A stretch of DNA of 64,000 bases from Nitrosopumilus sp. (GTDB lineage Archaea; Thermoproteota; Nitrososphaeria; Nitrososphaerales; Nitrosopumilaceae). The stretch's first letter is position 1. Each line of letters opens with the position of its first letter. The translations under genes were made by a program, and so were the position numbers. Of the stretch, positions 1 through 64,000 are shown one piece after another. The stretch is taken from assembly GCA_965218785.1 (NCBI GenBank), contig OZ244650.1:480001-544000 (forward strand), read 5' to 3'. The notes beneath the pieces are model-generated. The model saw nothing but the letters and a program-made list of their open reading frames with translations, was not told where the DNA came from and searched no databases.

Positions 1-1
1 C

Positions 2-3000
2 AAATTATTACAATCAACATGTCGCTCTTGTGCAAGGCTCAAGGTTCCTCAGGAAAACCTGGACACGTTTAAAAAAATCAAAGACAAGCATGCTGCCTAT
101 ACTGTAATCTCCCAAAAGCGTATTCCAGAACAAATCATAGAAAAGGCCAAAAAGGCAAAAGAATGCCCCCATTGTGGAAAGACACAATACGAATTGATCT
201 TTACAAAACCGACTATTTTTGTTGAAAAAACGGAGATTGGTGAACATAGATTGCTCCCAATTACAATTAGAGAAAGATTTTCACAGATACTTGATGAGGA
301 CTTGAAATTATTATTGTATGATCCTGCTACTGCCAGACCTGAATGGTTCATTCTTCAGGCATTACCTGTCCCACCGGTAACTGTCAGGCCGTCAATCATT
401 CTCGAGACCGGAATAAGATCCGAAGATGATCTGACACACAAAATGGTCGATATCATCAGAGTTAATCAAAGATTAAAAGAAAGTAAGGAGGCAGGGACAC
501 CCCCGTTAATTGTCCAGGACCTAGTAGACCTGTTACAGTATCATACTACGACATATTTTGACAACGAGGTTTCTGGAATCCCACAGGCGCATCATCGCTC
601 CGGACGTCCACTCAAAACATTGACTCAGAGATTAAAGGGAAAAGAAGGAAGATTTAGGGGCTCTTTATCTGGAAAAAGGGTTGATTTTTCAAGCAGAACT
701 GTCATCTCACCTGATCCCAACTTGGATTTGTCTGAAGTCGGCGTTCCCATAGCAGTTGCTACAAAACTGACAATTCCTGAAATTGTTACAGAATGGAATA
801 TTGAGAGAATGAAAAAACTCGTGATTCACGGACCTGAAACCTTTCCGGGTGTGAACTATATTGTAAGACCTGATGGCGTCAAGATTAGATTGGATTTTGT
901 AGAAGATCGCTCTACAATTGCTGAAACATTAGAAATTGGATATCTTGTTGAAAGACACCTTGCAGATGGTGATATTGTGATGTTTAACCGACAGCCTTCT
1001 CTTCACCAGATGTCTATCATGGCTCATTATGTCAAGGTGCTTCCAGGCAAAACATTCAGACTGCATCCTTCAGTATGTCCTCCATATAACGCAGACTTTG
1101 ATGGTGATGAGATGAATCTTCATGTCCCTCAAAGTGAAGAAGCAAGGGCAGAGGCAATTCTTTTGATGCGAGTTCAAGATCAACTGATCTCTCCAAGATA
1201 TGGCGGTCCGATTATTGGGGCACTAAGGGATTTTGTCACCGGTGCATATCTTTTAACTAAGGACGACACGACTCTTACCATTCAGGAATTCTCAAACCTT
1301 GCAATGCTTGGCGGCTATACTGACGTACTTCCCAAACCCGCTGCCAAAACAAAAGACGGGCCTGCATACACTGGAAAACAACTATTCTCGCTGTTTCTTC
1401 CAAAAGACTTTAACTATGTTATAACGTCAAAATGGTCTAAAGGAACAAGCGGTCCTCAAAACGACGTTGTAATCAAAAACGGCGAACTAATCAGCGGTGT
1501 AATTGATAAAACATCAATTGGTGCAGAAGAGCCTGAAAGTGTTTTACACCGAATTGCAAAAGATTACGGCAATGTAGTTGGGAAAAACTTCCTGAACTCT
1601 ATTCTGATCATGGTCAAACAGTTCATTACTCACTATGGCTTTAGTTATGGTTTTGGTGATCTTGTAGTGCCAGAAAAAGAAAAACAGCAGATTCTAGATG
1701 ATATTCAAGGGACATATGACGTTGTTGCCGATTTAATCAAGCAGTATGAAAAGGGAACCCTCAAACTCACACGAGGTATGAGGCCACAGGAGGCTTTAGA
1801 AGCATACATTGTCAATGAGCTGGGAAAGGCAAGAGACAAGGCAGGCTCTACTGCAAATGACTCCCTTGATGACAGTAACGCAGGAAAGATCATGGCTACT
1901 ACCGGTGCTCGTGGTTCATCTTTGAACGTGGGCCAGATGGCAGGTGCTTTAGGCCAGCAATCACGAAGGGGAAACAGACTGCATGACGGGTACAATAATC
2001 GAGCACTGACACACTATCAAGAACATGACAATAATCCTGACGCACACGGATTTGTAAAATCCAATTACAGAGAGGGTCTCTCTGCACTGGAATTTTTCTT
2101 CCATGCCATGGGTGGCCGTGAGGGACTAGTAGATACTGCAGTCAGAACACAGCAAAGCGGTTACATGCAACGCAGGCTGATTAATGCATTAGAACACATT
2201 AGATTAGAATATGACGGAACGGTAAGGGATCCGCACGGTCACATAGTTCAATTCCTTTATGGTGAAGATGGAATCGATGTTGCAAAAAGTGATCATGGCG
2301 AGGCATTTAACATTAAGAGACTAATTGAATCCCAAACCATCATTGATACTGGGAAAAAGGCTACAAAAGAGGATGTTGATACACTTGCCAAAAAATATAC
2401 AAAGACGTTTAATCCACGATTAACCTCCCTCGTTGCTGACGGTCTGCAAAACTCTGGATTAAGTAGAAACGGCGTAGAAACCGTATGTAAAAAGGGACTA
2501 ACGCTTTACAACAAGGCACAGGTGGAACCGGGTCAAGCAGTGGGAATCATCACTGCTCAGTCAATTGGCGAACCGGGTACGCAGATGACTCTAAGAACAT
2601 TCCACTTTGCAGGAATCAAGGAAAGAAACGTTACGCTGGGTCTTCCAAGACTGATTGAACTAGTCGATGCAAGAAAGAAACCAGTTACCCCTACTATGGA
2701 TATTTACCTTGATGAGGAATCAAAGAAATCACGTGAAAAGGCAATCGAGGTTGCAAGAAATGTGCTGCAAACCAAAGTCAGCGCGCTAATTGTTGACAAT
2801 GAAACTGATTATTCGACCCAAATTAAATTAATTCTAAGTCAAAACAGACTCAAAGAACGCGGATGTTCCATTGCAGAAGTAGAGGCCGCGCTATCTTCCA
2901 ATAAAAAATTCAAAATGGAGACAATCGGTGAATTAATCACCCTGACACTAGTTGAGGAATCTGATACTGCAACTGCTATCGCAATCAGAAACAAGGTTCT

Positions 3001-3511
3001 TAACACTACTGTCAAGGGAGTACCAGATATTGAACGTGTGACCCTGGTTCAAAAAGACGACGAATGGGTTATTCAAACGACTGGCTCTAACATTGCCAAA
3101 GTACTTGAGGTCAAGGGCATTGATAGAAAAAGTGTCATGACAAATAACGTCTTTGAGATTGCAGGAACGCTGGGTATTGAAGCTGCCCGAAATGCTTTGA
3201 TTAATGAACTTAACAGTACTTTGGATGATCAGGGACTGGAAGTTGATAATAGATACATCATGCTGGTCTCTGATTTGATGTGTTCTAGAGGCTACATGCA
3301 ACAAATTGGCAGGCATGGGATCGCCGGAACCAAAGACAGCGTTCTTGCCAGAGCCGCATTTGAAATTACGGTGCCGACAATTGCGCATGCCGCACTTGGC
3401 GGTGAAGTCGAACAACTCAAAGGAATCACTGAAAATGTAATTGTTGGAAGCAACATTCCGATTGGAAGTGGGACTGTTGATCTGTACATGCAAGTCTCCA
3501 AAAAAAGGTGA
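2..3511 (+). CDS. rpoA1: DNA-directed RNA polymerase largest subunit, fused A'/A'' (5'-truncated by window)
   Basis: Catalytic NADFDGD motif, GKRVDFS; A''-type AQSIGEPGTQMT and LARAAFE lie in the same frame; frame is open from base 2. Confidence 0.98.
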   Translation, partial: KLLQSTCRSCARLKVPQENLDTFKKIKDKHAAYTVISQKRIPEQIIEKAKKAKECPHCGKTQYELIFTKPTIFVEKTEIGEHRLLPITIRERFSQILDEDLKLLLYDPATARPEWFILQALPVPPVTVRPSIILETGIRSEDDLTHKMVDIIRVNQRLKESKEAGTPPLIVQDLVDLLQYHTTTYFDNEVSGIPQAHHRSGRPLKTLTQRLKGKEGRFRGSLSGKRVDFSSRTVISPDPNLDLSEVGVPIAVATKLTIPEIVTEWNIERMKKLVIHGPETFPGVNYIVRPDGVKIRLDFVEDRSTIAETLEIGYLVERHLADGDIVMFNRQPSLHQMSIMAHYVKVLPGKTFRLHPSVCPPYNADFDGDEMNLHVPQSEEARAEAILLMRVQDQLISPRYGGPIIGALRDFVTGAYLLTKDDTTLTIQEFSNLAMLGGYTDVLPKPAAKTKDGPAYTGKQLFSLFLPKDFNYVITSKWSKGTSGPQNDVVIKNGELISGVIDKTSIGAEEPESVLHRIAKDYGNVVGKNFLNSILIMVKQFITHYGFSYGFGDLVVPEKEKQQILDDIQGTYDVVADLIKQYEKGTLKLTRGMRPQEALEAYIVNELGKARDKAGSTANDSLDDSNAGKIMATTGARGSSLNVGQMAGALGQQSRRGNRLHDGYNNRALTHYQEHDNNPDAHGFVKSNYREGLSALEFFFHAMGGREGLVDTAVRTQQSGYMQRRLINALEHIRLEYDGTVRDPHGHIVQFLYGEDGIDVAKSDHGEAFNIKRLIESQTIIDTGKKATKEDVDTLAKKYTKTFNPRLTSLVADGLQNSGLSRNGVETVCKKGLTLYNKAQVEPGQAVGIITAQSIGEPGTQMTLRTFHFAGIKERNVTLGLPRLIELVDARKKPVTPTMDIYLDEESKKSREKAIEVARNVLQTKVSALIVDNETDYSTQIKLILSQNRLKERGCSIAEVEAALSSNKKFKMETIGELITLTLVEESDTATAIAIRNKVLNTTVKGVPDIERVTLVQKDDEWVIQTTGSNIAKVLEVKGIDRKSVMTNNVFEIAGTLGIEAARNALINELNSTLDDQGLEVDNRYIMLVSDLMCSRGYMQQIGRHGIAGTKDSVLARAAFEITVPTIAHAALGGEVEQLKGITENVIVGSNIPIGSGTVDLYMQVSKKR

Positions 3512-3993
3512 CTAGCTATGTCTGGAAATCAGATTTTCACATGTCTTTGATGTAAAATCCGAAAGGAGCTAAAGAAATCCACGGCAGACTGGTGAAAAAT
3601 ATCTTTTCAACTGATTTTAGGGAAAAATATCGTTTATGTGGCATCCATGATTACTGATTACTGCCTAATTATATCGGGATGGACATGTTTGAATGACAGG
3701 CATTTGAGAAATTCATCAGATAAGTGAAAACAACAAGAATCGAGGAGGAAAATAGACAGTAAGACGGATGGTTTGGAGATTATGATTGCCATACGATTAA
3801 CGCTCAAGTTAACAATCTTTGCACGATAACATTTGTTGTATTTTTGGAACTTTGAAAATGCCTAAATATGGCTCAACTCAGCTGGAATTATAGAAAAATT
3901 GTCTAAACTTTTATCCATCCCATTTAACAAATATGTAAAAATTGCCAATCTGTGCACGCAAGCAAGCAAGAGAAAATAATTCAAGTGAATATT

Positions 3994-4224
3994 ATGGTCT
4001 ATGAAATTTCAACCTTAATGACAAACAGCAAAGACAAGACAGTATTGCTCAGAATGAGAAACAGCAAAACCATTCAAGGCATCCTCAAAGATTTTGACAT
4101 TCATATGAATCTGACTCTGGAAAATGCCGAAGATATCTCTGATGAGACACCTGCAAAACTCGGAACTGTTTTGATACGCGGTGATAATATTCTGGTAGTC
4201 TCCATTCCTGTGGAAGAATCTTAA
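3994..4224 (+). CDS. Sm-like archaeal protein (Lsm/SmAP)
   Basis: Sm1 motif G.L..FD.HMNL.L..AE and Sm2 motif LIRGDNI; ATG at 3994 preferred as start. Confidence 0.92.
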   Translation: MVYEISTLMTNSKDKTVLLRMRNSKTIQGILKDFDIHMNLTLENAEDISDETPAKLGTVLIRGDNILVVSIPVEES

Positions 4225-4267
4225 AACCTGTTTCAAATGTTAAATTCAATAACTGATTAATTTTATC

Positions 4268-5449
4268 ATGCATCTTTTCTTACTGTTCTCCCCGTTGATT
4301 CTTTTTCCTGCATTTGGAGAACCGATTCCTGATTATAATGATCCATACTCCCCAATTTTCACAGACAATTCAATGTATTCTTGGACTGACAAAGTCAAAA
4401 TGACAATTGTTGCGCCAAGCTGGAATACTAATAGACATCTGATTGATTCAATTGGGGATACTGAAGATCATTCAATTAAAATCTCAACAAGGGATCACTC
4501 CCTAGAGCCATACAGGTTTACTGAAACGGATGCCAATTCCGGAATTTTCACTGCAGAGATCATTCTTACGGGTTTTTCACATGATGCCAACGGTGATGGA
4601 AATACCGACACAACACCGAGAACAACTGGCAACGGTCCAACAGGTGGATTCTTGGAAGTTGATAGGGATTCGGCAGTTACCATCTCTTTTGAATTTGCAG
4701 ACGGAGTAATACTGACCGAATCTGTTCCTGTAGGTTGGAATCTTGGAACAATCCAATTTTTAGAAGAGATTTTTTCCTCAGATAAATCTGCCGTGGTTCG
4801 TGTCATTGATCCGGACATGAATCTTCGTCCCGAGGCAATAGATACAATTCAGCTCGAATTTTTTTCAGATTCTGACTCTGCCGGGATTGGCGTTGATGCC
4901 ATAGAAACATCTGAAAGTTCTGGCTTGTTTCTGACTACAATCTTTTTTTCACAAACTTCATCTTCGAGTGGCAATAGGCTCTATGTCCTGCCCGGAGATC
5001 AAATCATTGCCAAATATGACGATTACACGTTACCAAAACCATATTCAATCTCAGACAATTTGAAAATTGAAACTTTTGCAAAAATCAAATCATCCGTTCT
5101 TCCAACTGACAGATTGAAAAATCTTCCCATAGTTTTTTCTGACAGTCTTGATAATGAATTACGATCATTTTCTACAAACGACCAAATACAGATAGTTGGA
5201 ACCCTACTAAATCAACATGATTTCAGACAGAAGTTTGTTTATCTGTTCCAAGTAAAAGACTCTACAAACCATGTCGAATCAATTTCATGGATTCAAGGTG
5301 AGTTGTATCCGGATCAAAGCATAGGCGTTTCCCGGTCCTGGATTCCTAAAAATTCTGGAATATATACAGTTGAAACATTTGTCTGGGATTCCCTTGTCAG
5401 TCAGATACCGCTGGGGAATTTAACATCCACTACAGTTTATATCAACTAG
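4268..5449 (+). CDS. Secreted thaumarchaeal S-layer-like (Ig-like repeat) protein
   Basis: Signal peptide, repeated ET..SG.F motifs, VIDPDMN, C-terminal YLFQVKD...SWIP..SGIYTVETFVW domain seen in thaumarchaeal S-layer proteins. Confidence 0.65.
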   Translation: MHLFLLFSPLILFPAFGEPIPDYNDPYSPIFTDNSMYSWTDKVKMTIVAPSWNTNRHLIDSIGDTEDHSIKISTRDHSLEPYRFTETDANSGIFTAEIILTGFSHDANGDGNTDTTPRTTGNGPTGGFLEVDRDSAVTISFEFADGVILTESVPVGWNLGTIQFLEEIFSSDKSAVVRVIDPDMNLRPEAIDTIQLEFFSDSDSAGIGVDAIETSESSGLFLTTIFFSQTSSSSGNRLYVLPGDQIIAKYDDYTLPKPYSISDNLKIETFAKIKSSVLPTDRLKNLPIVFSDSLDNELRSFSTNDQIQIVGTLLNQHDFRQKFVYLFQVKDSTNHVESISWIQGELYPDQSIGVSRSWIPKNSGIYTVETFVWDSLVSQIPLGNLTSTTVYIN

Positions 5450-5667
5450 TCTGCCTTTTGCCTGTCAAATGATGCAGCGGTGAACCCACCCTCAACCTGA
5501 AAACCATTTTGTTTGAATCACAAAACCCCGCAGATTTTTTCCTGGTACTGTGTTTTCTTCTTTTTGCTCCCTGTTTGGTTTTTCAAACCAAGTATTTCTA
5601 CTTTGAGATGCGTATACTTCAATAAACCTATAAAGCCCCGTTAAGACGATCGTCATTAAGGTAAGAC

Positions 5668-5991
5668 ATGAGTAAGATACTTGAAAAATCACTGAAAGAC
5701 GCCCGCAAAGAAGATAAATTGATAATGGGTGCTAAACAAGTTTTAAGCTCTGTAAAAAACTCCAAGCTAGTTGTATTGTCTCAATCAGTTGAGAAGGAAA
5801 TGTTTGAGAAAATTGAATCAGATGCAAAAAAAGAAAAAATACCCCTAGTTAACTTTCAAGGAACCTCAGTTGCATTAGGCAGATTATGTGGCTTGCAATT
5901 TAGAATTTCGACAATTTCATTTACATCAATAACTGACGCAAGCATCAAATCCATTCTAAAAGATACAGAAGCTGAGGAAAAAAATGAATAG
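5668..5991 (+). CDS. rpl30e: 50S ribosomal protein L30e
   Basis: L7Ae/L30e motifs (GAKQV, GTSVALGRLCG); canonical position before nusA. Confidence 0.9.
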   Translation: MSKILEKSLKDARKEDKLIMGAKQVLSSVKNSKLVVLSQSVEKEMFEKIESDAKKEKIPLVNFQGTSVALGRLCGLQFRISTISFTSITDASIKSILKDTEAEEKNE

Positions 5992-6055
5992 TTACATTTT
6001 ATTTTATGAAAGTTTAAATGAGACATTTTTTGTTCGGAGATAAAAAGGAATTCTA

Positions 6056-6520
6056 ATGACACAATCAATTAAATTATCAACTGATCAAATGCGTATGATG
6101 TCTCTTTTCCAAAATGTTACAGGTGCAACTGCACGTGATTGTATTGAAGATGAAAAACAAGACAGAGTAATTTTCGTAGTTAATTCAGGCAAGATGGGTC
6201 TGGCAATCGGCAAAGGTGGAATCCATATCAAATCATTACAAAACATTGTAAAGAGAAATGTTGAATTGGTGGAATTTGATGAAGATCCTGCAAAATTTTT
6301 GTCTAATTTGCTCAATTCCAAACTAATCTCTGAAGTAAAAATAAATACGCGGGCCGATGGGTCAAAACAGGCGATTGTTATAGTAGACCCCAGAAAGAAA
6401 GGAATCGTTGTTGGCAGAGACGGCAGAAATGCTGAGAAGGCAAGATTGCTTGCAAAACGATATTTCAACATTACAAACGTAATGATTAACAATCCAGAAA
6501 AAGCAGCCATGGAGATGTAA
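6056..6520 (+). CDS. nusA: Archaeal NusA (KH domains)
   Basis: GLAIGKGG and GIVVGRDGRN KH motifs; synteny. Confidence 0.95.
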   Translation: MTQSIKLSTDQMRMMSLFQNVTGATARDCIEDEKQDRVIFVVNSGKMGLAIGKGGIHIKSLQNIVKRNVELVEFDEDPAKFLSNLLNSKLISEVKINTRADGSKQAIVIVDPRKKGIVVGRDGRNAEKARLLAKRYFNITNVMINNPEKAAMEM

Positions 6521-6523
6521 GAT

Positions 6524-6961
6524 ATGAGAAAATCACCCCTTGGATTATTTGCAGGACGTGTTCTGACTACTAAAAAAAAGAGACAGAGATGGGCGATCTC
6601 CACTTACAAAAGAAGGAAGCTTGGCATTGACAAAAAGGCTGATCCTCTTGGGGGTGCTCCGCAAGCAAGAGGTATTGTTTTAGAAAAAGTAGGTATTGCG
6701 GCAAAACAGCCAAACTCGGCTGTAAGAAAATGCGTCAGAGTTCAATTGATTAAAAACGGCAAAACTGTTACAGCATTTTTGCCCCGAGACGGCGCAATGA
6801 ACTTTATTGATGAGCACGATGAGGTTCACATTCAAGGAATGGGTGCGACTCAGGGCGGTGCGATGGGGGACATTCCAGGAGTCCGATTCAAAGTTTTCAA
6901 AGTTAATGGCACATCCCTTCATGAATTGGTAATCGGGAAGAAGGAAAAACCAAGGAGATAG
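6524..6961 (+). CDS. rps12: 30S ribosomal protein S12 (uS12)
   Basis: [20 protein letters not shown]. Confidence 0.98.
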
Positions 6962-6963
6962 AA

Positions 6964-7563
6964 ATGGCACAGACAAAGAATTTATTATTATTTAGAAAAT
7001 GGGACATGTCTGACATTGAGGTTAAAGATCCCGGATTAAAGACTGCAATCTCGCTTAGAAAACAAATCCTGCCATATACCTATGGCCGTTCTGCACTCAA
7101 GCGATTCAATAAAGCCGATGTCAACATCGTTGAAAGATTAATCAACAAGACTATGCACTTTGGAAAAAAATACGCAAAAAATACCGGAAGAATGACAGGC
7201 AAAAAAACCAAGGTTCTCAATACAGTAAAGACTGCATTTGATATTATTGCACTTAAAACTGGACAAAACCCAGTTGAGATCTTAGTTAGGGCAGTGGAAT
7301 TCTCTGCTCCCAATGAGGATACGACTAGGATTGTTTATGGGGGAACCGTCTACCATGTGTCAGTTGATGTTGCTCCAATCAGACGAGTAGACTTGGCCTT
7401 AAAATTCATTTCAGATGCAATAAAAGAATCCACATTTTCAAATCCAAAGCCGATTGAGGAACACATGGCCGAACAGCTTATCCTTTCAGCATCAAATAAT
7501 CCCAGCGCCCCCTCTGTAAAAAAGAAAAACGAACTAGAACGTATTGCACAGGCATCCAGATAG
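6964..7563 (+). CDS. rps7: 30S ribosomal protein S7 (uS7)
   Basis: VDVAPIRRVD, KKKNELERIAQASR; follows S12. Confidence 0.97.
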   Translation: MAQTKNLLLFRKWDMSDIEVKDPGLKTAISLRKQILPYTYGRSALKRFNKADVNIVERLINKTMHFGKKYAKNTGRMTGKKTKVLNTVKTAFDIIALKTGQNPVEILVRAVEFSAPNEDTTRIVYGGTVYHVSVDVAPIRRVDLALKFISDAIKESTFSNPKPIEEHMAEQLILSASNNPSAPSVKKKNELERIAQASR

Positions 7564-7571
7564 AAATTCAG

Positions 7572-7659
7572 TAGCCCGAGGCAGATTCGAACTGCCGTCT
7601 CCGCCTATCCACTCTTGAGATCCAGAGGGCAGAATCCTTGACCGCTAGACTATCGGGCT
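7572..7659 (-). tRNA. tRNA-Gln(CTG) with 15-nt intron at 37/38 (intron 7607-7621)
   Basis: Reverse strand folds to a cloverleaf: AGCCCGA/TCGGGCT acceptor, CTGCC-CT-CTG-G[intron]A-GGCGG anticodon arm, GGCAG-TTCGAAT-CTGCC T arm. Confidence 0.93.
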
Positions 7660-7691
7660 ACTAGAATAAATTTTGATGCTTTAGAATATAT

Positions 7692-8033
7692 TCATTTGTC
7701 GTAATTATTTTGTCTGACTTCATGGATTACCGTTGCATAGTCGCATTTGGCTTTCAGTCTCATGTATGGAATCAGTCTATAATGAATTGAATATCTGTCG
7801 TTTTCCTTTCGTAAAATACCCTTCTGCATTAGCGATACTAATCCCCGTGATGGGATTGTAATTGAGATATTTTTTTGCCTGCAGATTTCATCGCGTTTGC
7901 GTTGAAACTGTTTTAGCGAAAATTCAATGTCATTAATTTCCAAAATTAAAGGCCAGATAATCTCAGCCCACACAAATCTTCTATTCTCCGTGGCCGAGGC
8001 GTATTTTCCTTTTTCACTCAACATTAATAACAT
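7692..8033 (-). CDS. Hypothetical protein, possible winged-helix
   Basis: 113-aa ORF; SRGLVSLMQKGIL...RYSI resembles a wHTH recognition helix plus wing. Confidence 0.6.
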   Translation of the reverse strand: MLLMLSEKGKYASATENRRFVWAEIIWPLILEINDIEFSLKQFQRKRDEICRQKNISITIPSRGLVSLMQKGILRKENDRYSIHYRLIPYMRLKAKCDYATVIHEVRQNNYDK

Positions 8034-8056
8034 CTGTAAAAGATGTTATAACTTGA

Positions 8057-8761
8057 TTGTCTCAAAGTGAAATTAAAGAATCACTTGATCTGATGCAAAA
8101 AGACTGGGATGTGGACCCAATTTTACGTAAATTCATGCTAGGGGAAGTCACTGATGTATCGGACTATCTGATTAAAGTCAAAGATGTGGTTTTTCATGTC
8201 CCCTATCTGAATTCTGAAAAAAAATATATTTTATGGAAGTGTTTCTGGCCTGACTGTCACAACTGTTGTGACAGACAGGGAAGACTCCCGTTGACATCAG
8301 ATGATTTAATCACTATTGGAAAAGGCCTGAAATATCAAAAACACGCAGATTTCATAAAAAATGAAACACTTGTGGCAACTTACCAAGAACCGGGGCCTTC
8401 AGGACAGATGACAACGATGACTACGATTAATCTGAAGAGAAAAAAAGATGAGACAGAAGCTGATGATGGAACCCACATCTCATGCAGATTTTTAGATGAT
8501 GAGGGAGGCTGCAGCATGCATCCTGACAGACCGGGAGTGTGCTATCTGTATCCGTTTTCAACCTGGCTTGAAAATGAGGGTGGCACGGCACGTGTACATG
8601 CAACTTATCAATTCACTGGTGACTGTCCTGGATTTTATCTTGCAGAGAATTTGGATCCTATGAAAGATGAATTAAGGGAATATTCAAAAATTATCTATGA
8701 TTACAATATGGCATCAAATCGGACCAACAGGGAGGGATTTGGTTCCGTTAGTTTTGGATAG
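8057..8761 (+). CDS. YkgJ-family cysteine-cluster (Fe-S/Zn) protein
   Basis: C..DCHNCC, CRFL...GCSMH..RPGVCYLYPF, terminal CPG. Confidence 0.85.
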   Translation: MSQSEIKESLDLMQKDWDVDPILRKFMLGEVTDVSDYLIKVKDVVFHVPYLNSEKKYILWKCFWPDCHNCCDRQGRLPLTSDDLITIGKGLKYQKHADFIKNETLVATYQEPGPSGQMTTMTTINLKRKKDETEADDGTHISCRFLDDEGGCSMHPDRPGVCYLYPFSTWLENEGGTARVHATYQFTGDCPGFYLAENLDPMKDELREYSKIIYDYNMASNRTNREGFGSVSFG

Positions 8762-8842
8762 AATCTCATTTATGACGTGTCTTGGTGTTTCTCTCTCTAT
8801 CTATTTTTTTAAATTAGGATATCAACGGATGGCATTAGCATT

Positions 8843-9856
8843 TTACGCTTTGGCAACCTTCATCAGGTCGCCTATCTTGATATTCATGCCGAATCGGTCC
8901 TCATGTTTTTTCATATAACGAAATATTGCAATAAAGTCCGGTAGTGCCCTGAAGAAACTAAAATCTTTGTGAATTTTTGCCCTGACAAAATTGAACACCT
9001 TGGCATATATCTTGTAGTGTTTCTCAACTGCTCTTTGATATGCTGCAAAGTCATGCATATTCTCCAAGAAAATCTCAACACACTGCATTGATGGAATTAT
9101 TCCCTCGCCTAGCAGTGCATATACTGTTCCAATTGATTCTCCGACACCTACAACCTTTCCTGAATAGTATGGCTTGCATCTATCTGGCGTTGCCAGTCTT
9201 ATCGGTCTGCCTTTAGTTTGAATCACCTTACCGCCATGTTTCTTTAGAAATTCATCTGTTGCCTTGATGTGGTTCTTGTTGTAATCCCCTGCCCCAACAT
9301 GGGCGTGTTTCTTCCCTAATGGGAAATACCAAAAGTATCCTGACATGCCAGGAAACGGTTCGATGTAAAAATCATCGTATGGTACGCCGTCTTCATATTC
9401 TATTTTGTATTCGTATGTTGGTAAAAAAAAGTCATCTTTTAATCTTGGCAGATAAACCCTGTGGAATCCGGTACAATCAACTATCATGTCGTATTCTGTC
9501 TCTAGTTCTTCCAGTTTTGGTGCCTTGCCGTAGATTACTTTTGAATCCTTTATGAAATCCTTGATCAGCCCTAGCTTGTCATACGTACATAATCCTTTGA
9601 GTCCAATATCGAACTTTACATCATTGCTCATCCTGACATGCATGTTCTTTCCGTCATGGATTAGAAAATCATCAAAGTTACGTCCTGTCTTTTTGCAAAA
9701 CTCTGTCAGTGTCGGTTTGATTGTCCCCCACGCGCAAATCGAGTCATGGTTTTCCTCCTTCATTCTCTCATATCCTACGACCTCGTGTTTGGAATCTTTT
9801 AATCGGGCCATAAGATAGGATCCTGCCACTCCCATGCCCATCACTGCAATCTTCAA
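8843..9856 (-). CDS. FAD-dependent oxidoreductase (geranylgeranyl reductase-like)
   Basis: GMGVAG Rossmann motif, GYFWYFP, VGESIG, GEGI. Confidence 0.85.
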   Translation of the reverse strand: MKIAVMGMGVAGSYLMARLKDSKHEVVGYERMKEENHDSICAWGTIKPTLTEFCKKTGRNFDDFLIHDGKNMHVRMSNDVKFDIGLKGLCTYDKLGLIKDFIKDSKVIYGKAPKLEELETEYDMIVDCTGFHRVYLPRLKDDFFLPTYEYKIEYEDGVPYDDFYIEPFPGMSGYFWYFPLGKKHAHVGAGDYNKNHIKATDEFLKKHGGKVIQTKGRPIRLATPDRCKPYYSGKVVGVGESIGTVYALLGEGIIPSMQCVEIFLENMHDFAAYQRAVEKHYKIYAKVFNFVRAKIHKDFSFFRALPDFIAIFRYMKKHEDRFGMNIKIGDLMKVAKA

Positions 9857-10069
9857 GATGTTCTGCGAACAATTCAGACCTAATAAATATACTATCTGTA
9901 GCGGCTTGGCACATGTAGAAATGGAAATGTTTAGTGTATTGATGACGTGTCCGCTGAGCTGGCAGAAGATGGGACAGTATGAGGATCAGATATACAAACC
10001 GGTGTGAGGGGGAGATGATTCATTTGCAGAAACACCTCGGAATTTTTTTCTTTATTTCATGCTGATCAG

Positions 10070-10741
10070 CTAGTTTCTTTTTGGCAAAAATGGAATTATA
10101 GAGCGTACAAACTCCATCACATTTTTGGTTTGAATGTATACAGTTCCAGGCCCTATGATTTCAATTACTAGTGCCTCTCCTCCAAATAAGGTGGTCTTGA
10201 GACTGCCATGTCTTGTAACATTGTAACTAGCCGTAGAACTTAGTGCGACTAGCTGATAGTTGTCAATTATCATTTTTTCGCCTGCTTCTAGTTTATGTGA
10301 AATGATTCCGCCCCACGCGTTTACGAAAATCTCGCCATTACCCACGGTCTTTAGCATGAACATGTTTGTTCCAAAGATTCCCTTTGTGAATCCCTGCCAC
10401 TTTGTGTCAAGTGTCAGTTCCCCAGTAGAGCCTACAAATGCGCCTGATTGAACAATGAACTCTTCTTGTATCTTGATTACTTGGATGTCACCTAGTGTGT
10501 TTCCAGTTAATCCCAGCTTGCAGTTGTCCTCTTGTGCAATGAATTCATTTACAAAAAATGATTCACCGCCAAATGCTGCCGCTTTGATGGATTTTAGAAA
10601 TCCGCCCTTTCTCATTTTGGTTTCAGTTTTGATGTTGCCTTTGATGTATACCATGGCGGCAGCTTCTGCTGTAACCATTTCATCTTTATTTAATGTGAAC
10701 TCGATTAATCCCATTGGGTTTTTTAGAATTTGATATTCCAA
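10070..10741 (-). CDS. AIM24 / TIGR00266 family protein
   Basis: AEAAAMVY, GGESFFVNEF, FGGEALV...GPGTVYIQT. Confidence 0.9.
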   Translation of the reverse strand: MEYQILKNPMGLIEFTLNKDEMVTAEAAAMVYIKGNIKTETKMRKGGFLKSIKAAAFGGESFFVNEFIAQEDNCKLGLTGNTLGDIQVIKIQEEFIVQSGAFVGSTGELTLDTKWQGFTKGIFGTNMFMLKTVGNGEIFVNAWGGIISHKLEAGEKMIIDNYQLVALSSTASYNVTRHGSLKTTLFGGEALVIEIIGPGTVYIQTKNVMEFVRSIIPFLPKRN

Positions 10742-10887
10742 TGATTAAGTTTAGAATAGTATGATTTATAGAGTTTGTGTGTAATTGATTTCAGACTGAC
10801 ATACCCTGTTGGAATAAAAGTAGTGATTAATCGTATTCATTACAAGACAGATGTGAAAAAAATTCATATGGTACATTTGGATGAAGG

Positions 10888-11103
10888 TCAAAAGCAGAAC
10901 GTGTCGTATGTGCAGCATGTACCTGTTTCCAGAATCTGCACTGCTACGTGGATCCTCTTGAAAAATAGGTCTGCCTGATCTTTCATGACGTGGTTAGAGA
11001 ATTTCTCCAAGAGATATTCAAAATCCTTAATGTCGCATACTGTTGCACTTTGCAGGTGTTGTTTGATACGTATTATGTTGTCTAGCGCCTCTATTGCGTG
11101 CAT
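10888..11103 (-). CDS. Hypothetical protein or gene fragment
   Basis: 71-aa ORF just downstream of another short ORF; no motif recognised. Confidence 0.3.
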   Translation of the reverse strand: MHAIEALDNIIRIKQHLQSATVCDIKDFEYLLEKFSNHVMKDQADLFFKRIHVAVQILETGTCCTYDTFCF

Positions 11104-11113
11104 GTGTGCTACA

Positions 11114-11272
11114 TCAGAATTTATTCTGTTCTAGTTTTCCTTTGATTTCCAGTCCACTCTCATGTGTATGCATCTCTCGAAGAATGGTGAGTTCATTATT
11201 CTGTTCGTTTATGGTAGAATTTTGTTTGGTTATGGTGGACTTGAGTTCACGTATGATCTGATCCCTATCCAT
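11114..11272 (-). CDS. Small coiled-coil ORF (52 aa), possibly a gene fragment
   Basis: Hand translation MDRDQIIRELKSTITKQNSTINEQNNELTILREMHTHESGLEIKGKLEQNKF*. Confidence 0.35.
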   Translation of the reverse strand: MDRDQIIRELKSTITKQNSTINEQNNELTILREMHTHESGLEIKGKLEQNKF

Positions 11273-11703
11273 TTTTTTTATGACGATAACCTTTCTTTTA
11301 GATCAGTATTATCTGAAAAATTTGTCCGTGTGTTAGTTACTTTGGAGTTGGGTAAATTATGCATATACTCTAAGATTTGAACAGACACAGATTTTAGATT
11401 CAGATAAGAAGAACCGTATTTTATCACCAAATGGGCAGAACCATATCACTTGTAATTTTCAATATTTCTTGGTGTTTTAATTTTGGCTAAATTCATCCAA
11501 ATCATCAAAATCAACCTAATTACAGTACGTTCAAACCAACCGAGTTTTGACCAGAGTAACTAGGATTTCAATCTGGAGAAGATCACTATTTGGGATAAAA
11601 TTTTGCAAAAAGCCCTAACTTTACAGTGCAGTCAAAAAATCCATTAACTTACCAGTGCAAATTAACAATAGTTTTATTTAGTGTATATTATTACCTCCCC
11701 AGT

Positions 11704-11982
11704 ATGACGATGCAATGTAACCAACATCATGAATTCTCTTATCTTCACAAAAAATCTGGAAAAGACAACATCTTTGAGGTAATGCAAATTCCAGGAATAA
11801 TAATTGGAGGTAGTGATTTGGATGAAATGAAAAAGGATGTGATAGTTGCTACCAAGGATTACTTACATTCCAATGACGATATACATAATTTAGCACAAAA
11901 AAACCAATTAACATCTACACTTAGTACATCTGATATGGGTGTTATTGTTGGAATTGAAAAATTCTCTGTTGAATGCGATTAG
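11704..11982 (+). CDS. HicB-like antitoxin (N-terminal partial RNase H fold only)
   Basis: FSYLHKK..DNIFEVMQIPGIIIGGSDLDEMKKDVIVATKDYL matches the HicB pattern ..PG...G.T.EE......A...YL. Confidence 0.6.
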   Translation: MTMQCNQHHEFSYLHKKSGKDNIFEVMQIPGIIIGGSDLDEMKKDVIVATKDYLHSNDDIHNLAQKNQLTSTLSTSDMGVIVGIEKFSVECD

Positions 11983-11984
11983 CC

Positions 11985-12254
11985 ATGAGCTATTCACATG
12001 CATTTATTTGTCTCAGTCATCTGTTTTCTCAATCAGGTTTTGAAGAACGCGATCAAAATGAAACATATACTTATTTTACAAAAAATGAAATTCATCCAAT
12101 ACAGATTAACCGGTTGAAAATATCTTATTCTGATTTGGAATTATCTTCTTATGCTCTAAGAATAGGTCAAAATACAACAGAGTTTATTAGTAGATTTAAT
12201 ATTGTAATGGAAATGCTAAAAAATATGCCAGACCAAGACAAGGATCCCAAATAA
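11985..12254 (+). CDS. HicA-like toxin (dsRBD fold), divergent
   Basis: LSHLFSQSGFEERDQNETYTYFTK...IQI...SYALRIGQNTTEF parallels HicA; starts 2 nt after the hicB-like stop. Confidence 0.5.
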   Translation: MSYSHAFICLSHLFSQSGFEERDQNETYTYFTKNEIHPIQINRLKISYSDLELSSYALRIGQNTTEFISRFNIVMEMLKNMPDQDKDPK

Positions 12255-12499
12255 TTTACTTGCGTTCTGAATCAGTCTAATCCATTTATTATCCCTTAAT
12301 CATAATTCTACATTTCTCACTAGGAGTCATTTTGTCTAATGCAGAATATCCCATAATGTAATTATGAAACAATTGATAACCTGTTAGTGTTACAACATAT
12401 TTTTTCTACTTCTCTTATTATTTTCTCTTTGATCTCATCACTCAATCTTTCCATTTTGCTATTATTCACGTCTCCTTGCAAGTGAATGTGTCTGATGTG
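12255..12499 (-). pseudogene. C-terminal remnant of thaumarchaeal DDE (IS6-like) transposase, frameshifted
   Basis: Hand translation HIRHIHLQGDVNNSKMERL... / LTGYQLFHNYI...LDKMTPSEKC.I.IKG / DNKWIRLIQNASK across two frameshifts. Confidence 0.8.
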
Positions 12500-12504
12500 T
12501 AGTC

Positions 12505-15375
12505 CTATTCTGCCAAGATTGCAGGCTTGAATGGCCTTGCATGCCTTGCTTTTCCCTTTGGATCATATATGCCCTCATCTGACACTGAACAAACTGTTAT
12601 CTCCACTCCGAACTCCTTCCTGCCAATACTGGTCAACTCCCTTGAGAGGAATTCTTTTTCATCAAACCCTTTTGATGCCAGCTTTGCCTGCTTGATGACT
12701 TCTGATTCTGAATGCAAATCCTTGATTACCTTTTGTATATAGTCTGGCATCTTTTTGGCATCTGCAGTCGTTGTATCTGCAATGAGCTGTTTCATTACAA
12801 TTCCCATGTTGTTCTGACCGCCAACCATCATTTCCAGTATCCTGTAATATACCCTGGATTTAAATTCATCCGAATCTACATAGATTACAATCTTTTGCGG
12901 AGCGATCTTTGTAACTTTGAGAATATTTGAAATATCATCCATGGTTTTCCTGAGCAGTTCTTCTGATTGAATTGCTGCTGCATCAACATTTTCTTTTGAA
13001 TACTCTGGCCATGGTGATTTTGATACAGGTTCCAAATATCCCAATTTTTCCCACATCTCTTCAGCTATGTGTGGTGCAAACGGGGACAGCATTGCAACTC
13101 GCACGGAATTAATCAGATATAGTATTCCTGAAACGTCTTTTCTGCCTTTTGCCTCTACTCTTTTTGCATACCAGCCCAAGTCAGACTCGAATGTAAACAA
13201 GATATCCTGCAAGGCCTCACGAAGTCTCATCTTTTCAACTGCCTCTGTGACTTGTAATATCATATTCTGGGTTTTAGATAAAATCCATCTGTCTTCTGTC
13301 TCCAAGTCATTAATTTCTGTCGTCTCTGTCTTGGAGCATCCCTCAAGAAGGGATTTCAGCCTGCCTTGGATGCCAGAGACTGACTCCATGTTAAAGTCCG
13401 CATCCTGCAGCAGCTCGGCTGATGAAATTATCGCAAGCCTGATCGGGTCAGCTCCGTGGTCTTTGATTGCGGTTCTTAACGGGATAATATTCCCCATACT
13501 CTTTGACATTTTAGCTCCATTCATCATTACAGAACCGTTAACTACGATTTCCCGTGGCCAGAGCCTCTTCTCAAATATTGCAACATGATTTAACACGAAA
13601 AATGACAGGTGATTCTGAACCAGATCCCGTCCTGAATGTCTTGAATCAACCGGATAGAAATACTGAAATTCCTTTTTTATCATGTTGATTGTATCTTCGG
13701 CAAGCGTTGATGAGGCAGAGGCCAGTCCAATATCTCCCTTGTCCAAGAACACATAATCAAAGAACTCTTTTGTTAAATGCTGAGGTATCAGCGTTCCATC
13801 ATTTACAAATCTGGAGATGGTATAATATGCCATGTAGATGACACTATCTGACAGACTCTCTACAATCCAGTCTTTATCCCATGGCAGTCTTGTTCCTAGT
13901 CCCTGCTGCCTTGCACACGCCCTCTCATGCAGCCAATCAATCACATCTTTGAACTCGGTTTTGATTTTATTTGGCAAAATGACCATTTCATCAAAACAGA
14001 TTCTTGCCAATTCCTTCCATTGCTCATCCCCATAATTCAAAAACCATTGGTTATCTAGTATCTTGACGACACATTCAGTTCCACAGCGACACTGAATCGG
14101 GGCATTCTCAAGTACCGGGAATTTTTCTAGGTATCTGTCTTTTAGCAGCCAATCCCTTATCTTGTCTCGTCCAAATTCCACTTTGATGCCTGCAAAATCC
14201 CCACATCTTTCATTTAGCCTGCCGCCTGTAAACTCTTTGAGGTACAGATCATTTGTGGCCTCTTCTAATTTTTGATCAGACTGATCAGATACCCCCAGTC
14301 TTTCACAGACATCCCTTGCGGGAATCTGGCCATATCCCTCAGTAGTAATAATTGGAACAGGTTCAATCTGAGAGGCAGTTTCATGGTTTTTTGCCTTCAA
14401 ATCCGCCAGTGCCTGATAATCCTTTGGCGCATGAGCCGGAACTGACATTACCAGACCCGTTCCCATTCCAGGCTCTACAAACTCTGCCTCTAGTATTGGA
14501 ATCTCCTGGCCGTTATGTGGTGCCACAGCAGATCTTCCAATCAGTTCCTTTCCTGCAATATCGCCTTTAACTGAAATCTCTTTTCCAAAGAATTCTATCT
14601 TCTTTGCACATTCTTCTGAAACTATCCATTCTTCATCGTCGGCCTTGATTTTTTTGTATACTGTATTTGGATTAACCCACAGATTGGTTATGCCAAAAAT
14701 CGTTTCAGGTCTTAATGTTGTAATGGGAAACACGTAATCCCCAAGCTTGAACTTTATCAGATAATTTTTATCATCAATCTTTGGTTCGACATCCCCCATT
14801 GTATCGTGCTGTGATACCGGGTTTTGATCACGAGGACACCATCCAACCGGATGTGAACCTTGGATGATTCTGCCGCTTTCTTTTAGAGTTGTAATCTGCC
14901 ATTCGATAAACCTTTGATAACCTGGAACTATCGTAGTAAATTCCCTGCGCCAATCAATGGAATACCCCATCTCAATCATTCCTAATTTTATCTCCGCATG
15001 GAAATAATCGGCAATCTTTATCGGCTCTACAAACGTCTTGATTATATCTTCTGGAACATGATAAATATCCCTTAATGCGTCTAGGATCTCCTTGTCTTCT
15101 GATTGAATTCTCTTTGCCATTCCCAATACCGGCGTTCCGGTGTAATGGAATCCCATTGGAAACAACACGTTGTACCCCTTCATCCTGTAAAATCTTGCAT
15201 GGACATCAGCTAGAGTGTATGTTCTACCGTGTCCGATGTGCTGTGGTGAGTTTGGATACGGATATGCAACAGTAATGAATTTTTTTGGCCGGTCATTTGG
15301 GTTTGTCTCAAAATCCTTGTCATCTCTCCATCTTTTTCTCCACTTTGATTCGATCTCATTCCAATTAATTTTCAT
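12505..15375 (-). CDS. leuS: Leucine--tRNA ligase
   Basis: HIGH, TLRPET, KMSKS, archaeal-type C terminus. Confidence 0.97.
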   Translation of the reverse strand: MKINWNEIESKWRKRWRDDKDFETNPNDRPKKFITVAYPYPNSPQHIGHGRTYTLADVHARFYRMKGYNVLFPMGFHYTGTPVLGMAKRIQSEDKEILDALRDIYHVPEDIIKTFVEPIKIADYFHAEIKLGMIEMGYSIDWRREFTTIVPGYQRFIEWQITTLKESGRIIQGSHPVGWCPRDQNPVSQHDTMGDVEPKIDDKNYLIKFKLGDYVFPITTLRPETIFGITNLWVNPNTVYKKIKADDEEWIVSEECAKKIEFFGKEISVKGDIAGKELIGRSAVAPHNGQEIPILEAEFVEPGMGTGLVMSVPAHAPKDYQALADLKAKNHETASQIEPVPIITTEGYGQIPARDVCERLGVSDQSDQKLEEATNDLYLKEFTGGRLNERCGDFAGIKVEFGRDKIRDWLLKDRYLEKFPVLENAPIQCRCGTECVVKILDNQWFLNYGDEQWKELARICFDEMVILPNKIKTEFKDVIDWLHERACARQQGLGTRLPWDKDWIVESLSDSVIYMAYYTISRFVNDGTLIPQHLTKEFFDYVFLDKGDIGLASASSTLAEDTINMIKKEFQYFYPVDSRHSGRDLVQNHLSFFVLNHVAIFEKRLWPREIVVNGSVMMNGAKMSKSMGNIIPLRTAIKDHGADPIRLAIISSAELLQDADFNMESVSGIQGRLKSLLEGCSKTETTEINDLETEDRWILSKTQNMILQVTEAVEKMRLREALQDILFTFESDLGWYAKRVEAKGRKDVSGILYLINSVRVAMLSPFAPHIAEEMWEKLGYLEPVSKSPWPEYSKENVDAAAIQSEELLRKTMDDISNILKVTKIAPQKIVIYVDSDEFKSRVYYRILEMMVGGQNNMGIVMKQLIADTTTADAKKMPDYIQKVIKDLHSESEVIKQAKLASKGFDEKEFLSRELTSIGRKEFGVEITVCSVSDEGIYDPKGKARHARPFKPAILAE

Positions 15376-15382
15376 AAACCCT

Positions 15383-18052
15383 CTATCCTAAAATCATTGA
15401 TTTTGCCTTGAGTACTGCCTTGTCTTTTTTAGATGTATCTTTTCCTCCTCCCTGGGCGAATTTATCATCCCCTCCGCCAGAACCGCCTAGTATTGCGGAG
15501 ATCTCCCTGGCAATCAAGCCTGCATTTACGCCTGACTGTCCTCCTGAATACACCATTATCCTAGTCGTAGGACCTGCGTCATATATTCCACAAAATGCCG
15601 CTTTTGCATCCCTGTTTACCAGTTTTTTGCCAAAGTTTAGGTGAAAATATTCATCATAATTCTGACTAGCGGTAAAACACAGCTTGTCCTTGATGATAAT
15701 CCCGTCTAATTCACCGGATTCCCCGGCTAAAATTTTCTCTAACAATATGGGGATCCGCTCCTTTGTGATTCGCTTATTTTCCTCTCTTTGTTTTTCTAAT
15801 GCCTGTCTTGCAATATTTTCTTGTTCTTGCCTCTTTGAATCTTCTTCTTGCTGTTTTACATATTGAAAAGCTGTAGGCCCTGAGACGAATTCTATGCGAA
15901 CTACACCGTCCTGAATTCTCTTGCTTTTTGTAATTTTAATCAGTTCAATATCCCCTGTTTTCTTTACATGCGTTCCACCGCATGCTTCAACGTCCTTATC
16001 TTCAATTGATACAATTCTAACTGACTTTACTGGAACCACTCCCCCCTGGTAAATTCTAAATCCGTATTTTTGCTCTGCTGCCCCCCTATCATAATAGTCA
16101 ACAGTCACCGGATGATTCTCTTTTATCATTTGATTAGCTGCATCCTCTATCTGCTGAACTTGCTTGCCAGTTAATGATGAATGATGTGTAATGTCCAGTC
16201 TTGCGTGATCTTCATCTTTGAATGCAGAGTGCTGCCAAATCCATGATCCCAGCACTCCTCGAGACGATGCATTGATGATGTGGGTACTTGTGTGGTTTTT
16301 AGTAATGTTGGCACGACGTGTTTGATCAACTTTACATGATACGGTATCCCCCTCTTTTGGAACCCCCTTTTCCAACTTGTGAACGATAATGTTTGCGTGT
16401 TTATCTACATTAATCACTTTGAAACCTGCAATACTGCCAAGATCCGGCTCTTGTCCTCCACCTCTGGCATAAAATGAGGTTCTGTCTAGTACTACTTGAT
16501 CATCAAAGACCTTGATTACTTTGGCCTCAAACTCCATTGGATCATCTTTGTAAAATAAAGCCACAGTTTCTGGCAGCTCTTCTAGTGGAAGATCTGCAAT
16601 TGCCTTTTTCTTTTCAGACTGGTGCAAATCAGTGAGTCTTGAGTAAAATGATGATGGGATCTCCGAAATTGCATCAACTTCCTTGAGATATTCAGGTGTA
16701 ATTCCATCTGATTCGTATAATGTGATGAGTTCATCCACATTTGGCATGCCTCTCTCACGAATCTTTTCTGCCTTTTTTCTCATGTGGACTTTGGAATCCT
16801 CATATCTTGCAGATTCCAGCCTGAGGATTTTTTTGACATCTTCTCTTTTTTCATCTAGTTCCGGATAGGTATCTTTGAGATAATCCACGTGCGCATCAAT
16901 TAAATCATCCATGTCCAGATTCAGACCTAGTCTGCTAACTGTCGCATTGATTCGCCTGAGCATCATTCTGAGATTATATCCCCCACCAACATTACTTGGT
17001 AGGGCACCATCGGTAATTGCAAAAATCAACGTCCTCAAATGATCTGCAATTAGATACAATCCCTCAAGCGGCGTAATAATCCTGTCTAGTTGATCATCTG
17101 AAATTCCAGCATTCTTTACTGCAAGACGTCTTACATCATTTAGATCATCATAATGATCAATCTCCTTTGCAATTTCCGTAAAATATTTTCTCAAGATTTC
17201 AGAATCTGAATCAATTCCTGCCTTTTCAAATAATTTTTGATTGATTGGACCAAAACAACAGTCGTATGCGGTGGGGGTTCCCATGGTAATCCATGCAAAT
17301 CGCTCGAGTCCCGCACCCATGTCTATTACCCGCTGATCAAGTGTGGTATGTTTTCCCAACTCCCCCTGAAATTCAGTAAATACCGCATTTCCTAATTCCA
17401 GCCCCCTGACAAAATATTCCAATGACGGACCAAACGAACCGCCACCTGCCCAAACATCCTCTACAAAGACTACCTCCTCTTTTTTAATTCCAAACTGATT
17501 TGTCAATAGTCTAAAATCCAAGTCAACGCATTCATCCTTCCAGTATCCCCCCAAATCCGGAACACTGTGTTGTCCAATCATGCAAAAACTTGAAAAATGC
17601 CTCCCTGTTACTCCGACATTTTCCAAATCTTTGAAACGCAAACAAGTTTGCGGAACTATTAACGGATTGGCAGGAAATTCAAAAACGACTTTGGAGCCCA
17701 TCACTCTTTGAAAATCAACAATTGATGCAATTGTAAAAAACAGATCATCTCGCCATCTACAAACTACGGGATATCTGCTAATTGAGGTGTGATTATTTTT
17801 TACAAAAAACTCCTCGACTTGTTTCCAGGACTGTGTATAGTCAAATCTTTTACTCGTTGGAGGATCTCCAATGAATGAGTATGTATTAGTTCCATCATCC
17901 GGACACAAATTTCCATCTGCGTTTAAAGTCCAAAAGAATCTGCCACACTTGAGGCATGCTTTTCTGACAAATCCCTGCTCCTGGAACAGTCTGACATTAT
18001 AGTATTTTTCAGGATCTGCTGAAAATTCTTTTAGAATCTCTCTTTTATCCAA
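15383..18052 (-). CDS. alaS: Alanine--tRNA ligase
   Basis: IDMGAGLER, HTSTH and CGGTHV editing motifs, GGSGGG C-Ala domain. Confidence 0.97.
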   Translation of the reverse strand: MDKREILKEFSADPEKYYNVRLFQEQGFVRKACLKCGRFFWTLNADGNLCPDDGTNTYSFIGDPPTSKRFDYTQSWKQVEEFFVKNNHTSISRYPVVCRWRDDLFFTIASIVDFQRVMGSKVVFEFPANPLIVPQTCLRFKDLENVGVTGRHFSSFCMIGQHSVPDLGGYWKDECVDLDFRLLTNQFGIKKEEVVFVEDVWAGGGSFGPSLEYFVRGLELGNAVFTEFQGELGKHTTLDQRVIDMGAGLERFAWITMGTPTAYDCCFGPINQKLFEKAGIDSDSEILRKYFTEIAKEIDHYDDLNDVRRLAVKNAGISDDQLDRIITPLEGLYLIADHLRTLIFAITDGALPSNVGGGYNLRMMLRRINATVSRLGLNLDMDDLIDAHVDYLKDTYPELDEKREDVKKILRLESARYEDSKVHMRKKAEKIRERGMPNVDELITLYESDGITPEYLKEVDAISEIPSSFYSRLTDLHQSEKKKAIADLPLEELPETVALFYKDDPMEFEAKVIKVFDDQVVLDRTSFYARGGGQEPDLGSIAGFKVINVDKHANIIVHKLEKGVPKEGDTVSCKVDQTRRANITKNHTSTHIINASSRGVLGSWIWQHSAFKDEDHARLDITHHSSLTGKQVQQIEDAANQMIKENHPVTVDYYDRGAAEQKYGFRIYQGGVVPVKSVRIVSIEDKDVEACGGTHVKKTGDIELIKITKSKRIQDGVVRIEFVSGPTAFQYVKQQEEDSKRQEQENIARQALEKQREENKRITKERIPILLEKILAGESGELDGIIIKDKLCFTASQNYDEYFHLNFGKKLVNRDAKAAFCGIYDAGPTTRIMVYSGGQSGVNAGLIAREISAILGGSGGGDDKFAQGGGKDTSKKDKAVLKAKSMILG

Positions 18053-18130
18053 CGTTGAGCCTGCTCTAATCCGATATTAAGAATTGTCGATTAATAATAC
18101 ATTAAATACACTGCCTGATGGAATCTACTC

Positions 18131-18640
18131 ATGTTTGGGAAAAAGCCTGTTTTAAAAGAAGGAACCACGGTTTTCTCAATTAAAAAAAACGGCGAATTCA
18201 ATGACTTTATTTTTGCCGTGGTTACCGGTATTGATGGCAAAAAAATAGGCGTCAATGGAGTAATTGTAAATCCAATCGGTCTGAAAAACAAGATTACTCA
18301 AGGAAAGACCGGTGAGCGATCCCGGGAAATTCTTGAACATCCAACCCCTGACAATGTGGTGCTGGCTCTAGTGTATAGAGTAGAACATGAAAATTATACT
18401 GATGTGCTGGATCTTGATGTTGATAAATGTGATATTCTTCCTCCGAGAATCTATACCATGCTAGATGGCTGGATTCGTGAATCATTACCTGAATTCATTA
18501 ATACTGTTTTATCATTGCCGGCGGGTTCTGAGAGAGATGAGGCAAAACGAGTTTTAAGACATAGAATGGATACTTTGACAGACAAGACCCTAAAGCGAAC
18601 CCTGTACTCTGTTTGCAGAAGTCTAAAAATCCTGAACTGA
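18131..18640 (+). CDS. Conserved hypothetical protein
   Basis: 169-aa ORF with host-like composition, divergent from alaS. Confidence 0.7.
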   Translation: MFGKKPVLKEGTTVFSIKKNGEFNDFIFAVVTGIDGKKIGVNGVIVNPIGLKNKITQGKTGERSREILEHPTPDNVVLALVYRVEHENYTDVLDLDVDKCDILPPRIYTMLDGWIRESLPEFINTVLSLPAGSERDEAKRVLRHRMDTLTDKTLKRTLYSVCRSLKILN

Positions 18641-18849
18641 ATTTTCTATTTCTGGGATAATCTGTCTTCAACGCCTGATCTTTTCTAGATATGTCCAAGG
18701 TGATCTAAAACATGTTCTTCTCCGAATTCAAAAAACTGTCGGTTCTGCTGCAAAACAATGATCTTGTCACCTATCTGAAAGATGATGCAGATAACTTTAC
18801 AATGCCTAACGTTACATTAATTTATGATATCATATCAGATGATCCTAAT

Positions 18850-19167
18850 ATGAAAAAATACAACACAGTACCACTCTTAATGACAATCCTATTGATTTCT
18901 GGAGCAACAATGGCATTTGCGCAGCCAACATACACACAAGAAGATTTTCGAGGTGTGGATTCTGCAGGTATATCTTTTGGATCATTATCAGGAGGAGGAA
19001 CCATCTGTGATGATGCTGATACTGAATGTATGGAAAATGCACCGGCTATCGTCATAGACTATCCATCTTCGATAGTATTACTTCCGTATAATCTACCAAG
19101 TATATTGCTTATTGTTGCCACAATTATTGCTGTAATTGCTGTCATTTATTATTTGAAGAAACGTTGA
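18850..19167 (+). CDS. Small secreted, C-terminally membrane-anchored protein
   Basis: Signal peptide MKKYN...AMAFA; C-terminal TM helix ending YYLKKR. Confidence 0.6.
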   Translation: MKKYNTVPLLMTILLISGATMAFAQPTYTQEDFRGVDSAGISFGSLSGGGTICDDADTECMENAPAIVIDYPSSIVLLPYNLPSILLIVATIIAVIAVIYYLKKR

Positions 19168-19662
19168 ATAAATCAGTATTTTTTTATTTTGAGATATGAA
19201 GAAAATTTTATTATTTTGTGTTACCACTAGATGGATATTTTATTTATTTTCTAGATAATACCTTCAATTATCTGATCCAGAAACTAGAAATCAGTAGTTA
19301 TCCCGTATCAACTAATATGTCCGTATTGGCAAACATACTTTTATTTTTGTATATGGGAAAGAATTACAACAATATTATTGGTTTATGTTTCCTTCTAGTC
19401 ATAATATCCGATCTGATTCAGTGGGCGCCAATCGCATATTATCAATAAAATACCCTTCAAACCCAACCGGTATTGCCAAATCCGACTCTTCAAATATGGT
19501 GATCTTCTCTAGAACCCACTGTTGGAGACACACCTAGGTAATAGATCCAATTCCAATTTTAGATGTTTATAATACAACTTTCTGGGAAGGGCAAGTCGGC
19601 CCAGCATCTCGGATTTCTGGATGATATAGTTTTATATTATGCCCTAAGAAAATCTCGATACA

Positions 19663-19974
19663 ATGGAATATGTTTACGCTGCATTACTTCTTCACAAACT
19701 AGACAAAGAAGTCAACGAGGCAAACCTCACATCAGTTGTTAAAGCATCTGGTGCCGAGGTTAACGAGGCCCAAGTCAAGTCACTAGTTGCAGCACTGGCC
19801 GATGTTAACATCGATGAGGCAGTCAAAGCCGCACCTGTGGCAGTAGCAGCGGCAGCAGCCGCACCGGCAGCAGATGCACCAGCAGGTGGCGAAGCAAAGA
19901 AAAAGGAAAAACCCGCCGAAGCAGGCAAGACTGAAGAGGCAGCCATGGAAGGACTGTCTTCTCTATTTGGCTAG
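19663..19974 (+). CDS. rpl12: 50S ribosomal protein L12 (P1 stalk)
   Basis: [11 protein letters not shown], Ala-rich hinge, GLSSLFG. Confidence 0.97.
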
Positions 19975-20051
19975 AAAACATCCTTTTTTCGATTTATTTT
20001 TGATCTTTATTTTCATTAATCTTAATTAGCACGGTATTGTGTTTGTATTGA

Positions 20052-20684
20052 TTGGTTGATTTCTCGTTTCCAATAGATGGTTTCATTAGCATTCTTGACT
20101 ATTTGGGAACTATTTCTTTTGCAGTAACTGGGGCATCAAAAGCAATTTCACACAAGGCCGATATCTTTGGAATTGCAGTCTTGGCAACCGTGGTTGGTGT
20201 GGCAGGCGGAATCACAAGGGATGTTATTTTTGGCAGATTTCCTACGGCTTTTTCTGATCCTATCTATGTCTGTCTTACCGTCACTGTGGGCATTATGATG
20301 TTCTTTCTCTTTGTAAAACTAAAAAAACAAACTAATACCTGGTTGGTTTTTGACGCAGTTGGATTGGGCGTTTTCTCAATTATTGGGGCATCCATTGCCT
20401 ATCAGATAGTCGGGTTAAATTTTCTTCCAATGCTGTTTGGAGGAATGATTACTGCAATAGGCGGTGGAATTCTCAGAGATGTCTTTGTACGGGAAATCCC
20501 ACTAGTATTTGTCAAAGAAGTGTATGCAGTTGCAAGCATAATTGGAATTGTGATTTTCTACATCATCCTGTCCTCCGGCGTAGATATCCAAATTGCATCA
20601 ATTGTTGGAATTCTCTGTGCTACCGGAATTAGATTACTTGCAATGAGGTATAACTGGAATCTTCCTAAAGCAAAAGGCACTTGA
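20052..20684 (+). CDS. TRIC-family (UPF0126) membrane channel
   Basis: Duplicated GGGxxRD motifs, DAVGLG, multiple TM helices. Confidence 0.9.
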   Translation: MVDFSFPIDGFISILDYLGTISFAVTGASKAISHKADIFGIAVLATVVGVAGGITRDVIFGRFPTAFSDPIYVCLTVTVGIMMFFLFVKLKKQTNTWLVFDAVGLGVFSIIGASIAYQIVGLNFLPMLFGGMITAIGGGILRDVFVREIPLVFVKEVYAVASIIGIVIFYIILSSGVDIQIASIVGILCATGIRLLAMRYNWNLPKAKGT

Positions 20685-20688
20685 TTAA

Positions 20689-21555
20689 TTAAGCAGGCGT
20701 GTAATCTTTTGCCTGTCTGGCAACAGATCTTGCTTGGGAATCTGCCTTTTGTAAAATCTGTTCTTTTGTCTCATCTGTCATAAATCCTGATTCAACTGAT
20801 ACAGAACGTGCAGACTGCGCCGCTTTGCCGAGTATTTGTGAAATGTTCTCTGCTGTGACATATGCTGCTTCAACAGACAGAGTAACTGCCTCTTGATGTG
20901 CCTGTGCAAATTCATTTCTGATCTTCTCAACATCTATTATCATGTCCTCCTCTGCATACTTTAGTCCGTCTTCTAGTGCAGTATAAAGTGAAATTCCCGC
21001 CTCTACAGGTTTGATGTCCAGCTTGCCTAGAATCGATGCCAGTTTTTCATTGATTGCCTCGCCCTTTAGTACTGGAGTGCTGTCCTTTGCAATCCAGATT
21101 GTTCCCTGATCAATTTTAGTTGGAATTCCGGCTTCTTTGAATTCGGTAAGCATTGGTCCGGGTGCAATTCCTGTGTTTTTTGCAGGTATTACAATATCCA
21201 TACTTGCAATGTCCCCTCCCCTGGCAATCATCATTATCTTATTTTTGGCCAGAAGAACGTTTAGCCTGAATGGCGACATGTTTGTAAACATGAACATGCA
21301 TTGTCCTTTAAGCTCTCCAATCATATCTTTAATTCCCGGCACATCAACTGTGTCTAGTGCCTTTTGAGCCACTTTATCCTTGATGCTCACAAATTCGACA
21401 TCATCCTTGAGGGTCTTTCTTAATGGTAGTATCTGCGCAGAACGCACTTTGTTCATTTTAATTATTGCCAGAACCTTGTATTTTTTTGGCAGTTCCTGTA
21501 ATTGCTGATACATCTGTGTTTTTCTTTTAGGATACGACGTCCTGTTTTCATGCAT
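20689..21555 (-). CDS. rpl10: 50S ribosomal protein L10 (P0)
   Basis: ARGGDIA, NTGIAPGP, LGKLDIKP. Confidence 0.95.
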   Translation of the reverse strand: MHENRTSYPKRKTQMYQQLQELPKKYKVLAIIKMNKVRSAQILPLRKTLKDDVEFVSIKDKVAQKALDTVDVPGIKDMIGELKGQCMFMFTNMSPFRLNVLLAKNKIMMIARGGDIASMDIVIPAKNTGIAPGPMLTEFKEAGIPTKIDQGTIWIAKDSTPVLKGEAINEKLASILGKLDIKPVEAGISLYTALEDGLKYAEEDMIIDVEKIRNEFAQAHQEAVTLSVEAAYVTAENISQILGKAAQSARSVSVESGFMTDETKEQILQKADSQARSVARQAKDYTPA

Positions 21556-22210
21556 GCTTTTTCTTGACCTCGTGTATTTGTTTTAACGGCTTGCCCATTG
21601 TGGTTTTTATCATGATTCTTTTGATGTTTCTCTCCCCATTTGGTAATTTCTTTTCAACTGCGCTGAGAACAGCATGTGCATTTACTGCCAGATCTGCGTC
21701 TTCCATGGACTCGTCGCCGATTTTACATGCCATGGATAAAGACGCCCTTGTTCTGACTTTGATTGATGATCTAAATCTTTGTAAAAATGATTCAATAGGT
21801 GCGTTAAATGGTACTGGCGTTGGCATTTTTCCTCTAGGACCTAGAAGCTGACCCAAGGTTTTTCCGACAATTGGCATAACTTGCGTGTCTGCTAAAAAGA
21901 AATCATACTTGTTGATGAACTTTCGGGACTCTCTTTTGTTGGCTGCGAATTTATCCATCTCTTCTGTTCCAATAACCAAGTCTGCGTTTGCCTGTTTTGC
22001 TTTTTGACCCATATCCCCCGTGGCCATTACACAAACAGTCGCAGGCGAACTTGTCTTTGGGAGCTGAACTATTTCGTTGAGTGCAAATCCTTTCTTGACA
22101 TCTATATCCTTGAAATTCATAATCAGCTCTATTGACTGCTTGAACTTTCTCTGCTTGCTTGATGCCTTGACATTTTTGATCATTTCAGCAAGCTCAGTCT
22201 CTGTAATCAT
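21548..22210 (-). CDS. rpl1: 50S ribosomal protein L1
   Basis: LGPRGKMP, KTTMG. Confidence 0.97.
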   Translation of the reverse strand: MITETELAEMIKNVKASSKQRKFKQSIELIMNFKDIDVKKGFALNEIVQLPKTSSPATVCVMATGDMGQKAKQANADLVIGTEEMDKFAANKRESRKFINKYDFFLADTQVMPIVGKTLGQLLGPRGKMPTPVPFNAPIESFLQRFRSSIKVRTRASLSMACKIGDESMEDADLAVNAHAVLSAVEKKLPNGERNIKRIMIKTTMGKPLKQIHEVKKKHA

Positions 22211-22376
22211 TACGAACATTTTCGAAAAAGCCTACTTAAAATCGTTTAGAGATCAAATTCCTGATAATGACACCTCTTTAAAAAAATTATACTTTTTTTT
22301 TGCAAAATAATTATAATTTCAAAGAAAACCCCCAAAACCTACATATATTAAATCACAATCCATGCTTGCTAATACT

Positions 22377-22832
22377 ATGTATAAATTCGATGATCTCGAC
22401 ATGAAATTGCTTTATGAATTAACCAAAGACGGTTCAGTCTCTATTCCTACTTTGTCAAAAAAACTTGGAATTAGCGCATCTGTGTTGTATAGCCGGATCA
22501 AGAGATTGATGAAGAAAAAACTGATTATAAAATTCACCGTGGAAGTTGACGACTCTCTTTTGGGCATCTGCGTAAAGGCCTCAGTTGGAATCAACCGAGA
22601 TCCTAAATTCAAGGATACAATCCATAAAAAATTAATGGAGACTGCCGAGGTTGCTTCAATTTCGGAAATTACTGGTAGATTTGACATCATGATTCAGGTT
22701 TATGCCAAGAATCTTGAAACTCTTCATTCTGTGGTAATTGAGAAGATTGGAAAGATTCCTGGAATTCAGAGCACAGAGACCTTTGTAGAGCTGCAAAAAA
22801 CAGACAAAGATCCCGTCTATCTAATCCACTAG
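22377..22832 (+). CDS. Lrp/AsnC family transcriptional regulator
   Basis: DDLDMKLLYEL...HTH...RIKRL; ITGRFD RAM domain. Confidence 0.93.
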   Translation: MYKFDDLDMKLLYELTKDGSVSIPTLSKKLGISASVLYSRIKRLMKKKLIIKFTVEVDDSLLGICVKASVGINRDPKFKDTIHKKLMETAEVASISEITGRFDIMIQVYAKNLETLHSVVIEKIGKIPGIQSTETFVELQKTDKDPVYLIH

Positions 22833-23312
22833 TTACTGGAATTTCTCATCCCATTTACCTTCATTGATTTCGGCAGTTATCTCTTTTGGAGTCTTTCCTT
22901 CAACTTTTACTCCCAATGCCAGACACGTACCAATGATGGTCTTTGCAACTGATTTTAATGAGGAAGAATAGGATTTCTCTAGTTTTGTATTTGCCACTTT
23001 AACAATGGAATCCATCGTAATATCTCCTGCCCAATCAGTACCTGATGTACCTGAGCCCTTTTGAATTCCTGCCTCCTTCATGATTAGTGCCGCAGCAGAC
23101 GGAATGCCGATTTCGATCTCATATTTTTTTGTGTCGCTGTCGACTACTACAGTTACAGGAACTTTCATCCCTTCAAAATCCTTTGTTTTTTCATTAATCG
23201 CATTAATGACTTCCATAATGTTGACCCCGATAGGTCCCAATGCTGGCCCTAATGGCGGCCCTGCAGACGCTCCTCCACCGGTTACAAGTGCTGATATTTT
23301 TTGTTTTCCCAT
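22833..23312 (-). CDS. rpl11: 50S ribosomal protein L11
   Basis: GPPLGPALGP, GTCLALGVKVEG. Confidence 0.97.
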   Translation of the reverse strand: MGKQKISALVTGGGASAGPPLGPALGPIGVNIMEVINAINEKTKDFEGMKVPVTVVVDSDTKKYEIEIGIPSAAALIMKEAGIQKGSGTSGTDWAGDITMDSIVKVANTKLEKSYSSSLKSVAKTIIGTCLALGVKVEGKTPKEITAEINEGKWDEKFQ

Positions 23313-23347
23313 ACCTTATCAACTCAACATGAAAAATTTAATCCTTC

Positions 23348-23803
23348 CTAAGCCCCACTTGATAGCTTTAGGTAGTTTGCGTCCACTGTTACTGGTAATT
23401 GATATGCTGCATCCAGCAAAACCACCGTTGCCTCTTCTTTTTCAACGTCTATTCTTGTGATTGTTGCCTTCATTCCTTTGAATGGACCTCCCGTGATTTC
23501 CACTACGTTATCTATTGCTAATTGTGAAACTGTTGATTTCTTAATCAGATATCCTTCAATATCTTTGAATTCCAACTCCCCTCTTAATTGACCACGAATG
23601 TGCCTTACTCCTTCAACTGCCAGGTATGCATCACTTGGATTAACTGCTTCAATTACAACATAGCCTTTTAGATTGTCAACTAACAAAACGGATTGAATGT
23701 TAATCTTGTTTGTATTTGCTTTTGCCTCCAACAGCCTCATTACGACCTTTTCTTGCCCTCCCGTGGTTCTAATTGCAAACAAGTGTGATTTTATTTCAGA
23801 CAA
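23348..23803 (-). CDS. spt5: Transcription elongation factor Spt5 (NusG)
   Basis: TTGGQE NGN domain, LKGYVVIEA, KOW motif GGPFKG. Confidence 0.95.
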   Translation of the reverse strand: MSEIKSHLFAIRTTGGQEKVVMRLLEAKANTNKINIQSVLLVDNLKGYVVIEAVNPSDAYLAVEGVRHIRGQLRGELEFKDIEGYLIKKSTVSQLAIDNVVEITGGPFKGMKATITRIDVEKEEATVVLLDAAYQLPVTVDANYLKLSSGA

Positions 23804-23805
23804 TC

Positions 23806-23979
23806 TTACCTACCAACTGTTATTACCGAAAAGACAAATTGAATCGTAAATCCTATTGTACCAACCCCACCTATTCCAAATAATACCAATCTCAGATGCT
23901 GTTGATACTCGTCTCTGTCTGGTTTTTTGGCCATTTTCATGGTATTGGCCATATTTTTCAGAGTCTGCCTTGGGTTCAA
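23806..23979 (-). CDS. secE: Protein translocase SecE / Sec61-gamma (below ORF-track cutoff)
   Basis: Hand translation MNPRQTLKNMANTMKMAKKPDRDEYQQHLRLVLFGIGGVGTIGFTIQFVFSVITVGR*; KKPD..EY motif plus TM helix; canonical position before spt5. Confidence 0.92.
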   Translation of the reverse strand: MNPRQTLKNMANTMKMAKKPDRDEYQQHLRLVLFGIGGVGTIGFTIQFVFSVITVGR

Positions 23980-24018
23980 TGCTGGAAATTAATAAGGTGT
24001 CTTTATATCTCTTATCTC

Positions 24019-24798
24019 ATGGGAGAACTATTCGTTGCATATCAAGATGATCCGGCCGGTCATAATATGGCAAAATATCTCTCAAAAGAGATGACTCAAG
24101 AAGGCAATCTCTTTTATGGGAAATACTATGATCTGGCAATAATTCCGACTCCGGCAATCTCTGCTGATTGGTTAGAAGAAAAATATGATTATGATGGATT
24201 TGTATTTCTTTCAAAACATGCCGCCCAATCAGGGGTGTTGGCCCTGACTTGTCATAGTACTGGAAATTTTTCTAAAGCGGGATTTGGCGGAAATGACAGG
24301 CAGATTGCAGTTCCACATCCACACATTCAAAAAGCCTATCTCCGGACTCTGAAGAAAAATCAATCCAGATTTTCAGAATTTCAAATTACCATCGAGGCGA
24401 CACATCATGGACCTACTGCCTTGACCAAACCCTCGATTTTCATCGAAATAGGCACCACTGAAAAACAGTGGAATGACGTATCTTTATGCAATTCCGTTGC
24501 ATCCCTGGTTCATCAAGTAATGACGGGGCCAGTTGAGGATAACCCCGTGGCAATTTGTTTTGGCGGAACCCACTACCCTTCAAAATTTACTGATGAATTA
24601 CTTGATGGAAAATTTGCACTTGGAACCGTGATCCCAAAACATGCATTAGATGATTTGGATGAAGAGTTATTTTTCCATATTATTGAACAAAACAGCATGG
24701 CAAAAGCCGCTCTTTTGGATTGGGCAGGACTGGGATCTAACAAACAAAAAGTACTTGGCTATCTTGAATCAACAGAATTAGAGGTTCTCAGGCTTTGA
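24019..24798 (+). CDS. dtdA: D-aminoacyl-tRNA deacylase (DTD2/GEK1)
   Basis: FLSKH, HSTGN, EATHHGP, FIEIG, GGTHY. Confidence 0.93.
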   Translation: MGELFVAYQDDPAGHNMAKYLSKEMTQEGNLFYGKYYDLAIIPTPAISADWLEEKYDYDGFVFLSKHAAQSGVLALTCHSTGNFSKAGFGGNDRQIAVPHPHIQKAYLRTLKKNQSRFSEFQITIEATHHGPTALTKPSIFIEIGTTEKQWNDVSLCNSVASLVHQVMTGPVEDNPVAICFGGTHYPSKFTDELLDGKFALGTVIPKHALDDLDEELFFHIIEQNSMAKAALLDWAGLGSNKQKVLGYLESTELEVLRL

Positions 24799-25094
24799 AT
24801 CTTGAAGAAAAGATTTACAAGAAATTACTAGATGTACCAAAAGGCAAAATCACCACTTATGGAGAATTGGCAAAGGCCGTGGGATTAAAAAACGGACAAA
24901 GAGCCGTTGGAAAAATCATGAACAAAAATCCATACCCTGTAGTTGTTCCATGTCATAGAGTTGTAATGTCTACTGGAAAAATCGGCGGCTATGCATATGG
25001 CAAACACATCAAAACAAAACTGCTAAACGACGAGGGGATTCAAATTAAGAACGGTAAAATCCTGGACTGGGAAAACCGGATACATAGATTCTAG
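24795..25094 (+). CDS. ogt: O6-alkylguanine DNA alkyltransferase, single-domain (MGMT family)
   Basis: TYGELA, RAVG, PCHRV active-site motif. Confidence 0.9.
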   Translation: MNLEEKIYKKLLDVPKGKITTYGELAKAVGLKNGQRAVGKIMNKNPYPVVVPCHRVVMSTGKIGGYAYGKHIKTKLLNDEGIQIKNGKILDWENRIHRF

Positions 25095-25546
25095 TTGCTT
25101 CTTTTTGCCTTTATTTCTTCCATCAGTGTTCTGAGATGTGCCTTGTTTCTGACAGTGTTTCCGCCGACTTTTTTGTACAACGTCCAAAATTCTGGATTGG
25201 TCAGATCTTTCCTGTCTTTTGCAATCTTTAACAGCCGTCTTAATGAACGGACCTTGGCAACGTATACCTCTTTTTTACCTACTCGTGCGCCTTTTCTGCC
25301 TCGTTTTGAACCCTGAGTCGTACCTCTTTTGTTTTTCTGGATCTTTTTTTTCTGAGCTCTTCCTCTAGACGTGCCTACAAACGATTTAATTTTGATTGTA
25401 TTTGCTGTAATCAGACTTCTGATATTCTCCCTTGTAATTGCATCTGCAACATCGTCTAAATGATCGGTGTCAAATTTTATTCTATGAACACCGACACCGG
25501 TAACCCTGGATGCCAGTCTTTTTTTAGCCTTAAGATTTACTACCAC
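25091..25546 (-). CDS. rpl19e: 50S ribosomal protein L19e
   Basis: KRLAS, AITRENIRSL, GSKRGRKGAR. Confidence 0.96.
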   Translation of the reverse strand: MVVNLKAKKRLASRVTGVGVHRIKFDTDHLDDVADAITRENIRSLITANTIKIKSFVGTSRGRAQKKKIQKNKRGTTQGSKRGRKGARVGKKEVYVAKVRSLRRLLKIAKDRKDLTNPEFWTLYKKVGGNTVRNKAHLRTLMEEIKAKRSN

Positions 25547-25934
25547 TTGCGTTCACCCTTGCGTTAAAAACTTTGAATTTGCCCTCCACTGCCTTGGCGG
25601 CGATCTCTTTTCTCTTTTTAGTACCGACGCCATGTGCAAATCTTACACCGTCTTTTTTCGGATCTAATTTTTCCAAACCCGCTACATTATAAACCAAATT
25701 ATCCGTAAATCCTGATGGGTGCAGCCCCCTTGATTCCTTGGGTCCCCCGTATCCGACTTTGACTAGTCCCGGACGACCCCTGCTTTTTTGCTTTCTTTGA
25801 TGATGATCGATACCTTTTGGTTTTCTCCAATTAGTTTGCAATCTGACATAACGCCAACTTTCAGGTCTGGCAAATTCGGGATTGTGCCCTTTTATCTCCT
25901 GTCTTTTTGCAAGCTTGTCTTTGTTGATCGGCAT
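25530..25934 (-). CDS. rpl32e: 50S ribosomal protein L32e
   Basis: WRKPKGID, GYG, RGLHPSG. Confidence 0.96.
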   Translation of the reverse strand: MPINKDKLAKRQEIKGHNPEFARPESWRYVRLQTNWRKPKGIDHHQRKQKSRGRPGLVKVGYGGPKESRGLHPSGFTDNLVYNVAGLEKLDPKKDGVRFAHGVGTKKRKEIAAKAVEGKFKVFNARVNASGSKS

Positions 25935-26097
25935 CATAGTGGCTCTTGAATTTTGAAATAAATACGTTCCTAGACTAGAAAAAAAATTTCAGATAGGAAA
26001 GAGATAATAAGGAAATTCAAGGCGGATCGAAATATCTCATGACCAAGCCTGAGATTACTAAAATAAATTTTGGAGGCATAATCCTCTGACTCGAGTT

Positions 26098-27690
26098 GTG
26101 GGTACTGCCGTAACTGACAAATTTTCATCACAATTGAGGGCATTTGGAATCAATCCCTCCAAAGTTCACAGGAATCTCTGCGTAGATGAAATGGTGTTCA
26201 TCGCAGTTGATAGGAACGAGGGTGTTGTAAATTCAACTGGCTCCCTTTCTGTAAATACCGGAAAATATACCGGTAGATCCCCTGATGACCGTTTTATTGT
26301 ATATGACGAGAAAACTCGTGATACCATTGACTGGGGAAAAATCAACCATCAGTTTCCCGGAGACAAATTCGAAAAACTGCTTGAAAAAATGAAAGACTTT
26401 GTTGAAAACAAAGAACTATTCGTATTTGATGGTTTTGTAGGATCTGATCCGGAAACTCGTCTGCCAATTAGGGTGGTCAATGATCATGTTTGGCAAAACA
26501 TGTTTTCTAGGAACCTGTTTATCCAGCCTACAAATGAAGAACTGGAAAAGCATGAACCGGAATTTACAATTCTATGCATCAATGACTTTAAGGCTGTTCC
26601 GGAAATTGATGGAACCCGGACTGACGTCTTTATTCTAATTGACCTGACAAGAAAGATTGTCCTGATTGGAGGAACCGAATACGCAGGTGAAATGAAAAAA
26701 TCAATGTTTGGTGTAATGAATTTTCTGTTACCTGATCGTGGAATTTTTCCGATGCACTGCTCTGCTAATATTGGAGAAAATGGTGATACCGCATTATTTT
26801 TTGGATTATCCGGTACTGGCAAGACTACTCTTTCAGTTGATCCTAATAGAAGACTAATCGGTGATGACGAACATGGCTGGTCTGATAACGGAACATTCAA
26901 TTTCGAGGGTGGCTGTTATGCAAAATGTATCAACCTCAGTCCGGAGGCAGAACCTGAAATATGGAATGCAATTAAACCCGGCGCACTTTTAGAAAACGTT
27001 GTCTTAAAAGATAATGTTCCAGACTATGATGATAACAGTCTGACTGAAAATACACGCGTTGGCTATCCGTTGGATTACATCCCCGGTGCGGTGATTCCAA
27101 GCATCGGTGGAAATCCCAAGGTTATTGTATTTCTGACTGCAGATGCGCTGGGCGTTTTACCCCCGATCTCCAGACTTGCAAAGGAAGGCGCGATGTATCA
27201 CTTTATGTCCGGTTATACCAGTAAATTGGCAGGAACCGAGCGTGGAATTAAGGAACCAAAGTCTGTATTTTCACAGTGTTTTGGAGCGCCATTTATGCCC
27301 AGATCCGCATCAGTTTATGCAAAACTGTTGGGGGAAAAAATCAACCGGCACAACACCGTGGTCTATCTAATTAATACCGGCTGGTCTGGCGGTCCATATG
27401 GGATTGGAAAAAGAATCAAGATCAAGTACAGTCGCGCTATGGTGACTGCGGCACTTTCAGGTGCACTTGATACTGTAAAGTATAATCACAATGATCTGTT
27501 CAATCTGGACATGCCTGCCGAAGTAGCAGGTGTTCCTTCTGATATCCTGGATCCCAGAAATACCTGGCTTGATAAGGACTCGTATGATCTTTCTGCAAAA
27601 AAACTAGCTCAGATGTTTGTTGAAAACTTTACAAAGTTTGAAAACGCCTCCCCTGAAATAATCAATGCCGGTCCAAAGCCTGTCTCATAA
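26098..27690 (+). CDS. pckA: Phosphoenolpyruvate carboxykinase (ATP)
   Basis: FFGLSGTGKTTLS, LIGDDEHGW, FNFEGGCYAK. Confidence 0.97.
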   Translation: MGTAVTDKFSSQLRAFGINPSKVHRNLCVDEMVFIAVDRNEGVVNSTGSLSVNTGKYTGRSPDDRFIVYDEKTRDTIDWGKINHQFPGDKFEKLLEKMKDFVENKELFVFDGFVGSDPETRLPIRVVNDHVWQNMFSRNLFIQPTNEELEKHEPEFTILCINDFKAVPEIDGTRTDVFILIDLTRKIVLIGGTEYAGEMKKSMFGVMNFLLPDRGIFPMHCSANIGENGDTALFFGLSGTGKTTLSVDPNRRLIGDDEHGWSDNGTFNFEGGCYAKCINLSPEAEPEIWNAIKPGALLENVVLKDNVPDYDDNSLTENTRVGYPLDYIPGAVIPSIGGNPKVIVFLTADALGVLPPISRLAKEGAMYHFMSGYTSKLAGTERGIKEPKSVFSQCFGAPFMPRSASVYAKLLGEKINRHNTVVYLINTGWSGGPYGIGKRIKIKYSRAMVTAALSGALDTVKYNHNDLFNLDMPAEVAGVPSDILDPRNTWLDKDSYDLSAKKLAQMFVENFTKFENASPEIINAGPKPVS

Positions 27691-29718
27691 TTATTTTCTT
27701 TTAATAAATCCAATAATGCCTACTACTGTTATGATTCCTGCAATTATTCCAATCTGTCTTTCTGGAATGTCTGGCATATCTGGCCTTTGGTAACTTTCTA
27801 GAATGGAATTGGTTTGAATTGTATTAAACGCATTTGAGGTGTTTCCATTAATCCTGATTTTGGCATCTATCCAATATTCCGTATTTTCATGAATTTCTAT
27901 CGAGGCTGTCTTGCCTGGTGTTGCAGTTGTGGTATCTGTTTTTCCATCCCTGCTATTTGTCACTGAAATCTTTACAAAATCCCATTTTTCTGGATGACGA
28001 ATTTCAAAGAAGAGTTTTTGATTATCCTGATTTACGGAAACAGAGCCTACCGTATAATGCAATAGGAATGGAATCGTATATGATGTCCCATCATGGTTTA
28101 GCATTATCTTTCCCTCATGATCTCCAAAATTCTCCTCAATCACACTCATCTTGATTTGTAAGGTGCCCTCCTCAACAACATGTGCAAATTTTATGAATTC
28201 CGGTCCTTCAAATTTTACATCAATGCCATCTAACGTGCCATCAATGAGTTTGAGATCAAACCGTTTTTCAGCAATCCGATTATCTGATGATAGACTCGCA
28301 ACAAAATTTGGCGGTGTAATAATCAGTTTTGCGCCATAGGCACTGCCTATATCCAACCTTCCGGCGCCTGCCTCATGAACCGAGAATTCCCGACCATAGG
28401 CGTCAAAAACAGGCTTGGATGTGGTAAGTAATAGTGATTTGATCTCATGATGGTGCAGATCCGGATTTTTTTGAAGCAGCAACGCTGCCGCTCCTGAAAC
28501 ATGGGGTGCCGCATAGCTGGTTCCGCTTGTAAATTCGTATCCTGCATTGTTTTGCGTGGAATTGATATATGCGCCGGGTGCTACAATTTCTGGTTTTATG
28601 TAAAATGGTGATACCGGTCCCCTAGAACTAAAATGTGTCACAACGTCCGGATTATAAAATAAATGCATACTTGCCTCGCTGCCGTTTCTTATTGAATCTA
28701 TGATTTCCAGTCCCTCTTCTCTGTCTATGGACACGACTGGAATTCGTGGCTTGTATTCGGGCTCTACAAACTCGTGAATTAACTCTCCTAGGAAAATCCC
28801 CGGCTCATTGTTGTAGACAATCAATGCCTTGGCTCCTGCATCTGCCGCATTATTTTCCTTAATTGAAAAATACAACAGCTCATCTTCAACATCACTTCCA
28901 CGCTCAACAATTAGTATTGCGCCTTTAACATCGAGCTCTCTTAAATCTTCAATTTTTCCATAACCTCCAAAAATTATTTTACTTGTGATCAACTCCTCGA
29001 GCTTTACAGTGTCCACCATTGGAATTACAGTATATGCTTTTTCATCTATTTCTAGTGTTGCAACCAAACTTGAAGTTAGATTGTTATATGTTGCACCTAC
29101 TGTAATCGAACCAAAGTTTCTACCAGGACTGCCAATTGTTTCCAATCCTGGCCCGTCGTTTCCTGCAGCAGTTACTACGAAAATTTCTTTCTCTAATGCG
29201 TGATTTATCGAATGTTCGATTTTGATATTTGTTCTGTTTACCCCCAAACTGATATTGATGATATCTGCCCCATCTTCTATAGCTTTTTCAATGGCCCTGA
29301 TGATTAATTCTGATGAGACGCCTTCCCCGTCTTCTGAGACTTTGTAGGCAAGAATTTTTGCCTTGGGTGCTATTCCAACTATCTCTCCGTCAGCTGCGAT
29401 TACACCTGCAACCTGTGTACCATGACCGTTTGCGTCCATTGGGGGCCTACCTTCCTGTACAAAGTTGTACCCCCCTACCACCTTTCCATCAGAACCCCAT
29501 CCAAAAAGATCCGGATGATTAAAGTCCACCCCTGTATCAATTACCGCTATTTTGATTCCGGTTCCGTCAATTCCGTCCATTCTTGGAATTTCGGTTCCAA
29601 CATATGGGACGCTTCTTTCTAGATATGTTCGAATCTCATCTTCAGATTGGAGGGGTACAGATAAGACAAAAACTGTCAGAAATACCACCATTACAGAAAA
29701 AACTGCTAGGAATTTCAC
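27691..29718 (-). CDS. Membrane-anchored subtilisin-like S8 protease with PA domain
   Basis: IDTG, HGTQVAG, SGTSYAAPHVSG catalytic triad; PA insertion; signal peptide from GTG 29718; C-terminal TM helix. Confidence 0.92.
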   Translation of the reverse strand: MKFLAVFSVMVVFLTVFVLSVPLQSEDEIRTYLERSVPYVGTEIPRMDGIDGTGIKIAVIDTGVDFNHPDLFGWGSDGKVVGGYNFVQEGRPPMDANGHGTQVAGVIAADGEIVGIAPKAKILAYKVSEDGEGVSSELIIRAIEKAIEDGADIINISLGVNRTNIKIEHSINHALEKEIFVVTAAGNDGPGLETIGSPGRNFGSITVGATYNNLTSSLVATLEIDEKAYTVIPMVDTVKLEELITSKIIFGGYGKIEDLRELDVKGAILIVERGSDVEDELLYFSIKENNAADAGAKALIVYNNEPGIFLGELIHEFVEPEYKPRIPVVSIDREEGLEIIDSIRNGSEASMHLFYNPDVVTHFSSRGPVSPFYIKPEIVAPGAYINSTQNNAGYEFTSGTSYAAPHVSGAAALLLQKNPDLHHHEIKSLLLTTSKPVFDAYGREFSVHEAGAGRLDIGSAYGAKLIITPPNFVASLSSDNRIAEKRFDLKLIDGTLDGIDVKFEGPEFIKFAHVVEEGTLQIKMSVIEENFGDHEGKIMLNHDGTSYTIPFLLHYTVGSVSVNQDNQKLFFEIRHPEKWDFVKISVTNSRDGKTDTTTATPGKTASIEIHENTEYWIDAKIRINGNTSNAFNTIQTNSILESYQRPDMPDIPERQIGIIAGIITVVGIIGFIKRK

Positions 29719-29796
29719 TGATTTTCTAACTATTCCAACATGTAAAAATGAATTGCTTGCTAAAGCAATAAATTGAATAAATTTTCCAAAGGATTC

Positions 29797-30417
29797 ATGG
29801 GAAAATACACACTTCCTGAAATGCCATATGCTTATGATGCATTGGAACCTCATATTGACGCAAGAACAATGGAGATTCATCATACAAAACATCATCAAAC
29901 ATACACTGACAAACTAAATGCAGCCCTTGAAACATGTCCAGCTGAGATTCAAGAAAAAGATATCATTGACATTCTGTCTGATATTAACTCAGTACCAGAT
30001 GACAAAAGAGGTGCAATTAATTTTAACGGTGGTGGTTATGACAACCATAGGCTATTTTGGAACAACATGAAAGCAAATGGAGGCGGAGAACCCGGAGGAT
30101 CAATTGCTGATGCAATCAAAGATTCTTTTGGAAGCTTCTCTGACTTTAAAGAGAAATTTTCATCCACTACAGCAGTAATTCAAGGCAGTGGTTGGGGATG
30201 GTTAGTATACAATCCTTCCTCAGGAAAGGTAGAATACAAATCAATGCCAAACCAAACCAGTCCAAGAACAAAAAAATTGGTGCCATTATTAGGCTGTGAT
30301 GTTTGGGAGCATGCATACTATCTCAACTATCAAAACAAAAGACCAGTCTACATTGCAGCATGGTGGAATGTAGTTAATTGGGACGAAGTAGAAGATAGAT
30401 TCTCAAAAGCAAAATAA
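29797..30417 (+). CDS. sod: Fe/Mn superoxide dismutase
   Basis: HHTKHH, NHRLFW, DVWEHAYY. Confidence 0.97.
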   Translation: MGKYTLPEMPYAYDALEPHIDARTMEIHHTKHHQTYTDKLNAALETCPAEIQEKDIIDILSDINSVPDDKRGAINFNGGGYDNHRLFWNNMKANGGGEPGGSIADAIKDSFGSFSDFKEKFSSTTAVIQGSGWGWLVYNPSSGKVEYKSMPNQTSPRTKKLVPLLGCDVWEHAYYLNYQNKRPVYIAAWWNVVNWDEVEDRFSKAK

Positions 30418-30503
30418 AGTTTCATCTTTATTTTTTTTATTCATTTTTCATTATACTTGCTTTATGAATGAATTTATAACCATCCGAAGAATGCTTGTTG
30501 TAA

Positions 30504-30929
30504 ATGAGTGAAGAACAGACCCAGCAATTAATGCAGCAGATGCAAATGCTTGAAACATATTTTTCTGATCTATCCCAACGGGAGGGAACCTTTCTTAATA
30601 TTTTAAGAGAGGCAATGGCTGCAATTGAATCCATCAAATCCCTTAGTCAAAAGTCTGATTCGGATGTTCTTGTTCCAATTGGAATGGGGACGTATATTCC
30701 TACAAAAATTTCATCCGGCAACAAAATTGTTTTGAATATCGGCGCAGGTGTTGCCGTGGAAAAAGATTTTCCTTCAACTATAAACTATCTTGAAGCACGA
30801 ATTAAAGAGATTGAAGTTGCCCTGCAAGACACTGTTGCAAAAAAACAAAACGCGGCAGCACGGTTAGAGCAAGGTAAGGAGCAGATTAATCAATTGATGC
30901 AATCTGCATCACAACCAAAATCGGGATAA
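30504..30929 (+). CDS. pfdA: Prefoldin alpha subunit
   Basis: Coiled coils flanking LVPIG...IGAGVAVEK; upstream of ftsY. Confidence 0.93.
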   Translation: MSEEQTQQLMQQMQMLETYFSDLSQREGTFLNILREAMAAIESIKSLSQKSDSDVLVPIGMGTYIPTKISSGNKIVLNIGAGVAVEKDFPSTINYLEARIKEIEVALQDTVAKKQNAAARLEQGKEQINQLMQSASQPKSG

Positions 30930-30931
30930 AA

Positions 30932-32371
30932 ATGTTTGATAATCTTCGTAATGCATTTTCTAATGTGGCAAAAAGTCTCAGTGAGAAGGAACTTGGCAAA
31001 AAAGACATTGAGGATGCTCTTTTCGAATTAGAAATTTCTCTTTTGAAATCAGATGTGGCCAGTGAAGTAGTAGATGCAATCAAATCTGATTTGAATACCA
31101 AATTGATTGGCTCAAAAATTGACAAGCATGATATTGGAAAATTTGTTAAAGATACTTTGATTTCAAATATTTCTACGCTATTTGATGATGCGGGACAAAT
31201 TGATCTTTTTGAAAAAATTAATGAAAAAAAGAATCAAGAACAGCCGTTTTTGATTTTATTTGTTGGAATTAACGGTACTGGGAAAACCACTTCTTTGGCC
31301 AAGGTTGCGTACATGCTGCAGCAGGCAAAATATTCTGTTGTCGTTGCGGCATCTGATACTTTTAGAGCCGGTGCCATAGAGCAGTTGCGAGAACACACTA
31401 AACGTCTTAACCTAAAACTTGTTGCACAGAATTATAATTCAGATCCAGCAGCTGTTGCTAGAGACGCCGTATTGTATGCCAAATCACACAAAACAGATTG
31501 CGTGCTAATTGATACTGCAGGCAGAATGCAAACAAGCAAAAATTTGATGGAGCAAATTGAAAAAATCACCAAAGTTGTTAATCCTGACATGAAAATCTTT
31601 GTAGGTGATTCTTTAGCTGGAAATGATACAGTTAATCAAGCACGCACATTCTTTGAACATGTTAATTTTGATGCTTCTATTTTGACTAAAAGTGATGCAG
31701 ATGCACAAGGAGGAGCAGCCTTATCAATTGTTAAAGTCACTTCTACTCCGATAATTTACGTTGGAATTGGACAAGAATACTCTGATCTTAAACCCTTTGA
31801 TAAGAAAACTTTTCTGGAAACTGTTTTTGGTTCTTTGGATGATGTTGATGTGAAGGAAAAGACAGAACCAACACCAGAACCAACACCAGAACCAACACCA
31901 GAACCAACACCAGAACCAACACCAGAACCAACACCAGAACCAACACCAGAACCAACACCAGAACCAACACCAGAACCAACACCAGAACCAACACCAGAAC
32001 CAACACCAGAACCAACACCAGAACCAACACCAGAACCAACACCAGAACCAACACCAGAACCAACACCAGAACCAACACCAGAACCAACACCAGAACCAAC
32101 ACCAGAACCAACACCAGAACCAACACCAGAACCAACACCAGAACCAGATTCTTCTTCTGATGATCCTTTTGAGGGAATTAGCGATGATGATATCACAACT
32201 TATTCAGAAATGTATGATATTCCTCCACCCGAAAATGACGCTGAGGCAATCAAACTAGGAAATAAAATTCGTGAATGGATAAAAAACGGTCGGCTTAAAC
32301 CTGATGATTCTAAAGATAAAGGGGAAAACCCTAAAAAGCAACGAGGTAGATTTGGATTCCTTAGGAAATGA
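30932..32371 (+). CDS. ftsY: SRP receptor FtsY with C-terminal (EPTP)n extension
   Basis: GINGTGKTT, DTFRAGA, DTAGR, TKSDAD, GIGQ. Confidence 0.96.
   Translation: MFDNLRNAFSNVAKSLSEKELGKKDIEDALFELEISLLKSDVASEVVDAIKSDLNTKLIGSKIDKHDIGKFVKDTLISNISTLFDDAGQIDLFEKINEKKNQEQPFLILFVGINGTGKTTSLAKVAYMLQQAKYSVVVAASDTFRAGAIEQLREHTKRLNLKLVAQNYNSDPAAVARDAVLYAKSHKTDCVLIDTAGRMQTSKNLMEQIEKITKVVNPDMKIFVGDSLAGNDTVNQARTFFEHVNFDASILTKSDADAQGGAALSIVKVTSTPIIYVGIGQEYSDLKPFDKKTFLETVFGSLDDVDVKEKTEPTPEPTPEPTPEPTPEPTPEPTPEPTPEPTPEPTPEPTPEPTPEPTPEPTPEPTPEPTPEPTPEPTPEPTPEPTPEPTPEPTPEPTPEPTPEPDSSSDDPFEGISDDDITTYSEMYDIPPPENDAEAIKLGNKIREWIKNGRLKPDDSKDKGENPKKQRGRFGFLRK
31865..32146 (+). repeat. Perfect tandem repeat (GAACCAACACCA)x23 + GAACCA, in-frame within ftsY
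   Basis: 31865-32140 is 276 bp = 23 units; no variant unit seen. Confidence 0.97.
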
Positions 32372-33282
32372 AACTTGAAACAAAAGATTTACTCACTTTA
32401 GCGGAATTAACCCCAAAGGAATTTGTAGACCTGATAGATTATTCCATTAAACTAAAACAAGAATTTCAAAAAGGGGGAAACAAACCCATTTTAAAAAATA
32501 AAACATTAACTATGATTTTTCAAAAGCCCTCTACTCGAACACGCGTTAGTTTTGAAATTGGAATGTATCAACTGGGAGGATATGCAGTTAATTTGTCTTC
32601 TAATGACATGCAATTATCCCGCGGCGAGTCTGTGGAGGATACGGCAAAAACTCTTTCACGATATACTGACTGTATAATGGCACGTGTTTATGAACATGAG
32701 TTGCTAGAAAAACTCTCTAAACATGCCAGCGTACCAGTAATTAACGGATTGTCTGATACTTTCCATCCCTGTCAAATTTTGGCAGACTTTATGACAATTA
32801 AAGAAAAGAAAGGCAAACTCAAAGGATTAAAAATTGCATGGATTGGTGATGGCAACAATGTTTGCAATTCCATGATTTACGGTGCCGCACTAGCTGAAAT
32901 TAACATGTCTATTGCTACACCTAAAGGCTTTGAACCAAACAAGAACGCTGTCAAAGAATCCAAAAAATCCACATCTATCGAATTGACTACCGATCCGATT
33001 ACTGCCGTCAAAAATGCCGATGTAGTCGTGTCTGATACTTTTTCATCAATTCATAATTTTGATAAGACAAGACTAGAAAAATTCTTGCCAGCGTATCAAG
33101 TAAATGACAAATTAATGAAATCTGCAAAAAAGGATGCGATTTTTTTACATTGTCTTCCTGCAAAGCGGGAACAAGAAGTTACTTCATCTGTAATTGACGG
33201 TCCTCAATCTGTTGTTTGGGATGAAGCAGAAAACCGTTTACATACTCAGAAAGCTTTGCTTGCCGCCCTGATTCACGCTTAA
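32368..33282 (+). CDS. argF: Ornithine carbamoyltransferase
   Basis: STRTR, HPCQ, GDGNN, HCLP, AENR. Confidence 0.95.
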   Translation: MKLETKDLLTLAELTPKEFVDLIDYSIKLKQEFQKGGNKPILKNKTLTMIFQKPSTRTRVSFEIGMYQLGGYAVNLSSNDMQLSRGESVEDTAKTLSRYTDCIMARVYEHELLEKLSKHASVPVINGLSDTFHPCQILADFMTIKEKKGKLKGLKIAWIGDGNNVCNSMIYGAALAEINMSIATPKGFEPNKNAVKESKKSTSIELTTDPITAVKNADVVVSDTFSSIHNFDKTRLEKFLPAYQVNDKLMKSAKKDAIFLHCLPAKREQEVTSSVIDGPQSVVWDEAENRLHTQKALLAALIHA

Positions 33283-33318
33283 CGTATATAAGAGCAGATT
33301 CAAACTCGATTTCTATAG

Positions 33319-33801
33319 ATGGCATATTCAAAGATATTGAGGAGGCTCCGGGAAGAAAAGACCAATTATAAAAAACGTGGAACCATGCTGATGGGAAAAC
33401 GTGATTTTATTACTGTAAATATTACTAATGAAAACACCCAAGTCCAGATTCTAAAACCTGGCATGACTGGGGACAAGGTTGTAGCCTCTGCCCACTCTAG
33501 ATATCTCCTTGAAAAAGGCTGGAAGGGCTCTAGAAAGAGCATTCCTGCGGCATATCTTACGGGATATTTGGCAGGTAAGAAAGCACTAGGTCAAGGCGCA
33601 AAGGATGCCATTCTTTATACTGGTACTAAAAAATATACACAGAGAATGGCTGCGGCTCTTAAAGGAATCATCGATGCCGGCGTTAAAGTACCAGCTAGTA
33701 AAGAAACATTTCCCTCTGATGATAGAATTAACGGAGAACATCTCACCGTTAAAAACGAAGTTTCAAAAATAAAATCTGGTATTGATAGTGAGGTAAAGTA
33801 G
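33319..33801 (+). CDS. rpl18: 50S ribosomal protein L18
   Basis: RRLREEKTNY, AAYLTG; first gene of the L18-S5-L30-L15-secY run. Confidence 0.95.
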   Translation: MAYSKILRRLREEKTNYKKRGTMLMGKRDFITVNITNENTQVQILKPGMTGDKVVASAHSRYLLEKGWKGSRKSIPAAYLTGYLAGKKALGQGAKDAILYTGTKKYTQRMAAALKGIIDAGVKVPASKETFPSDDRINGEHLTVKNEVSKIKSGIDSEVK

Positions 33802-33803
33802 AA

Positions 33804-34535
33804 ATGAGTCAAACAACACAATCCGGTCCAAAAGGACGAGGCACATCATCATATGGACGAGGTCCGCCAATATATGGAAGAGGTCCGCCGGGACAATCCA
33901 AGGGAGGCAGTGATCGTCCTAGACGACCAAGACGTGAACCAGAACCAGAAATATGGATTCCTAAAACCATCTTGGGACAAAAAGTTTCATCCGGAGAAAT
34001 TTCATCCCTAGAAGAAATTATTGAATCGGGATTAAGAATTCAAGAAGCTGGAATTATCAAAAAATTACTTCCGGATTTAAAAAGCGAAGTCGTTGATGTG
34101 GGAATTATTCAAAAAATGACTTCAAATGGCCAATCTACCAGGTTCAAAGCAATAGTTGCGGCAGGAAATGAAAATGGTTATCTGGGAATCGGTCAGGGAA
34201 AATCAAAACAGATGAGAATAGCTATTGAAAAAGCAACAAGCCAGGCTTTTCTAAATGTCAGCCCAATCAAATTAGGATGTGGTAGTTGGGAATGTAGATG
34301 TGATCAAAAACATTCCATTCCGTTCAAGGTTCGTGGAAAGGGAGGAAGTGTCACAATTGAAATCATTCCTGCACCTAGGGGACTGGGTTTGGTTGCAGGT
34401 GGTAAAATTAAACGATTATTGGAATTGGCAGGTCTAAAAGATGCATGGACTACTGCAAAGGGTTCTACTCCTACAATGAACTCGACTTCCAAAGCCATCT
34501 TGGACTGTCTTAGACAGACATTTAGTCAGGGTTGA
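33804..34535 (+). CDS. rps5: 30S ribosomal protein S5
   Basis: WIPKT.LG, GCGSWEC, PAPRGLGLV. Confidence 0.96.
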   Translation: MSQTTQSGPKGRGTSSYGRGPPIYGRGPPGQSKGGSDRPRRPRREPEPEIWIPKTILGQKVSSGEISSLEEIIESGLRIQEAGIIKKLLPDLKSEVVDVGIIQKMTSNGQSTRFKAIVAAGNENGYLGIGQGKSKQMRIAIEKATSQAFLNVSPIKLGCGSWECRCDQKHSIPFKVRGKGGSVTIEIIPAPRGLGLVAGGKIKRLLELAGLKDAWTTAKGSTPTMNSTSKAILDCLRQTFSQG

Positions 34536-34541
34536 TGAAAA

Positions 34542-35009
34542 ATGGCAAACGCGTTTCTCGTAGTCCGGATAAAAGGTCAGGCTGACGTTCCTTATTGGGC
34601 AACTCATACCATGACTCTGTTAAAATTAGACAAAAAATACCGCGCCACAATTTTGCCGGCCAAGGAGAATACCTTGGGAATGTTAAAAAAAGTACAACAT
34701 TATGTTTCTTGGATTGAACTGGATAATACTTTGGCCAAAGAATTAATTGATAAAAAGGCAAGAAAATCCGGCTATCAGAAAATAACTGTCGATGATCTGA
34801 AGGAACTCGGTTTTGCAAATTCTGATGAATTGGCAACGGCATTGGCTGAAGGCAAAGCCACCCTATCCAAATTAAAACCCCTAAAACCTTGGTTTGCTCT
34901 AGCACCCCCAAGGCATGGATTCAAAAGAAGCACCAAGAAGCTATATGGGCAAAAAGGCGTCCTTGGACAAAACAAGGAACTCGGTGACATGGTACGGAGA
35001 ATGATCTGA
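34542..35009 (+). CDS. rpl30: 50S ribosomal protein L30
   Basis: VVRIKG, LAPPRHG; synteny. Confidence 0.95.
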   Translation: MANAFLVVRIKGQADVPYWATHTMTLLKLDKKYRATILPAKENTLGMLKKVQHYVSWIELDNTLAKELIDKKARKSGYQKITVDDLKELGFANSDELATALAEGKATLSKLKPLKPWFALAPPRHGFKRSTKKLYGQKGVLGQNKELGDMVRRMI

Positions 35010-35010
35010 C

Positions 35011-35436
35011 ATGGCAACAAGATTAAGAAAAACCAGACGACTTAGAGGCGGACGGCATATGGGCTGGGGACAGGTAGGCCAACATCGTGCAAGTGGGCAT
35101 AAGGGCGGTCTTGGAATTACCGGCATGATGAAACACCACTATAGTACTTTGCTAAAAGAAGATCCTGATCATTATGGACATGATAATCCTAGACCTCCTC
35201 ATCCAAGTATTACAAAGAAATGGGCCAGCGTCAGAGATCTAGATGATCTGTTCACAAAGTTCGGCAAGGAACAGGAAGGAAAGAAAATCGTAGACCTTAA
35301 AAGTGCAGGATACGACAAGCTCCTTGGCGGTGGAAAACTAACTAACGCTTATTCTGTCAAAGTACAACGATTTACCGCATCAGCAGAAGAAAAACTCAAA
35401 GCTGTTGGGGGCGAGGTGTTATCTGATAATGGCTGA
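35011..35436 (+). CDS. rpl15: 50S ribosomal protein L15
   Basis: RGGRHMGWG, KLLGGG, A.EKLKAVGG. Confidence 0.95.
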   Translation: MATRLRKTRRLRGGRHMGWGQVGQHRASGHKGGLGITGMMKHHYSTLLKEDPDHYGHDNPRPPHPSITKKWASVRDLDDLFTKFGKEQEGKKIVDLKSAGYDKLLGGGKLTNAYSVKVQRFTASAEEKLKAVGGEVLSDNG

Positions 35437-36859
35437 AGGTAGTCTAACTGCTACTATTCGAAAAATTGTCTTTAAAGTAGAACCGTATCTTCCTCAAGTA
35501 CCAAAACCAAAAAAGAAAATCCCACTTCAAATGCGACTATTGTGGTGTGGGGTTGCATTGCTCATCTATATGGTCATGGGCCAGACTCCCCTGTTTGGGG
35601 CCACAACACCGGAATTTGATTTTCTGCAATTTGCCAGGGTTATTTTTGCATCCCAGCAAGGCACCCTTGTTGAATTAGGAATCGGGCCGATAGTTACAGC
35701 TGGGCTGCTGATGCAGTTGTTGAGAGGTTCAGATATTCTCAAATTTGATTTCAAAAAACCCGAAGAGAGAGGAATATTTCAGACAGCGACTAAACTGGTG
35801 TCATACATCGTCATCGTGGCCGAATCCATCGTATATGGCGTCGCAGTTTACGGTCAGAATATTTCTGATCCCAACATCTTGTACATCTTGGTCGGGCAGT
35901 TGATGGCCGCATCGATTATCATCATGTTCCTGGATGAATTAATCCAAAAGGGCTGGGGTCTTGGCAGCGGAATCAGCCTGTTCATTATGGCAGGAGTTGC
36001 TCAACAGATTCTTTGGAGCCTGTTTAGCCCGTTGGCTGCAGGTGACGGGGGGACAATTGGCATCCTCCCATATGTAGGACAATCCATAATGAACGGTGAT
36101 GTTTCAAATGTTCTATTCCGTCTAAATCAACTCCCGAGTATCTTCGGATTGTGTCTTACTGCGGGAATATTGCTGATACTTGTATTTACACAAGGCATGA
36201 AGATTGAGATCCCCATTGTCTCAACAAAATACCGGGGCTTTTCTGCCGTCTATCCTATCAAAATGATGTATGTCTCTAACATACCTGTAATCTTGGCTTC
36301 TGCTCTTACTGCAAACGCAGTTTTCGTCTTCCAAATGTTGTGGGCAAACGCAAACCCGCAGAACAATCAGTTCTTCATGAATTTTATAGCGCAGTTTGAC
36401 CCGGCAAATCCATCTAGTCCTATAGGAGGTCTGATCTACTATATCACTCCTCCAAGAGGTCTGGAGACTGCAGCTTTAGATCCAATGCGTGCCGTAGGTT
36501 ACGTGCTGTTCATGATTGGAATTGTAGTTGTATTTGGCAAATTATGGGTGGAGCTTGGAGGTCTGTCGCCAAAGAGTGCAGCTCAGAACCTACTTGATGC
36601 AGACGTTCAAATCCCTGGATTTCGAAGATCAAACAAACCAGTTGAGGCACTACTAAACAAGTACATTCCATCAGTGACCATTATAGGTTCCGTTATTTTG
36701 GGTCTACTGGCAGGTGTATCTGATGTTCTTGGTGTATTTGGTTCTGGAATAGGAATCTTACTTATGGTAGATATTCTCATAAACTATTATACGCAGTTGG
36801 TTCGGGAACAAGTAGAAGTCGTTATGCCGCGTCTGGGTGGTTTGCTTGGCAGAAAATAA
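35429..36859 (+). CDS. secY: Preprotein translocase SecY
   Basis: ELGIGPIVTAG, GSGISLFI, IPGFR, multiple TM helices. Confidence 0.97.
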   Translation: MAEGSLTATIRKIVFKVEPYLPQVPKPKKKIPLQMRLLWCGVALLIYMVMGQTPLFGATTPEFDFLQFARVIFASQQGTLVELGIGPIVTAGLLMQLLRGSDILKFDFKKPEERGIFQTATKLVSYIVIVAESIVYGVAVYGQNISDPNILYILVGQLMAASIIIMFLDELIQKGWGLGSGISLFIMAGVAQQILWSLFSPLAAGDGGTIGILPYVGQSIMNGDVSNVLFRLNQLPSIFGLCLTAGILLILVFTQGMKIEIPIVSTKYRGFSAVYPIKMMYVSNIPVILASALTANAVFVFQMLWANANPQNNQFFMNFIAQFDPANPSSPIGGLIYYITPPRGLETAALDPMRAVGYVLFMIGIVVVFGKLWVELGGLSPKSAAQNLLDADVQIPGFRRSNKPVEALLNKYIPSVTIIGSVILGLLAGVSDVLGVFGSGIGILLMVDILINYYTQLVREQVEVVMPRLGGLLGRK

Positions 36860-37424
36860 AAAGGTCATGATGGTAGGAATACCAGGTGTTGGAAAAACTA
36901 CTTTGCTTGAAAAAATAGTTGAAACCATAAAAAATCATGACAAGAGCGTTAAAGTGATTAGTTTTGGAACCCTGATGTTTGATATTGCCAAGAAAAATGG
37001 TCTTGGCAACAGAGACGAGCTTAGAAAGCTACCCGTATCTGAACAGCAGAATCTTCAAAAAATCGCCGCAGAACAAATCGCCGAGCATACCGAACAAGTC
37101 GTAATTGTTGATACCCACGCATTTATCAACTCCGTGGAAGGGTACTATCCTGGCTTGCCAGAACATGTCTTGAAGATCATAAAACCCACAAATTTTGTTT
37201 CCATTTCTGCAAAACCTGAAGAAATCTACAATCGAAGAATGAAGGATGACACCCGAAACAGGGATAAAATCACCCTTGCCAACATTAAGAAGGAGCTAGA
37301 TCTTCAATCAGGCATGATCTCAGCATGTGCGGTTATTTCCGGCTCCCCAGTCAAACTCGTGCTCAACGGTGAGGGAAAGATTGATGAAGCAACAGATAAA
37401 ATAATCCATGCCATAGGACTGTAG
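36846..37424 (+). CDS. adkA: Archaeal adenylate kinase
   Basis: GIPGVGKTT, VDTH, GYYPGLP; follows secY. Confidence 0.93.
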   Translation: MAENKKVMMVGIPGVGKTTLLEKIVETIKNHDKSVKVISFGTLMFDIAKKNGLGNRDELRKLPVSEQQNLQKIAAEQIAEHTEQVVIVDTHAFINSVEGYYPGLPEHVLKIIKPTNFVSISAKPEEIYNRRMKDDTRNRDKITLANIKKELDLQSGMISACAVISGSPVKLVLNGEGKIDEATDKIIHAIGL

Positions 37425-37426
37425 AT

Positions 37427-38050
37427 ATGGACTTTAACTTTATTTTACTATTTATCGAATTAATCCCACTTCAATTTGATTTTATGGGAGGAGCCGAACG
37501 AGGCGCACTTGGCAGCGATGATCCAATAATCCAAGGCTTGATTCTTTCAATGTTTGCAGTATCTGGATTTGGGATCCTGCTTAATATTTTCAATGCCGCA
37601 GTCCGAAAGAAGATGGTTGATCAAACAAAACTTACACGTATCATGAAGGAGACCCGTACATGGCAAAAAGAAAGAATGACTGCCATGCGATCCAAGGATC
37701 AGGCCAGAATCAACGAGCTGGGCAAAAAATCTTCCTACATGAACAAAATGTCCATGGAGATGATGCAGATGAACATGAGACCTATGATGATTACCTTTGT
37801 ACCATTAATCCTGATATTCTATCTTGTGTTGCCGCAATTATTCTCTTATACGGTAGCCCTGTCCCCAATTCCACTAAATGTGATTCCCGGAGATTTCTTC
37901 CAGTTGACATGTACTGCAGAACAAGCAGCTGATGTAGAACATGTCTGTCAGGAAGAAAATTCAATATATCTTTGGGCCTGGTATTTCCTATCCTCCATCG
38001 CTTTTAGCGGGATTATCATGAAACTAACAAAAACAACAATGGGCACTTGA
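37427..38050 (+). CDS. DUF106 / EMC3-TMCO1 (Oxa1 superfamily) membrane protein
   Basis: TM, Met-rich coiled coil, RPMMIT, WYFLSS; canonical position after adk. Confidence 0.88.
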   Translation: MDFNFILLFIELIPLQFDFMGGAERGALGSDDPIIQGLILSMFAVSGFGILLNIFNAAVRKKMVDQTKLTRIMKETRTWQKERMTAMRSKDQARINELGKKSSYMNKMSMEMMQMNMRPMMITFVPLILIFYLVLPQLFSYTVALSPIPLNVIPGDFFQLTCTAEQAADVEHVCQEENSIYLWAWYFLSSIAFSGIIMKLTKTTMGT

Positions 38051-38607
38051 CTAAATCCATTGTTATTTCCGGTCCCCCTGCAGTGGGAAAAACAACTGTT
38101 GCCAAGGGACTGGCAAAAGAATTCCAATTGAAATATCTAAGCGGAGGCGATGTGCTAAAACAAATGGCAAAGGAACAGGGTTTTGATTCTGATGGTAATG
38201 ATTGGTGGGATACCCAAGACGGCATGAAGTTTCTCCGTCAGCGTGAATCAAATCCAGAATTTGACAGAAAACTGGATGAAAAATTAGCTGGATTGTTCAA
38301 CCAGGGATGTATGGTTATCACAAGTTACACTCTGCCGTGGTTGGTAGATGACGGCATCAAAATCTGGCTAGACGGATCTCATACAAGCAGTACTGAAAGA
38401 ATGCAGTCCCGGGACAACATGAGTTCTGAAAAAGCCTATGAAATTACCCGGGTGAGATTTGATAAGAACAAGGCATTGTACAAAAAAATATACAATTTTG
38501 ATTTTGGCAGTGACAAGGACGTGTTTGATTTGATAATTAATACGGATAATCTTACCGCACAACAAGTAATCGATCATACAAAGGAAACGGTGAGAAAATT
38601 ACTGTGA
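38047..38607 (+). CDS. cmk: Cytidylate kinase
   Basis: ISGPPAVGKTT P-loop, KKIYNFD, INTDNL; synteny. Confidence 0.9.
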   Translation: MTKSIVISGPPAVGKTTVAKGLAKEFQLKYLSGGDVLKQMAKEQGFDSDGNDWWDTQDGMKFLRQRESNPEFDRKLDEKLAGLFNQGCMVITSYTLPWLVDDGIKIWLDGSHTSSTERMQSRDNMSSEKAYEITRVRFDKNKALYKKIYNFDFGSDKDVFDLIINTDNLTAQQVIDHTKETVRKLL

Positions 38608-39605
38608 CTCTCAAACAACTTGAGAATCTTGTTGAAATTGATCAAGATATCACAGACGACTCTTTTGGAACATATTATGATAAAAGAACGATTGAACAAC
38701 TGCTAAATTATGGAATCATACTGCTGGACAAACCTCCTGGTCCTACCAGCCACGAGGCTGTAGCATGGACAAAACGTATCTTGAAACTCCCAAAGATTGG
38801 CCATAGTGGGACACTTGATCCACAAGTTTCGGGTGTTTTACCGCTGGGTCTTGGCGAGGCCACAAAGGCATTGGGGATTTTACTTCTTGGTCCAAAGGAA
38901 TATCATGCGTTAGGCAGGCTCCACTCCCTTCCATCTAAGGAAAAACTGGATCAAACAATTGATCTGTTTAGGGGGGAGATCTTTCAAAAACCTCCTCAAC
39001 GCTCTGCTGTTCTAAGACAGACACGAACAAGAACTATTTATGAATTTGAAGTTTTAGAACAGAAAGAAAGACTGCTTTTAACCCGGATTTTATGTGAATC
39101 TGGAACCTATATTCGAAAATTATACTATGATTTGGGCGAAGTTCTTGGACCTGGTGCCACAATGATTGAACTAAGACGAACCAGAGTGAATCAATTCTAT
39201 GAAACTGACGGGCTGGTAACACTTCATGAACTTGCAAATGCATTTGCATTATGGGAGGAAAAAAAAGATGACAGTAAACTGACGAGTATTATCAAACCAG
39301 TTGAATATGCATTAAGTGAACTAAAATCCGTGGTAATCCGTGACTCTGCAGTAGATGCCCTGTGTCACGGGGCACAACTGGCAATTCCGGGAATTTTACA
39401 AATTTCTCCAAACCTAAAGCAGGGTGATACTGTTGGAGTTTATACACAAAAAGGAGAGGCAGTCGCCCTGGCCGAATCTACAATGTCCGAAGATGTGATC
39501 CGTGATGCCACAAAGGGATATGCGTTTGAAACAAAAAGAATCATTATGGCACCTAATACTTATCCAAAAAAATGGAGAACAAAACCAACCCCTCCAAAGG
39601 ATTAA
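38604..39605 (+). CDS. cbf5: H/ACA pseudouridine synthase Cbf5
   Basis: DKPPGPTSH, GHSGTLDP, GTYIR, PUA domain. Confidence 0.96.
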   Translation: MTLKQLENLVEIDQDITDDSFGTYYDKRTIEQLLNYGIILLDKPPGPTSHEAVAWTKRILKLPKIGHSGTLDPQVSGVLPLGLGEATKALGILLLGPKEYHALGRLHSLPSKEKLDQTIDLFRGEIFQKPPQRSAVLRQTRTRTIYEFEVLEQKERLLLTRILCESGTYIRKLYYDLGEVLGPGATMIELRRTRVNQFYETDGLVTLHELANAFALWEEKKDDSKLTSIIKPVEYALSELKSVVIRDSAVDALCHGAQLAIPGILQISPNLKQGDTVGVYTQKGEAVALAESTMSEDVIRDATKGYAFETKRIIMAPNTYPKKWRTKPTPPKD

Positions 39606-39631
39606 AAAATCAAGAGACGGTCTTAAAATAA

Positions 39632-40078
39632 TTGTTAGCAAAAAGTCTTGTAATCTTCATTGGTATTGGTCTGATTTCAGGCCTTGCCATAGGTGTTTAT
39701 CTCATTGATGTGAAAAATACAAGCCAGTTAGTTTTTGTTGACGGGCTCTCAGTTTCCATAGTTACAGAAAAATTTGATTTCAAACGGGGTGAGGAGATAA
39801 AAATTCAAATTGTAAATTCTGGAACCGTTCCATTAATCTTTCCTGATGTATCATCTGGCCTTAAAATCACCGGCCTATTTGGAATACTCATATATTCCCC
39901 GACTGCACCACAGGTGCTCTCCCCCCTCGAACCCGGAGATGAAATGGTATTATTCTGGGATCAAGTAAAAAACGACGGTGATCTGGCATTGGAGGGTCTT
40001 TACAAAATATCTGTAATGGGAACAGACAAACTGGGAAATCAAGTCGAAAAATCGACTATTGTAACAATTTGGAAGTAG
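39632..40078 (+). CDS. Hypothetical membrane-anchored Ig-like protein
   Basis: N-terminal TM helix; LEPG...WDQ....G....GLY pattern. Confidence 0.65.
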   Translation: MLAKSLVIFIGIGLISGLAIGVYLIDVKNTSQLVFVDGLSVSIVTEKFDFKRGEEIKIQIVNSGTVPLIFPDVSSGLKITGLFGILIYSPTAPQVLSPLEPGDEMVLFWDQVKNDGDLALEGLYKISVMGTDKLGNQVEKSTIVTIWK

Positions 40079-40143
40079 TTTTTCTATTCCCAAGCAGCAT
40101 AATATATAATGAAATCTTATCAAATAACTCTGTCGTAAGACGT

Positions 40144-40244
40144 GCCGGGGTCGCCTAGCCTGGTAGGGCGCGCGCCTGGAAATAATTTACCATAAAGCGC
40201 GTTCTCGCAAGGGAACGGGAGTTCAAATCTCCCTCCCGGCGCCA
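40144..40244 (+). tRNA. tRNA-Ser(GGA) with 14-nt intron (40182-40195), long variable arm, encoded CCA
   Basis: GCCGGGG/TCCCGGC acceptor, CGCGC-CT-GGA-A[intron]A-GCGCG, variable arm TTCTCGCAAGGGAA, GGGAG-TTCAAAT-CTCCC, G73. Confidence 0.94.
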
Positions 40245-40283
40245 TTTCAAAATCAATTAATGTCTAGATTCCATAATTTAGAT

Positions 40284-41582
40284 ATGTCACAATACGATGT
40301 TGCCATTATCGGCGGAGGCATCCTGGGTACCTGTATCTCTAATTGGATTTCATCCCTTTATGACGCAGACGTATGCGTGATTGAAAAAGAATCAGATGTT
40401 GCCATGCATGCTAGCAGCAAAAATACGGCAGTCATCCACTCCCCGTTCTATCTGAATCCCAAAACAAAAAAAATCCTGGCAAAATCCTCACTCATCTCTT
40501 ATGACATGTGGGCCAAGCTTGCAAAAATCTCTGATGTTCCTTGGAATAGGACCGGGGTATTGGAATTGGCACTCGATGAGAATCAACACAAGAGTCTTGA
40601 AGAGTATGCACGGTGGGGCTGTGAAAATGGCATTCCTTCAAATGATATAGAACTTTTAGATGGCAGGGAGGTTTCTAAAATGGAGCCTAATGTGGTGTGT
40701 CACTCTGCAATTTTTTGCAGACGTGAGGTCTCCACTGACTTTGGCGCATTTACCCGTGCAATCAAAAAGGAATCAGAAAAACATGGAACGGATTTTCTTT
40801 TGGGACAAAACGTAAAAAATATCAAACGAAACGAAAACGATTCTTCAATAATTTTTGATGATGCCTCCAATGTTTCTGCTAAATTCATAATAAACTGTGC
40901 TGGAGGCAACTCCCTGGATATAGCACAAATGCTGGGTCTTGCAACTGACTACTCTGATCTTCATTTCAGGGGCGAATACTGGATTGCAGACTCTCCGTAC
41001 AATGATCTTGTAAGGACCACAGTCTACACGGTTGCAGAATTCAAAGGATATCCATTTTTAGATCCACACTGGATAAAAAAGGCAAATGGACAAACCGAAA
41101 TTGGTCCTAATGCGGTTCCGGTTCCAAGTCCTGAAACTTATGAGGGATACATCGGTGATATTGGAACCTCGCTTTTGAAATTAAAAGATATAGTTACTGG
41201 CAATGCAAAAAAATTATTTTCTGACCCTGAATTCCTATCTATGATCTCCAAAGAATGGCTCAGCTCCTTATCGAAAACCGCGATGATTAGCCGCGTGCAA
41301 AAGTTCATTCCAAAAATTCAACCCGAATTCTTTTCACAAAAAGGAACTGCCGGTATACGTTCTCCAATTATTACTCCTGGAGGTAAATTCATGCCTGATG
41401 TCATGGAACTTGAAAACGAGCATTCCTTTAACATAATTAATTACAACTCCCCCGGGGCAACAGGGGCTCCCGCATATTCTGCATTTGTCATTAAAAAATT
41501 ACAAGAGAAGGGATTTTTGGATTTGAAGAAAGACACCAAAGAATCATTTTGGAATTTTGATGATGTTCTCAATCAAGCTTAA
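40284..41582 (+). CDS. FAD-dependent oxidoreductase, L-2-hydroxyglutarate oxidase (LhgO)-like
   Basis: IIGGGILG, EKE..VAMHAS..N..VIH, FRGEY, IGPNA, SPGAT. Confidence 0.85.
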   Translation: MSQYDVAIIGGGILGTCISNWISSLYDADVCVIEKESDVAMHASSKNTAVIHSPFYLNPKTKKILAKSSLISYDMWAKLAKISDVPWNRTGVLELALDENQHKSLEEYARWGCENGIPSNDIELLDGREVSKMEPNVVCHSAIFCRREVSTDFGAFTRAIKKESEKHGTDFLLGQNVKNIKRNENDSSIIFDDASNVSAKFIINCAGGNSLDIAQMLGLATDYSDLHFRGEYWIADSPYNDLVRTTVYTVAEFKGYPFLDPHWIKKANGQTEIGPNAVPVPSPETYEGYIGDIGTSLLKLKDIVTGNAKKLFSDPEFLSMISKEWLSSLSKTAMISRVQKFIPKIQPEFFSQKGTAGIRSPIITPGGKFMPDVMELENEHSFNIINYNSPGATGAPAYSAFVIKKLQEKGFLDLKKDTKESFWNFDDVLNQA

Positions 41583-41608
41583 TATTCTGTAACATTCAAA
41601 GCTGTATT

Positions 41609-41896
41609 ATGCTTCCTGACAAATGCTCCATGACTGAAGAAGGAAAACAATGTCTCAACCCTCCGGAATTCATCGTGTCAATCCTTGCAGATAAGGACGA
41701 ATACATGGTTGGGGTTACATGCGAAAAGCACAAACAAATTGTATCTGGCAAGATTGGTGCTCTTCAAAATGAAGGCAAGATTTATGACGGAAAAATTAGT
41801 TTTTCCCCCGTAAAGGCAGTTGGAACTGATTGCATCCGTGGAGATGCCGATGATTTTGTTCAAATTGACATGAAACCTTCCCAAAAACTGAAATAA
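41609..41896 (+). CDS. Conserved hypothetical Cys-containing protein
   Basis: 95-aa ORF with C..C..C..H pattern. Confidence 0.65.
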   Translation: MLPDKCSMTEEGKQCLNPPEFIVSILADKDEYMVGVTCEKHKQIVSGKIGALQNEGKIYDGKISFSPVKAVGTDCIRGDADDFVQIDMKPSQKLK

Positions 41897-41914
41897 TTCC
41901 AACATATAGCATAT

Positions 41915-42292
41915 TTGTTGCTTTTAGAAATACTCTCAGATCTGCTCAAAATTGATGACATCCTGTTTATCATAAAAAATAATGGAGCTACAAGTGAAAT
42001 CCGGGGCGATTCTCTTAGTATTAGACAAAATAAAAAATGGATTACCATTGGTGATAATGACGGTCCTGCACACATGCACATTGACTCGGATTCAATAAAA
42101 TACGCAGAGTTTGTACAAGAAGAAAAGCCTGAACGTACTAGTTTTAGCGTGCGATTTTTCAATAAAAATGAGGAGCGTGTTTTGGCTGCATTTTTCACAA
42201 AAATGTATGACGAATCTAAAACACTGATTTCAGAAAGAAAAAAAATTTATGATGAATTGAATCTAAAGTATTCTTGTAAAATTTTATTTTAA
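41915..42292 (+). CDS. HutX/ChuX-like heme-utilisation carrier protein
   Basis: N.GA..E, HMHI, SFSVRFFNKNEERVLAAF. Confidence 0.65.
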   Translation: MLLLEILSDLLKIDDILFIIKNNGATSEIRGDSLSIRQNKKWITIGDNDGPAHMHIDSDSIKYAEFVQEEKPERTSFSVRFFNKNEERVLAAFFTKMYDESKTLISERKKIYDELNLKYSCKILF

Positions 42293-42300
42293 AAAAAAAC

Positions 42301-42319
42301 CTTGTCTGAAAAAGACAAG
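42301..42319. terminator. Hairpin CTTGTCT-GAAAA-AGACAAG between convergent ORFs
   Basis: 7-bp perfect stem flanked by A-tracts (T-tracts on the minus strand). Confidence 0.35.
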
Positions 42320-42330
42320 TAGAAAAAATA

Positions 42331-42420
42331 TTATTGTTGGGCTTCTTTTTTCTTCTTCTCTTTTTCAGATTGTAGTTTAGCTAATTCCAATTCTTCATTA
42401 GTATGTTTGAATTTTTTCAA
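42331..42420 (-). CDS. Putative leaderless 29-aa Lys/Glu-rich microprotein
   Basis: TTG-KKFKHTNEELELAKLQSEKEKKKKEAQQ-TAA; TATA-like TTTTTATATC about 25-30 nt upstream. Confidence 0.45.
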   Translation of the reverse strand: MKKFKHTNEELELAKLQSEKEKKKKEAQQ

Positions 42421-42489
42421 TCTAATACTATATTATAATTTAGATATAAAAACTGCTCATTTTCCTGGACTGTGAGTCAGGCGTAAAAA

Positions 42490-43458
42490 TCAGTATCCGA
42501 CAGAATAGATCGGTCTTTTTCCATTCATTCCAAGATTCAAGTTTTTTACGGTAATTTCTGCCATTTTTTGCCTTGTCTCCTTTGTTGAACTTCCTATGTG
42601 TGGTGCTAGTATCACATTTTGTAGTTTTACTAATGGATGTTTCTTACTGATGGGCTCGACTTCAAACACATCTAATCCCGCACCTGCAATAATTTTTTTC
42701 TTCAGTGCCGTTACAAGATCCTTTTCATTTACTATCATGCCGCGTGATGTATTTATCAGAAATGCGGTCTTTTTCATTTTTCTAAAAATTTTCATATCAA
42801 ACATGTGTTCTGTCTCTTTTGTGTATGGCACATGAATTGAAATTATGTCGCTTTGGGAAATTAGTTCTTCAAACGAGACGTATTTTATTCCCAACACGCC
42901 TTCCATAGTTTTAGAGACACGGTTTCTGCTGTGATATGTTAATTTCATTTCAAATGCCCTTGCTCTTTTTGCAAGAGTTTTTCCAATTCTACCCAGACCT
43001 AAAATACCGAGGGTCTTGCCTTGCAGATCCGATCCCGTATAGTCATATGCTCCAAATACCTCCCTCCATCTTCCCTCTCGAATAATTCTGTCTCCTTCTG
43101 AGACTCTTCTTAGTATGTCCAACATTAATGAAAACGCAAGATCCGCAGTCGCATCTGTTAATACCTGCGGGGTATAACCTACACGGATTTTCTTGCTCTT
43201 TGCATGTGCTATATCTATATGATCAAAACCAACACTATAGGTGCTAATCACCCTGAGATTTTCAGCCAAATCCAGTGTTTCCTTGTTGATTTTGTCATAA
43301 GGAAAACAGATCAATCCGTCTACTTTCTTTATCTTTGAACGCAATTTGGTCTGAGGAATTGGAATTTTCCCTGAATGAACTTCGATTTGATATCTTTTTT
43401 TCAGTTCCTTTAATGAGGAATCATGTATTCTTCTTGTAAGAAACACTTTCTTTTCCAT
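42490..43458 (-). CDS. D-2-hydroxyacid dehydrogenase (glyoxylate reductase / D-glycerate dehydrogenase)
   Basis: SVGFDHID, GLGRIG, NTSRG, LDVFEVEP, PHIGS. Confidence 0.93.
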   Translation of the reverse strand: MEKKVFLTRRIHDSSLKELKKRYQIEVHSGKIPIPQTKLRSKIKKVDGLICFPYDKINKETLDLAENLRVISTYSVGFDHIDIAHAKSKKIRVGYTPQVLTDATADLAFSLMLDILRRVSEGDRIIREGRWREVFGAYDYTGSDLQGKTLGILGLGRIGKTLAKRARAFEMKLTYHSRNRVSKTMEGVLGIKYVSFEELISQSDIISIHVPYTKETEHMFDMKIFRKMKKTAFLINTSRGMIVNEKDLVTALKKKIIAGAGLDVFEVEPISKKHPLVKLQNVILAPHIGSSTKETRQKMAEITVKNLNLGMNGKRPIYSVGY

Positions 43459-43509
43459 TAATTTGGGATTTATATCAAACCATTTATACGATTTCCTTGT
43501 AAATGTAAC

Positions 43510-43650
43510 ATGTCTTCTGAGACTGAAGAAGAATTTGCTATCTGTGTAGAATGCGGCAGTTCCATTGAAAAATGTGTCTGTGTATGTCCTTATTGTGGGG
43601 AACGTGACAAATGTGAATGTGCGTTATTTGATGCGGCAACCGGGGGTTGA
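43510..43650 (+). CDS. 46-aa Cys-rich (8 Cys) metal-binding microprotein ending in GG
   Basis: MSSETEEEFAICVECGSSIEKCVCVCPYCGERDKCECALFDAATGG*; TTTATA at 43483-43488. Confidence 0.75.
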   Translation: MSSETEEEFAICVECGSSIEKCVCVCPYCGERDKCECALFDAATGG

Positions 43651-43699
43651 TCAAACTGTTAAAACAGATTGTTACAATTCAAATCATGGGTGATTTACA

Positions 43700-45613
43700 G
43701 TGAGTACCGTTGATTTTACATGGCTGATGGGAGGCCCGCAGGGAAGCGGCGTAGAATCAGGGGCAAATATCTTCTCCAGGGTATGTGCGGCAATGGGATA
43801 CCAAATATTTGGCAAACGGGAGTTTTATTCTAACATCAAGGGTGAACACAGTTATTTTGCAGTCAGAGTTTCAAATGAGAACATTCATTCCAACGTAAAT
43901 GACGTGACATTGATGGTCTCATTTGATGCGGAGACTATCTTTCGTCATTTTGACGAGGTTTCTTCAGACGGCGGGATAATCTATGATTCTGAATTGGAAA
44001 ATACTGATACTGACAAAGTCCGTACTTTGGACTCCCCGTTCAAGGAACGATTACATAAATTCCTTGAATCAAAAAACAAGCCATTTACAATCGCCGGCGT
44101 TCTTGAAGTTGCTAAAGAAAAGGGCGTCAGTCTCTACCCGGTATCATTTAAGAGCATTTTAGAGGATATGGCTCAAAAGGCTGACAATCCAAAACTGCGC
44201 GGACTAGTTAGAATGTACAATGTAATTGGCGTTTCATTATCTTTGGGGATGATCAAAATGCCGTCTGACTCTTTACTTCATGCAGTAAGTGTGATATTTT
44301 CAAAAAAACCCCGGATTGCAGAGATAAACAAACAGGTTGCAAATTATTCATACAATTATGCTTCAACCAAATTTGAAAATTTCGGACACAGTCTAACTGG
44401 AACTACAAAACAGTCTGAAACAATTCTTGTTCAGGGTCATTATGGAACTTCGATTGGAAAAATGGTCTGTGGGTGCAGATTCCAGTCGTACTATCCAATC
44501 ACCCCTGCCTCTGATGAAAGCGTGTACTTGGAATCAAATGAAATTTTACAGGTTCGAAATGACAGACCCGGATCTACTGCGGTAATTCAGACCGAGGATG
44601 AAATTTCTGCAATGGGTATGATGATTGGTGCTGCATTGACTGGTACGCGTTCTTCAACATCCACTTCCGGTCCCGGATTTGCGCTGATGACTGAGGCATT
44701 AGGATGGGCCGGAATCAACGAGGTTCCTGTTGTAATTACTTTGTATCAGAGAAGCGGACCTTCAACTGGTCTTCCAACTAGACACGGACAGGATGATCTG
44801 CTTTTTACAGTTTTTGCAGGACATGGGGATTTTCCAAAGATTGTTTATGCATCCGGTGACATCGAGGAAAGTTTCTATGATACTGGCAGGTGCTTTAATT
44901 ATGCCGATAAATATCAAATTCCGGTAATCCATATGATGGACAAGTTTATGTCCAGTTCGGTAGTTACCTGTAAAAAGTTTGATCCAAACAGAATCTCCAT
45001 TGATCGAGGCAAGCTGCTAGAGCGAGTAGAGGGTGGTGAATACAAGAGATTTGCCTTTACTGATGATGGTATCTCTCCACGCTCCAGACTTGGGCTGGAT
45101 AATGGCGTGTTTTGGAACACCGGGGACGAATCTGATGAATATGGACATATTACCGAAGATCCTCAAATCCGAATAAGGATGATGGATAAGAGGATGTCAC
45201 GACTGGATCTGGCGCTAGAAAAAATCCCAATCGATGAGCAGGTGGTGTCTTTTGGCGTTCATAAATACACGATAATTTCATGGGGATCTACAAAGGGTCC
45301 GATCATTGATGCACAATCCATGCTAAAAAAAGAGGGAATTGACATTGGTTTTATCCAAATCAAGCTTCTCCATCCGTTCCCCGGCCAATACGTAAAATCC
45401 CTTCTCAAGGACGCCAAAATACTAATTGACATAGAGGCAAACCATTCCGGACAACTGGGAAGACTCTTCAAACAAAACGTATCTAGGGAAATCGACTATC
45501 ATGTTTTAAAATACACGGGCAGGGGAATGACTAGTACGGAAATTTATGATTCACTAAAGAAGATTGTTGAAAACAAGGCTTCAAAAAGGGAGGTTCTAAG
45601 TCATGGCGCTTAA
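43700..45613 (+). CDS. korA: 2-oxoacid:ferredoxin oxidoreductase alpha subunit
   Basis: [35 protein letters not shown]. Confidence 0.95.
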
Positions 45614-46565
45614 ACTTGCCGACTACAAAACCGACGTTCACAATGATTGGTGTCCTGGCTGCGGGGATTTTGGAATAGTAAATGCACTGCAGATGGCATT
45701 AGCTGAAATGGGAATAAAACGAGACAATGCGACAATCTTTTCTGGAATCGGATGTTCTGGTAAAACCTCGCATTTCATCAATACATACGGGGTTCACACT
45801 CTTCATGGCAGGGTTCTCACTTTTGCACAGGGTGGAAAACTTGCAAATCCTGAGATGACAGTGATTGCAGTTGGCGGTGACGGTGACGGTTTGGGAATTG
45901 GCGCGGGTCACTTTGTTGCAGCTGGTAGAAGAAACGTGGATATGACTTATATTATTTTTGATAATGGTGTTTATGGTTTAACAAAGGGACAGGCATCTCC
46001 TACTCTTAAATTGGGTGAAAAGACAAAGTCACTTCCTTCACCAAATACGAACTATAATGTCAATCCCATCGGACTGGCTATCGTCAGCGGCTTTACATTT
46101 GTTGCCAGGGGATATTCTTATGATGTGCGACACCTCAAGGATCTGATAATTCAAGCAGTCAAACACAAAGGCCTGTCATTTCTTGATGTTTTGCAGCCGT
46201 GTCCTACGTATAATGATATCAATACACGGGATTGGTATGCCGGCGTGGATCTGGCCGAGGAATCCCTGCAAAGACATTCTAGAATTTACAAACTTGAGGA
46301 CACGCATTATGAGCCATACGTGCATTACAATGAAGAATCCGAGGTCAATGAAAAACTCTCCCAGGCCCTGATTAAATCCCTGGAATGGGGAAACAAGATA
46401 CCAACGGGCGTATTTTACCAAAATGAGCTGATCTCCCCCTATGCCGTGAGAATTACCGATAAAATCCCAAATTATCTTGAAAATCCCCCCGCCAAGCAGA
46501 AAATCTCGGAAAATGGATTGCCTGTTACGGATGTCTCTGGAATTCTTGATTCTTTGGAAGTTTAG
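45603..46565 (+). CDS. korB: 2-oxoacid:ferredoxin oxidoreductase beta subunit
   Basis: WCPGCG, SGIGCS, GDGD TPP motif, YGLTKGQ. Confidence 0.95.
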
Positions 46566-46614
46566 ATGTGGCACCTAAGAAGTTATAGACTAGTTTGTAG
46601 TTGATATTCTGCTG

Positions 46615-47049
46615 TTGAATATTTACGAGGCAAATAAAATATTCCGGAAATCCATCATCCGGGGATTCTTTGAACCGCAACTACTGAGTCTTGATTTTAA
46701 AAAATCCCCCATAAAACACCCCTCCATAAATGATGACGGTCTAATGCAGTCTGATCTGCTTCATATTTTTTTTGATGTGGAAACTGGTTCTGACTATCCT
46801 GACGGTGATGAATGGTTTATTGTGGATATGTTGTTTCCTCATGACGTGAAGTTTCCTGACAGTCTGAAGGGTCCTGATTATTTTATCACTCTTTCAGTTG
46901 ATGGTGACAAAACATACTGGCATCATCGTGAATTAATCCGTTACAAGTATGGAAAATCTAAAAAACTGGACATGGCTTTGGAATTTTTGGAAGTAAAATA
47001 CAAGGAACTTCATAAATTGCTAGAACCACTACAAAACGATCTCAAGTAA
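46615..47049 (+). CDS. Hypothetical protein
   Basis: 144-aa ORF with host-like composition. Confidence 0.65.
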   Translation: MNIYEANKIFRKSIIRGFFEPQLLSLDFKKSPIKHPSINDDGLMQSDLLHIFFDVETGSDYPDGDEWFIVDMLFPHDVKFPDSLKGPDYFITLSVDGDKTYWHHRELIRYKYGKSKKLDMALEFLEVKYKELHKLLEPLQNDLK

Positions 47050-47575
47050 TTTCTTTCCAGCAATCCCCTACAAAGGAATATTTCTTGTTTTCAGAAGATG
47101 CGGTACTAAGACGCCATCTAACTGATTTTGAATCAAACACGTACGTAATCTCTGAAATCTGCGATGGCAGCTTTTCGGGATCCAAGTGGTACGGCAGCAG
47201 TTCCAAAACAAAATCAATCTTTTCCACAGCGTTATCAAACCACTGCTTGTCCTTGCTATCTACTGTAAACACAGTTTTTGGTTGTCCGACAAAATTAATC
47301 CTAATCTTCAAGGCATTGCCTGTCCCTCTTCTCCGCTTCATCTCCTTGAAAATTGCCTTGACTCCTTCCCAGCGTTTAAACTCAAACCATTGAAAAAATG
47401 CCTCATTAAATGCCAGAGGGATACTCACATCCAGAAAACTTACAAAATCCTTGTCATCTGGTTCTACCTCGTCTTGGATCACCTTAAAACGGGAATTTAG
47501 GAATCCATACAGGACCTCGATCTCCCAGGGCGATATTCCATAATATCGTAATTTGACTTCCAAACTTTCTGACAA
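47042..47575 (-). CDS. Hypothetical protein
   Basis: 177-aa ORF, convergent overlap with neighbour. Confidence 0.7.
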   Translation of the reverse strand: MSESLEVKLRYYGISPWEIEVLYGFLNSRFKVIQDEVEPDDKDFVSFLDVSIPLAFNEAFFQWFEFKRWEGVKAIFKEMKRRRGTGNALKIRINFVGQPKTVFTVDSKDKQWFDNAVEKIDFVLELLPYHLDPEKLPSQISEITYVFDSKSVRWRLSTASSENKKYSFVGDCWKEIT

Positions 47576-47680
47576 TATTATATAAAATTGAAAATTGTAA
47601 TTAAATCTTCAAGCCTAGTAACCATTAGGTCAATTTCGTCCTAAAATTAAAATTATATGGCGTGAGTTAGTTATTCAAGC

Positions 47681-48010
47681 ATGAAGAAGGAATTTGTGGT
47701 AAGAAGCATCGATGCGGCACCTGATGGAGCGCCATACGTCTTGGTTTCATTATCCTCAATTAAAGATCTTAAAGGAGACACCAAAAGTCCCCAACTGCCT
47801 TTTGGAAGCCCCAAAGTCATGGGATTTACAAACATGAATGACATGATGAAGGATCTAAACAAGATGTTGTCTGGTGCGGGGGGGTCAATGGGAATGCAAA
47901 ACGGTGTTACGCAATTAAAACTTGAAATGCATGAATACAAAGACATGGCTCTTGCAGTCGGAGATAAAGTGTTTCTGGAATTGAGCAAGGCCGAAACACT
48001 GGGCATCTAA
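47681..48010 (+). CDS. Hypothetical small beta-barrel-like protein
   Basis: 109-aa ORF with TATA-like element upstream; L...EY......VGDKV.L C terminus. Confidence 0.7.
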   Translation: MKKEFVVRSIDAAPDGAPYVLVSLSSIKDLKGDTKSPQLPFGSPKVMGFTNMNDMMKDLNKMLSGAGGSMGMQNGVTQLKLEMHEYKDMALAVGDKVFLELSKAETLGI

Positions 48011-48577
48011 CTATAAGATCGTGTTGAAATATTTCCAGCCATAAAAGGCGGCAATCGTTCCGATTACAAACAGCATCGGCTTCCATGCAAACACCGGAAT
48101 ACTTGGAGTTGCAAGTTTCACCTTGTAATTATCTAAAATAACATGAACATTTTTCTTGATTTTATCGTGCCAGATACTGTACTCTATTTGATATTTTTTC
48201 AGAATTTCCTCCACTTCATAAACAACCGGCGTTCTCTGTGAAAAAAGATGTTGAAGGTAATCCCTTGAAACTTCCACCTCTGCATGAATTCCAATCAATC
48301 CTTTTTTAAGATCAACCATTCTAACGTGCATCTCCCACGGTTTTTTTAACTTTAGATTAAGCCCGTTTCCAATTTGTTCTGGCTGCTTGTGCTCAAACTT
48401 TACCTTGGTAAATCCCTCCTCGGTAAAAATTTTCATCAATTCTTCAAAACTTTTCTTTACTACGATGTGGAGCTGTTCTACTCCCTTGCTATCAACATCT
48501 ATCTTGCGTTTTAATCCATCTAGAAACGAAATTGTTTTTGGATATGTTGTAAGATATTCCATTATTCTGTCCACCAA
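48011..48577 (-). CDS. Hypothetical protein with C-terminal TM helix
   Basis: 188-aa ORF; WEMHVR, HAEVE. Confidence 0.7.
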   Translation of the reverse strand: MVDRIMEYLTTYPKTISFLDGLKRKIDVDSKGVEQLHIVVKKSFEELMKIFTEEGFTKVKFEHKQPEQIGNGLNLKLKKPWEMHVRMVDLKKGLIGIHAEVEVSRDYLQHLFSQRTPVVYEVEEILKKYQIEYSIWHDKIKKNVHVILDNYKVKLATPSIPVFAWKPMLFVIGTIAAFYGWKYFNTIL

Positions 48578-48767
48578 AATACCTCTATTTAAAGCAGAAC
48601 CATGTTAAATTTATTGATGGTGCGAATTGGCGTTGAATTTCAAACGGTTATTGGATCTGGATAATGCTGGAAGGACGGCATTTCTTCCATCTCATAACTG
48701 TATTATTTTATCCGCCGGATGGTCTGCATTACTGATTGTTCCCTGTAATGGAATATCATTTGGAATG

Positions 48768-49553
48768 CTAAGAATCCTGACTGTTTGGAGATCCTGATAG
48801 TCCTCTTACGTAGAGACACTGGTCTGGCGATATTGCCATTTCTGAAGGGTTGATTTTTCTATCTGTAAGTTTTGCATCCGAGTCTCTTACTATTGCAAAC
48901 GGTTTTGATTCTGCACCTTCACCCATCTTGTGATTTGCAATGGTTGCAAGATTATCTGCCACTGCTTGAAATGTCACTTTTAGCGGATTGCCATCCAGAT
49001 CTTTTCTGGCCCTCATATCTAAAACCGGCTCTATTCCGGCACATGCCACAGCAACTCCCGAGGTTCCAATCCTTGCCGGCATTAATCGACTGTCTACTAA
49101 AACCACTCCGACATGAACAAGCATTTTTAAGAAAATCTTTCTGCGAATTTGCTCTGCAATAAGATATGGGTTTGCAGGATACAGGATTACACTGCCTTTT
49201 TTTGCATTGGACTTGTCAATTCCCGCATTTGGGGCCATTATATCATCTGATGATGTAATTACAAACCCCCCTATCCCGCCAAAAATTTTGTCAGACTCTC
49301 TTACAATAACTTCGGCAATCTCCGGTTTTAGCCGAAATTCTTTTGAAACTTTTGAACCCTGATCTGACGTTCTAATTTTTTGAAGATCTATGATCCTACC
49401 CTGTGAATTTGAGATATATTTTGTTGAAATGACCAAAACATCCCCGTTTTGTAACTTGGCATTGTTTTTTTCTAATGTTTTTGAGAGTGCCTCAAAAACC
49501 TCGAATTTCTCCTCCATTCTTTCTGCCAAGAGAGGCAAAACGGTTAACTGCAT
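48768..49553 (-). CDS. cofE: Coenzyme F420-0:L-glutamate ligase
   Basis: GDVLVISTK, NAGIDKSN, DLDG..L.VT..AVAD, MGEGAE..P. Confidence 0.92.
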   Translation of the reverse strand: MQLTVLPLLAERMEEKFEVFEALSKTLEKNNAKLQNGDVLVISTKYISNSQGRIIDLQKIRTSDQGSKVSKEFRLKPEIAEVIVRESDKIFGGIGGFVITSSDDIMAPNAGIDKSNAKKGSVILYPANPYLIAEQIRRKIFLKMLVHVGVVLVDSRLMPARIGTSGVAVACAGIEPVLDMRARKDLDGNPLKVTFQAVADNLATIANHKMGEGAESKPFAIVRDSDAKLTDRKINPSEMAISPDQCLYVRGLSGSPNSQDS

Positions 49554-49762
49554 GAGATTCCAAGCCTTCTTTTGTTTTTTATTGTTTTGATGGTGATAAT
49601 AATGATGATTGGATTCAGTTAATCCTTGGTTTTTGACATCAGTCTCAAATGCGCCGGTGATAAATGGAATTAGAAATATGATAAAAACAAAAGATAATCC
49701 TGATTAAATCCGCGCCTCCTAATATTGAAAGCTTTTAATCTGTATGACGGGCTTTTTTGATT

Positions 49763-51031
49763 ATGAATATTGTCGAGAAGATTCTGGCACGTGCATCTGG
49801 CAAATCCTCCGTGTCCCCAGATGATGTTATTTTTGCCAACGTCGACAAGGTCATGGTTCATGACGTATCCGGACCTGGTGTAATGAAGGTATTTGATAAA
49901 TTAAAGAAACAGGGCGTCTCCGTTGATAAATTATGGGATCCCACAAAAGTCTGGGTGGCCGAAGATCATTTTGTTCCTTCAGCAGAAAAAGTATCTGCGG
50001 AAAATATTGTAAAACTATCAAACTTTACAAAAAATTACGGAATTGAAAAACATTTCAAATATGGCATGGGGCAATACGGAATCTGCCATACCCTGTCTCA
50101 CGAAGAAGCAATGGTGATGCCAGGCGATGTTTATGTTGGCGGAGATTCACACACAAACACAACTGGTGCCCTGGGTGCATTTGCCTGTGGATTGGGACAT
50201 ACCGATATTGCCTACGTACTGCTTAATGGAAAGATCTGGTTCAAGGTTCCAGAAACCTATTACTTTAAGCTTAATGGAAAATTGCCTGACCATGTTATGG
50301 CCAAAGACCTGATTCTGAAGATAATCGGTGAAATAGGTACTGATGGCGGTGCATATAGAACAATGCAGTTTGGCGGCAGTGGCGTTGATGAGATGTCTGT
50401 CCAAAGCAGGCTGACGCTGTGTAACATGACTACTGAGGCAGGTGCAAAAAATGGAATTGTCGAGCCGGATCAAAAAGTCGTTGATTATCTTTCCAACCGT
50501 GGCGCAACAAATGTAAGTTTGATACACGGTGATGGTGCAGAATATGCCAAGGTGTTTGAATATGAAAGTTCGGAGATGGAGCCAATCGTGGCAAAACCAT
50601 TCTCTCCTGAGAATATCTCCGTTGTAAGAGAGGCACCTTCTGTGGAATTGGACAAGTCTTACATTGGATCTTGTACAGGTGCAAAGTACGAAGATTTAGA
50701 AGCTGTGGCAAAAATCCTCAAAGGAAGAAAGGTAAAGATTAGGACTCAAATCCTGCCTGCGACCATTTCGATTTACCAGCGTGCAATGGAAAACGGCCTG
50801 TTGAAAATTTTCTTGGATGCCGGCGTGACTGTTGGTCCTCCTACCTGTGGGGCATGTTGTGGCGCCCACATGGGCGTCCTGGCAAAAGATGAAATCTGTA
50901 TTAGCACCACCAATCGAAATTTTCCTGGAAGAATGGGCCATGTAGAATCTCAGACCTATCTTTCATCCCCGCTGGTAGCTGCAGCATCTGCTGTCACTGG
51001 AAAAATCACCGATCCGAGGGATTTGAAATGA
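49763..51031 (+). CDS. Archaeal-type isopropylmalate/homoaconitate hydratase large subunit
   Basis: DSHT, IGSCT, CGACCG, NRNFPGRMG. Confidence 0.92.
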   Translation: MNIVEKILARASGKSSVSPDDVIFANVDKVMVHDVSGPGVMKVFDKLKKQGVSVDKLWDPTKVWVAEDHFVPSAEKVSAENIVKLSNFTKNYGIEKHFKYGMGQYGICHTLSHEEAMVMPGDVYVGGDSHTNTTGALGAFACGLGHTDIAYVLLNGKIWFKVPETYYFKLNGKLPDHVMAKDLILKIIGEIGTDGGAYRTMQFGGSGVDEMSVQSRLTLCNMTTEAGAKNGIVEPDQKVVDYLSNRGATNVSLIHGDGAEYAKVFEYESSEMEPIVAKPFSPENISVVREAPSVELDKSYIGSCTGAKYEDLEAVAKILKGRKVKIRTQILPATISIYQRAMENGLLKIFLDAGVTVGPPTCGACCGAHMGVLAKDEICISTTNRNFPGRMGHVESQTYLSSPLVAAASAVTGKITDPRDLK

Positions 51032-51519
51032 AGGGCAACATCATAAAATACGCACAAGACGATATTGACACGGATGTGATTATTCCAGGCCAATATCTCA
51101 AAGTGCATGATTATGCCGAGCTTGCCACACATGCAATGGAGGGACTGGATCCTGATTTTCATTCAAAGGTAAAAGACGGTGACTTTATCCTGTCTGGCAG
51201 AAATTTTGGATGCGGTTCATCACGTGAACATGCGCCTATTGCCCTGTCCCACTCTGGGGTAAAGGCAGTTCTCGCGTTATCTTTTGCAAGAATTTTTTAT
51301 CGCAACTCAGTTGACGGTGCATTCTTGCTGCCAATTGAAATCGACAAAGACGCATATGATGGTATTTCAGAAGGTGACGAAATCGATATAGATATCTCTT
51401 CTAATCAAATCAAAAACATCACCAAAAATCAAACATACAAAATGAAGCCGTTTTCAGAAATTATCGGAAAGATAATTGCCGCAGGCGGTCTCTTCAAGTA
51501 TAAACCAGACCTGGATTAA
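51028..51519 (+). CDS. Archaeal-type isopropylmalate/homoaconitate hydratase small subunit
   Basis: [30 protein letters not shown]. Confidence 0.92.
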
Positions 51520-51520
51520 A

Positions 51521-52933
51521 ATGGACCAGACTCTCTTTGAAAAAATTTGGAACTCACACACCGTTGTTGAAAAACAAAACAGACCCTCCCTAATCTATGT
51601 TGACAGACACCTGGTACACGAGGTGACGTCTCCGCAGGCCTTTGATGGATTGCGCATAAATAAGAGAAAGGTTCGTCGGCCTGATCTTACCATTGCTACA
51701 ATGGATCATAACGTTCCTACAAATGATCGTTCCCTCCCCATCCTGGATCAGACCTCGGCGATTCAAATCCAGACATTGGAAAAAAATTGTAAAGACTTTG
51801 GAATTAAATTATTTGATATCAACAGTCCCAACCAGGGAATCGTGCATGTGATTGGACCACAGTTGGGAATAACACTGCCTGGTTCTACGATTGTCTGCGG
51901 TGACAGTCATACCTCCACTCATGGGGCCTTTGGGGCACTGGCATTGGGAATTGGAACCAGTGATGTCGAGCATGTTTTGGCATCCCAGACTTTGTGGCTG
52001 GAAAAACCAAGTCCTTTTGAAATCAGAGTTGAGGGAAAACGGAAAAACACCCATGCAGTAACAGCCAAGGATATCATACTCTCCATAATCAAAAACATCG
52101 GGACCGGGGGAGGAACCGGCACTGTAATTGAATATTGCGGTGAGGGCATCACTGATCTTTCCATGGATCAACGAATGACCATCTGTAACATGTCCGTTGA
52201 AGCCGGGGCACGTGCCGGTCTGATTGCACCTGACGAGAAGACATTTGATTACCTCAGAGGTAGAAAATACACCCCGAAAAATTATGAATCCCTTGTTGAT
52301 TCTTGGAAAGAAAATTTAAAGACAGACAACGATGCAAAATTCGAAAAACAGTTCATACTGCATATAGACAATATCGCACCCCAGGTTAGCTGGGGAACAA
52401 ATCCCGGAATGACCTGTGATGTTACTGAATCCGTCCCCTCCCCTGATGAATTCTCCAAAGGCGATGTGAATCAAAAAAAGAGCGCCCAAAAGGCACTTGA
52501 CTATATGGATCTCAAAGCCGGAACCCCTATTGAGGATATCAGAATTGACAGGGTGTTTATTGGCTCGTGTACCAACGCCCGCTTGGATGATCTCATTGAG
52601 GCATCCAAAATAGTCCAAGGACGAAAAATTTCGCCAAATGTCAGGGCAATGGTCGTTCCCGGCTCTCAGATGGTAAAAAAACAGGCAGAAGACATTGGTC
52701 TTGATAAAATTTTCATCGATGCTGATTTTGAATGGCGGCAAGCCGGATGCAGCATGTGTCTTGGAATGAATCCCGACATCCTGGCCCCAGGCGAGAGATG
52801 TGCTAGTACCTCAAATAGAAATTTTGAAGGCAGGCAGGGAACCGGCGGAAGAACCCATCTGGTAAGTCCGGTTATGGCAGCAGCAGCTGCAATCAATGGA
52901 CATTTTGTGGATGTCCGGAGTTGGATGAGTTAA
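51521..52933 (+). CDS. leuC: 3-isopropylmalate dehydratase large subunit (bacterial-type)
   Basis: [33 protein letters not shown]. Confidence 0.95.
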
Positions 52934-52934
52934 A

Positions 52935-53519
52935 ATGGAGTCTTTTAAAAAAGTAAAGAGCATTGTGACTCCGCTTGACAAGATAAATGTGGACACTGAT
53001 CAGATTGTTCCAAAACAGTTCTTGAAACTGGTTCAAAAGTCCGGCTTTGGAAAATTTTTGTTCTATGATTGGCGATATGATCAAAAAGGAAACATGAAAC
53101 CTGATTTTGTTTTAAATAATTCTGCTTATGATGACTCTAAAATTCTTGTAGCCGGGGATAATTTTGGCTGCGGCTCAAGCCGTGAGCATGCAGTCTGGGC
53201 GCTTGATGACTATGGTTTTTCTGTCATCATTGCGCCTTCTTTTGCCGACATCTTCTTTAGCAACTGCCTTAAGAACGGGATATTGCCGATCTCATTGGAT
53301 GCAAAAACAGTTGAGACACTGCAGCAACAAACAGACCCAATTGAAGTAGACCTGGAAAAACAGACCATCAAAACTTCCTCGGCTGAAATACCATTTGAGA
53401 TAGACTCCTACAAGAAAAAAACCCTCCTAGAAGGGCTGGATGATATTGCACAAACCTTTCAATTTGAAGAGAAAATCTCTGAATTTGAAAAAGAGTCTAA
53501 AATCCCATCTGTTTTATGA
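52935..53519 (+). CDS. leuD: 3-isopropylmalate dehydratase small subunit (bacterial-type)
   Basis: NVDTDQIVPKQFLK, GSSREHA, GLDDI. Confidence 0.95.
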   Translation: MESFKKVKSIVTPLDKINVDTDQIVPKQFLKLVQKSGFGKFLFYDWRYDQKGNMKPDFVLNNSAYDDSKILVAGDNFGCGSSREHAVWALDDYGFSVIIAPSFADIFFSNCLKNGILPISLDAKTVETLQQQTDPIEVDLEKQTIKTSSAEIPFEIDSYKKKTLLEGLDDIAQTFQFEEKISEFEKESKIPSVL

Positions 53520-54216
53520 TTTTTTGTACGTCTTTTCTGTTTCTTTCTAAAACCATTGGTGATTCGGCATCAATCCATTGCCTGTCTCTGACATCAAATG
53601 CGCTGACCTTTCCCTCCTTTGATAACTGCTGCAAGATATCATATGATAAATTGATCGTTTTTTGCCTCCGTTTTGCTTTAATCCGTTCAATGACGTCTTT
53701 TCCAAGTATGTATACTCCGAGACATTCTGATAACTGTAACTTTATGACCGGTTTTTCCTTAAATTCAGTCACAATTCCATCTTCCACAACTGCAAATCCC
53801 GTCTCCTCCCTTCTCTTTGTCCTGGTGGCAATGCATGCCGAACTGTTCTTTTCTCTGAAAACATCACTCATTTTTTTCAGATCTACTGCGCACAAGTTAT
53901 CTGCAAACCACAACAGGAATTCTGATTCCGTTTTGAGTTTTTCTTCAAGATGTAGCAGATCCCCACCCGTGCCGCTCTGTGAATCCTGAACAAAACTGAT
54001 ATTTCTCTGATCCCCGTAGTAATTTCTGATCTGGCCTCCAAGCCCGTCAAAGTCTGAAACTATGATGATCTCTTTTATAAAATTAAATGATTTCAGATAT
54101 CTTACAATATAATCAATTAACGGCTTGCCGTCAATTGGGGTCATTGCCTTTGGAAAATACTCTGTATATGGTCTGCCCCTTGTTCCCTTGCCGCCTGCTA
54201 AAATCACACCTTTCAA
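53497..54216 (-). CDS. Sugar-phosphate nucleotidyltransferase family protein
   Basis: ILAGGKGTR..P.T...PK, FKEKP. Confidence 0.9.
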   Translation of the reverse strand: MKGVILAGGKGTRGRPYTEYFPKAMTPIDGKPLIDYIVRYLKSFNFIKEIIIVSDFDGLGGQIRNYYGDQRNISFVQDSQSGTGGDLLHLEEKLKTESEFLLWFADNLCAVDLKKMSDVFREKNSSACIATRTKRREETGFAVVEDGIVTEFKEKPVIKLQLSECLGVYILGKDVIERIKAKRRQKTINLSYDILQQLSKEGKVSAFDVRDRQWIDAESPMVLERNRKDVQKIIKQMGF

Positions 54217-54218
54217 AT

Positions 54219-54668
54219 CTAACGGTATGATTTCTGTTTTCTTCTTCTTGCACCAGGACCGCCAAATTTCTTTGGCTCTTTTCGTCTGGCATCCCCGCTA
54301 ATCAGATATTTGTCAAATTCCGTAATTCGCTTTCGCAGGTCTTCCCTGGTTGATTTTGGGAACGGATGATCCTTTGGCTCCTTTTTGGATTTTGTCCATC
54401 CCGTAAGCGCCCTTGAGATTCCTGTTGCAGCGGCGCTGGCCTGTCCCATAAAACCTCCGCCTCTTACCCTGACTGAAATATCTATCTTCTCTCTGAGGTC
54501 TCCTGTAATTTCCAATGGTGCAAAAATTACCTCTCGGGCAGTCTCCTGTGGGATCATTTCAACTGGAATATTGTTGATTCTGACTTTGCCCTGTCCTTTT
54601 GTAATGTAAACATGTGCGCTGGCTGTTTTTCTAGTTGCAAAATAAATTTCAGTCTTTGGAGTTGTCAT
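54219..54668 (-). CDS. rps9: 30S ribosomal protein S9
   Basis: GGGFMGQ, KKFGGPGARRRKQKSYR. Confidence 0.98.
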   Translation of the reverse strand: MTTPKTEIYFATRKTASAHVYITKGQGKVRINNIPVEMIPQETAREVIFAPLEITGDLREKIDISVRVRGGGFMGQASAAATGISRALTGWTKSKKEPKDHPFPKSTREDLRKRITEFDKYLISGDARRKEPKKFGGPGARRRKQKSYR

Positions 54669-55129
54669 TCAGTCCACCCTATTACCCTGCCTAGCTCTCC
54701 CATCGTGGTATAGTTTGATGCCGATCTTTTAATTTTTGCTTTTTCAAATTGAATTTTTTCAAATGGTTTTAGTTCCTTTGGCGAGCCAATGTATGCCCGA
54801 AGTCTCTTGTGTGCCGTAATGCCTGATGGTTTCTTTTCAAAAGGCAGCATTCCACGAATCATTTTTGTAATCATCGTATCTGGCCTTCTGTAGTGGACTG
54901 GTCCGTGCTTTGGATGAATAATGCTGTTGATCTCTAAAAATTCCTTGTATTCCTGGATGATGTTTGCCCTGGTTCCACTTAGCATGATTTTCTCACAATT
55001 TACAAGTGAGACCCTGTTTCCCTTTAGCAATAATTTTGCAACATGTGATGATAACCTGCCGGCAATATGATCCGTCGTATCTACGACAATCGGCCTGTCT
55101 GTTCTTACAACAGTCTCTTGTTCAGCCAA
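54665..55129 (-). CDS. rpl13: 50S ribosomal protein L13
   Basis: GRLSS.VAK.LL.G, IRGMLP. Confidence 0.97.
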   Translation of the reverse strand: MAEQETVVRTDRPIVVDTTDHIAGRLSSHVAKLLLKGNRVSLVNCEKIMLSGTRANIIQEYKEFLEINSIIHPKHGPVHYRRPDTMITKMIRGMLPFEKKPSGITAHKRLRAYIGSPKELKPFEKIQFEKAKIKRSASNYTTMGELGRVIGWTE

Positions 55130-55469
55130 GTAAAACGACTCCTTTTCCTGTGGGATTTTGTTTGATTAATTCCGAATAGCTGATAAGACTGCCGCCGTTA
55201 TCTATGATTTTATCTGCTGCCGAGTTTGAGATTGAAAATGAACACAATGTGATTTTATGAGAAACACTGCCTGTTCCAAGAACCTTTCCCGGAAAGACTA
55301 CCGTATCGTTTTCCTTTGTCAACTGATTAATCCGATTCAAATTGATGTCCCGTCTTGCAATGGATGGCTTTAGCGCGTATTTTGCCAACCTTGCCCAGAT
55401 TGGGGCGTCGTTTTTGATTGAAGCCTTTTTTAGATCCCTGGCCATGCGTATAACCACCTGATTAGTCAT
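55122..55469 (-). CDS. rpl18e: 50S ribosomal protein L18e
   Basis: APIW, PGKVLGTG; synteny. Confidence 0.96.
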   Translation of the reverse strand: MTNQVVIRMARDLKKASIKNDAPIWARLAKYALKPSIARRDINLNRINQLTKENDTVVFPGKVLGTGSVSHKITLCSFSISNSAADKIIDNGGSLISYSELIKQNPTGKGVVLLG

Positions 55470-55517
55470 GTGAATATTGCGGTTTAAAACCCAAATATAA
55501 TGTGTATGCTTTGATTA

Positions 55518-56153
55518 TCACTCGATTTTGCTGATCATGTCTTTGAATTGACCCAATCTGCTGCTTACTTCATCGACTCCTGCAAGAATAACCTGTTCCG
55601 GACTGAGAGCACCTGTTGATTCCACGGTGAGAACCCTTTCGTTTTTCTTGTCTGTTTCAGTAAGTGTTGCTATGTTTGCAGAATTCCATTTGGCATGCTG
55701 TGTCCCACGTCCAAGTTTTGCGTAACACTCTACCTTGACTCTCTGACCTGGAGCCAATTCAACTAGTGCGATTTTATCTGAGGTCGGTCTTATCGAGTCG
55801 TCCTCGGAGGATAATTCATCTGAAAAAACGACTCTTGTTTCATCTGATTCCCCAGAATCCAAAACCAGCATGACTTTGCAGTTTGAACAGCCTGCCTGGC
55901 TTTGGCATTCACATTTGACTGGCTCGTTAAATCTGACCAGATCCGTTTTTAATGGAATCAATCCCAGTCTGTGTGCCAGTCCCTCATCAGGCACTACTGA
56001 AGAATTTTCTATAACATCTACCGTATCGATTGCAAAAACCGGCACGCCGTTTAGACATATGCGTCTAAGTGCGTTTGCATACTGTAAGGGAACATTTTTC
56101 AGCTTTATGGACATTTTCTGATTATCCTTACTAATTACTTCTAAAGATGACAA
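55518..56153 (-). CDS. rpoD: RNA polymerase subunit D (Rpo3)
   Basis: ANALRR, NSSV..DE.LAHRLGLIPL, HAKW; start TTG 56153 or ATG 56180. Confidence 0.96.
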   Translation of the reverse strand: MSSLEVISKDNQKMSIKLKNVPLQYANALRRICLNGVPVFAIDTVDVIENSSVVPDEGLAHRLGLIPLKTDLVRFNEPVKCECQSQAGCSNCKVMLVLDSGESDETRVVFSDELSSEDDSIRPTSDKIALVELAPGQRVKVECYAKLGRGTQHAKWNSANIATLTETDKKNERVLTVESTGALSPEQVILAGVDEVSSRLGQFKDMISKIE

Positions 56154-56189
56154 ATCTTGAACAAAATCCTCAATGTCCACATAAAAATC

Positions 56190-56408
56190 TAGCTAGTTTA
56201 CTGCATCTGGAATGGAACCTACCAACAATTTGGCAGAGCGCATGCCAAGACCTGTGGTAATTGTAAGAAAGGTGCGCAACGATCTGATGACTGCCGGTGG
56301 AATGAAGATGTCTGGGATACTGATGACGTGTATTCTGATATGGTGCAGAAGAGGGCTAAATATGACAGAAAAACTGCTTGAGATACTAGGGTCGACTTGA
56401 CCTGTTAC
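56190..56408 (+). mobile_element. IS66-family transposase 3' remnant with probable right end (...CCTGTTAC)
   Basis: EPTNNLAER..R..V..RK...G....LMT....W.RRGLN is the IS66 TnpC C-terminal signature; TTAC at 56405-56408 just after the stop. Confidence 0.8.
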
Positions 56409-56868
56409 CTTTGGAGTTGGGTCAATTAACCATAAACCCTATTATTTAATTTTCATCCAATTCATCTACAATTCCATGGTCTAGCTTAGATTTAGTAGTA
56501 TTACTAATTCTTGTACCAGAATGTAGTAAATAAGAAGAAACATCTTCCTTACATCCATACAATGCTTTTATTCGTTTTTTTGTTCCTCATCCATTGTTAA
56601 TTATCTCCAATATCTCATCCTTTTATCACATTAAAATCAGCCTCAAAAAAGAGTATAATTGTAAGTACAATAGGAATAAAATATAGCCAAAGGCAGGCAT
56701 GCCTAATCTCTACATTGGAAACAAACCTTGGAATAAACATGCTTGAAGAAACAACAAACAAAGTTATCTCAATTTTGCGTTCCAGTAAACTTTCAGACAA
56801 TGCTCATACCTGAAGCATGTTAAATTAATTTTGAAGGTATCAAAGTTAATTTTTTGCCTTGTTTTGTA

Positions 56869-57657
56869 TTATTCAAATCTATTAATCCATCTTTGAATGA
56901 TCTCCCTTGATTCCTCTGGTAATTCTCCTTTAACTATTACTGGAAATTCAAATCTTTTTTGTAATTCCAACACTTGATTCTCTTGTCCAAAAGGATAGAT
57001 TTGCTGTTTAAATTGCCATAACAACCCCCCCTCTTTTTGAATTATATCCCGGTGAATCTCTTGCCATCTGCATGCAAATATTGGGTATATTCCCAACATT
57101 TTACACATTTCTAATTTTGTAACAATTTCTGATTTTGGTGTTTGACTTAGCATATTTTTTATTTCTACCCCTACTGTAATTTTTTTTATTTTATGTTCTG
57201 CAATAATATCTAACGTATGTCTAGTTCTGAACCACTCTTTTCCCCTATGTGATCTAACTTGTTTCTCTTTTAGTATCTCAAACCCATTTGCGCGTAATTC
57301 ATTTTTAACAAGATAATGAAGGTGCTCTCCTACCATCTTAGATGTCTTAACATCCGAATATCTGGAAATCCAATATCCCATATTTTCTATTTTTTTTACC
57401 ATGTTTTTTTCAATAAATTTGATTGGTAGTTTGGATGGAAAATAGAATTTTGCAGTGCCTACATCCCTAATATCATATTTTAGTGATTGAAGAATTCTTG
57501 ATTCCTCCAAATTATTTAACGCGTTTTTTACCTGACTTGCCGAATATCTTGTTTCTAGCATTATCTGTATGGTTGATTCATGTCTTGGTGTTTTTTTTGG
57601 ACGGTTTGAACTATCAAAAAAAAGTTCGATTATCCTTTTTTTTAACTCAACATCCAT
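56869..57657 (-). CDS. wHTH + PD-(D/E)xK (restriction-endonuclease-like) nuclease
   Basis: GEHLH..V...L...GF helix, LDII, VEIKN catalytic motifs; N-terminal SASQVKNALNNLEE..IL...AKFY wHTH-like; start ATG 57657 or 57696. Confidence 0.75.
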   Translation of the reverse strand: MDVELKKRIIELFFDSSNRPKKTPRHESTIQIMLETRYSASQVKNALNNLEESRILQSLKYDIRDVGTAKFYFPSKLPIKFIEKNMVKKIENMGYWISRYSDVKTSKMVGEHLHYLVKNELRANGFEILKEKQVRSHRGKEWFRTRHTLDIIAEHKIKKITVGVEIKNMLSQTPKSEIVTKLEMCKMLGIYPIFACRWQEIHRDIIQKEGGLLWQFKQQIYPFGQENQVLELQKRFEFPVIVKGELPEESREIIQRWINRFE

Positions 57658-57772
57658 GCTTTTTTTGCGTAAAACATGAATTTGTATTTTACGCATTTTA
57701 ATTGCTTATTTTATGCCTATTTTTCTAATTATTTAAATGAGCCAGATTCTATAATTCTGCTTAGATATTATA

Positions 57773-57889
57773 GTCAAGATCTTACAATGCTAATCCATGA
57801 TTAATTTAGCACATAACTTTTGTCAAATTTTATAATGTAAGTATTATATTTGCTAAAATATGCTAAAAATAGCACCATAAGATCTTGAC
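57773..57889. promoter_or_regulatory. Symmetric divergent promoter/operator: 44-bp imperfect inverted repeat with two TGCTA-N14-TAGCA boxes around a central TTTTATAAT
   Basis: GTCAAGATCTTA (57773-57784) / TAAGATCTTGAC (57878-57889) perfect; TGCTA-N14-TAGCA at 57788-57811 and 57851-57874. Confidence 0.7.
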
Positions 57890-59800
57890 ATGACAGAAAA
57901 AACAACTGTGGATATCACACCTGATAAAAGCCTAATTCAGAAACTAGGCCTTACTGGATACAGAACTGCAGAAGCTATCTCTGAATTATTGGATAATTCA
58001 ATAGATGCAAGAATTTCAGGCCAAACTCAACGAATAGATGTCGTTTTAGATTATAGCAGAAAAGTCATATCGATATCTGACGGTGGTCTTGGAATGAATC
58101 TTGAAGAATTAAAAAATGGATTAACCATAGCGAAAGGTACAAAATTTGAAAAAGGGAAACTAGGTAAATTTGGATTGGGAATGAAAAGTGCCTGTTCTAC
58201 TTTGGGAAAGGAATTTACAATTACCACATCAAAACCTGATTCGAATTTGGAATTTTTTATACATTATGATGAGAAAAAATGGCTTGATGATTCATCAAGT
58301 ACTTGGCAAAATTTTGAAATTGAAACCAGTAAAAAAACACGTCCAGGGCATGGTACAACAATTAGAATTAGAAAACTAAATGTCCCATTATACCCAAATC
58401 AGTCATCTACATTAAGAAAAAATTTTGGAATACGATATGAACCATACATAAAATCTAATCAAATTTCTTTGTATATTAATTCAAGAGAATGTAAAGCACT
58501 AGAAATTTTAATCCAACCCGAAAGTAAACAGGAATTAGAGATAGAACTAGAGAATAATAATTATCTGAGAGGGTATATAGGATTGTTAGAGAAACGTTCC
58601 ATAAGAGGTGATTATGGAATTCATTTATACAAAAATGATAGGTTAATCAAGGCTTTTGACAAATTTGGCATACGTAGTCATCCTGAAGTTGCTAAAATAA
58701 TGGGTGAACTTCATCTTGATCATGTCCCAGTTAATTTCCATAAAACTGGTTTTATAGAGGAATCTTTAGAATACAGAGAAGCATTACATGTATTCAAAAC
58801 AGATCCTAAAGTTGTTAAGGCATTACGTAGTTCAATCAGTAAGGCCCCCCCTGCAACCTCTATCCAATCAGTCTTAAATTATTTTGTTAATGACAAAACA
58901 AAAGGAAAAATAAAAACCAGAATGAGCAATACCAACTCCAAAATTTTACTCAGCAAGGCAGATTCTTATGATATTCAATATGGGACAAAAAAAATTGAAT
59001 TTGATTTTGAAAATGGGAATGATGGTGAATTATATCGTATTGAAAGAATGCCTAATGGAGCAAAAATCAAAATCAACAGAAAAAGCCCAATTTTTACGAT
59101 AATTGGCAATCCCCTGTTCCTTATAGGCATGATAGAATTGGAGGTTAAAACCATAATAGATGATCCTGTAAAATACCGGGATTTTTTGAGAGAAAGAAAC
59201 GCCAATTGGAATAAATTCGTACAGGATTGGTCTGAAAAACAAGAAAAAATAACGAAAAAAAAGTCTCCTAAAGTAATTCCATTACTTAATTATTCACTAG
59301 TTGATGATTTGGGTGAACTACATGCATTTTTGAAGGAGACATTTGAATTTAATTTTCAATTTACGGCCCTTAGTACACTTGCACCATATTTACAAAATGC
59401 ATACAACAAAATGATCTATAATGTGGAGACTGTTAGAAACACCGGTCAGAATCTATATGATTTGTTAATTGATTATGGCGGTATGGAATTTACTGTTCTT
59501 CTAAATCCCAAAACTGAGGATATACAAAAAGCATTAGAATATTCTGAAAAAAAGAAGTTTATTGTAATTAGAGAATACTCTAACGTATCCAAAGATACGT
59601 GGGCTCCACCAGATAAAGCATGGTTGGATTTATTTGGAGAAATGAAACGTGGTTCATATTATATCAGGAGTGATGAATTGACAAATATTCTTGATAATTT
59701 ATTAGAAAAGCGTCTTACAAATCAAAATAGATTGGAAACTATAGCCAGACATAAAAATATGATAAATGAATTAAAGGTGTATTTGGGGAATACTGGATAA
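57890..59800 (+). CDS. MORC-type GHKL ATPase + S5 domain fused to a putative AbiEi-like antitoxin C-terminal domain
   Basis: AISELLDNSIDA, ISDGGLGM, GKFGLGMKSA, GTTIRI; GIHLYKNDRLI, GELHLD..PV..HKTGF; C-terminal FTALSTL...APPDKAWLDL...DEL..IL...LETIAR. Confidence 0.8.
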   Translation: MTEKTTVDITPDKSLIQKLGLTGYRTAEAISELLDNSIDARISGQTQRIDVVLDYSRKVISISDGGLGMNLEELKNGLTIAKGTKFEKGKLGKFGLGMKSACSTLGKEFTITTSKPDSNLEFFIHYDEKKWLDDSSSTWQNFEIETSKKTRPGHGTTIRIRKLNVPLYPNQSSTLRKNFGIRYEPYIKSNQISLYINSRECKALEILIQPESKQELEIELENNNYLRGYIGLLEKRSIRGDYGIHLYKNDRLIKAFDKFGIRSHPEVAKIMGELHLDHVPVNFHKTGFIEESLEYREALHVFKTDPKVVKALRSSISKAPPATSIQSVLNYFVNDKTKGKIKTRMSNTNSKILLSKADSYDIQYGTKKIEFDFENGNDGELYRIERMPNGAKIKINRKSPIFTIIGNPLFLIGMIELEVKTIIDDPVKYRDFLRERNANWNKFVQDWSEKQEKITKKKSPKVIPLLNYSLVDDLGELHAFLKETFEFNFQFTALSTLAPYLQNAYNKMIYNVETVRNTGQNLYDLLIDYGGMEFTVLLNPKTEDIQKALEYSEKKKFIVIREYSNVSKDTWAPPDKAWLDLFGEMKRGSYYIRSDELTNILDNLLEKRLTNQNRLETIARHKNMINELKVYLGNTG

Positions 59801-60921
59801 TGACATATCATTTTTCAACTGAATTAGAAAAAGACAATATAGAAAGAATCGCGAATAAATTTAATTTTGCAAATCCATTATACGTTGAAAAATTCATCAT
59901 GGATTTTGAAATGAATTATCACATTTCTCAAAATATTGATTGTTTGTTACGGGGTGGTATGTGCATGCCGTTTCATTCAGAGTTGAAAGTGAGACGATTA
60001 AGTATAGATATTGATTTGTTAACTGGTTTGGGTGTAGATGAAATACACGAGGCGATGGAAGAACTAGATAATAAATTACCAGATGTAAAAATTATAAAAC
60101 ATGAACCGAGAAATCCATACCCAATTCCCAATCTAGCCTCGTATTATGTTGAGTATGATTCCTGTTTTGGTAAACCTGAAACAGTGAAAATTGATTATTT
60201 GTGTGGTTTTTCATCAAATCTCCCAACACAAACTATTTCCAATGAACAAGAAATTATTGAATTCAAAATTGACTATCCTGCAAAAATTTTAACACGTGGT
60301 GCAATAATTGGGGATAAAATCACTACTCTTGCACTTGAAAAAATTGGTTTACAAAAATCAAAATTCCATGATATACCTAAGCAAATCTATGATATTGCAA
60401 CCTTGTTGAAAGGTGCTACAGAAAATGACATTAGTGAATCTTTGGATGCATTCATAACTCTTACTGGATTCAAAGTTAAAATATTTGGAAATGGGCTTTA
60501 TACGATTGGTGAAATAATTGACAGAATTAATTCTTCAATTCAAGGCTTATTTTCATTTAAATCCACTTTGACTACTACGGATGATTACGAGGGGTTTTTT
60601 GGTTCTTTTACAGGAACCTATCTTAATAGTACACAACGGTATAAAAAAACTCAACACATTTCCGATATTTTATTGGTATGGTTTTATGGAATTATTTTAA
60701 AAAAATTCTTTGAACATTCTATTTCAAAACAAGAAGCGGCTGCAAAAATATTTTCTATGGTTAGATCATATGATGTCATTCTTAATTCAAGTGTTGAAGA
60801 AAAAAAATCTACTAGCGAAGATCTTCTTAATACTATGCCAGAACTTTCATTTAAAAAAAATATTCTTAATGGAGTTCCTGCAGAACAGGTATTTGTTATA
60901 AACGAAATTTTTTCAGATTAA
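59800..60921 (+). CDS. AbiEii/AbiGii-family nucleotidyltransferase toxin
   Basis: VEK....., LLRGG.C, RRLSIDIDL, VKIDY, GDKITTL, KQIYDI; start overlaps upstream stop (TAATG). Confidence 0.85.
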   Translation: MTYHFSTELEKDNIERIANKFNFANPLYVEKFIMDFEMNYHISQNIDCLLRGGMCMPFHSELKVRRLSIDIDLLTGLGVDEIHEAMEELDNKLPDVKIIKHEPRNPYPIPNLASYYVEYDSCFGKPETVKIDYLCGFSSNLPTQTISNEQEIIEFKIDYPAKILTRGAIIGDKITTLALEKIGLQKSKFHDIPKQIYDIATLLKGATENDISESLDAFITLTGFKVKIFGNGLYTIGEIIDRINSSIQGLFSFKSTLTTTDDYEGFFGSFTGTYLNSTQRYKKTQHISDILLVWFYGIILKKFFEHSISKQEAAAKIFSMVRSYDVILNSSVEEKKSTSEDLLNTMPELSFKKNILNGVPAEQVFVINEIFSD

Positions 60922-61196
60922 ACATACCACACAATTTTGATATTTTTTGTATTGGATCTCTTGCGTAATTGAATCAATTTTATCAAATTACACGCATTTC
61001 TTCACAGCAAGATCTCAAAGCTGGGAATAACATACAATCCCATGTACATTGGGTGTTCATGAGTGTCAGTTGTGGGATTATTATCACGATCCTAGAGGAG
61101 GAAGAAAAAAGAGAGTATACTAGCATCCAAACCAGTCAGAAGACCCAGTACCGTTTTGCGTATAGATAAATACCGATATACCGTGACTCCTTTGAG

Positions 61197-61883
61197 ATGG
61201 TCGATGTTACATTGGTAAGATACTCCTTTGAGGGTGAAAAGTTTGAACTCTTGGTAAAGCCTGATCCTGCACTAGATTACAAGCTGGGAAAAAAGAAGGA
61301 AATTTCTGCAGTTTTGGTTTCAGAAGACATCTACACTGATTCAGGAAAGGGCACAAAGCCATCTGCTGAAAAACTGCTCAAGGTCTTTAAAACCGAAGAC
61401 CTGACTGAGATTGCTCAGATAATTATGCAGAAAGGTGATCTGAATCTTACGACTGATCAAAGACGGAAAATGGTTGATGACAAGAAAAAACAGATTGTAG
61501 AGTTCATTGCAAAGACCTACGTAGATCCCAAGACCCATCTACCTCATCCTCCACTGCGAATAGAGAATGCCATGAAGGATGCCAGAATCTCAGTCGAACC
61601 ACAAAAGGGTGTAGAGGAACAGGTAAAAGACATCGTTGAAAAACTGCGTTCTATAATCGCATTAAAATCCGAGAACCTCACATTGGAGATTATAATTCCT
61701 GCACAATTTGCCTCCCAGTCCTACTCTGTTCTCAAATCCGTAGGATCCCTCAAAAACGAAGAGTGGCAAAACAACGGTTCCCTAAAAGCAATACTTGAAA
61801 TACCTGCTGCGGCAAGACCAAACGTGATAGACAGATTGGGTTCTATAACCAAGGGTTCTGCTTTAGTTGAGGTAATGAAATGA
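61197..61883 (+). CDS. Ribosome maturation protein SBDS/SDO1
   Basis: FELLVKP, DIYTD...G, DPKT.LPHPP.RIE; upstream of the exosome genes. Confidence 0.95.
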   Translation: MVDVTLVRYSFEGEKFELLVKPDPALDYKLGKKKEISAVLVSEDIYTDSGKGTKPSAEKLLKVFKTEDLTEIAQIIMQKGDLNLTTDQRRKMVDDKKKQIVEFIAKTYVDPKTHLPHPPLRIENAMKDARISVEPQKGVEEQVKDIVEKLRSIIALKSENLTLEIIIPAQFASQSYSVLKSVGSLKNEEWQNNGSLKAILEIPAAARPNVIDRLGSITKGSALVEVMK

Positions 61884-62563
61884 TGGAAAACAAGCGAAAA
61901 TATGTTATTCCAGGTGATCTAGTAACCACGGGACCATTCAGACCCGAACAAAACGTCATACTTGATGGAAACAAGATAATCTCCACCACCGTCGGAATTT
62001 CTGAAATTTATGATGACTCTGTCCGCGTTATACCACTAACTGGAAAATATATTCCAAAAATCAACGACCTTGTAATCGGCAAAGTCCTCTCTCACACCTC
62101 CCTGTCATGGGAGCTTGATATCAATTCATGTTATGTTGGATTCCTGCCTGCACAAGATGTCTTTGGACGGGACTTTTCTGCCCATGCCGATGAACTTACC
62201 TCGAAACTCAAATCAGGAGATCTGGTTGCTACCAGAATTGCTAATTTTGACCGGACAAGGGATCCACTCGTAACAATATCTGATCGAGATCTAGGTAAAA
62301 TTGACTCTGGGATGCTTGTAACAATCTCTCCAAACAAGGTTCCACGCCTGATTGGAAAAAGAGGCAGCATGATTCAGACAATTGAGATGGCCACTAATGC
62401 CACAATTACAATTGGACAGAACGGCTGGATAGTGGTTTCATGCGAGTCTTCCGAGGGATTATTAAAGGCTAAAAAAGCAATACAATTGGTCGATGAGAAA
62501 GCACACGTTGCAAATTTGACTGATCAAGTGAAAGAAATGTTAGAATCAAAAGGTGAATCATAA
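61880..62563 (+). CDS. rrp4: Exosome RNA-binding protein Rrp4
   Basis: V.PL.GKYIP..NDLVIG S1 domain; KVPRLIGKRGSMI KH domain, GQNG. Confidence 0.96.
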   Translation: MMENKRKYVIPGDLVTTGPFRPEQNVILDGNKIISTTVGISEIYDDSVRVIPLTGKYIPKINDLVIGKVLSHTSLSWELDINSCYVGFLPAQDVFGRDFSAHADELTSKLKSGDLVATRIANFDRTRDPLVTISDRDLGKIDSGMLVTISPNKVPRLIGKRGSMIQTIEMATNATITIGQNGWIVVSCESSEGLLKAKKAIQLVDEKAHVANLTDQVKEMLESKGES

Positions 62564-63297
62564 TGGGTGGAAGAGATGCTACAATGGTTCTTTTGGACGA
62601 AAATGGAATTCGATGTGACGGAAGAAAAGTCGATGAACCAAGACGAATCATGATTAAAGCAGGCGGACTAAAAAATGCAGACGGTTCTGCCTATATAGAA
62701 TTTGGAAATAATAAAATACTTGTTGGCATATTTGGTCCAAGGGATGTCCATCCAAAACACATGTCAAATACCGACACGGGGATTTTGAGGGTCAGATATC
62801 ACATGGAGCCCTTTTCAGTTAGCGAAAGAAAAAATCCCGCCCCTTCAAGAAGGGAGATTGAAATTTCCAAGGTAATCAAGGAGGCATTAGAGCCTGCCGT
62901 CATGTTGGAAAAATTCCCAAGAACCGCAGTCGATGTATTTATCGAAGTCCTGCAGGCAGATGGCGGTACCAGATGTGCGGCATTATCTGCGGCATCTGTG
63001 GCACTAGCTGATGCCGGAATTCCGATGAGGGACATGGTTGCATCCTGTGCCGCAGGCAAGGTAGCAGACACCATAGTGCTTGATGTCAACAATGAGGAAG
63101 ACCAGGCAGGTCAGGCAGACATGCCGATAGGTTACATGCCAAGTCTTGAAAAGATCACTTTATTACAACTAGACGGCATTCTTAGTCCTGAAGAATACAA
63201 AAAATGCGTCCAGGTTGGAATTGACGGATGCAAAATTGTCTATGACCTGCAAAAAAAGGCGCTCAACGACAAATACTTTGGAAAGGGGGATTCGTAG
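62563..63297 (+). CDS. rrp41: Exosome exonuclease Rrp41
   Basis: DGR, ADGSAY, SRREIEISK, QADGGTR. Confidence 0.97.
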   Translation: MGGRDATMVLLDENGIRCDGRKVDEPRRIMIKAGGLKNADGSAYIEFGNNKILVGIFGPRDVHPKHMSNTDTGILRVRYHMEPFSVSERKNPAPSRREIEISKVIKEALEPAVMLEKFPRTAVDVFIEVLQADGGTRCAALSAASVALADAGIPMRDMVASCAAGKVADTIVLDVNNEEDQAGQADMPIGYMPSLEKITLLQLDGILSPEEYKKCVQVGIDGCKIVYDLQKKALNDKYFGKGDS

Positions 63298-63299
63298 AA

Positions 63300-64000
63300 A
63301 TGGCTTCACGTTCTGTTATTGATGATTTAAAAAAGACACAGATTCTAGAACTGCTTGAACAGGGAAAAAGAATAGACGGACGCGCATTAGATGAGACAAG
63401 AAAAATTATAATTGAGACTGATGCAATTCCAAAGGCAAATGGCTCGGCAAGGGTCCGTCTTGGTGAGACTGAGGTTGTGTGCGGTGTAAAGATACAACCA
63501 GACAGGCCTTTTCCGGACATGGGTGACAAGGGCATCTTCATCTGCACTGCAGAATTACTGCCCCTCTCACATCCTACTGTTGAAACCGGTCCGCCAGGAC
63601 CTGCCGTTATCGAGCTAGCAAGGGTAGTAGACAGGGGAATTAGGGAGAGTCACATGGTTGACGTATCACAGCTAGTCATTGAAAAGAACAAGTCAGTAGT
63701 CGGCATATTTGCCGATAATGTGGTAGTTGATTACGATGGAAACCTCTTTGATGCCTGCTCTTATGCCTCTACTGCCGCGTTACTTTCGGCCAAAACCCCC
63801 AAATGGAACTGGGTTGATGACGCCCCGGCACTCGCCGATGATAAAGTATCCTCCGTACCAGTAACAACAATTCCGGTGTCAGTGACCATGGGAAAGATTG
63901 GAAGCCACATCATAGTTGATCCAAACGGCGATGAGTGGGCCAGCATGGATGCCCGGGTTACAATTACCACCAATTCTGATGGGAACATCTGTGCATTACA
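63300..64000 (+). CDS. rrp42: Exosome subunit Rrp42 (3'-truncated by window)
   Basis: Hand translation: RIDGR, ANGSARVRLG.T, ELARVVDRGIRES, DYDGNLFDA. Confidence 0.95.
   Translation, partial: MASRSVIDDLKKTQILELLEQGKRIDGRALDETRKIIIETDAIPKANGSARVRLGETEVVCGVKIQPDRPFPDMGDKGIFICTAELLPLSHPTVETGPPGPAVIELARVVDRGIRESHMVDVSQLVIEKNKSVVGIFADNVVVDYDGNLFDACSYASTAALLSAKTPKWNWVDDAPALADDKVSSVPVTTIPVSVTMGKIGSHIIVDPNGDEWASMDARVTITTNSDGNICAL

Follow-up and report, generated by a model that had tools for sequence, protein, structure and literature searches.

AbiE and MenAT systems are among the most widespread toxin–antitoxin and abortive-infection modules. Their AbiEii/MenT toxins inhibit growth by adding nucleotides to tRNA 3′ ends, and AbiEi–AbiEii, which acts in abortive infection, has been classed as a type IV and recently reclassified as a type VII toxin–antitoxin pair. 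AbiEi engages AbiEii through its C-terminal domain; auto-phosphorylation of T65 is induced by a loop that reaches into the active site (bioRxiv 10.64898/2026.01.19.700257). According to the available part of PMC11375011, MenA3 (TakA) of Mycobacterium tuberculosis induces the auto-phosphorylation of its toxin MenT3 (TglT), the phospho-acceptor of which is named as S78 elsewhere (bioRxiv 10.64898/2026.01.19.700257). The first-pass annotation of the locus described here held that MenA3/TakA acts through phosphorylation of the toxin serine; the serine is indeed modified, but neither MenA3 nor AbiEi is a kinase, and the toxin phosphorylates itself (PMC11375011, available part; bioRxiv 10.64898/2026.01.19.700257). 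Because the known antitoxins only induce auto-phosphorylation, an ATPase joined to such an antitoxin need not supply the phosphate.

On the ATPase side, prokaryotic MORC and paraMORC proteins share with our locus a GHKL plus S5 module with all nucleotide-binding motifs and a sporadic, laterally mobile distribution, and a role in conflict systems has been proposed for them (Iyer, Abhiman and Aravind 2008, PMC2292703, in the part available). They adjoin helicases, nucleases and methylases of restriction–modification type in that account, whereas here the neighbor is an AbiEii toxin. Tiamat and other Hsp90-like defense GHL ATPases also resemble the locus in having an N-terminal GHKL domain, a variable middle and an exchangeable C-terminal or neighboring effector, and ATPase closure is proposed to control that effector (bioRxiv 10.64898/2026.09.30.754977, available text); in our case, however, the effector is a separate toxin, held, as we propose, via a fused antitoxin domain.

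The window analyzed here, a 64,000-nucleotide stretch of DNA from a Nitrosopumilus sp., contains a low-GC island that harbors two adjacent genes, P0001 and P0002, with the following features:

56200–61152, no strand: low-GC island of ~4.95 kb, flanked by the gene for RNA polymerase subunit D and an SBDS-like gene
57773–57889, no strand: inverted repeat immediately before the start codon of P0001 (arms 57773–57815 and 57847–57889)
57890–59800, plus strand: P0001 gene, encoding a 636-aa fusion protein (open reading frame and domain searches; more than 120 full-length homologs at 43–100% identity)
57890–58384, plus strand: GHKL (Bergerat-fold) ATPase domain, residues ~1–165 (HATPase_c_3, E 2.6e-19, residues 24–127)
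58385–58849, plus strand: S5-fold transducer domain, residues ~166–320 (Morc6_S5, Foldseek, invariant K285)
58850–59236, plus strand: middle domain, residues ~321–449 (four strands, then two long helices; pLDDT 64–91 in the full model)
59237–59299, plus strand: Lys-rich linker, predicted disordered, residues ~450–470 (pLDDT <50 at residues 450–464)
59300–59797, plus strand: AbiEi-type (Pfam DUF6577) domain, residues ~471–636 (sequence, fold, conservation, free-standing relatives)
59800–60921, plus strand: P0002 gene, a 373-aa AbiEii/MenT-type (DUF1814) nucleotidyltransferase and putative toxin (Pfam, PADLOC)

P0001 is thus ordered as a MORC-like GHKL ATPase, a middle domain, a Lys-rich linker and an AbiEi-type C-terminal domain, and the start of P0002 overlaps its stop codon (TAATG). 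As in the AbiEi–AbiEii systems of Streptococcus agalactiae and Lactococcus lactis, the antitoxin gene comes first, the genes overlap, and the partner, a nucleotidyltransferase of the AbiEii/DUF1814 family, carries an RxS/TxDxD motif. The locus departs from them in that the winged helix–turn–helix (wHTH) has given way to ~450 residues of MORC-like ATPase and middle domain, that the host is archaeal, and that the putative phospho-acceptor is Ser rather than Thr.

The readings made by eye in the earlier annotation, which had singled out 59280–59800 (P0001 residues ~464–636), were all recovered from the reading frames: the linker (KQEKITKKKSPK at residues 450–461), the C-terminal motifs that follow it (FQFTALSTLAPY..., IVIREY..., WAPPDKAWLDL) and the toxin's RRLSIDID. 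Across homologs, the conserved C-terminal motifs are FQFTxLSTLxPxLxN and A-x-P-[ED]-K-A-W-x-D-L. The resemblance to AbiEi proposed there also held up in profile searches. Pfam DUF6577, which appears from sequence to be the antitoxicity domain of an AbiEi subfamily, matches residues 472–634 of the whole protein (E 8.8e-6, 26.0 bits, below the 27.8 cut-off) and rises above that cut-off when the C-terminal 182 aa are searched alone (E 5.8e-7, 29.9 bits); 30 of 52 homologous C-terminal domains match it at E ≤ 0.1, the best at 6.1e-10. The PADLOC AbiEi model PDLC02235 covers residues 473–634 (E 6.9e-6), placing the domain in the same PADLOC family as AbiEi.

The structural check against AbiEi was divided. 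A confident model of the C-terminal domain (pLDDT 89.0, pTM 0.85), searched against 48,161 solved chains, found the S. agalactiae AbiEi 6y8q_A as its best match and the only one with Z ≥ 8 (Z 9.0, rmsd 3.4), a modest margin given the tool's own statement that models without a true match typically reach Z 7–8. The 123 aligned residues fall in chain residues 57–195, that is, the AbiEi C-terminal domain. Rv2827c (1zel_B) ranks sixth at Z 5.8; nucleotidyltransferase folds also appear among the matches (MenT1, Z 7.2; ANT(2″), Z 6.4), and those of TglT and MenT4 are among the weaker ones. Foldseek against the PDB, however, returned nothing at E ≤ 0.001 (best 0.056), and sequence searches of the PDB, whether with each protein alone or with profiles built from the C-terminal domain and from its free-standing relatives, retrieved no AbiEi entry, the sequence likeness to AbiEi being too low for a direct match. 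No HTH family matches P0001 at E ≤ 1 in Pfam, and its first 320 residues form the GHKL and S5 domains; P0001 is therefore a domain-level relative of AbiEi, not a canonical AbiEi. Its nearly invariant FQFTxLSTLxPxLxN (residues 489–503) is predicted to form a strand, a helix and a loop, and lies roughly at the place of the AbiEi toxin-entering loop D85-E86-I87, in a register set from secondary structure only.

The downstream gene is recognized by Pfam AbiEii (PF08843; E 1.8e-9), whose 22.5-bit cut-off it clears with 38.3 bits, and by PADLOC AbiEii (E 1.4e-16). All 37 toxin homologs have the same residue at nine positions (G52, G53, R66, S68, D70, D72, K173, K194 and D198), which fall in what we take to be the catalytic motifs GG, RxS/TxDxD, the conserved Lys and K..YD. 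The RxSxDxD serine claimed in the earlier annotation is retained as S68 of RRLSIDID (residues 65–72); its role as putative phospho-acceptor is assigned after the AbiEi/AbiEii and MenA3/MenT3 papers. In the available part of PMC11375011, MenA3–MenT3 offers the same elements, namely a DUF1814 toxin with an RxSxDxD serine phospho-acceptor and an AbiEi-family antitoxin that induces auto-phosphorylation. It differs in that MenA3 bears a wHTH and no ATPase, and in that neither P0002 nor its family profile matched a solved MenT chain in PDB sequence searches.

Do the two proteins meet? Co-folding of the C-terminal domain with the toxin scored 0.37 against 0.00 for the best of three controls, in a range (≤0.60) where the passes comprise 7 of the 80 solved benchmark complexes plus both of the mismatches that pass; over the whole benchmark, the mark is passed by 58 of the 80 solved complexes, as against 2 of the 110 mismatched pairs. 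The runs agree in at least 91% of contacts, with partner pLDDT of at least 79. As a like complex, 9HLO, is already solved, the pass may reflect likeness only. The modeled binding is weakly supported.

At the N-terminus, the MORC-type GHKL ATPase assignment was borne out by HATPase_c_3, by the nearest PDB sequence relatives (MORC4, MORC3, MORC2) and by Foldseek of the full model, which aligns Hsp90/TRAP1, MORC4, SMCHD1 and MORC2 at E ~1e-14 over 380–600 columns. The first 25 residues are strongly conserved, and E32, N36, D39, D64, G68, G92, G95, G155 and K285 are invariant in 59 of 59 family sequences. Morc6_S5 falls below its 26.2 cut-off on P0001 itself (E 6.1e-5, 23.5 bits) and matches 52 of the 59 members at E ≤ 0.01. 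The middle domain has no Pfam match, and a protein-atlas search with it was uninformative. Among PADLOC models at E ≤ 1, only MzaB (over the N-terminal 100 residues) and AbiEi match P0001, with Tiamat not listed; NCBIfam gives sub-threshold N-terminal GHKL matches only, and PHROGs gives unnamed families alone for the ATPase and no match to the toxin. On viral contigs, 23 loci match, at identities of ≤36%; all are confined to the N-terminal GHKL domain, and none is a full-length relative. A restriction–modification neighborhood of helicase, nuclease and methylase was not found; across 51 loci, only the toxin recurs beside the fused gene.

The putative ancestral two-gene form is seen in free-standing relatives. 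A profile of the fused C-terminal domain matches proteins of ~275 aa at 7 of 7 loci in other Thermoproteota families (42.7–84.9 bits). Four of the seven match AbiEi_4 at E ≤ 0.01, two of these above its 25-bit cut-off, and a fifth matches other HTH families only, all below cut-offs; the one tested against PADLOC AbiEi matches over its full length at E 7e-30. Directly downstream, the next gene matches the toxin profile in 4 of the 7 loci, and Pfam AbiEii was confirmed in both of the genes that were scanned. These antitoxins thus share with P0001 a homologous C-terminal domain and the same toxin family, and differ in carrying a wHTH head instead of a fused ATPase. Conversely, across 201 Nitrosopumilaceae genomes, all full-length matches to the domain profile lie in frames of 619–700 aa, that is, they are fused. 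In a quick tree (SH-aLRT 90), 51 of the 52 fused domains group apart from the 18 free-standing domains; the remaining one, a long-branch sequence, L052, falls among the latter. The earlier proposal that the ATPase occupies the place of the wHTH is supported: judged by domain comparison, a MORC-like GHKL ATPase whose catalytic residues are intact stands in for the wHTH of an AbiEi-type antitoxin.

The pair is conserved and decays asymmetrically. Among 52 fused-gene loci, 35 have a full-length toxin directly downstream, 8 have toxin fragments and 9 have none; the paired genes mostly overlap by 1–8 nt, and clustering of neighboring reading frames revealed no third conserved gene. The distribution is patchy: 23 of 201 sampled Nitrosopumilaceae genomes carry the module, spread over 8 of 27 genera, and a genome may have up to six copies. 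When fused-gene and toxin matches in the 201 genomes were paired by coordinates, an intact toxin accompanied 21 of the 37 intact fused frames and a broken one 5 more, the other 11 having none. Of the 22 intact toxins, 21 immediately followed an intact fused gene, the last lay at a contig edge, and none was an orphan. Fused genes lacking an intact toxin (16 of 37) in the absence of orphan toxins are the pattern expected of an antitoxin. The toxin-less genes also keep their conserved C-terminal residues (a mean of 0.75 deviations over 22 columns in 16 sequences, versus 1.08 in 36 paired ones), so the domain's role may exceed holding the adjacent toxin, or the losses may be recent. The island is sharply bounded, with a GC content of 0.30–0.32 against 0.41–0.47 in the flanks. 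It is missing from congeners: in 6 of the 9 loci examined there, ~56199–56201 abuts ~61153–61155. The island ends show no target-site duplication.

We are highly confident of the domain identities and of the antitoxin–toxin pairing. As a whole, the locus is probably, by a modest measure of confidence, a translationally coupled AbiE/MenAT-type module (57890–60921) with an ATPase-headed antitoxin, which by analogy would belong to the type VII class. Following AbiEi/AbiEii and MenA3/MenT3, the C-terminal domain would dock across the active-site face of the toxin and block it, and docking would induce auto-phosphorylation of S68, keeping the toxin off; that neutralization runs through this domain is, on that analogy, quite likely. 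ATP-driven dimerization, as in other GHKL clamps, could then serve as a switch or sensor that sets the grip of the tethered antitoxin domain on the toxin, and the module would work as an abortive-infection-type defense of Nitrosopumilaceae. Such ATP-gated or sensor control is the more tentative part of the reading; indirectly in its favor, GHKL-only relatives precede varied effector-like genes. These relatives (~548 aa, 37% identity over residues 2–318), from candidate-phyla bacteria and DPANN archaea, are followed by a gene with an effector-like domain in 6 of 17 cases scanned (two Trypsin_2, one SduA_C, one SDH_protease, one CLP_protease and one ThsB_TIR), the other 11 genes having no family above its cut-off.

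An unlikely competitor is a plain addiction-type toxin–antitoxin pair, in which the C-terminal domain neutralizes constitutively and the GHKL region merely performs the housekeeping once done by the wHTH, be it dimerization, DNA binding or operon autoregulation, without sensing infection. The two-gene structure and the decay asymmetry fit any toxin–antitoxin pair, MORC-type ATPases are DNA-associated clamps (PMC2292703, available part), and S. agalactiae AbiE failed to protect against any of 32 coliphages (bioRxiv 10.64898/2026.01.19.700257). The inverted repeat, moreover, lies just upstream of the start codon, the usual site of AbiEi-type operators; with arms of 43 nt that are 72% complementary and perfect in the outer 12 nt, it is a possible operator or 5′ structure. 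Against this reading, a 450-aa ATPase with catalytic residues invariant in 59 sequences would be a costly substitute for a wHTH of 60 aa. Proteases, a Shedu-type nuclease and a TIR protein are the partners of the closest GHKL-only relatives, a defense-like pattern, and the distribution is patchy, multi-copy and island-borne.

The same GHKL-only neighborhoods, in which an antitoxin-like domain was not detected beside the effector-like genes, could also suggest that the ATPase protein activates the nucleotidyltransferase, with the AbiEi-like domain as an adaptor that brings in the enzyme and turns it on once the ATPase has sensed a signal; the two proteins would then form a sensor–effector system and no toxin–antitoxin pair at all. 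The intact toxin-less fused genes with their conserved C-terminal residues, and the resemblance of the AbiEi-type fold to nucleotidyltransferases given above, lean the same way. We nonetheless regard it as improbable: every characterized AbiEi-type domain inhibits its toxin (bioRxiv 10.64898/2026.01.19.700257; PMC11375011, available part), the phospho-acceptor serine is invariant, and the absence of orphan intact toxins against 16 toxin-less fused genes argues that the enzyme alone is harmful.

GHKL folds include protein kinases, and the domain might conceivably be a serine kinase, like the anti-sigma GHKL kinases, that phosphorylates the invariant S68 as presented by the C-terminal domain, the tether letting both domains meet. 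This is very improbable, given an S5 transducer with an invariant lysine, relatives that are MORC, Hsp90 and MutL ATPases rather than kinases, known toxins that phosphorylate themselves, and an AbiEi that binds no nucleotide (bioRxiv 10.64898/2026.01.19.700257).

Returning to the ATPase-headed antitoxin, P0001/P0002 would represent a conserved, previously undescribed AbiE-type variant in which an ATP-driven switch may govern the release of the toxin. Literature searches found no paper linking AbiEi with GHKL and none on DUF6577; AbiEi with MORC gave nothing relevant by title or abstract, AbiEii with HATPase gave genome or typing reports only, and DUF1814/COG5340/GHKL gave only PMC3632139, which in its available part describes the wHTH form. 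The words “toxin” and “nucleotidyltransferase” are absent from the main text of PMC2292703, the supplement of which lists all MORC architectures and could hold that of P0001, and “AbiE” and “nucleotidyltransferase” are absent from the text of bioRxiv 10.64898/2026.09.30.754977. An antitoxin domain on an intact ATPase offers a testable answer to how a toxin is released from a phosphorylation-based lock, namely nucleotide-driven control, and ATPase mutants provide an experimental handle that the wHTH forms lack. The locus also widens the repertoire of prokaryotic MORC-like ATPases beyond restriction–modification contexts.

A broader and slightly more doubtful idea is that this MORC-like ATPase clade provides archaea and small-genome bacteria with a portable infection switch, driven by ATP and joined to interchangeable effectors, which in Nitrosopumilaceae holds AbiEii on a leash made of a type VII antitoxin domain. 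A viral cue would lead to ATP-dependent closure of the clamp and the tRNA-modifying AbiEii toxin would be let go; elsewhere, beside the 37%-identical ATPase, proteases, a Shedu-type nuclease or a TIR protein would take the toxin's place. If true, this would be a previously undescribed defense family, in which an antitoxin domain would for the first time be seen to serve as the regulated output of an ATPase sensor. The antiviral systems of ammonia-oxidizing archaea, organisms important for the marine nitrogen cycle, are almost unstudied, and the module is conserved and multi-copy among them, sponge-associated lineages included.

Two smaller points concern the surroundings. For the gene upstream of P0001, a protein-atlas search gave weak leads only. 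The upstream 275-aa gene was considered as a third core component that would provide the missing wHTH, and was rejected, as only 3 of 79 loci have it. The genome from which the window derives also carries a second complete pair, with 43% identity in the fused protein and 37% in the toxin.

P0001 joins a MORC-like GHKL ATPase, through a middle domain and a Lys-rich linker, to an AbiEi-type C-terminal domain, and is encoded directly before P0002, a putative toxin of the AbiEii/MenT type (DUF1814). This fusion is genuine: it is conserved, and it is specific to an archaeal lineage that has been little studied. The pair lies among the following features (window positions):

55518-56180, minus strand: RNA polymerase subunit D gene, left flank
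56212-56400, plus strand: 62-aa ORF, leftmost in the island, matching the C-terminus of IS66-family transposases below the cut-off
56869-57696, minus strand: 275-aa gene, divergent from the ATPase gene
57773-57815 and 57847-57889: arms of an inverted repeat, its last base directly before the start codon of the ATPase gene
57890-59800, plus strand: P0001 gene, 636 aa
59800-60921, plus strand: P0002 gene, 373 aa, overlapping the P0001 stop in TAATG
61197-61883: SBDS-like gene, right flank

The strings quoted from P0001 and P0002 in the first-pass annotation are present where it placed them, and its by-eye recognition of an AbiEi-like C-terminal domain was borne out by Pfam DUF6577 (PF20217), the PADLOC AbiEi model and a top fold match to 6y8q_A. 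DUF6577 aligns P0001 residues 472-634 with model positions 37-200 of 204, scoring slightly below its cut-off of 27.8 bits with the whole protein (26.0 bits, E 8.8e-6) and above it with only the final 182 residues as query (29.9 bits, E 5.8e-7); among the 52 homologous C-terminal domains, 30 reach E <= 0.1, the lowest being 6.1e-10. PADLOC AbiEi (PDLC02235) aligns residues 473-634 with positions 75-236 of 240 (E 6.9e-6). The proposed comparison of folds used a domain structure confidently predicted from the 52 sequences (pLDDT 89.0, pTM 0.85). Foldseek found no significant match in the PDB (best E 0.056); an exhaustive structural aligner ranked 6y8q_A, the S. agalactiae AbiEi antitoxin, first among 48,161 representative chains and as the sole one with Z >= 8 (Z 9.0, rmsd 3.4, 123 residues; chain residues 57-195, the AbiEi C-terminal domain), with Rv2827c (1zel_B) sixth at Z 5.8. 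Since Z of 7-8 is common for models without a true match, the fold evidence is supportive and by itself not decisive; it is concordant with the two independent sequence models. The next matches after AbiEi are nucleotidyltransferases, including the MenT1, TglT and MenT4 toxins, ANT(2'') and LnuA (Z 4.9-7.2), and the AbiEi-type domain may itself be a relative of its toxin whose nucleotidyltransferase-like fold has degenerated.

Searching the whole library with the last 182 residues gave 51 proteins at E <= 0.001, many of them fused forms of ~620-676 aa and others of 228-278 aa. Among ten of the short relatives scanned, DUF6577 was found at E <= 0.01 in six (five above cut-off) and a TrmB-type winged helix (wHTH) above its cut-off in one. 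PF20217 occurs in 7 of 301 genomes of the phylum, as fused forms in two and, in five from other families, as free-standing proteins mostly of ~275 aa. The fused-domain profile matches all seven free-standing loci (42.7-84.9 bits), four of which carry an AbiEi_4 wHTH at E <= 0.01 (two above cut-off), one only other HTH families, every one below cut-off, and two no matched HTH family; one such protein run on PADLOC matches AbiEi over its full length (E 7e-30). The next gene matches the window-toxin profile in four of the seven, and both of those scanned match Pfam AbiEii. On these findings, DUF6577 probably confers antitoxicity in a subfamily of AbiEi that normally takes the form wHTH plus DUF6577, with AbiEii as the next gene. 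The loss of the usual wHTH from P0001, likewise noted at first pass, holds: a wHTH was tested for and is absent. In a quick midpoint-rooted tree, 51 of 52 fused domains stand apart from 18 free-standing ones (SH-aLRT 90), with one long-branch fused row among the latter; the tree agrees with a fusion that arose once but does not prove it.

What, then, might the ATPase contribute? HATPase_c_3 covers P0001 residues 24-127 (E 2.6e-19) and Morc6_S5 residues 218-293 (23.5 bits, under the 26.2 cut-off); across 59 family members the former is found in all and the latter, at E <= 0.01, in 52. The best solved sequence relatives are MORC4 (profile E 4.8e-17), MORC3 and MORC2, and the full-length model (pLDDT 80.3, pTM 0.48) matches Hsp90/TRAP1, MORC4, SMCHD1 and MORC2 at E ~1e-14. 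Every residue that ATP binding and hydrolysis should require is invariant (E32, N36, D39, D64, G68, G92, G95, G155 and the S5 lysine K285), and conservation extends to most of the first 25 residues. Residues ~321-449 form a confidently modelled domain to which the protein atlas and Pfam gave no assignment, and the Lys-rich residues 450-464 are predicted to be disordered, so the AbiEi-type domain is probably flexibly tethered. The closest ATPase relatives (~548 aa, 37% identity over residues 2-318; L053, L055-L075, L077-L079) lack the AbiEi domain and come from candidate-phyla bacteria, Acidobacteria and DPANN archaea. Their downstream genes vary: 6 of 17 scanned encode effector-like domains (two trypsin-like peptidases and one each of a Shedu SduA_C nuclease, an SDH-type protease, a Clp protease and a ThsB-like TIR), and the other 11 match no family above cut-off. 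Such neighbourhoods fit one shared switch whose outputs can be swapped, an arrangement discussed for other defence GHL ATPases (bioRxiv 10.64898/2026.09.30.754977), and the clade looks like an undescribed defence family. Given the fully conserved catalytic residues, the flexible tether and these closest relatives, we infer that the ATPase is more than a passive stand-in for the wHTH.

P0002 is an ordinary AbiEii/DUF1814 member (Pfam AbiEii, 38.3 bits, cut-off 22.5; PADLOC AbiEii, E 1.4e-16). G52, G53, R66, S68, D70, D72, K173, K194 and D198 are invariant in 37 aligned homologues of 19-94% identity, and the active site and the RxSxDxD serine, S68, are under selection. In AbiEi:AbiEii, the AbiEi C-terminal domain binds across the toxin's active-site face with its loop D85-E86-I87 inserted in the nucleotide pocket, and this binding makes AbiEii phosphorylate its own T65, which abolishes activity; AbiEi binds no nucleotide, and wHTH-toxin contacts are few (bioRxiv 10.64898/2026.01.19.700257). 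MenA3 likewise induces MenT3 auto-phosphorylation (PMC11375011). By homology to AbiEi/MenA3, residues ~471-636 of P0001 would bind P0002 and induce auto-phosphorylation of S68. FQFTxLSTLxPxLxN (residues 489-503), which hardly varies, runs through a strand, a helix and a loop of the domain model and by approximate register would coincide with the AbiEi loop; A-x-P-[ED]-K-A-W-x-D-L would fall roughly at the AbiEi acidic contact residues 150-155. Modelling of the domain in complex with the toxin, complex modelling being also proposed at first pass, gave a co-fold score of 0.37 against 0.00 for the best of three controls, with contacts agreeing at >= 91% between runs and partner pLDDT >= 79. Of 80 solved complexes, 58 reach the mark, as do 2 of 110 mismatched pairs, but passes at <= 0.60 comprise only 7 of the 80 and both mismatches; a similar complex has been solved, so this low-score pass may reflect likeness only, and its backing for domain-toxin contact is weak.

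Full-length homologues of P0001 number more than 120 (43-100% identity). Of 79 genome loci retrieved, 52 have the C-terminal domain, 2 are cut by contig ends and 25 have the ATPase only; 50 of the 52 are titled Nitrosopumilaceae, Cenarchaeum, Thaumarchaeota or Nitrososphaerota, the others being a Dehalococcoidia MAG and an uncultured archaeon. That MAG (L011, 3986-7042) holds a complete pair (46-47% / 36% identity), the sole bacterial full-length case in the 79 loci, which could be a lateral transfer or a binning error. A full-length toxin lies directly downstream in 35 of the 52 loci, as a rule with a 1-8 nt overlap. In eight the toxin is fragmentary or interrupted by an insertion of ~1.4-1.9 kb, and in nine it is absent. 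Insertions of this size split the toxin in L012 (5832-8547) and L026 (5899-8420) and the C-terminal domain in G071:C2:877008-880120, which suggests that a mobile element repeatedly breaks these modules. Besides the pair, no gene recurs across the related loci. The genome that the window comes from carries another complete pair (G000:C1:1096353-1099396, locus L081; 43% / 37% identity, 4-nt overlap).

Across 201 evenly sampled Nitrosopumilaceae genomes, the C-terminal domain occurs in 23, spread over 8 of the 27 genera and with at most 6 matches in one genome; all full-length matches fall in open frames of 619-700 aa. The toxin occurs in 22 of the genomes. When the coordinates of the two profile searches were matched by hand, 37 intact fused frames comprised 21 with an intact toxin directly downstream, 5 with a broken one and 11 with none, and 21 of 22 intact toxins lay directly downstream of an intact fused gene, the other starting 109 nt from a contig end; none of the 22 was an orphan. 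Such one-sided decay is expected of a toxin and its antitoxin. Toxin-less fused genes nevertheless keep their C-terminal conservation (0.75 vs 1.08 deviations in paired ones at the 22 most conserved positions), which counts against the simplest toxin-antitoxin reading. Downstream of one toxin-less fused gene (L021, 6500-8845) is a gene for a 781-aa ATPase of the AAA_13/SMC_N type, a hint that the setting is a defence island.

P0001 shares with canonical AbiEi the antitoxicity domain but differs in the absence of the defining wHTH. Descriptions of prokaryotic MORCs/paraMORCs place them with helicases, nucleases and methylases, and the main text of PMC2292703 gives them no toxin or nucleotidyltransferase link. 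A literature search, supplements aside, found no AbiEi/AbiEii joined with a GHKL or MORC ATPase and no mention of DUF6577.

Ribosomal-protein, RNA polymerase subunit D and exosome genes among the window ORFs flank the island and point to a Nitrosopumilus-like archaeon; the closest public loci are Nitrosopumilus MAGs. Between the subunit D and SBDS-like genes GC is 0.30-0.32, against 0.41-0.47 in the flanks. Because six of nine congener loci join the two edges directly, window ~56199-56201 abutting ~61153-61155, ~56200-61152 is a 4.95-kb insertion; L095 and L096 have ~500 bp at the site instead, and L098 matches on the SBDS side only. A related fused gene in L009 also adjoins a subunit D gene, whose side may be a recurrent insertion spot. 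The 62-aa ORF (17.1 bits, cut-off 23.1; positions 252-283 of 284 in the IS66 transposase profile) may be a transposase remnant. The 275-aa gene matches no family in Pfam, NCBIfam, PADLOC or PHROGs and occurs in just three of the 79 related loci (L001, L003, L006). By eye it resembles a wHTH with a D...E-x-K nuclease-like motif after it, and the protein atlas gives weak leads only, to Mrr-type endonucleases (score 0.86-0.87). The outer 12 nt of the inverted repeat arms, GTCAAGATCTTA and TAAGATCTTGAC, are perfect, and the repeat may serve as an operator, or form a 5' hairpin, in this system that lacks its wHTH.
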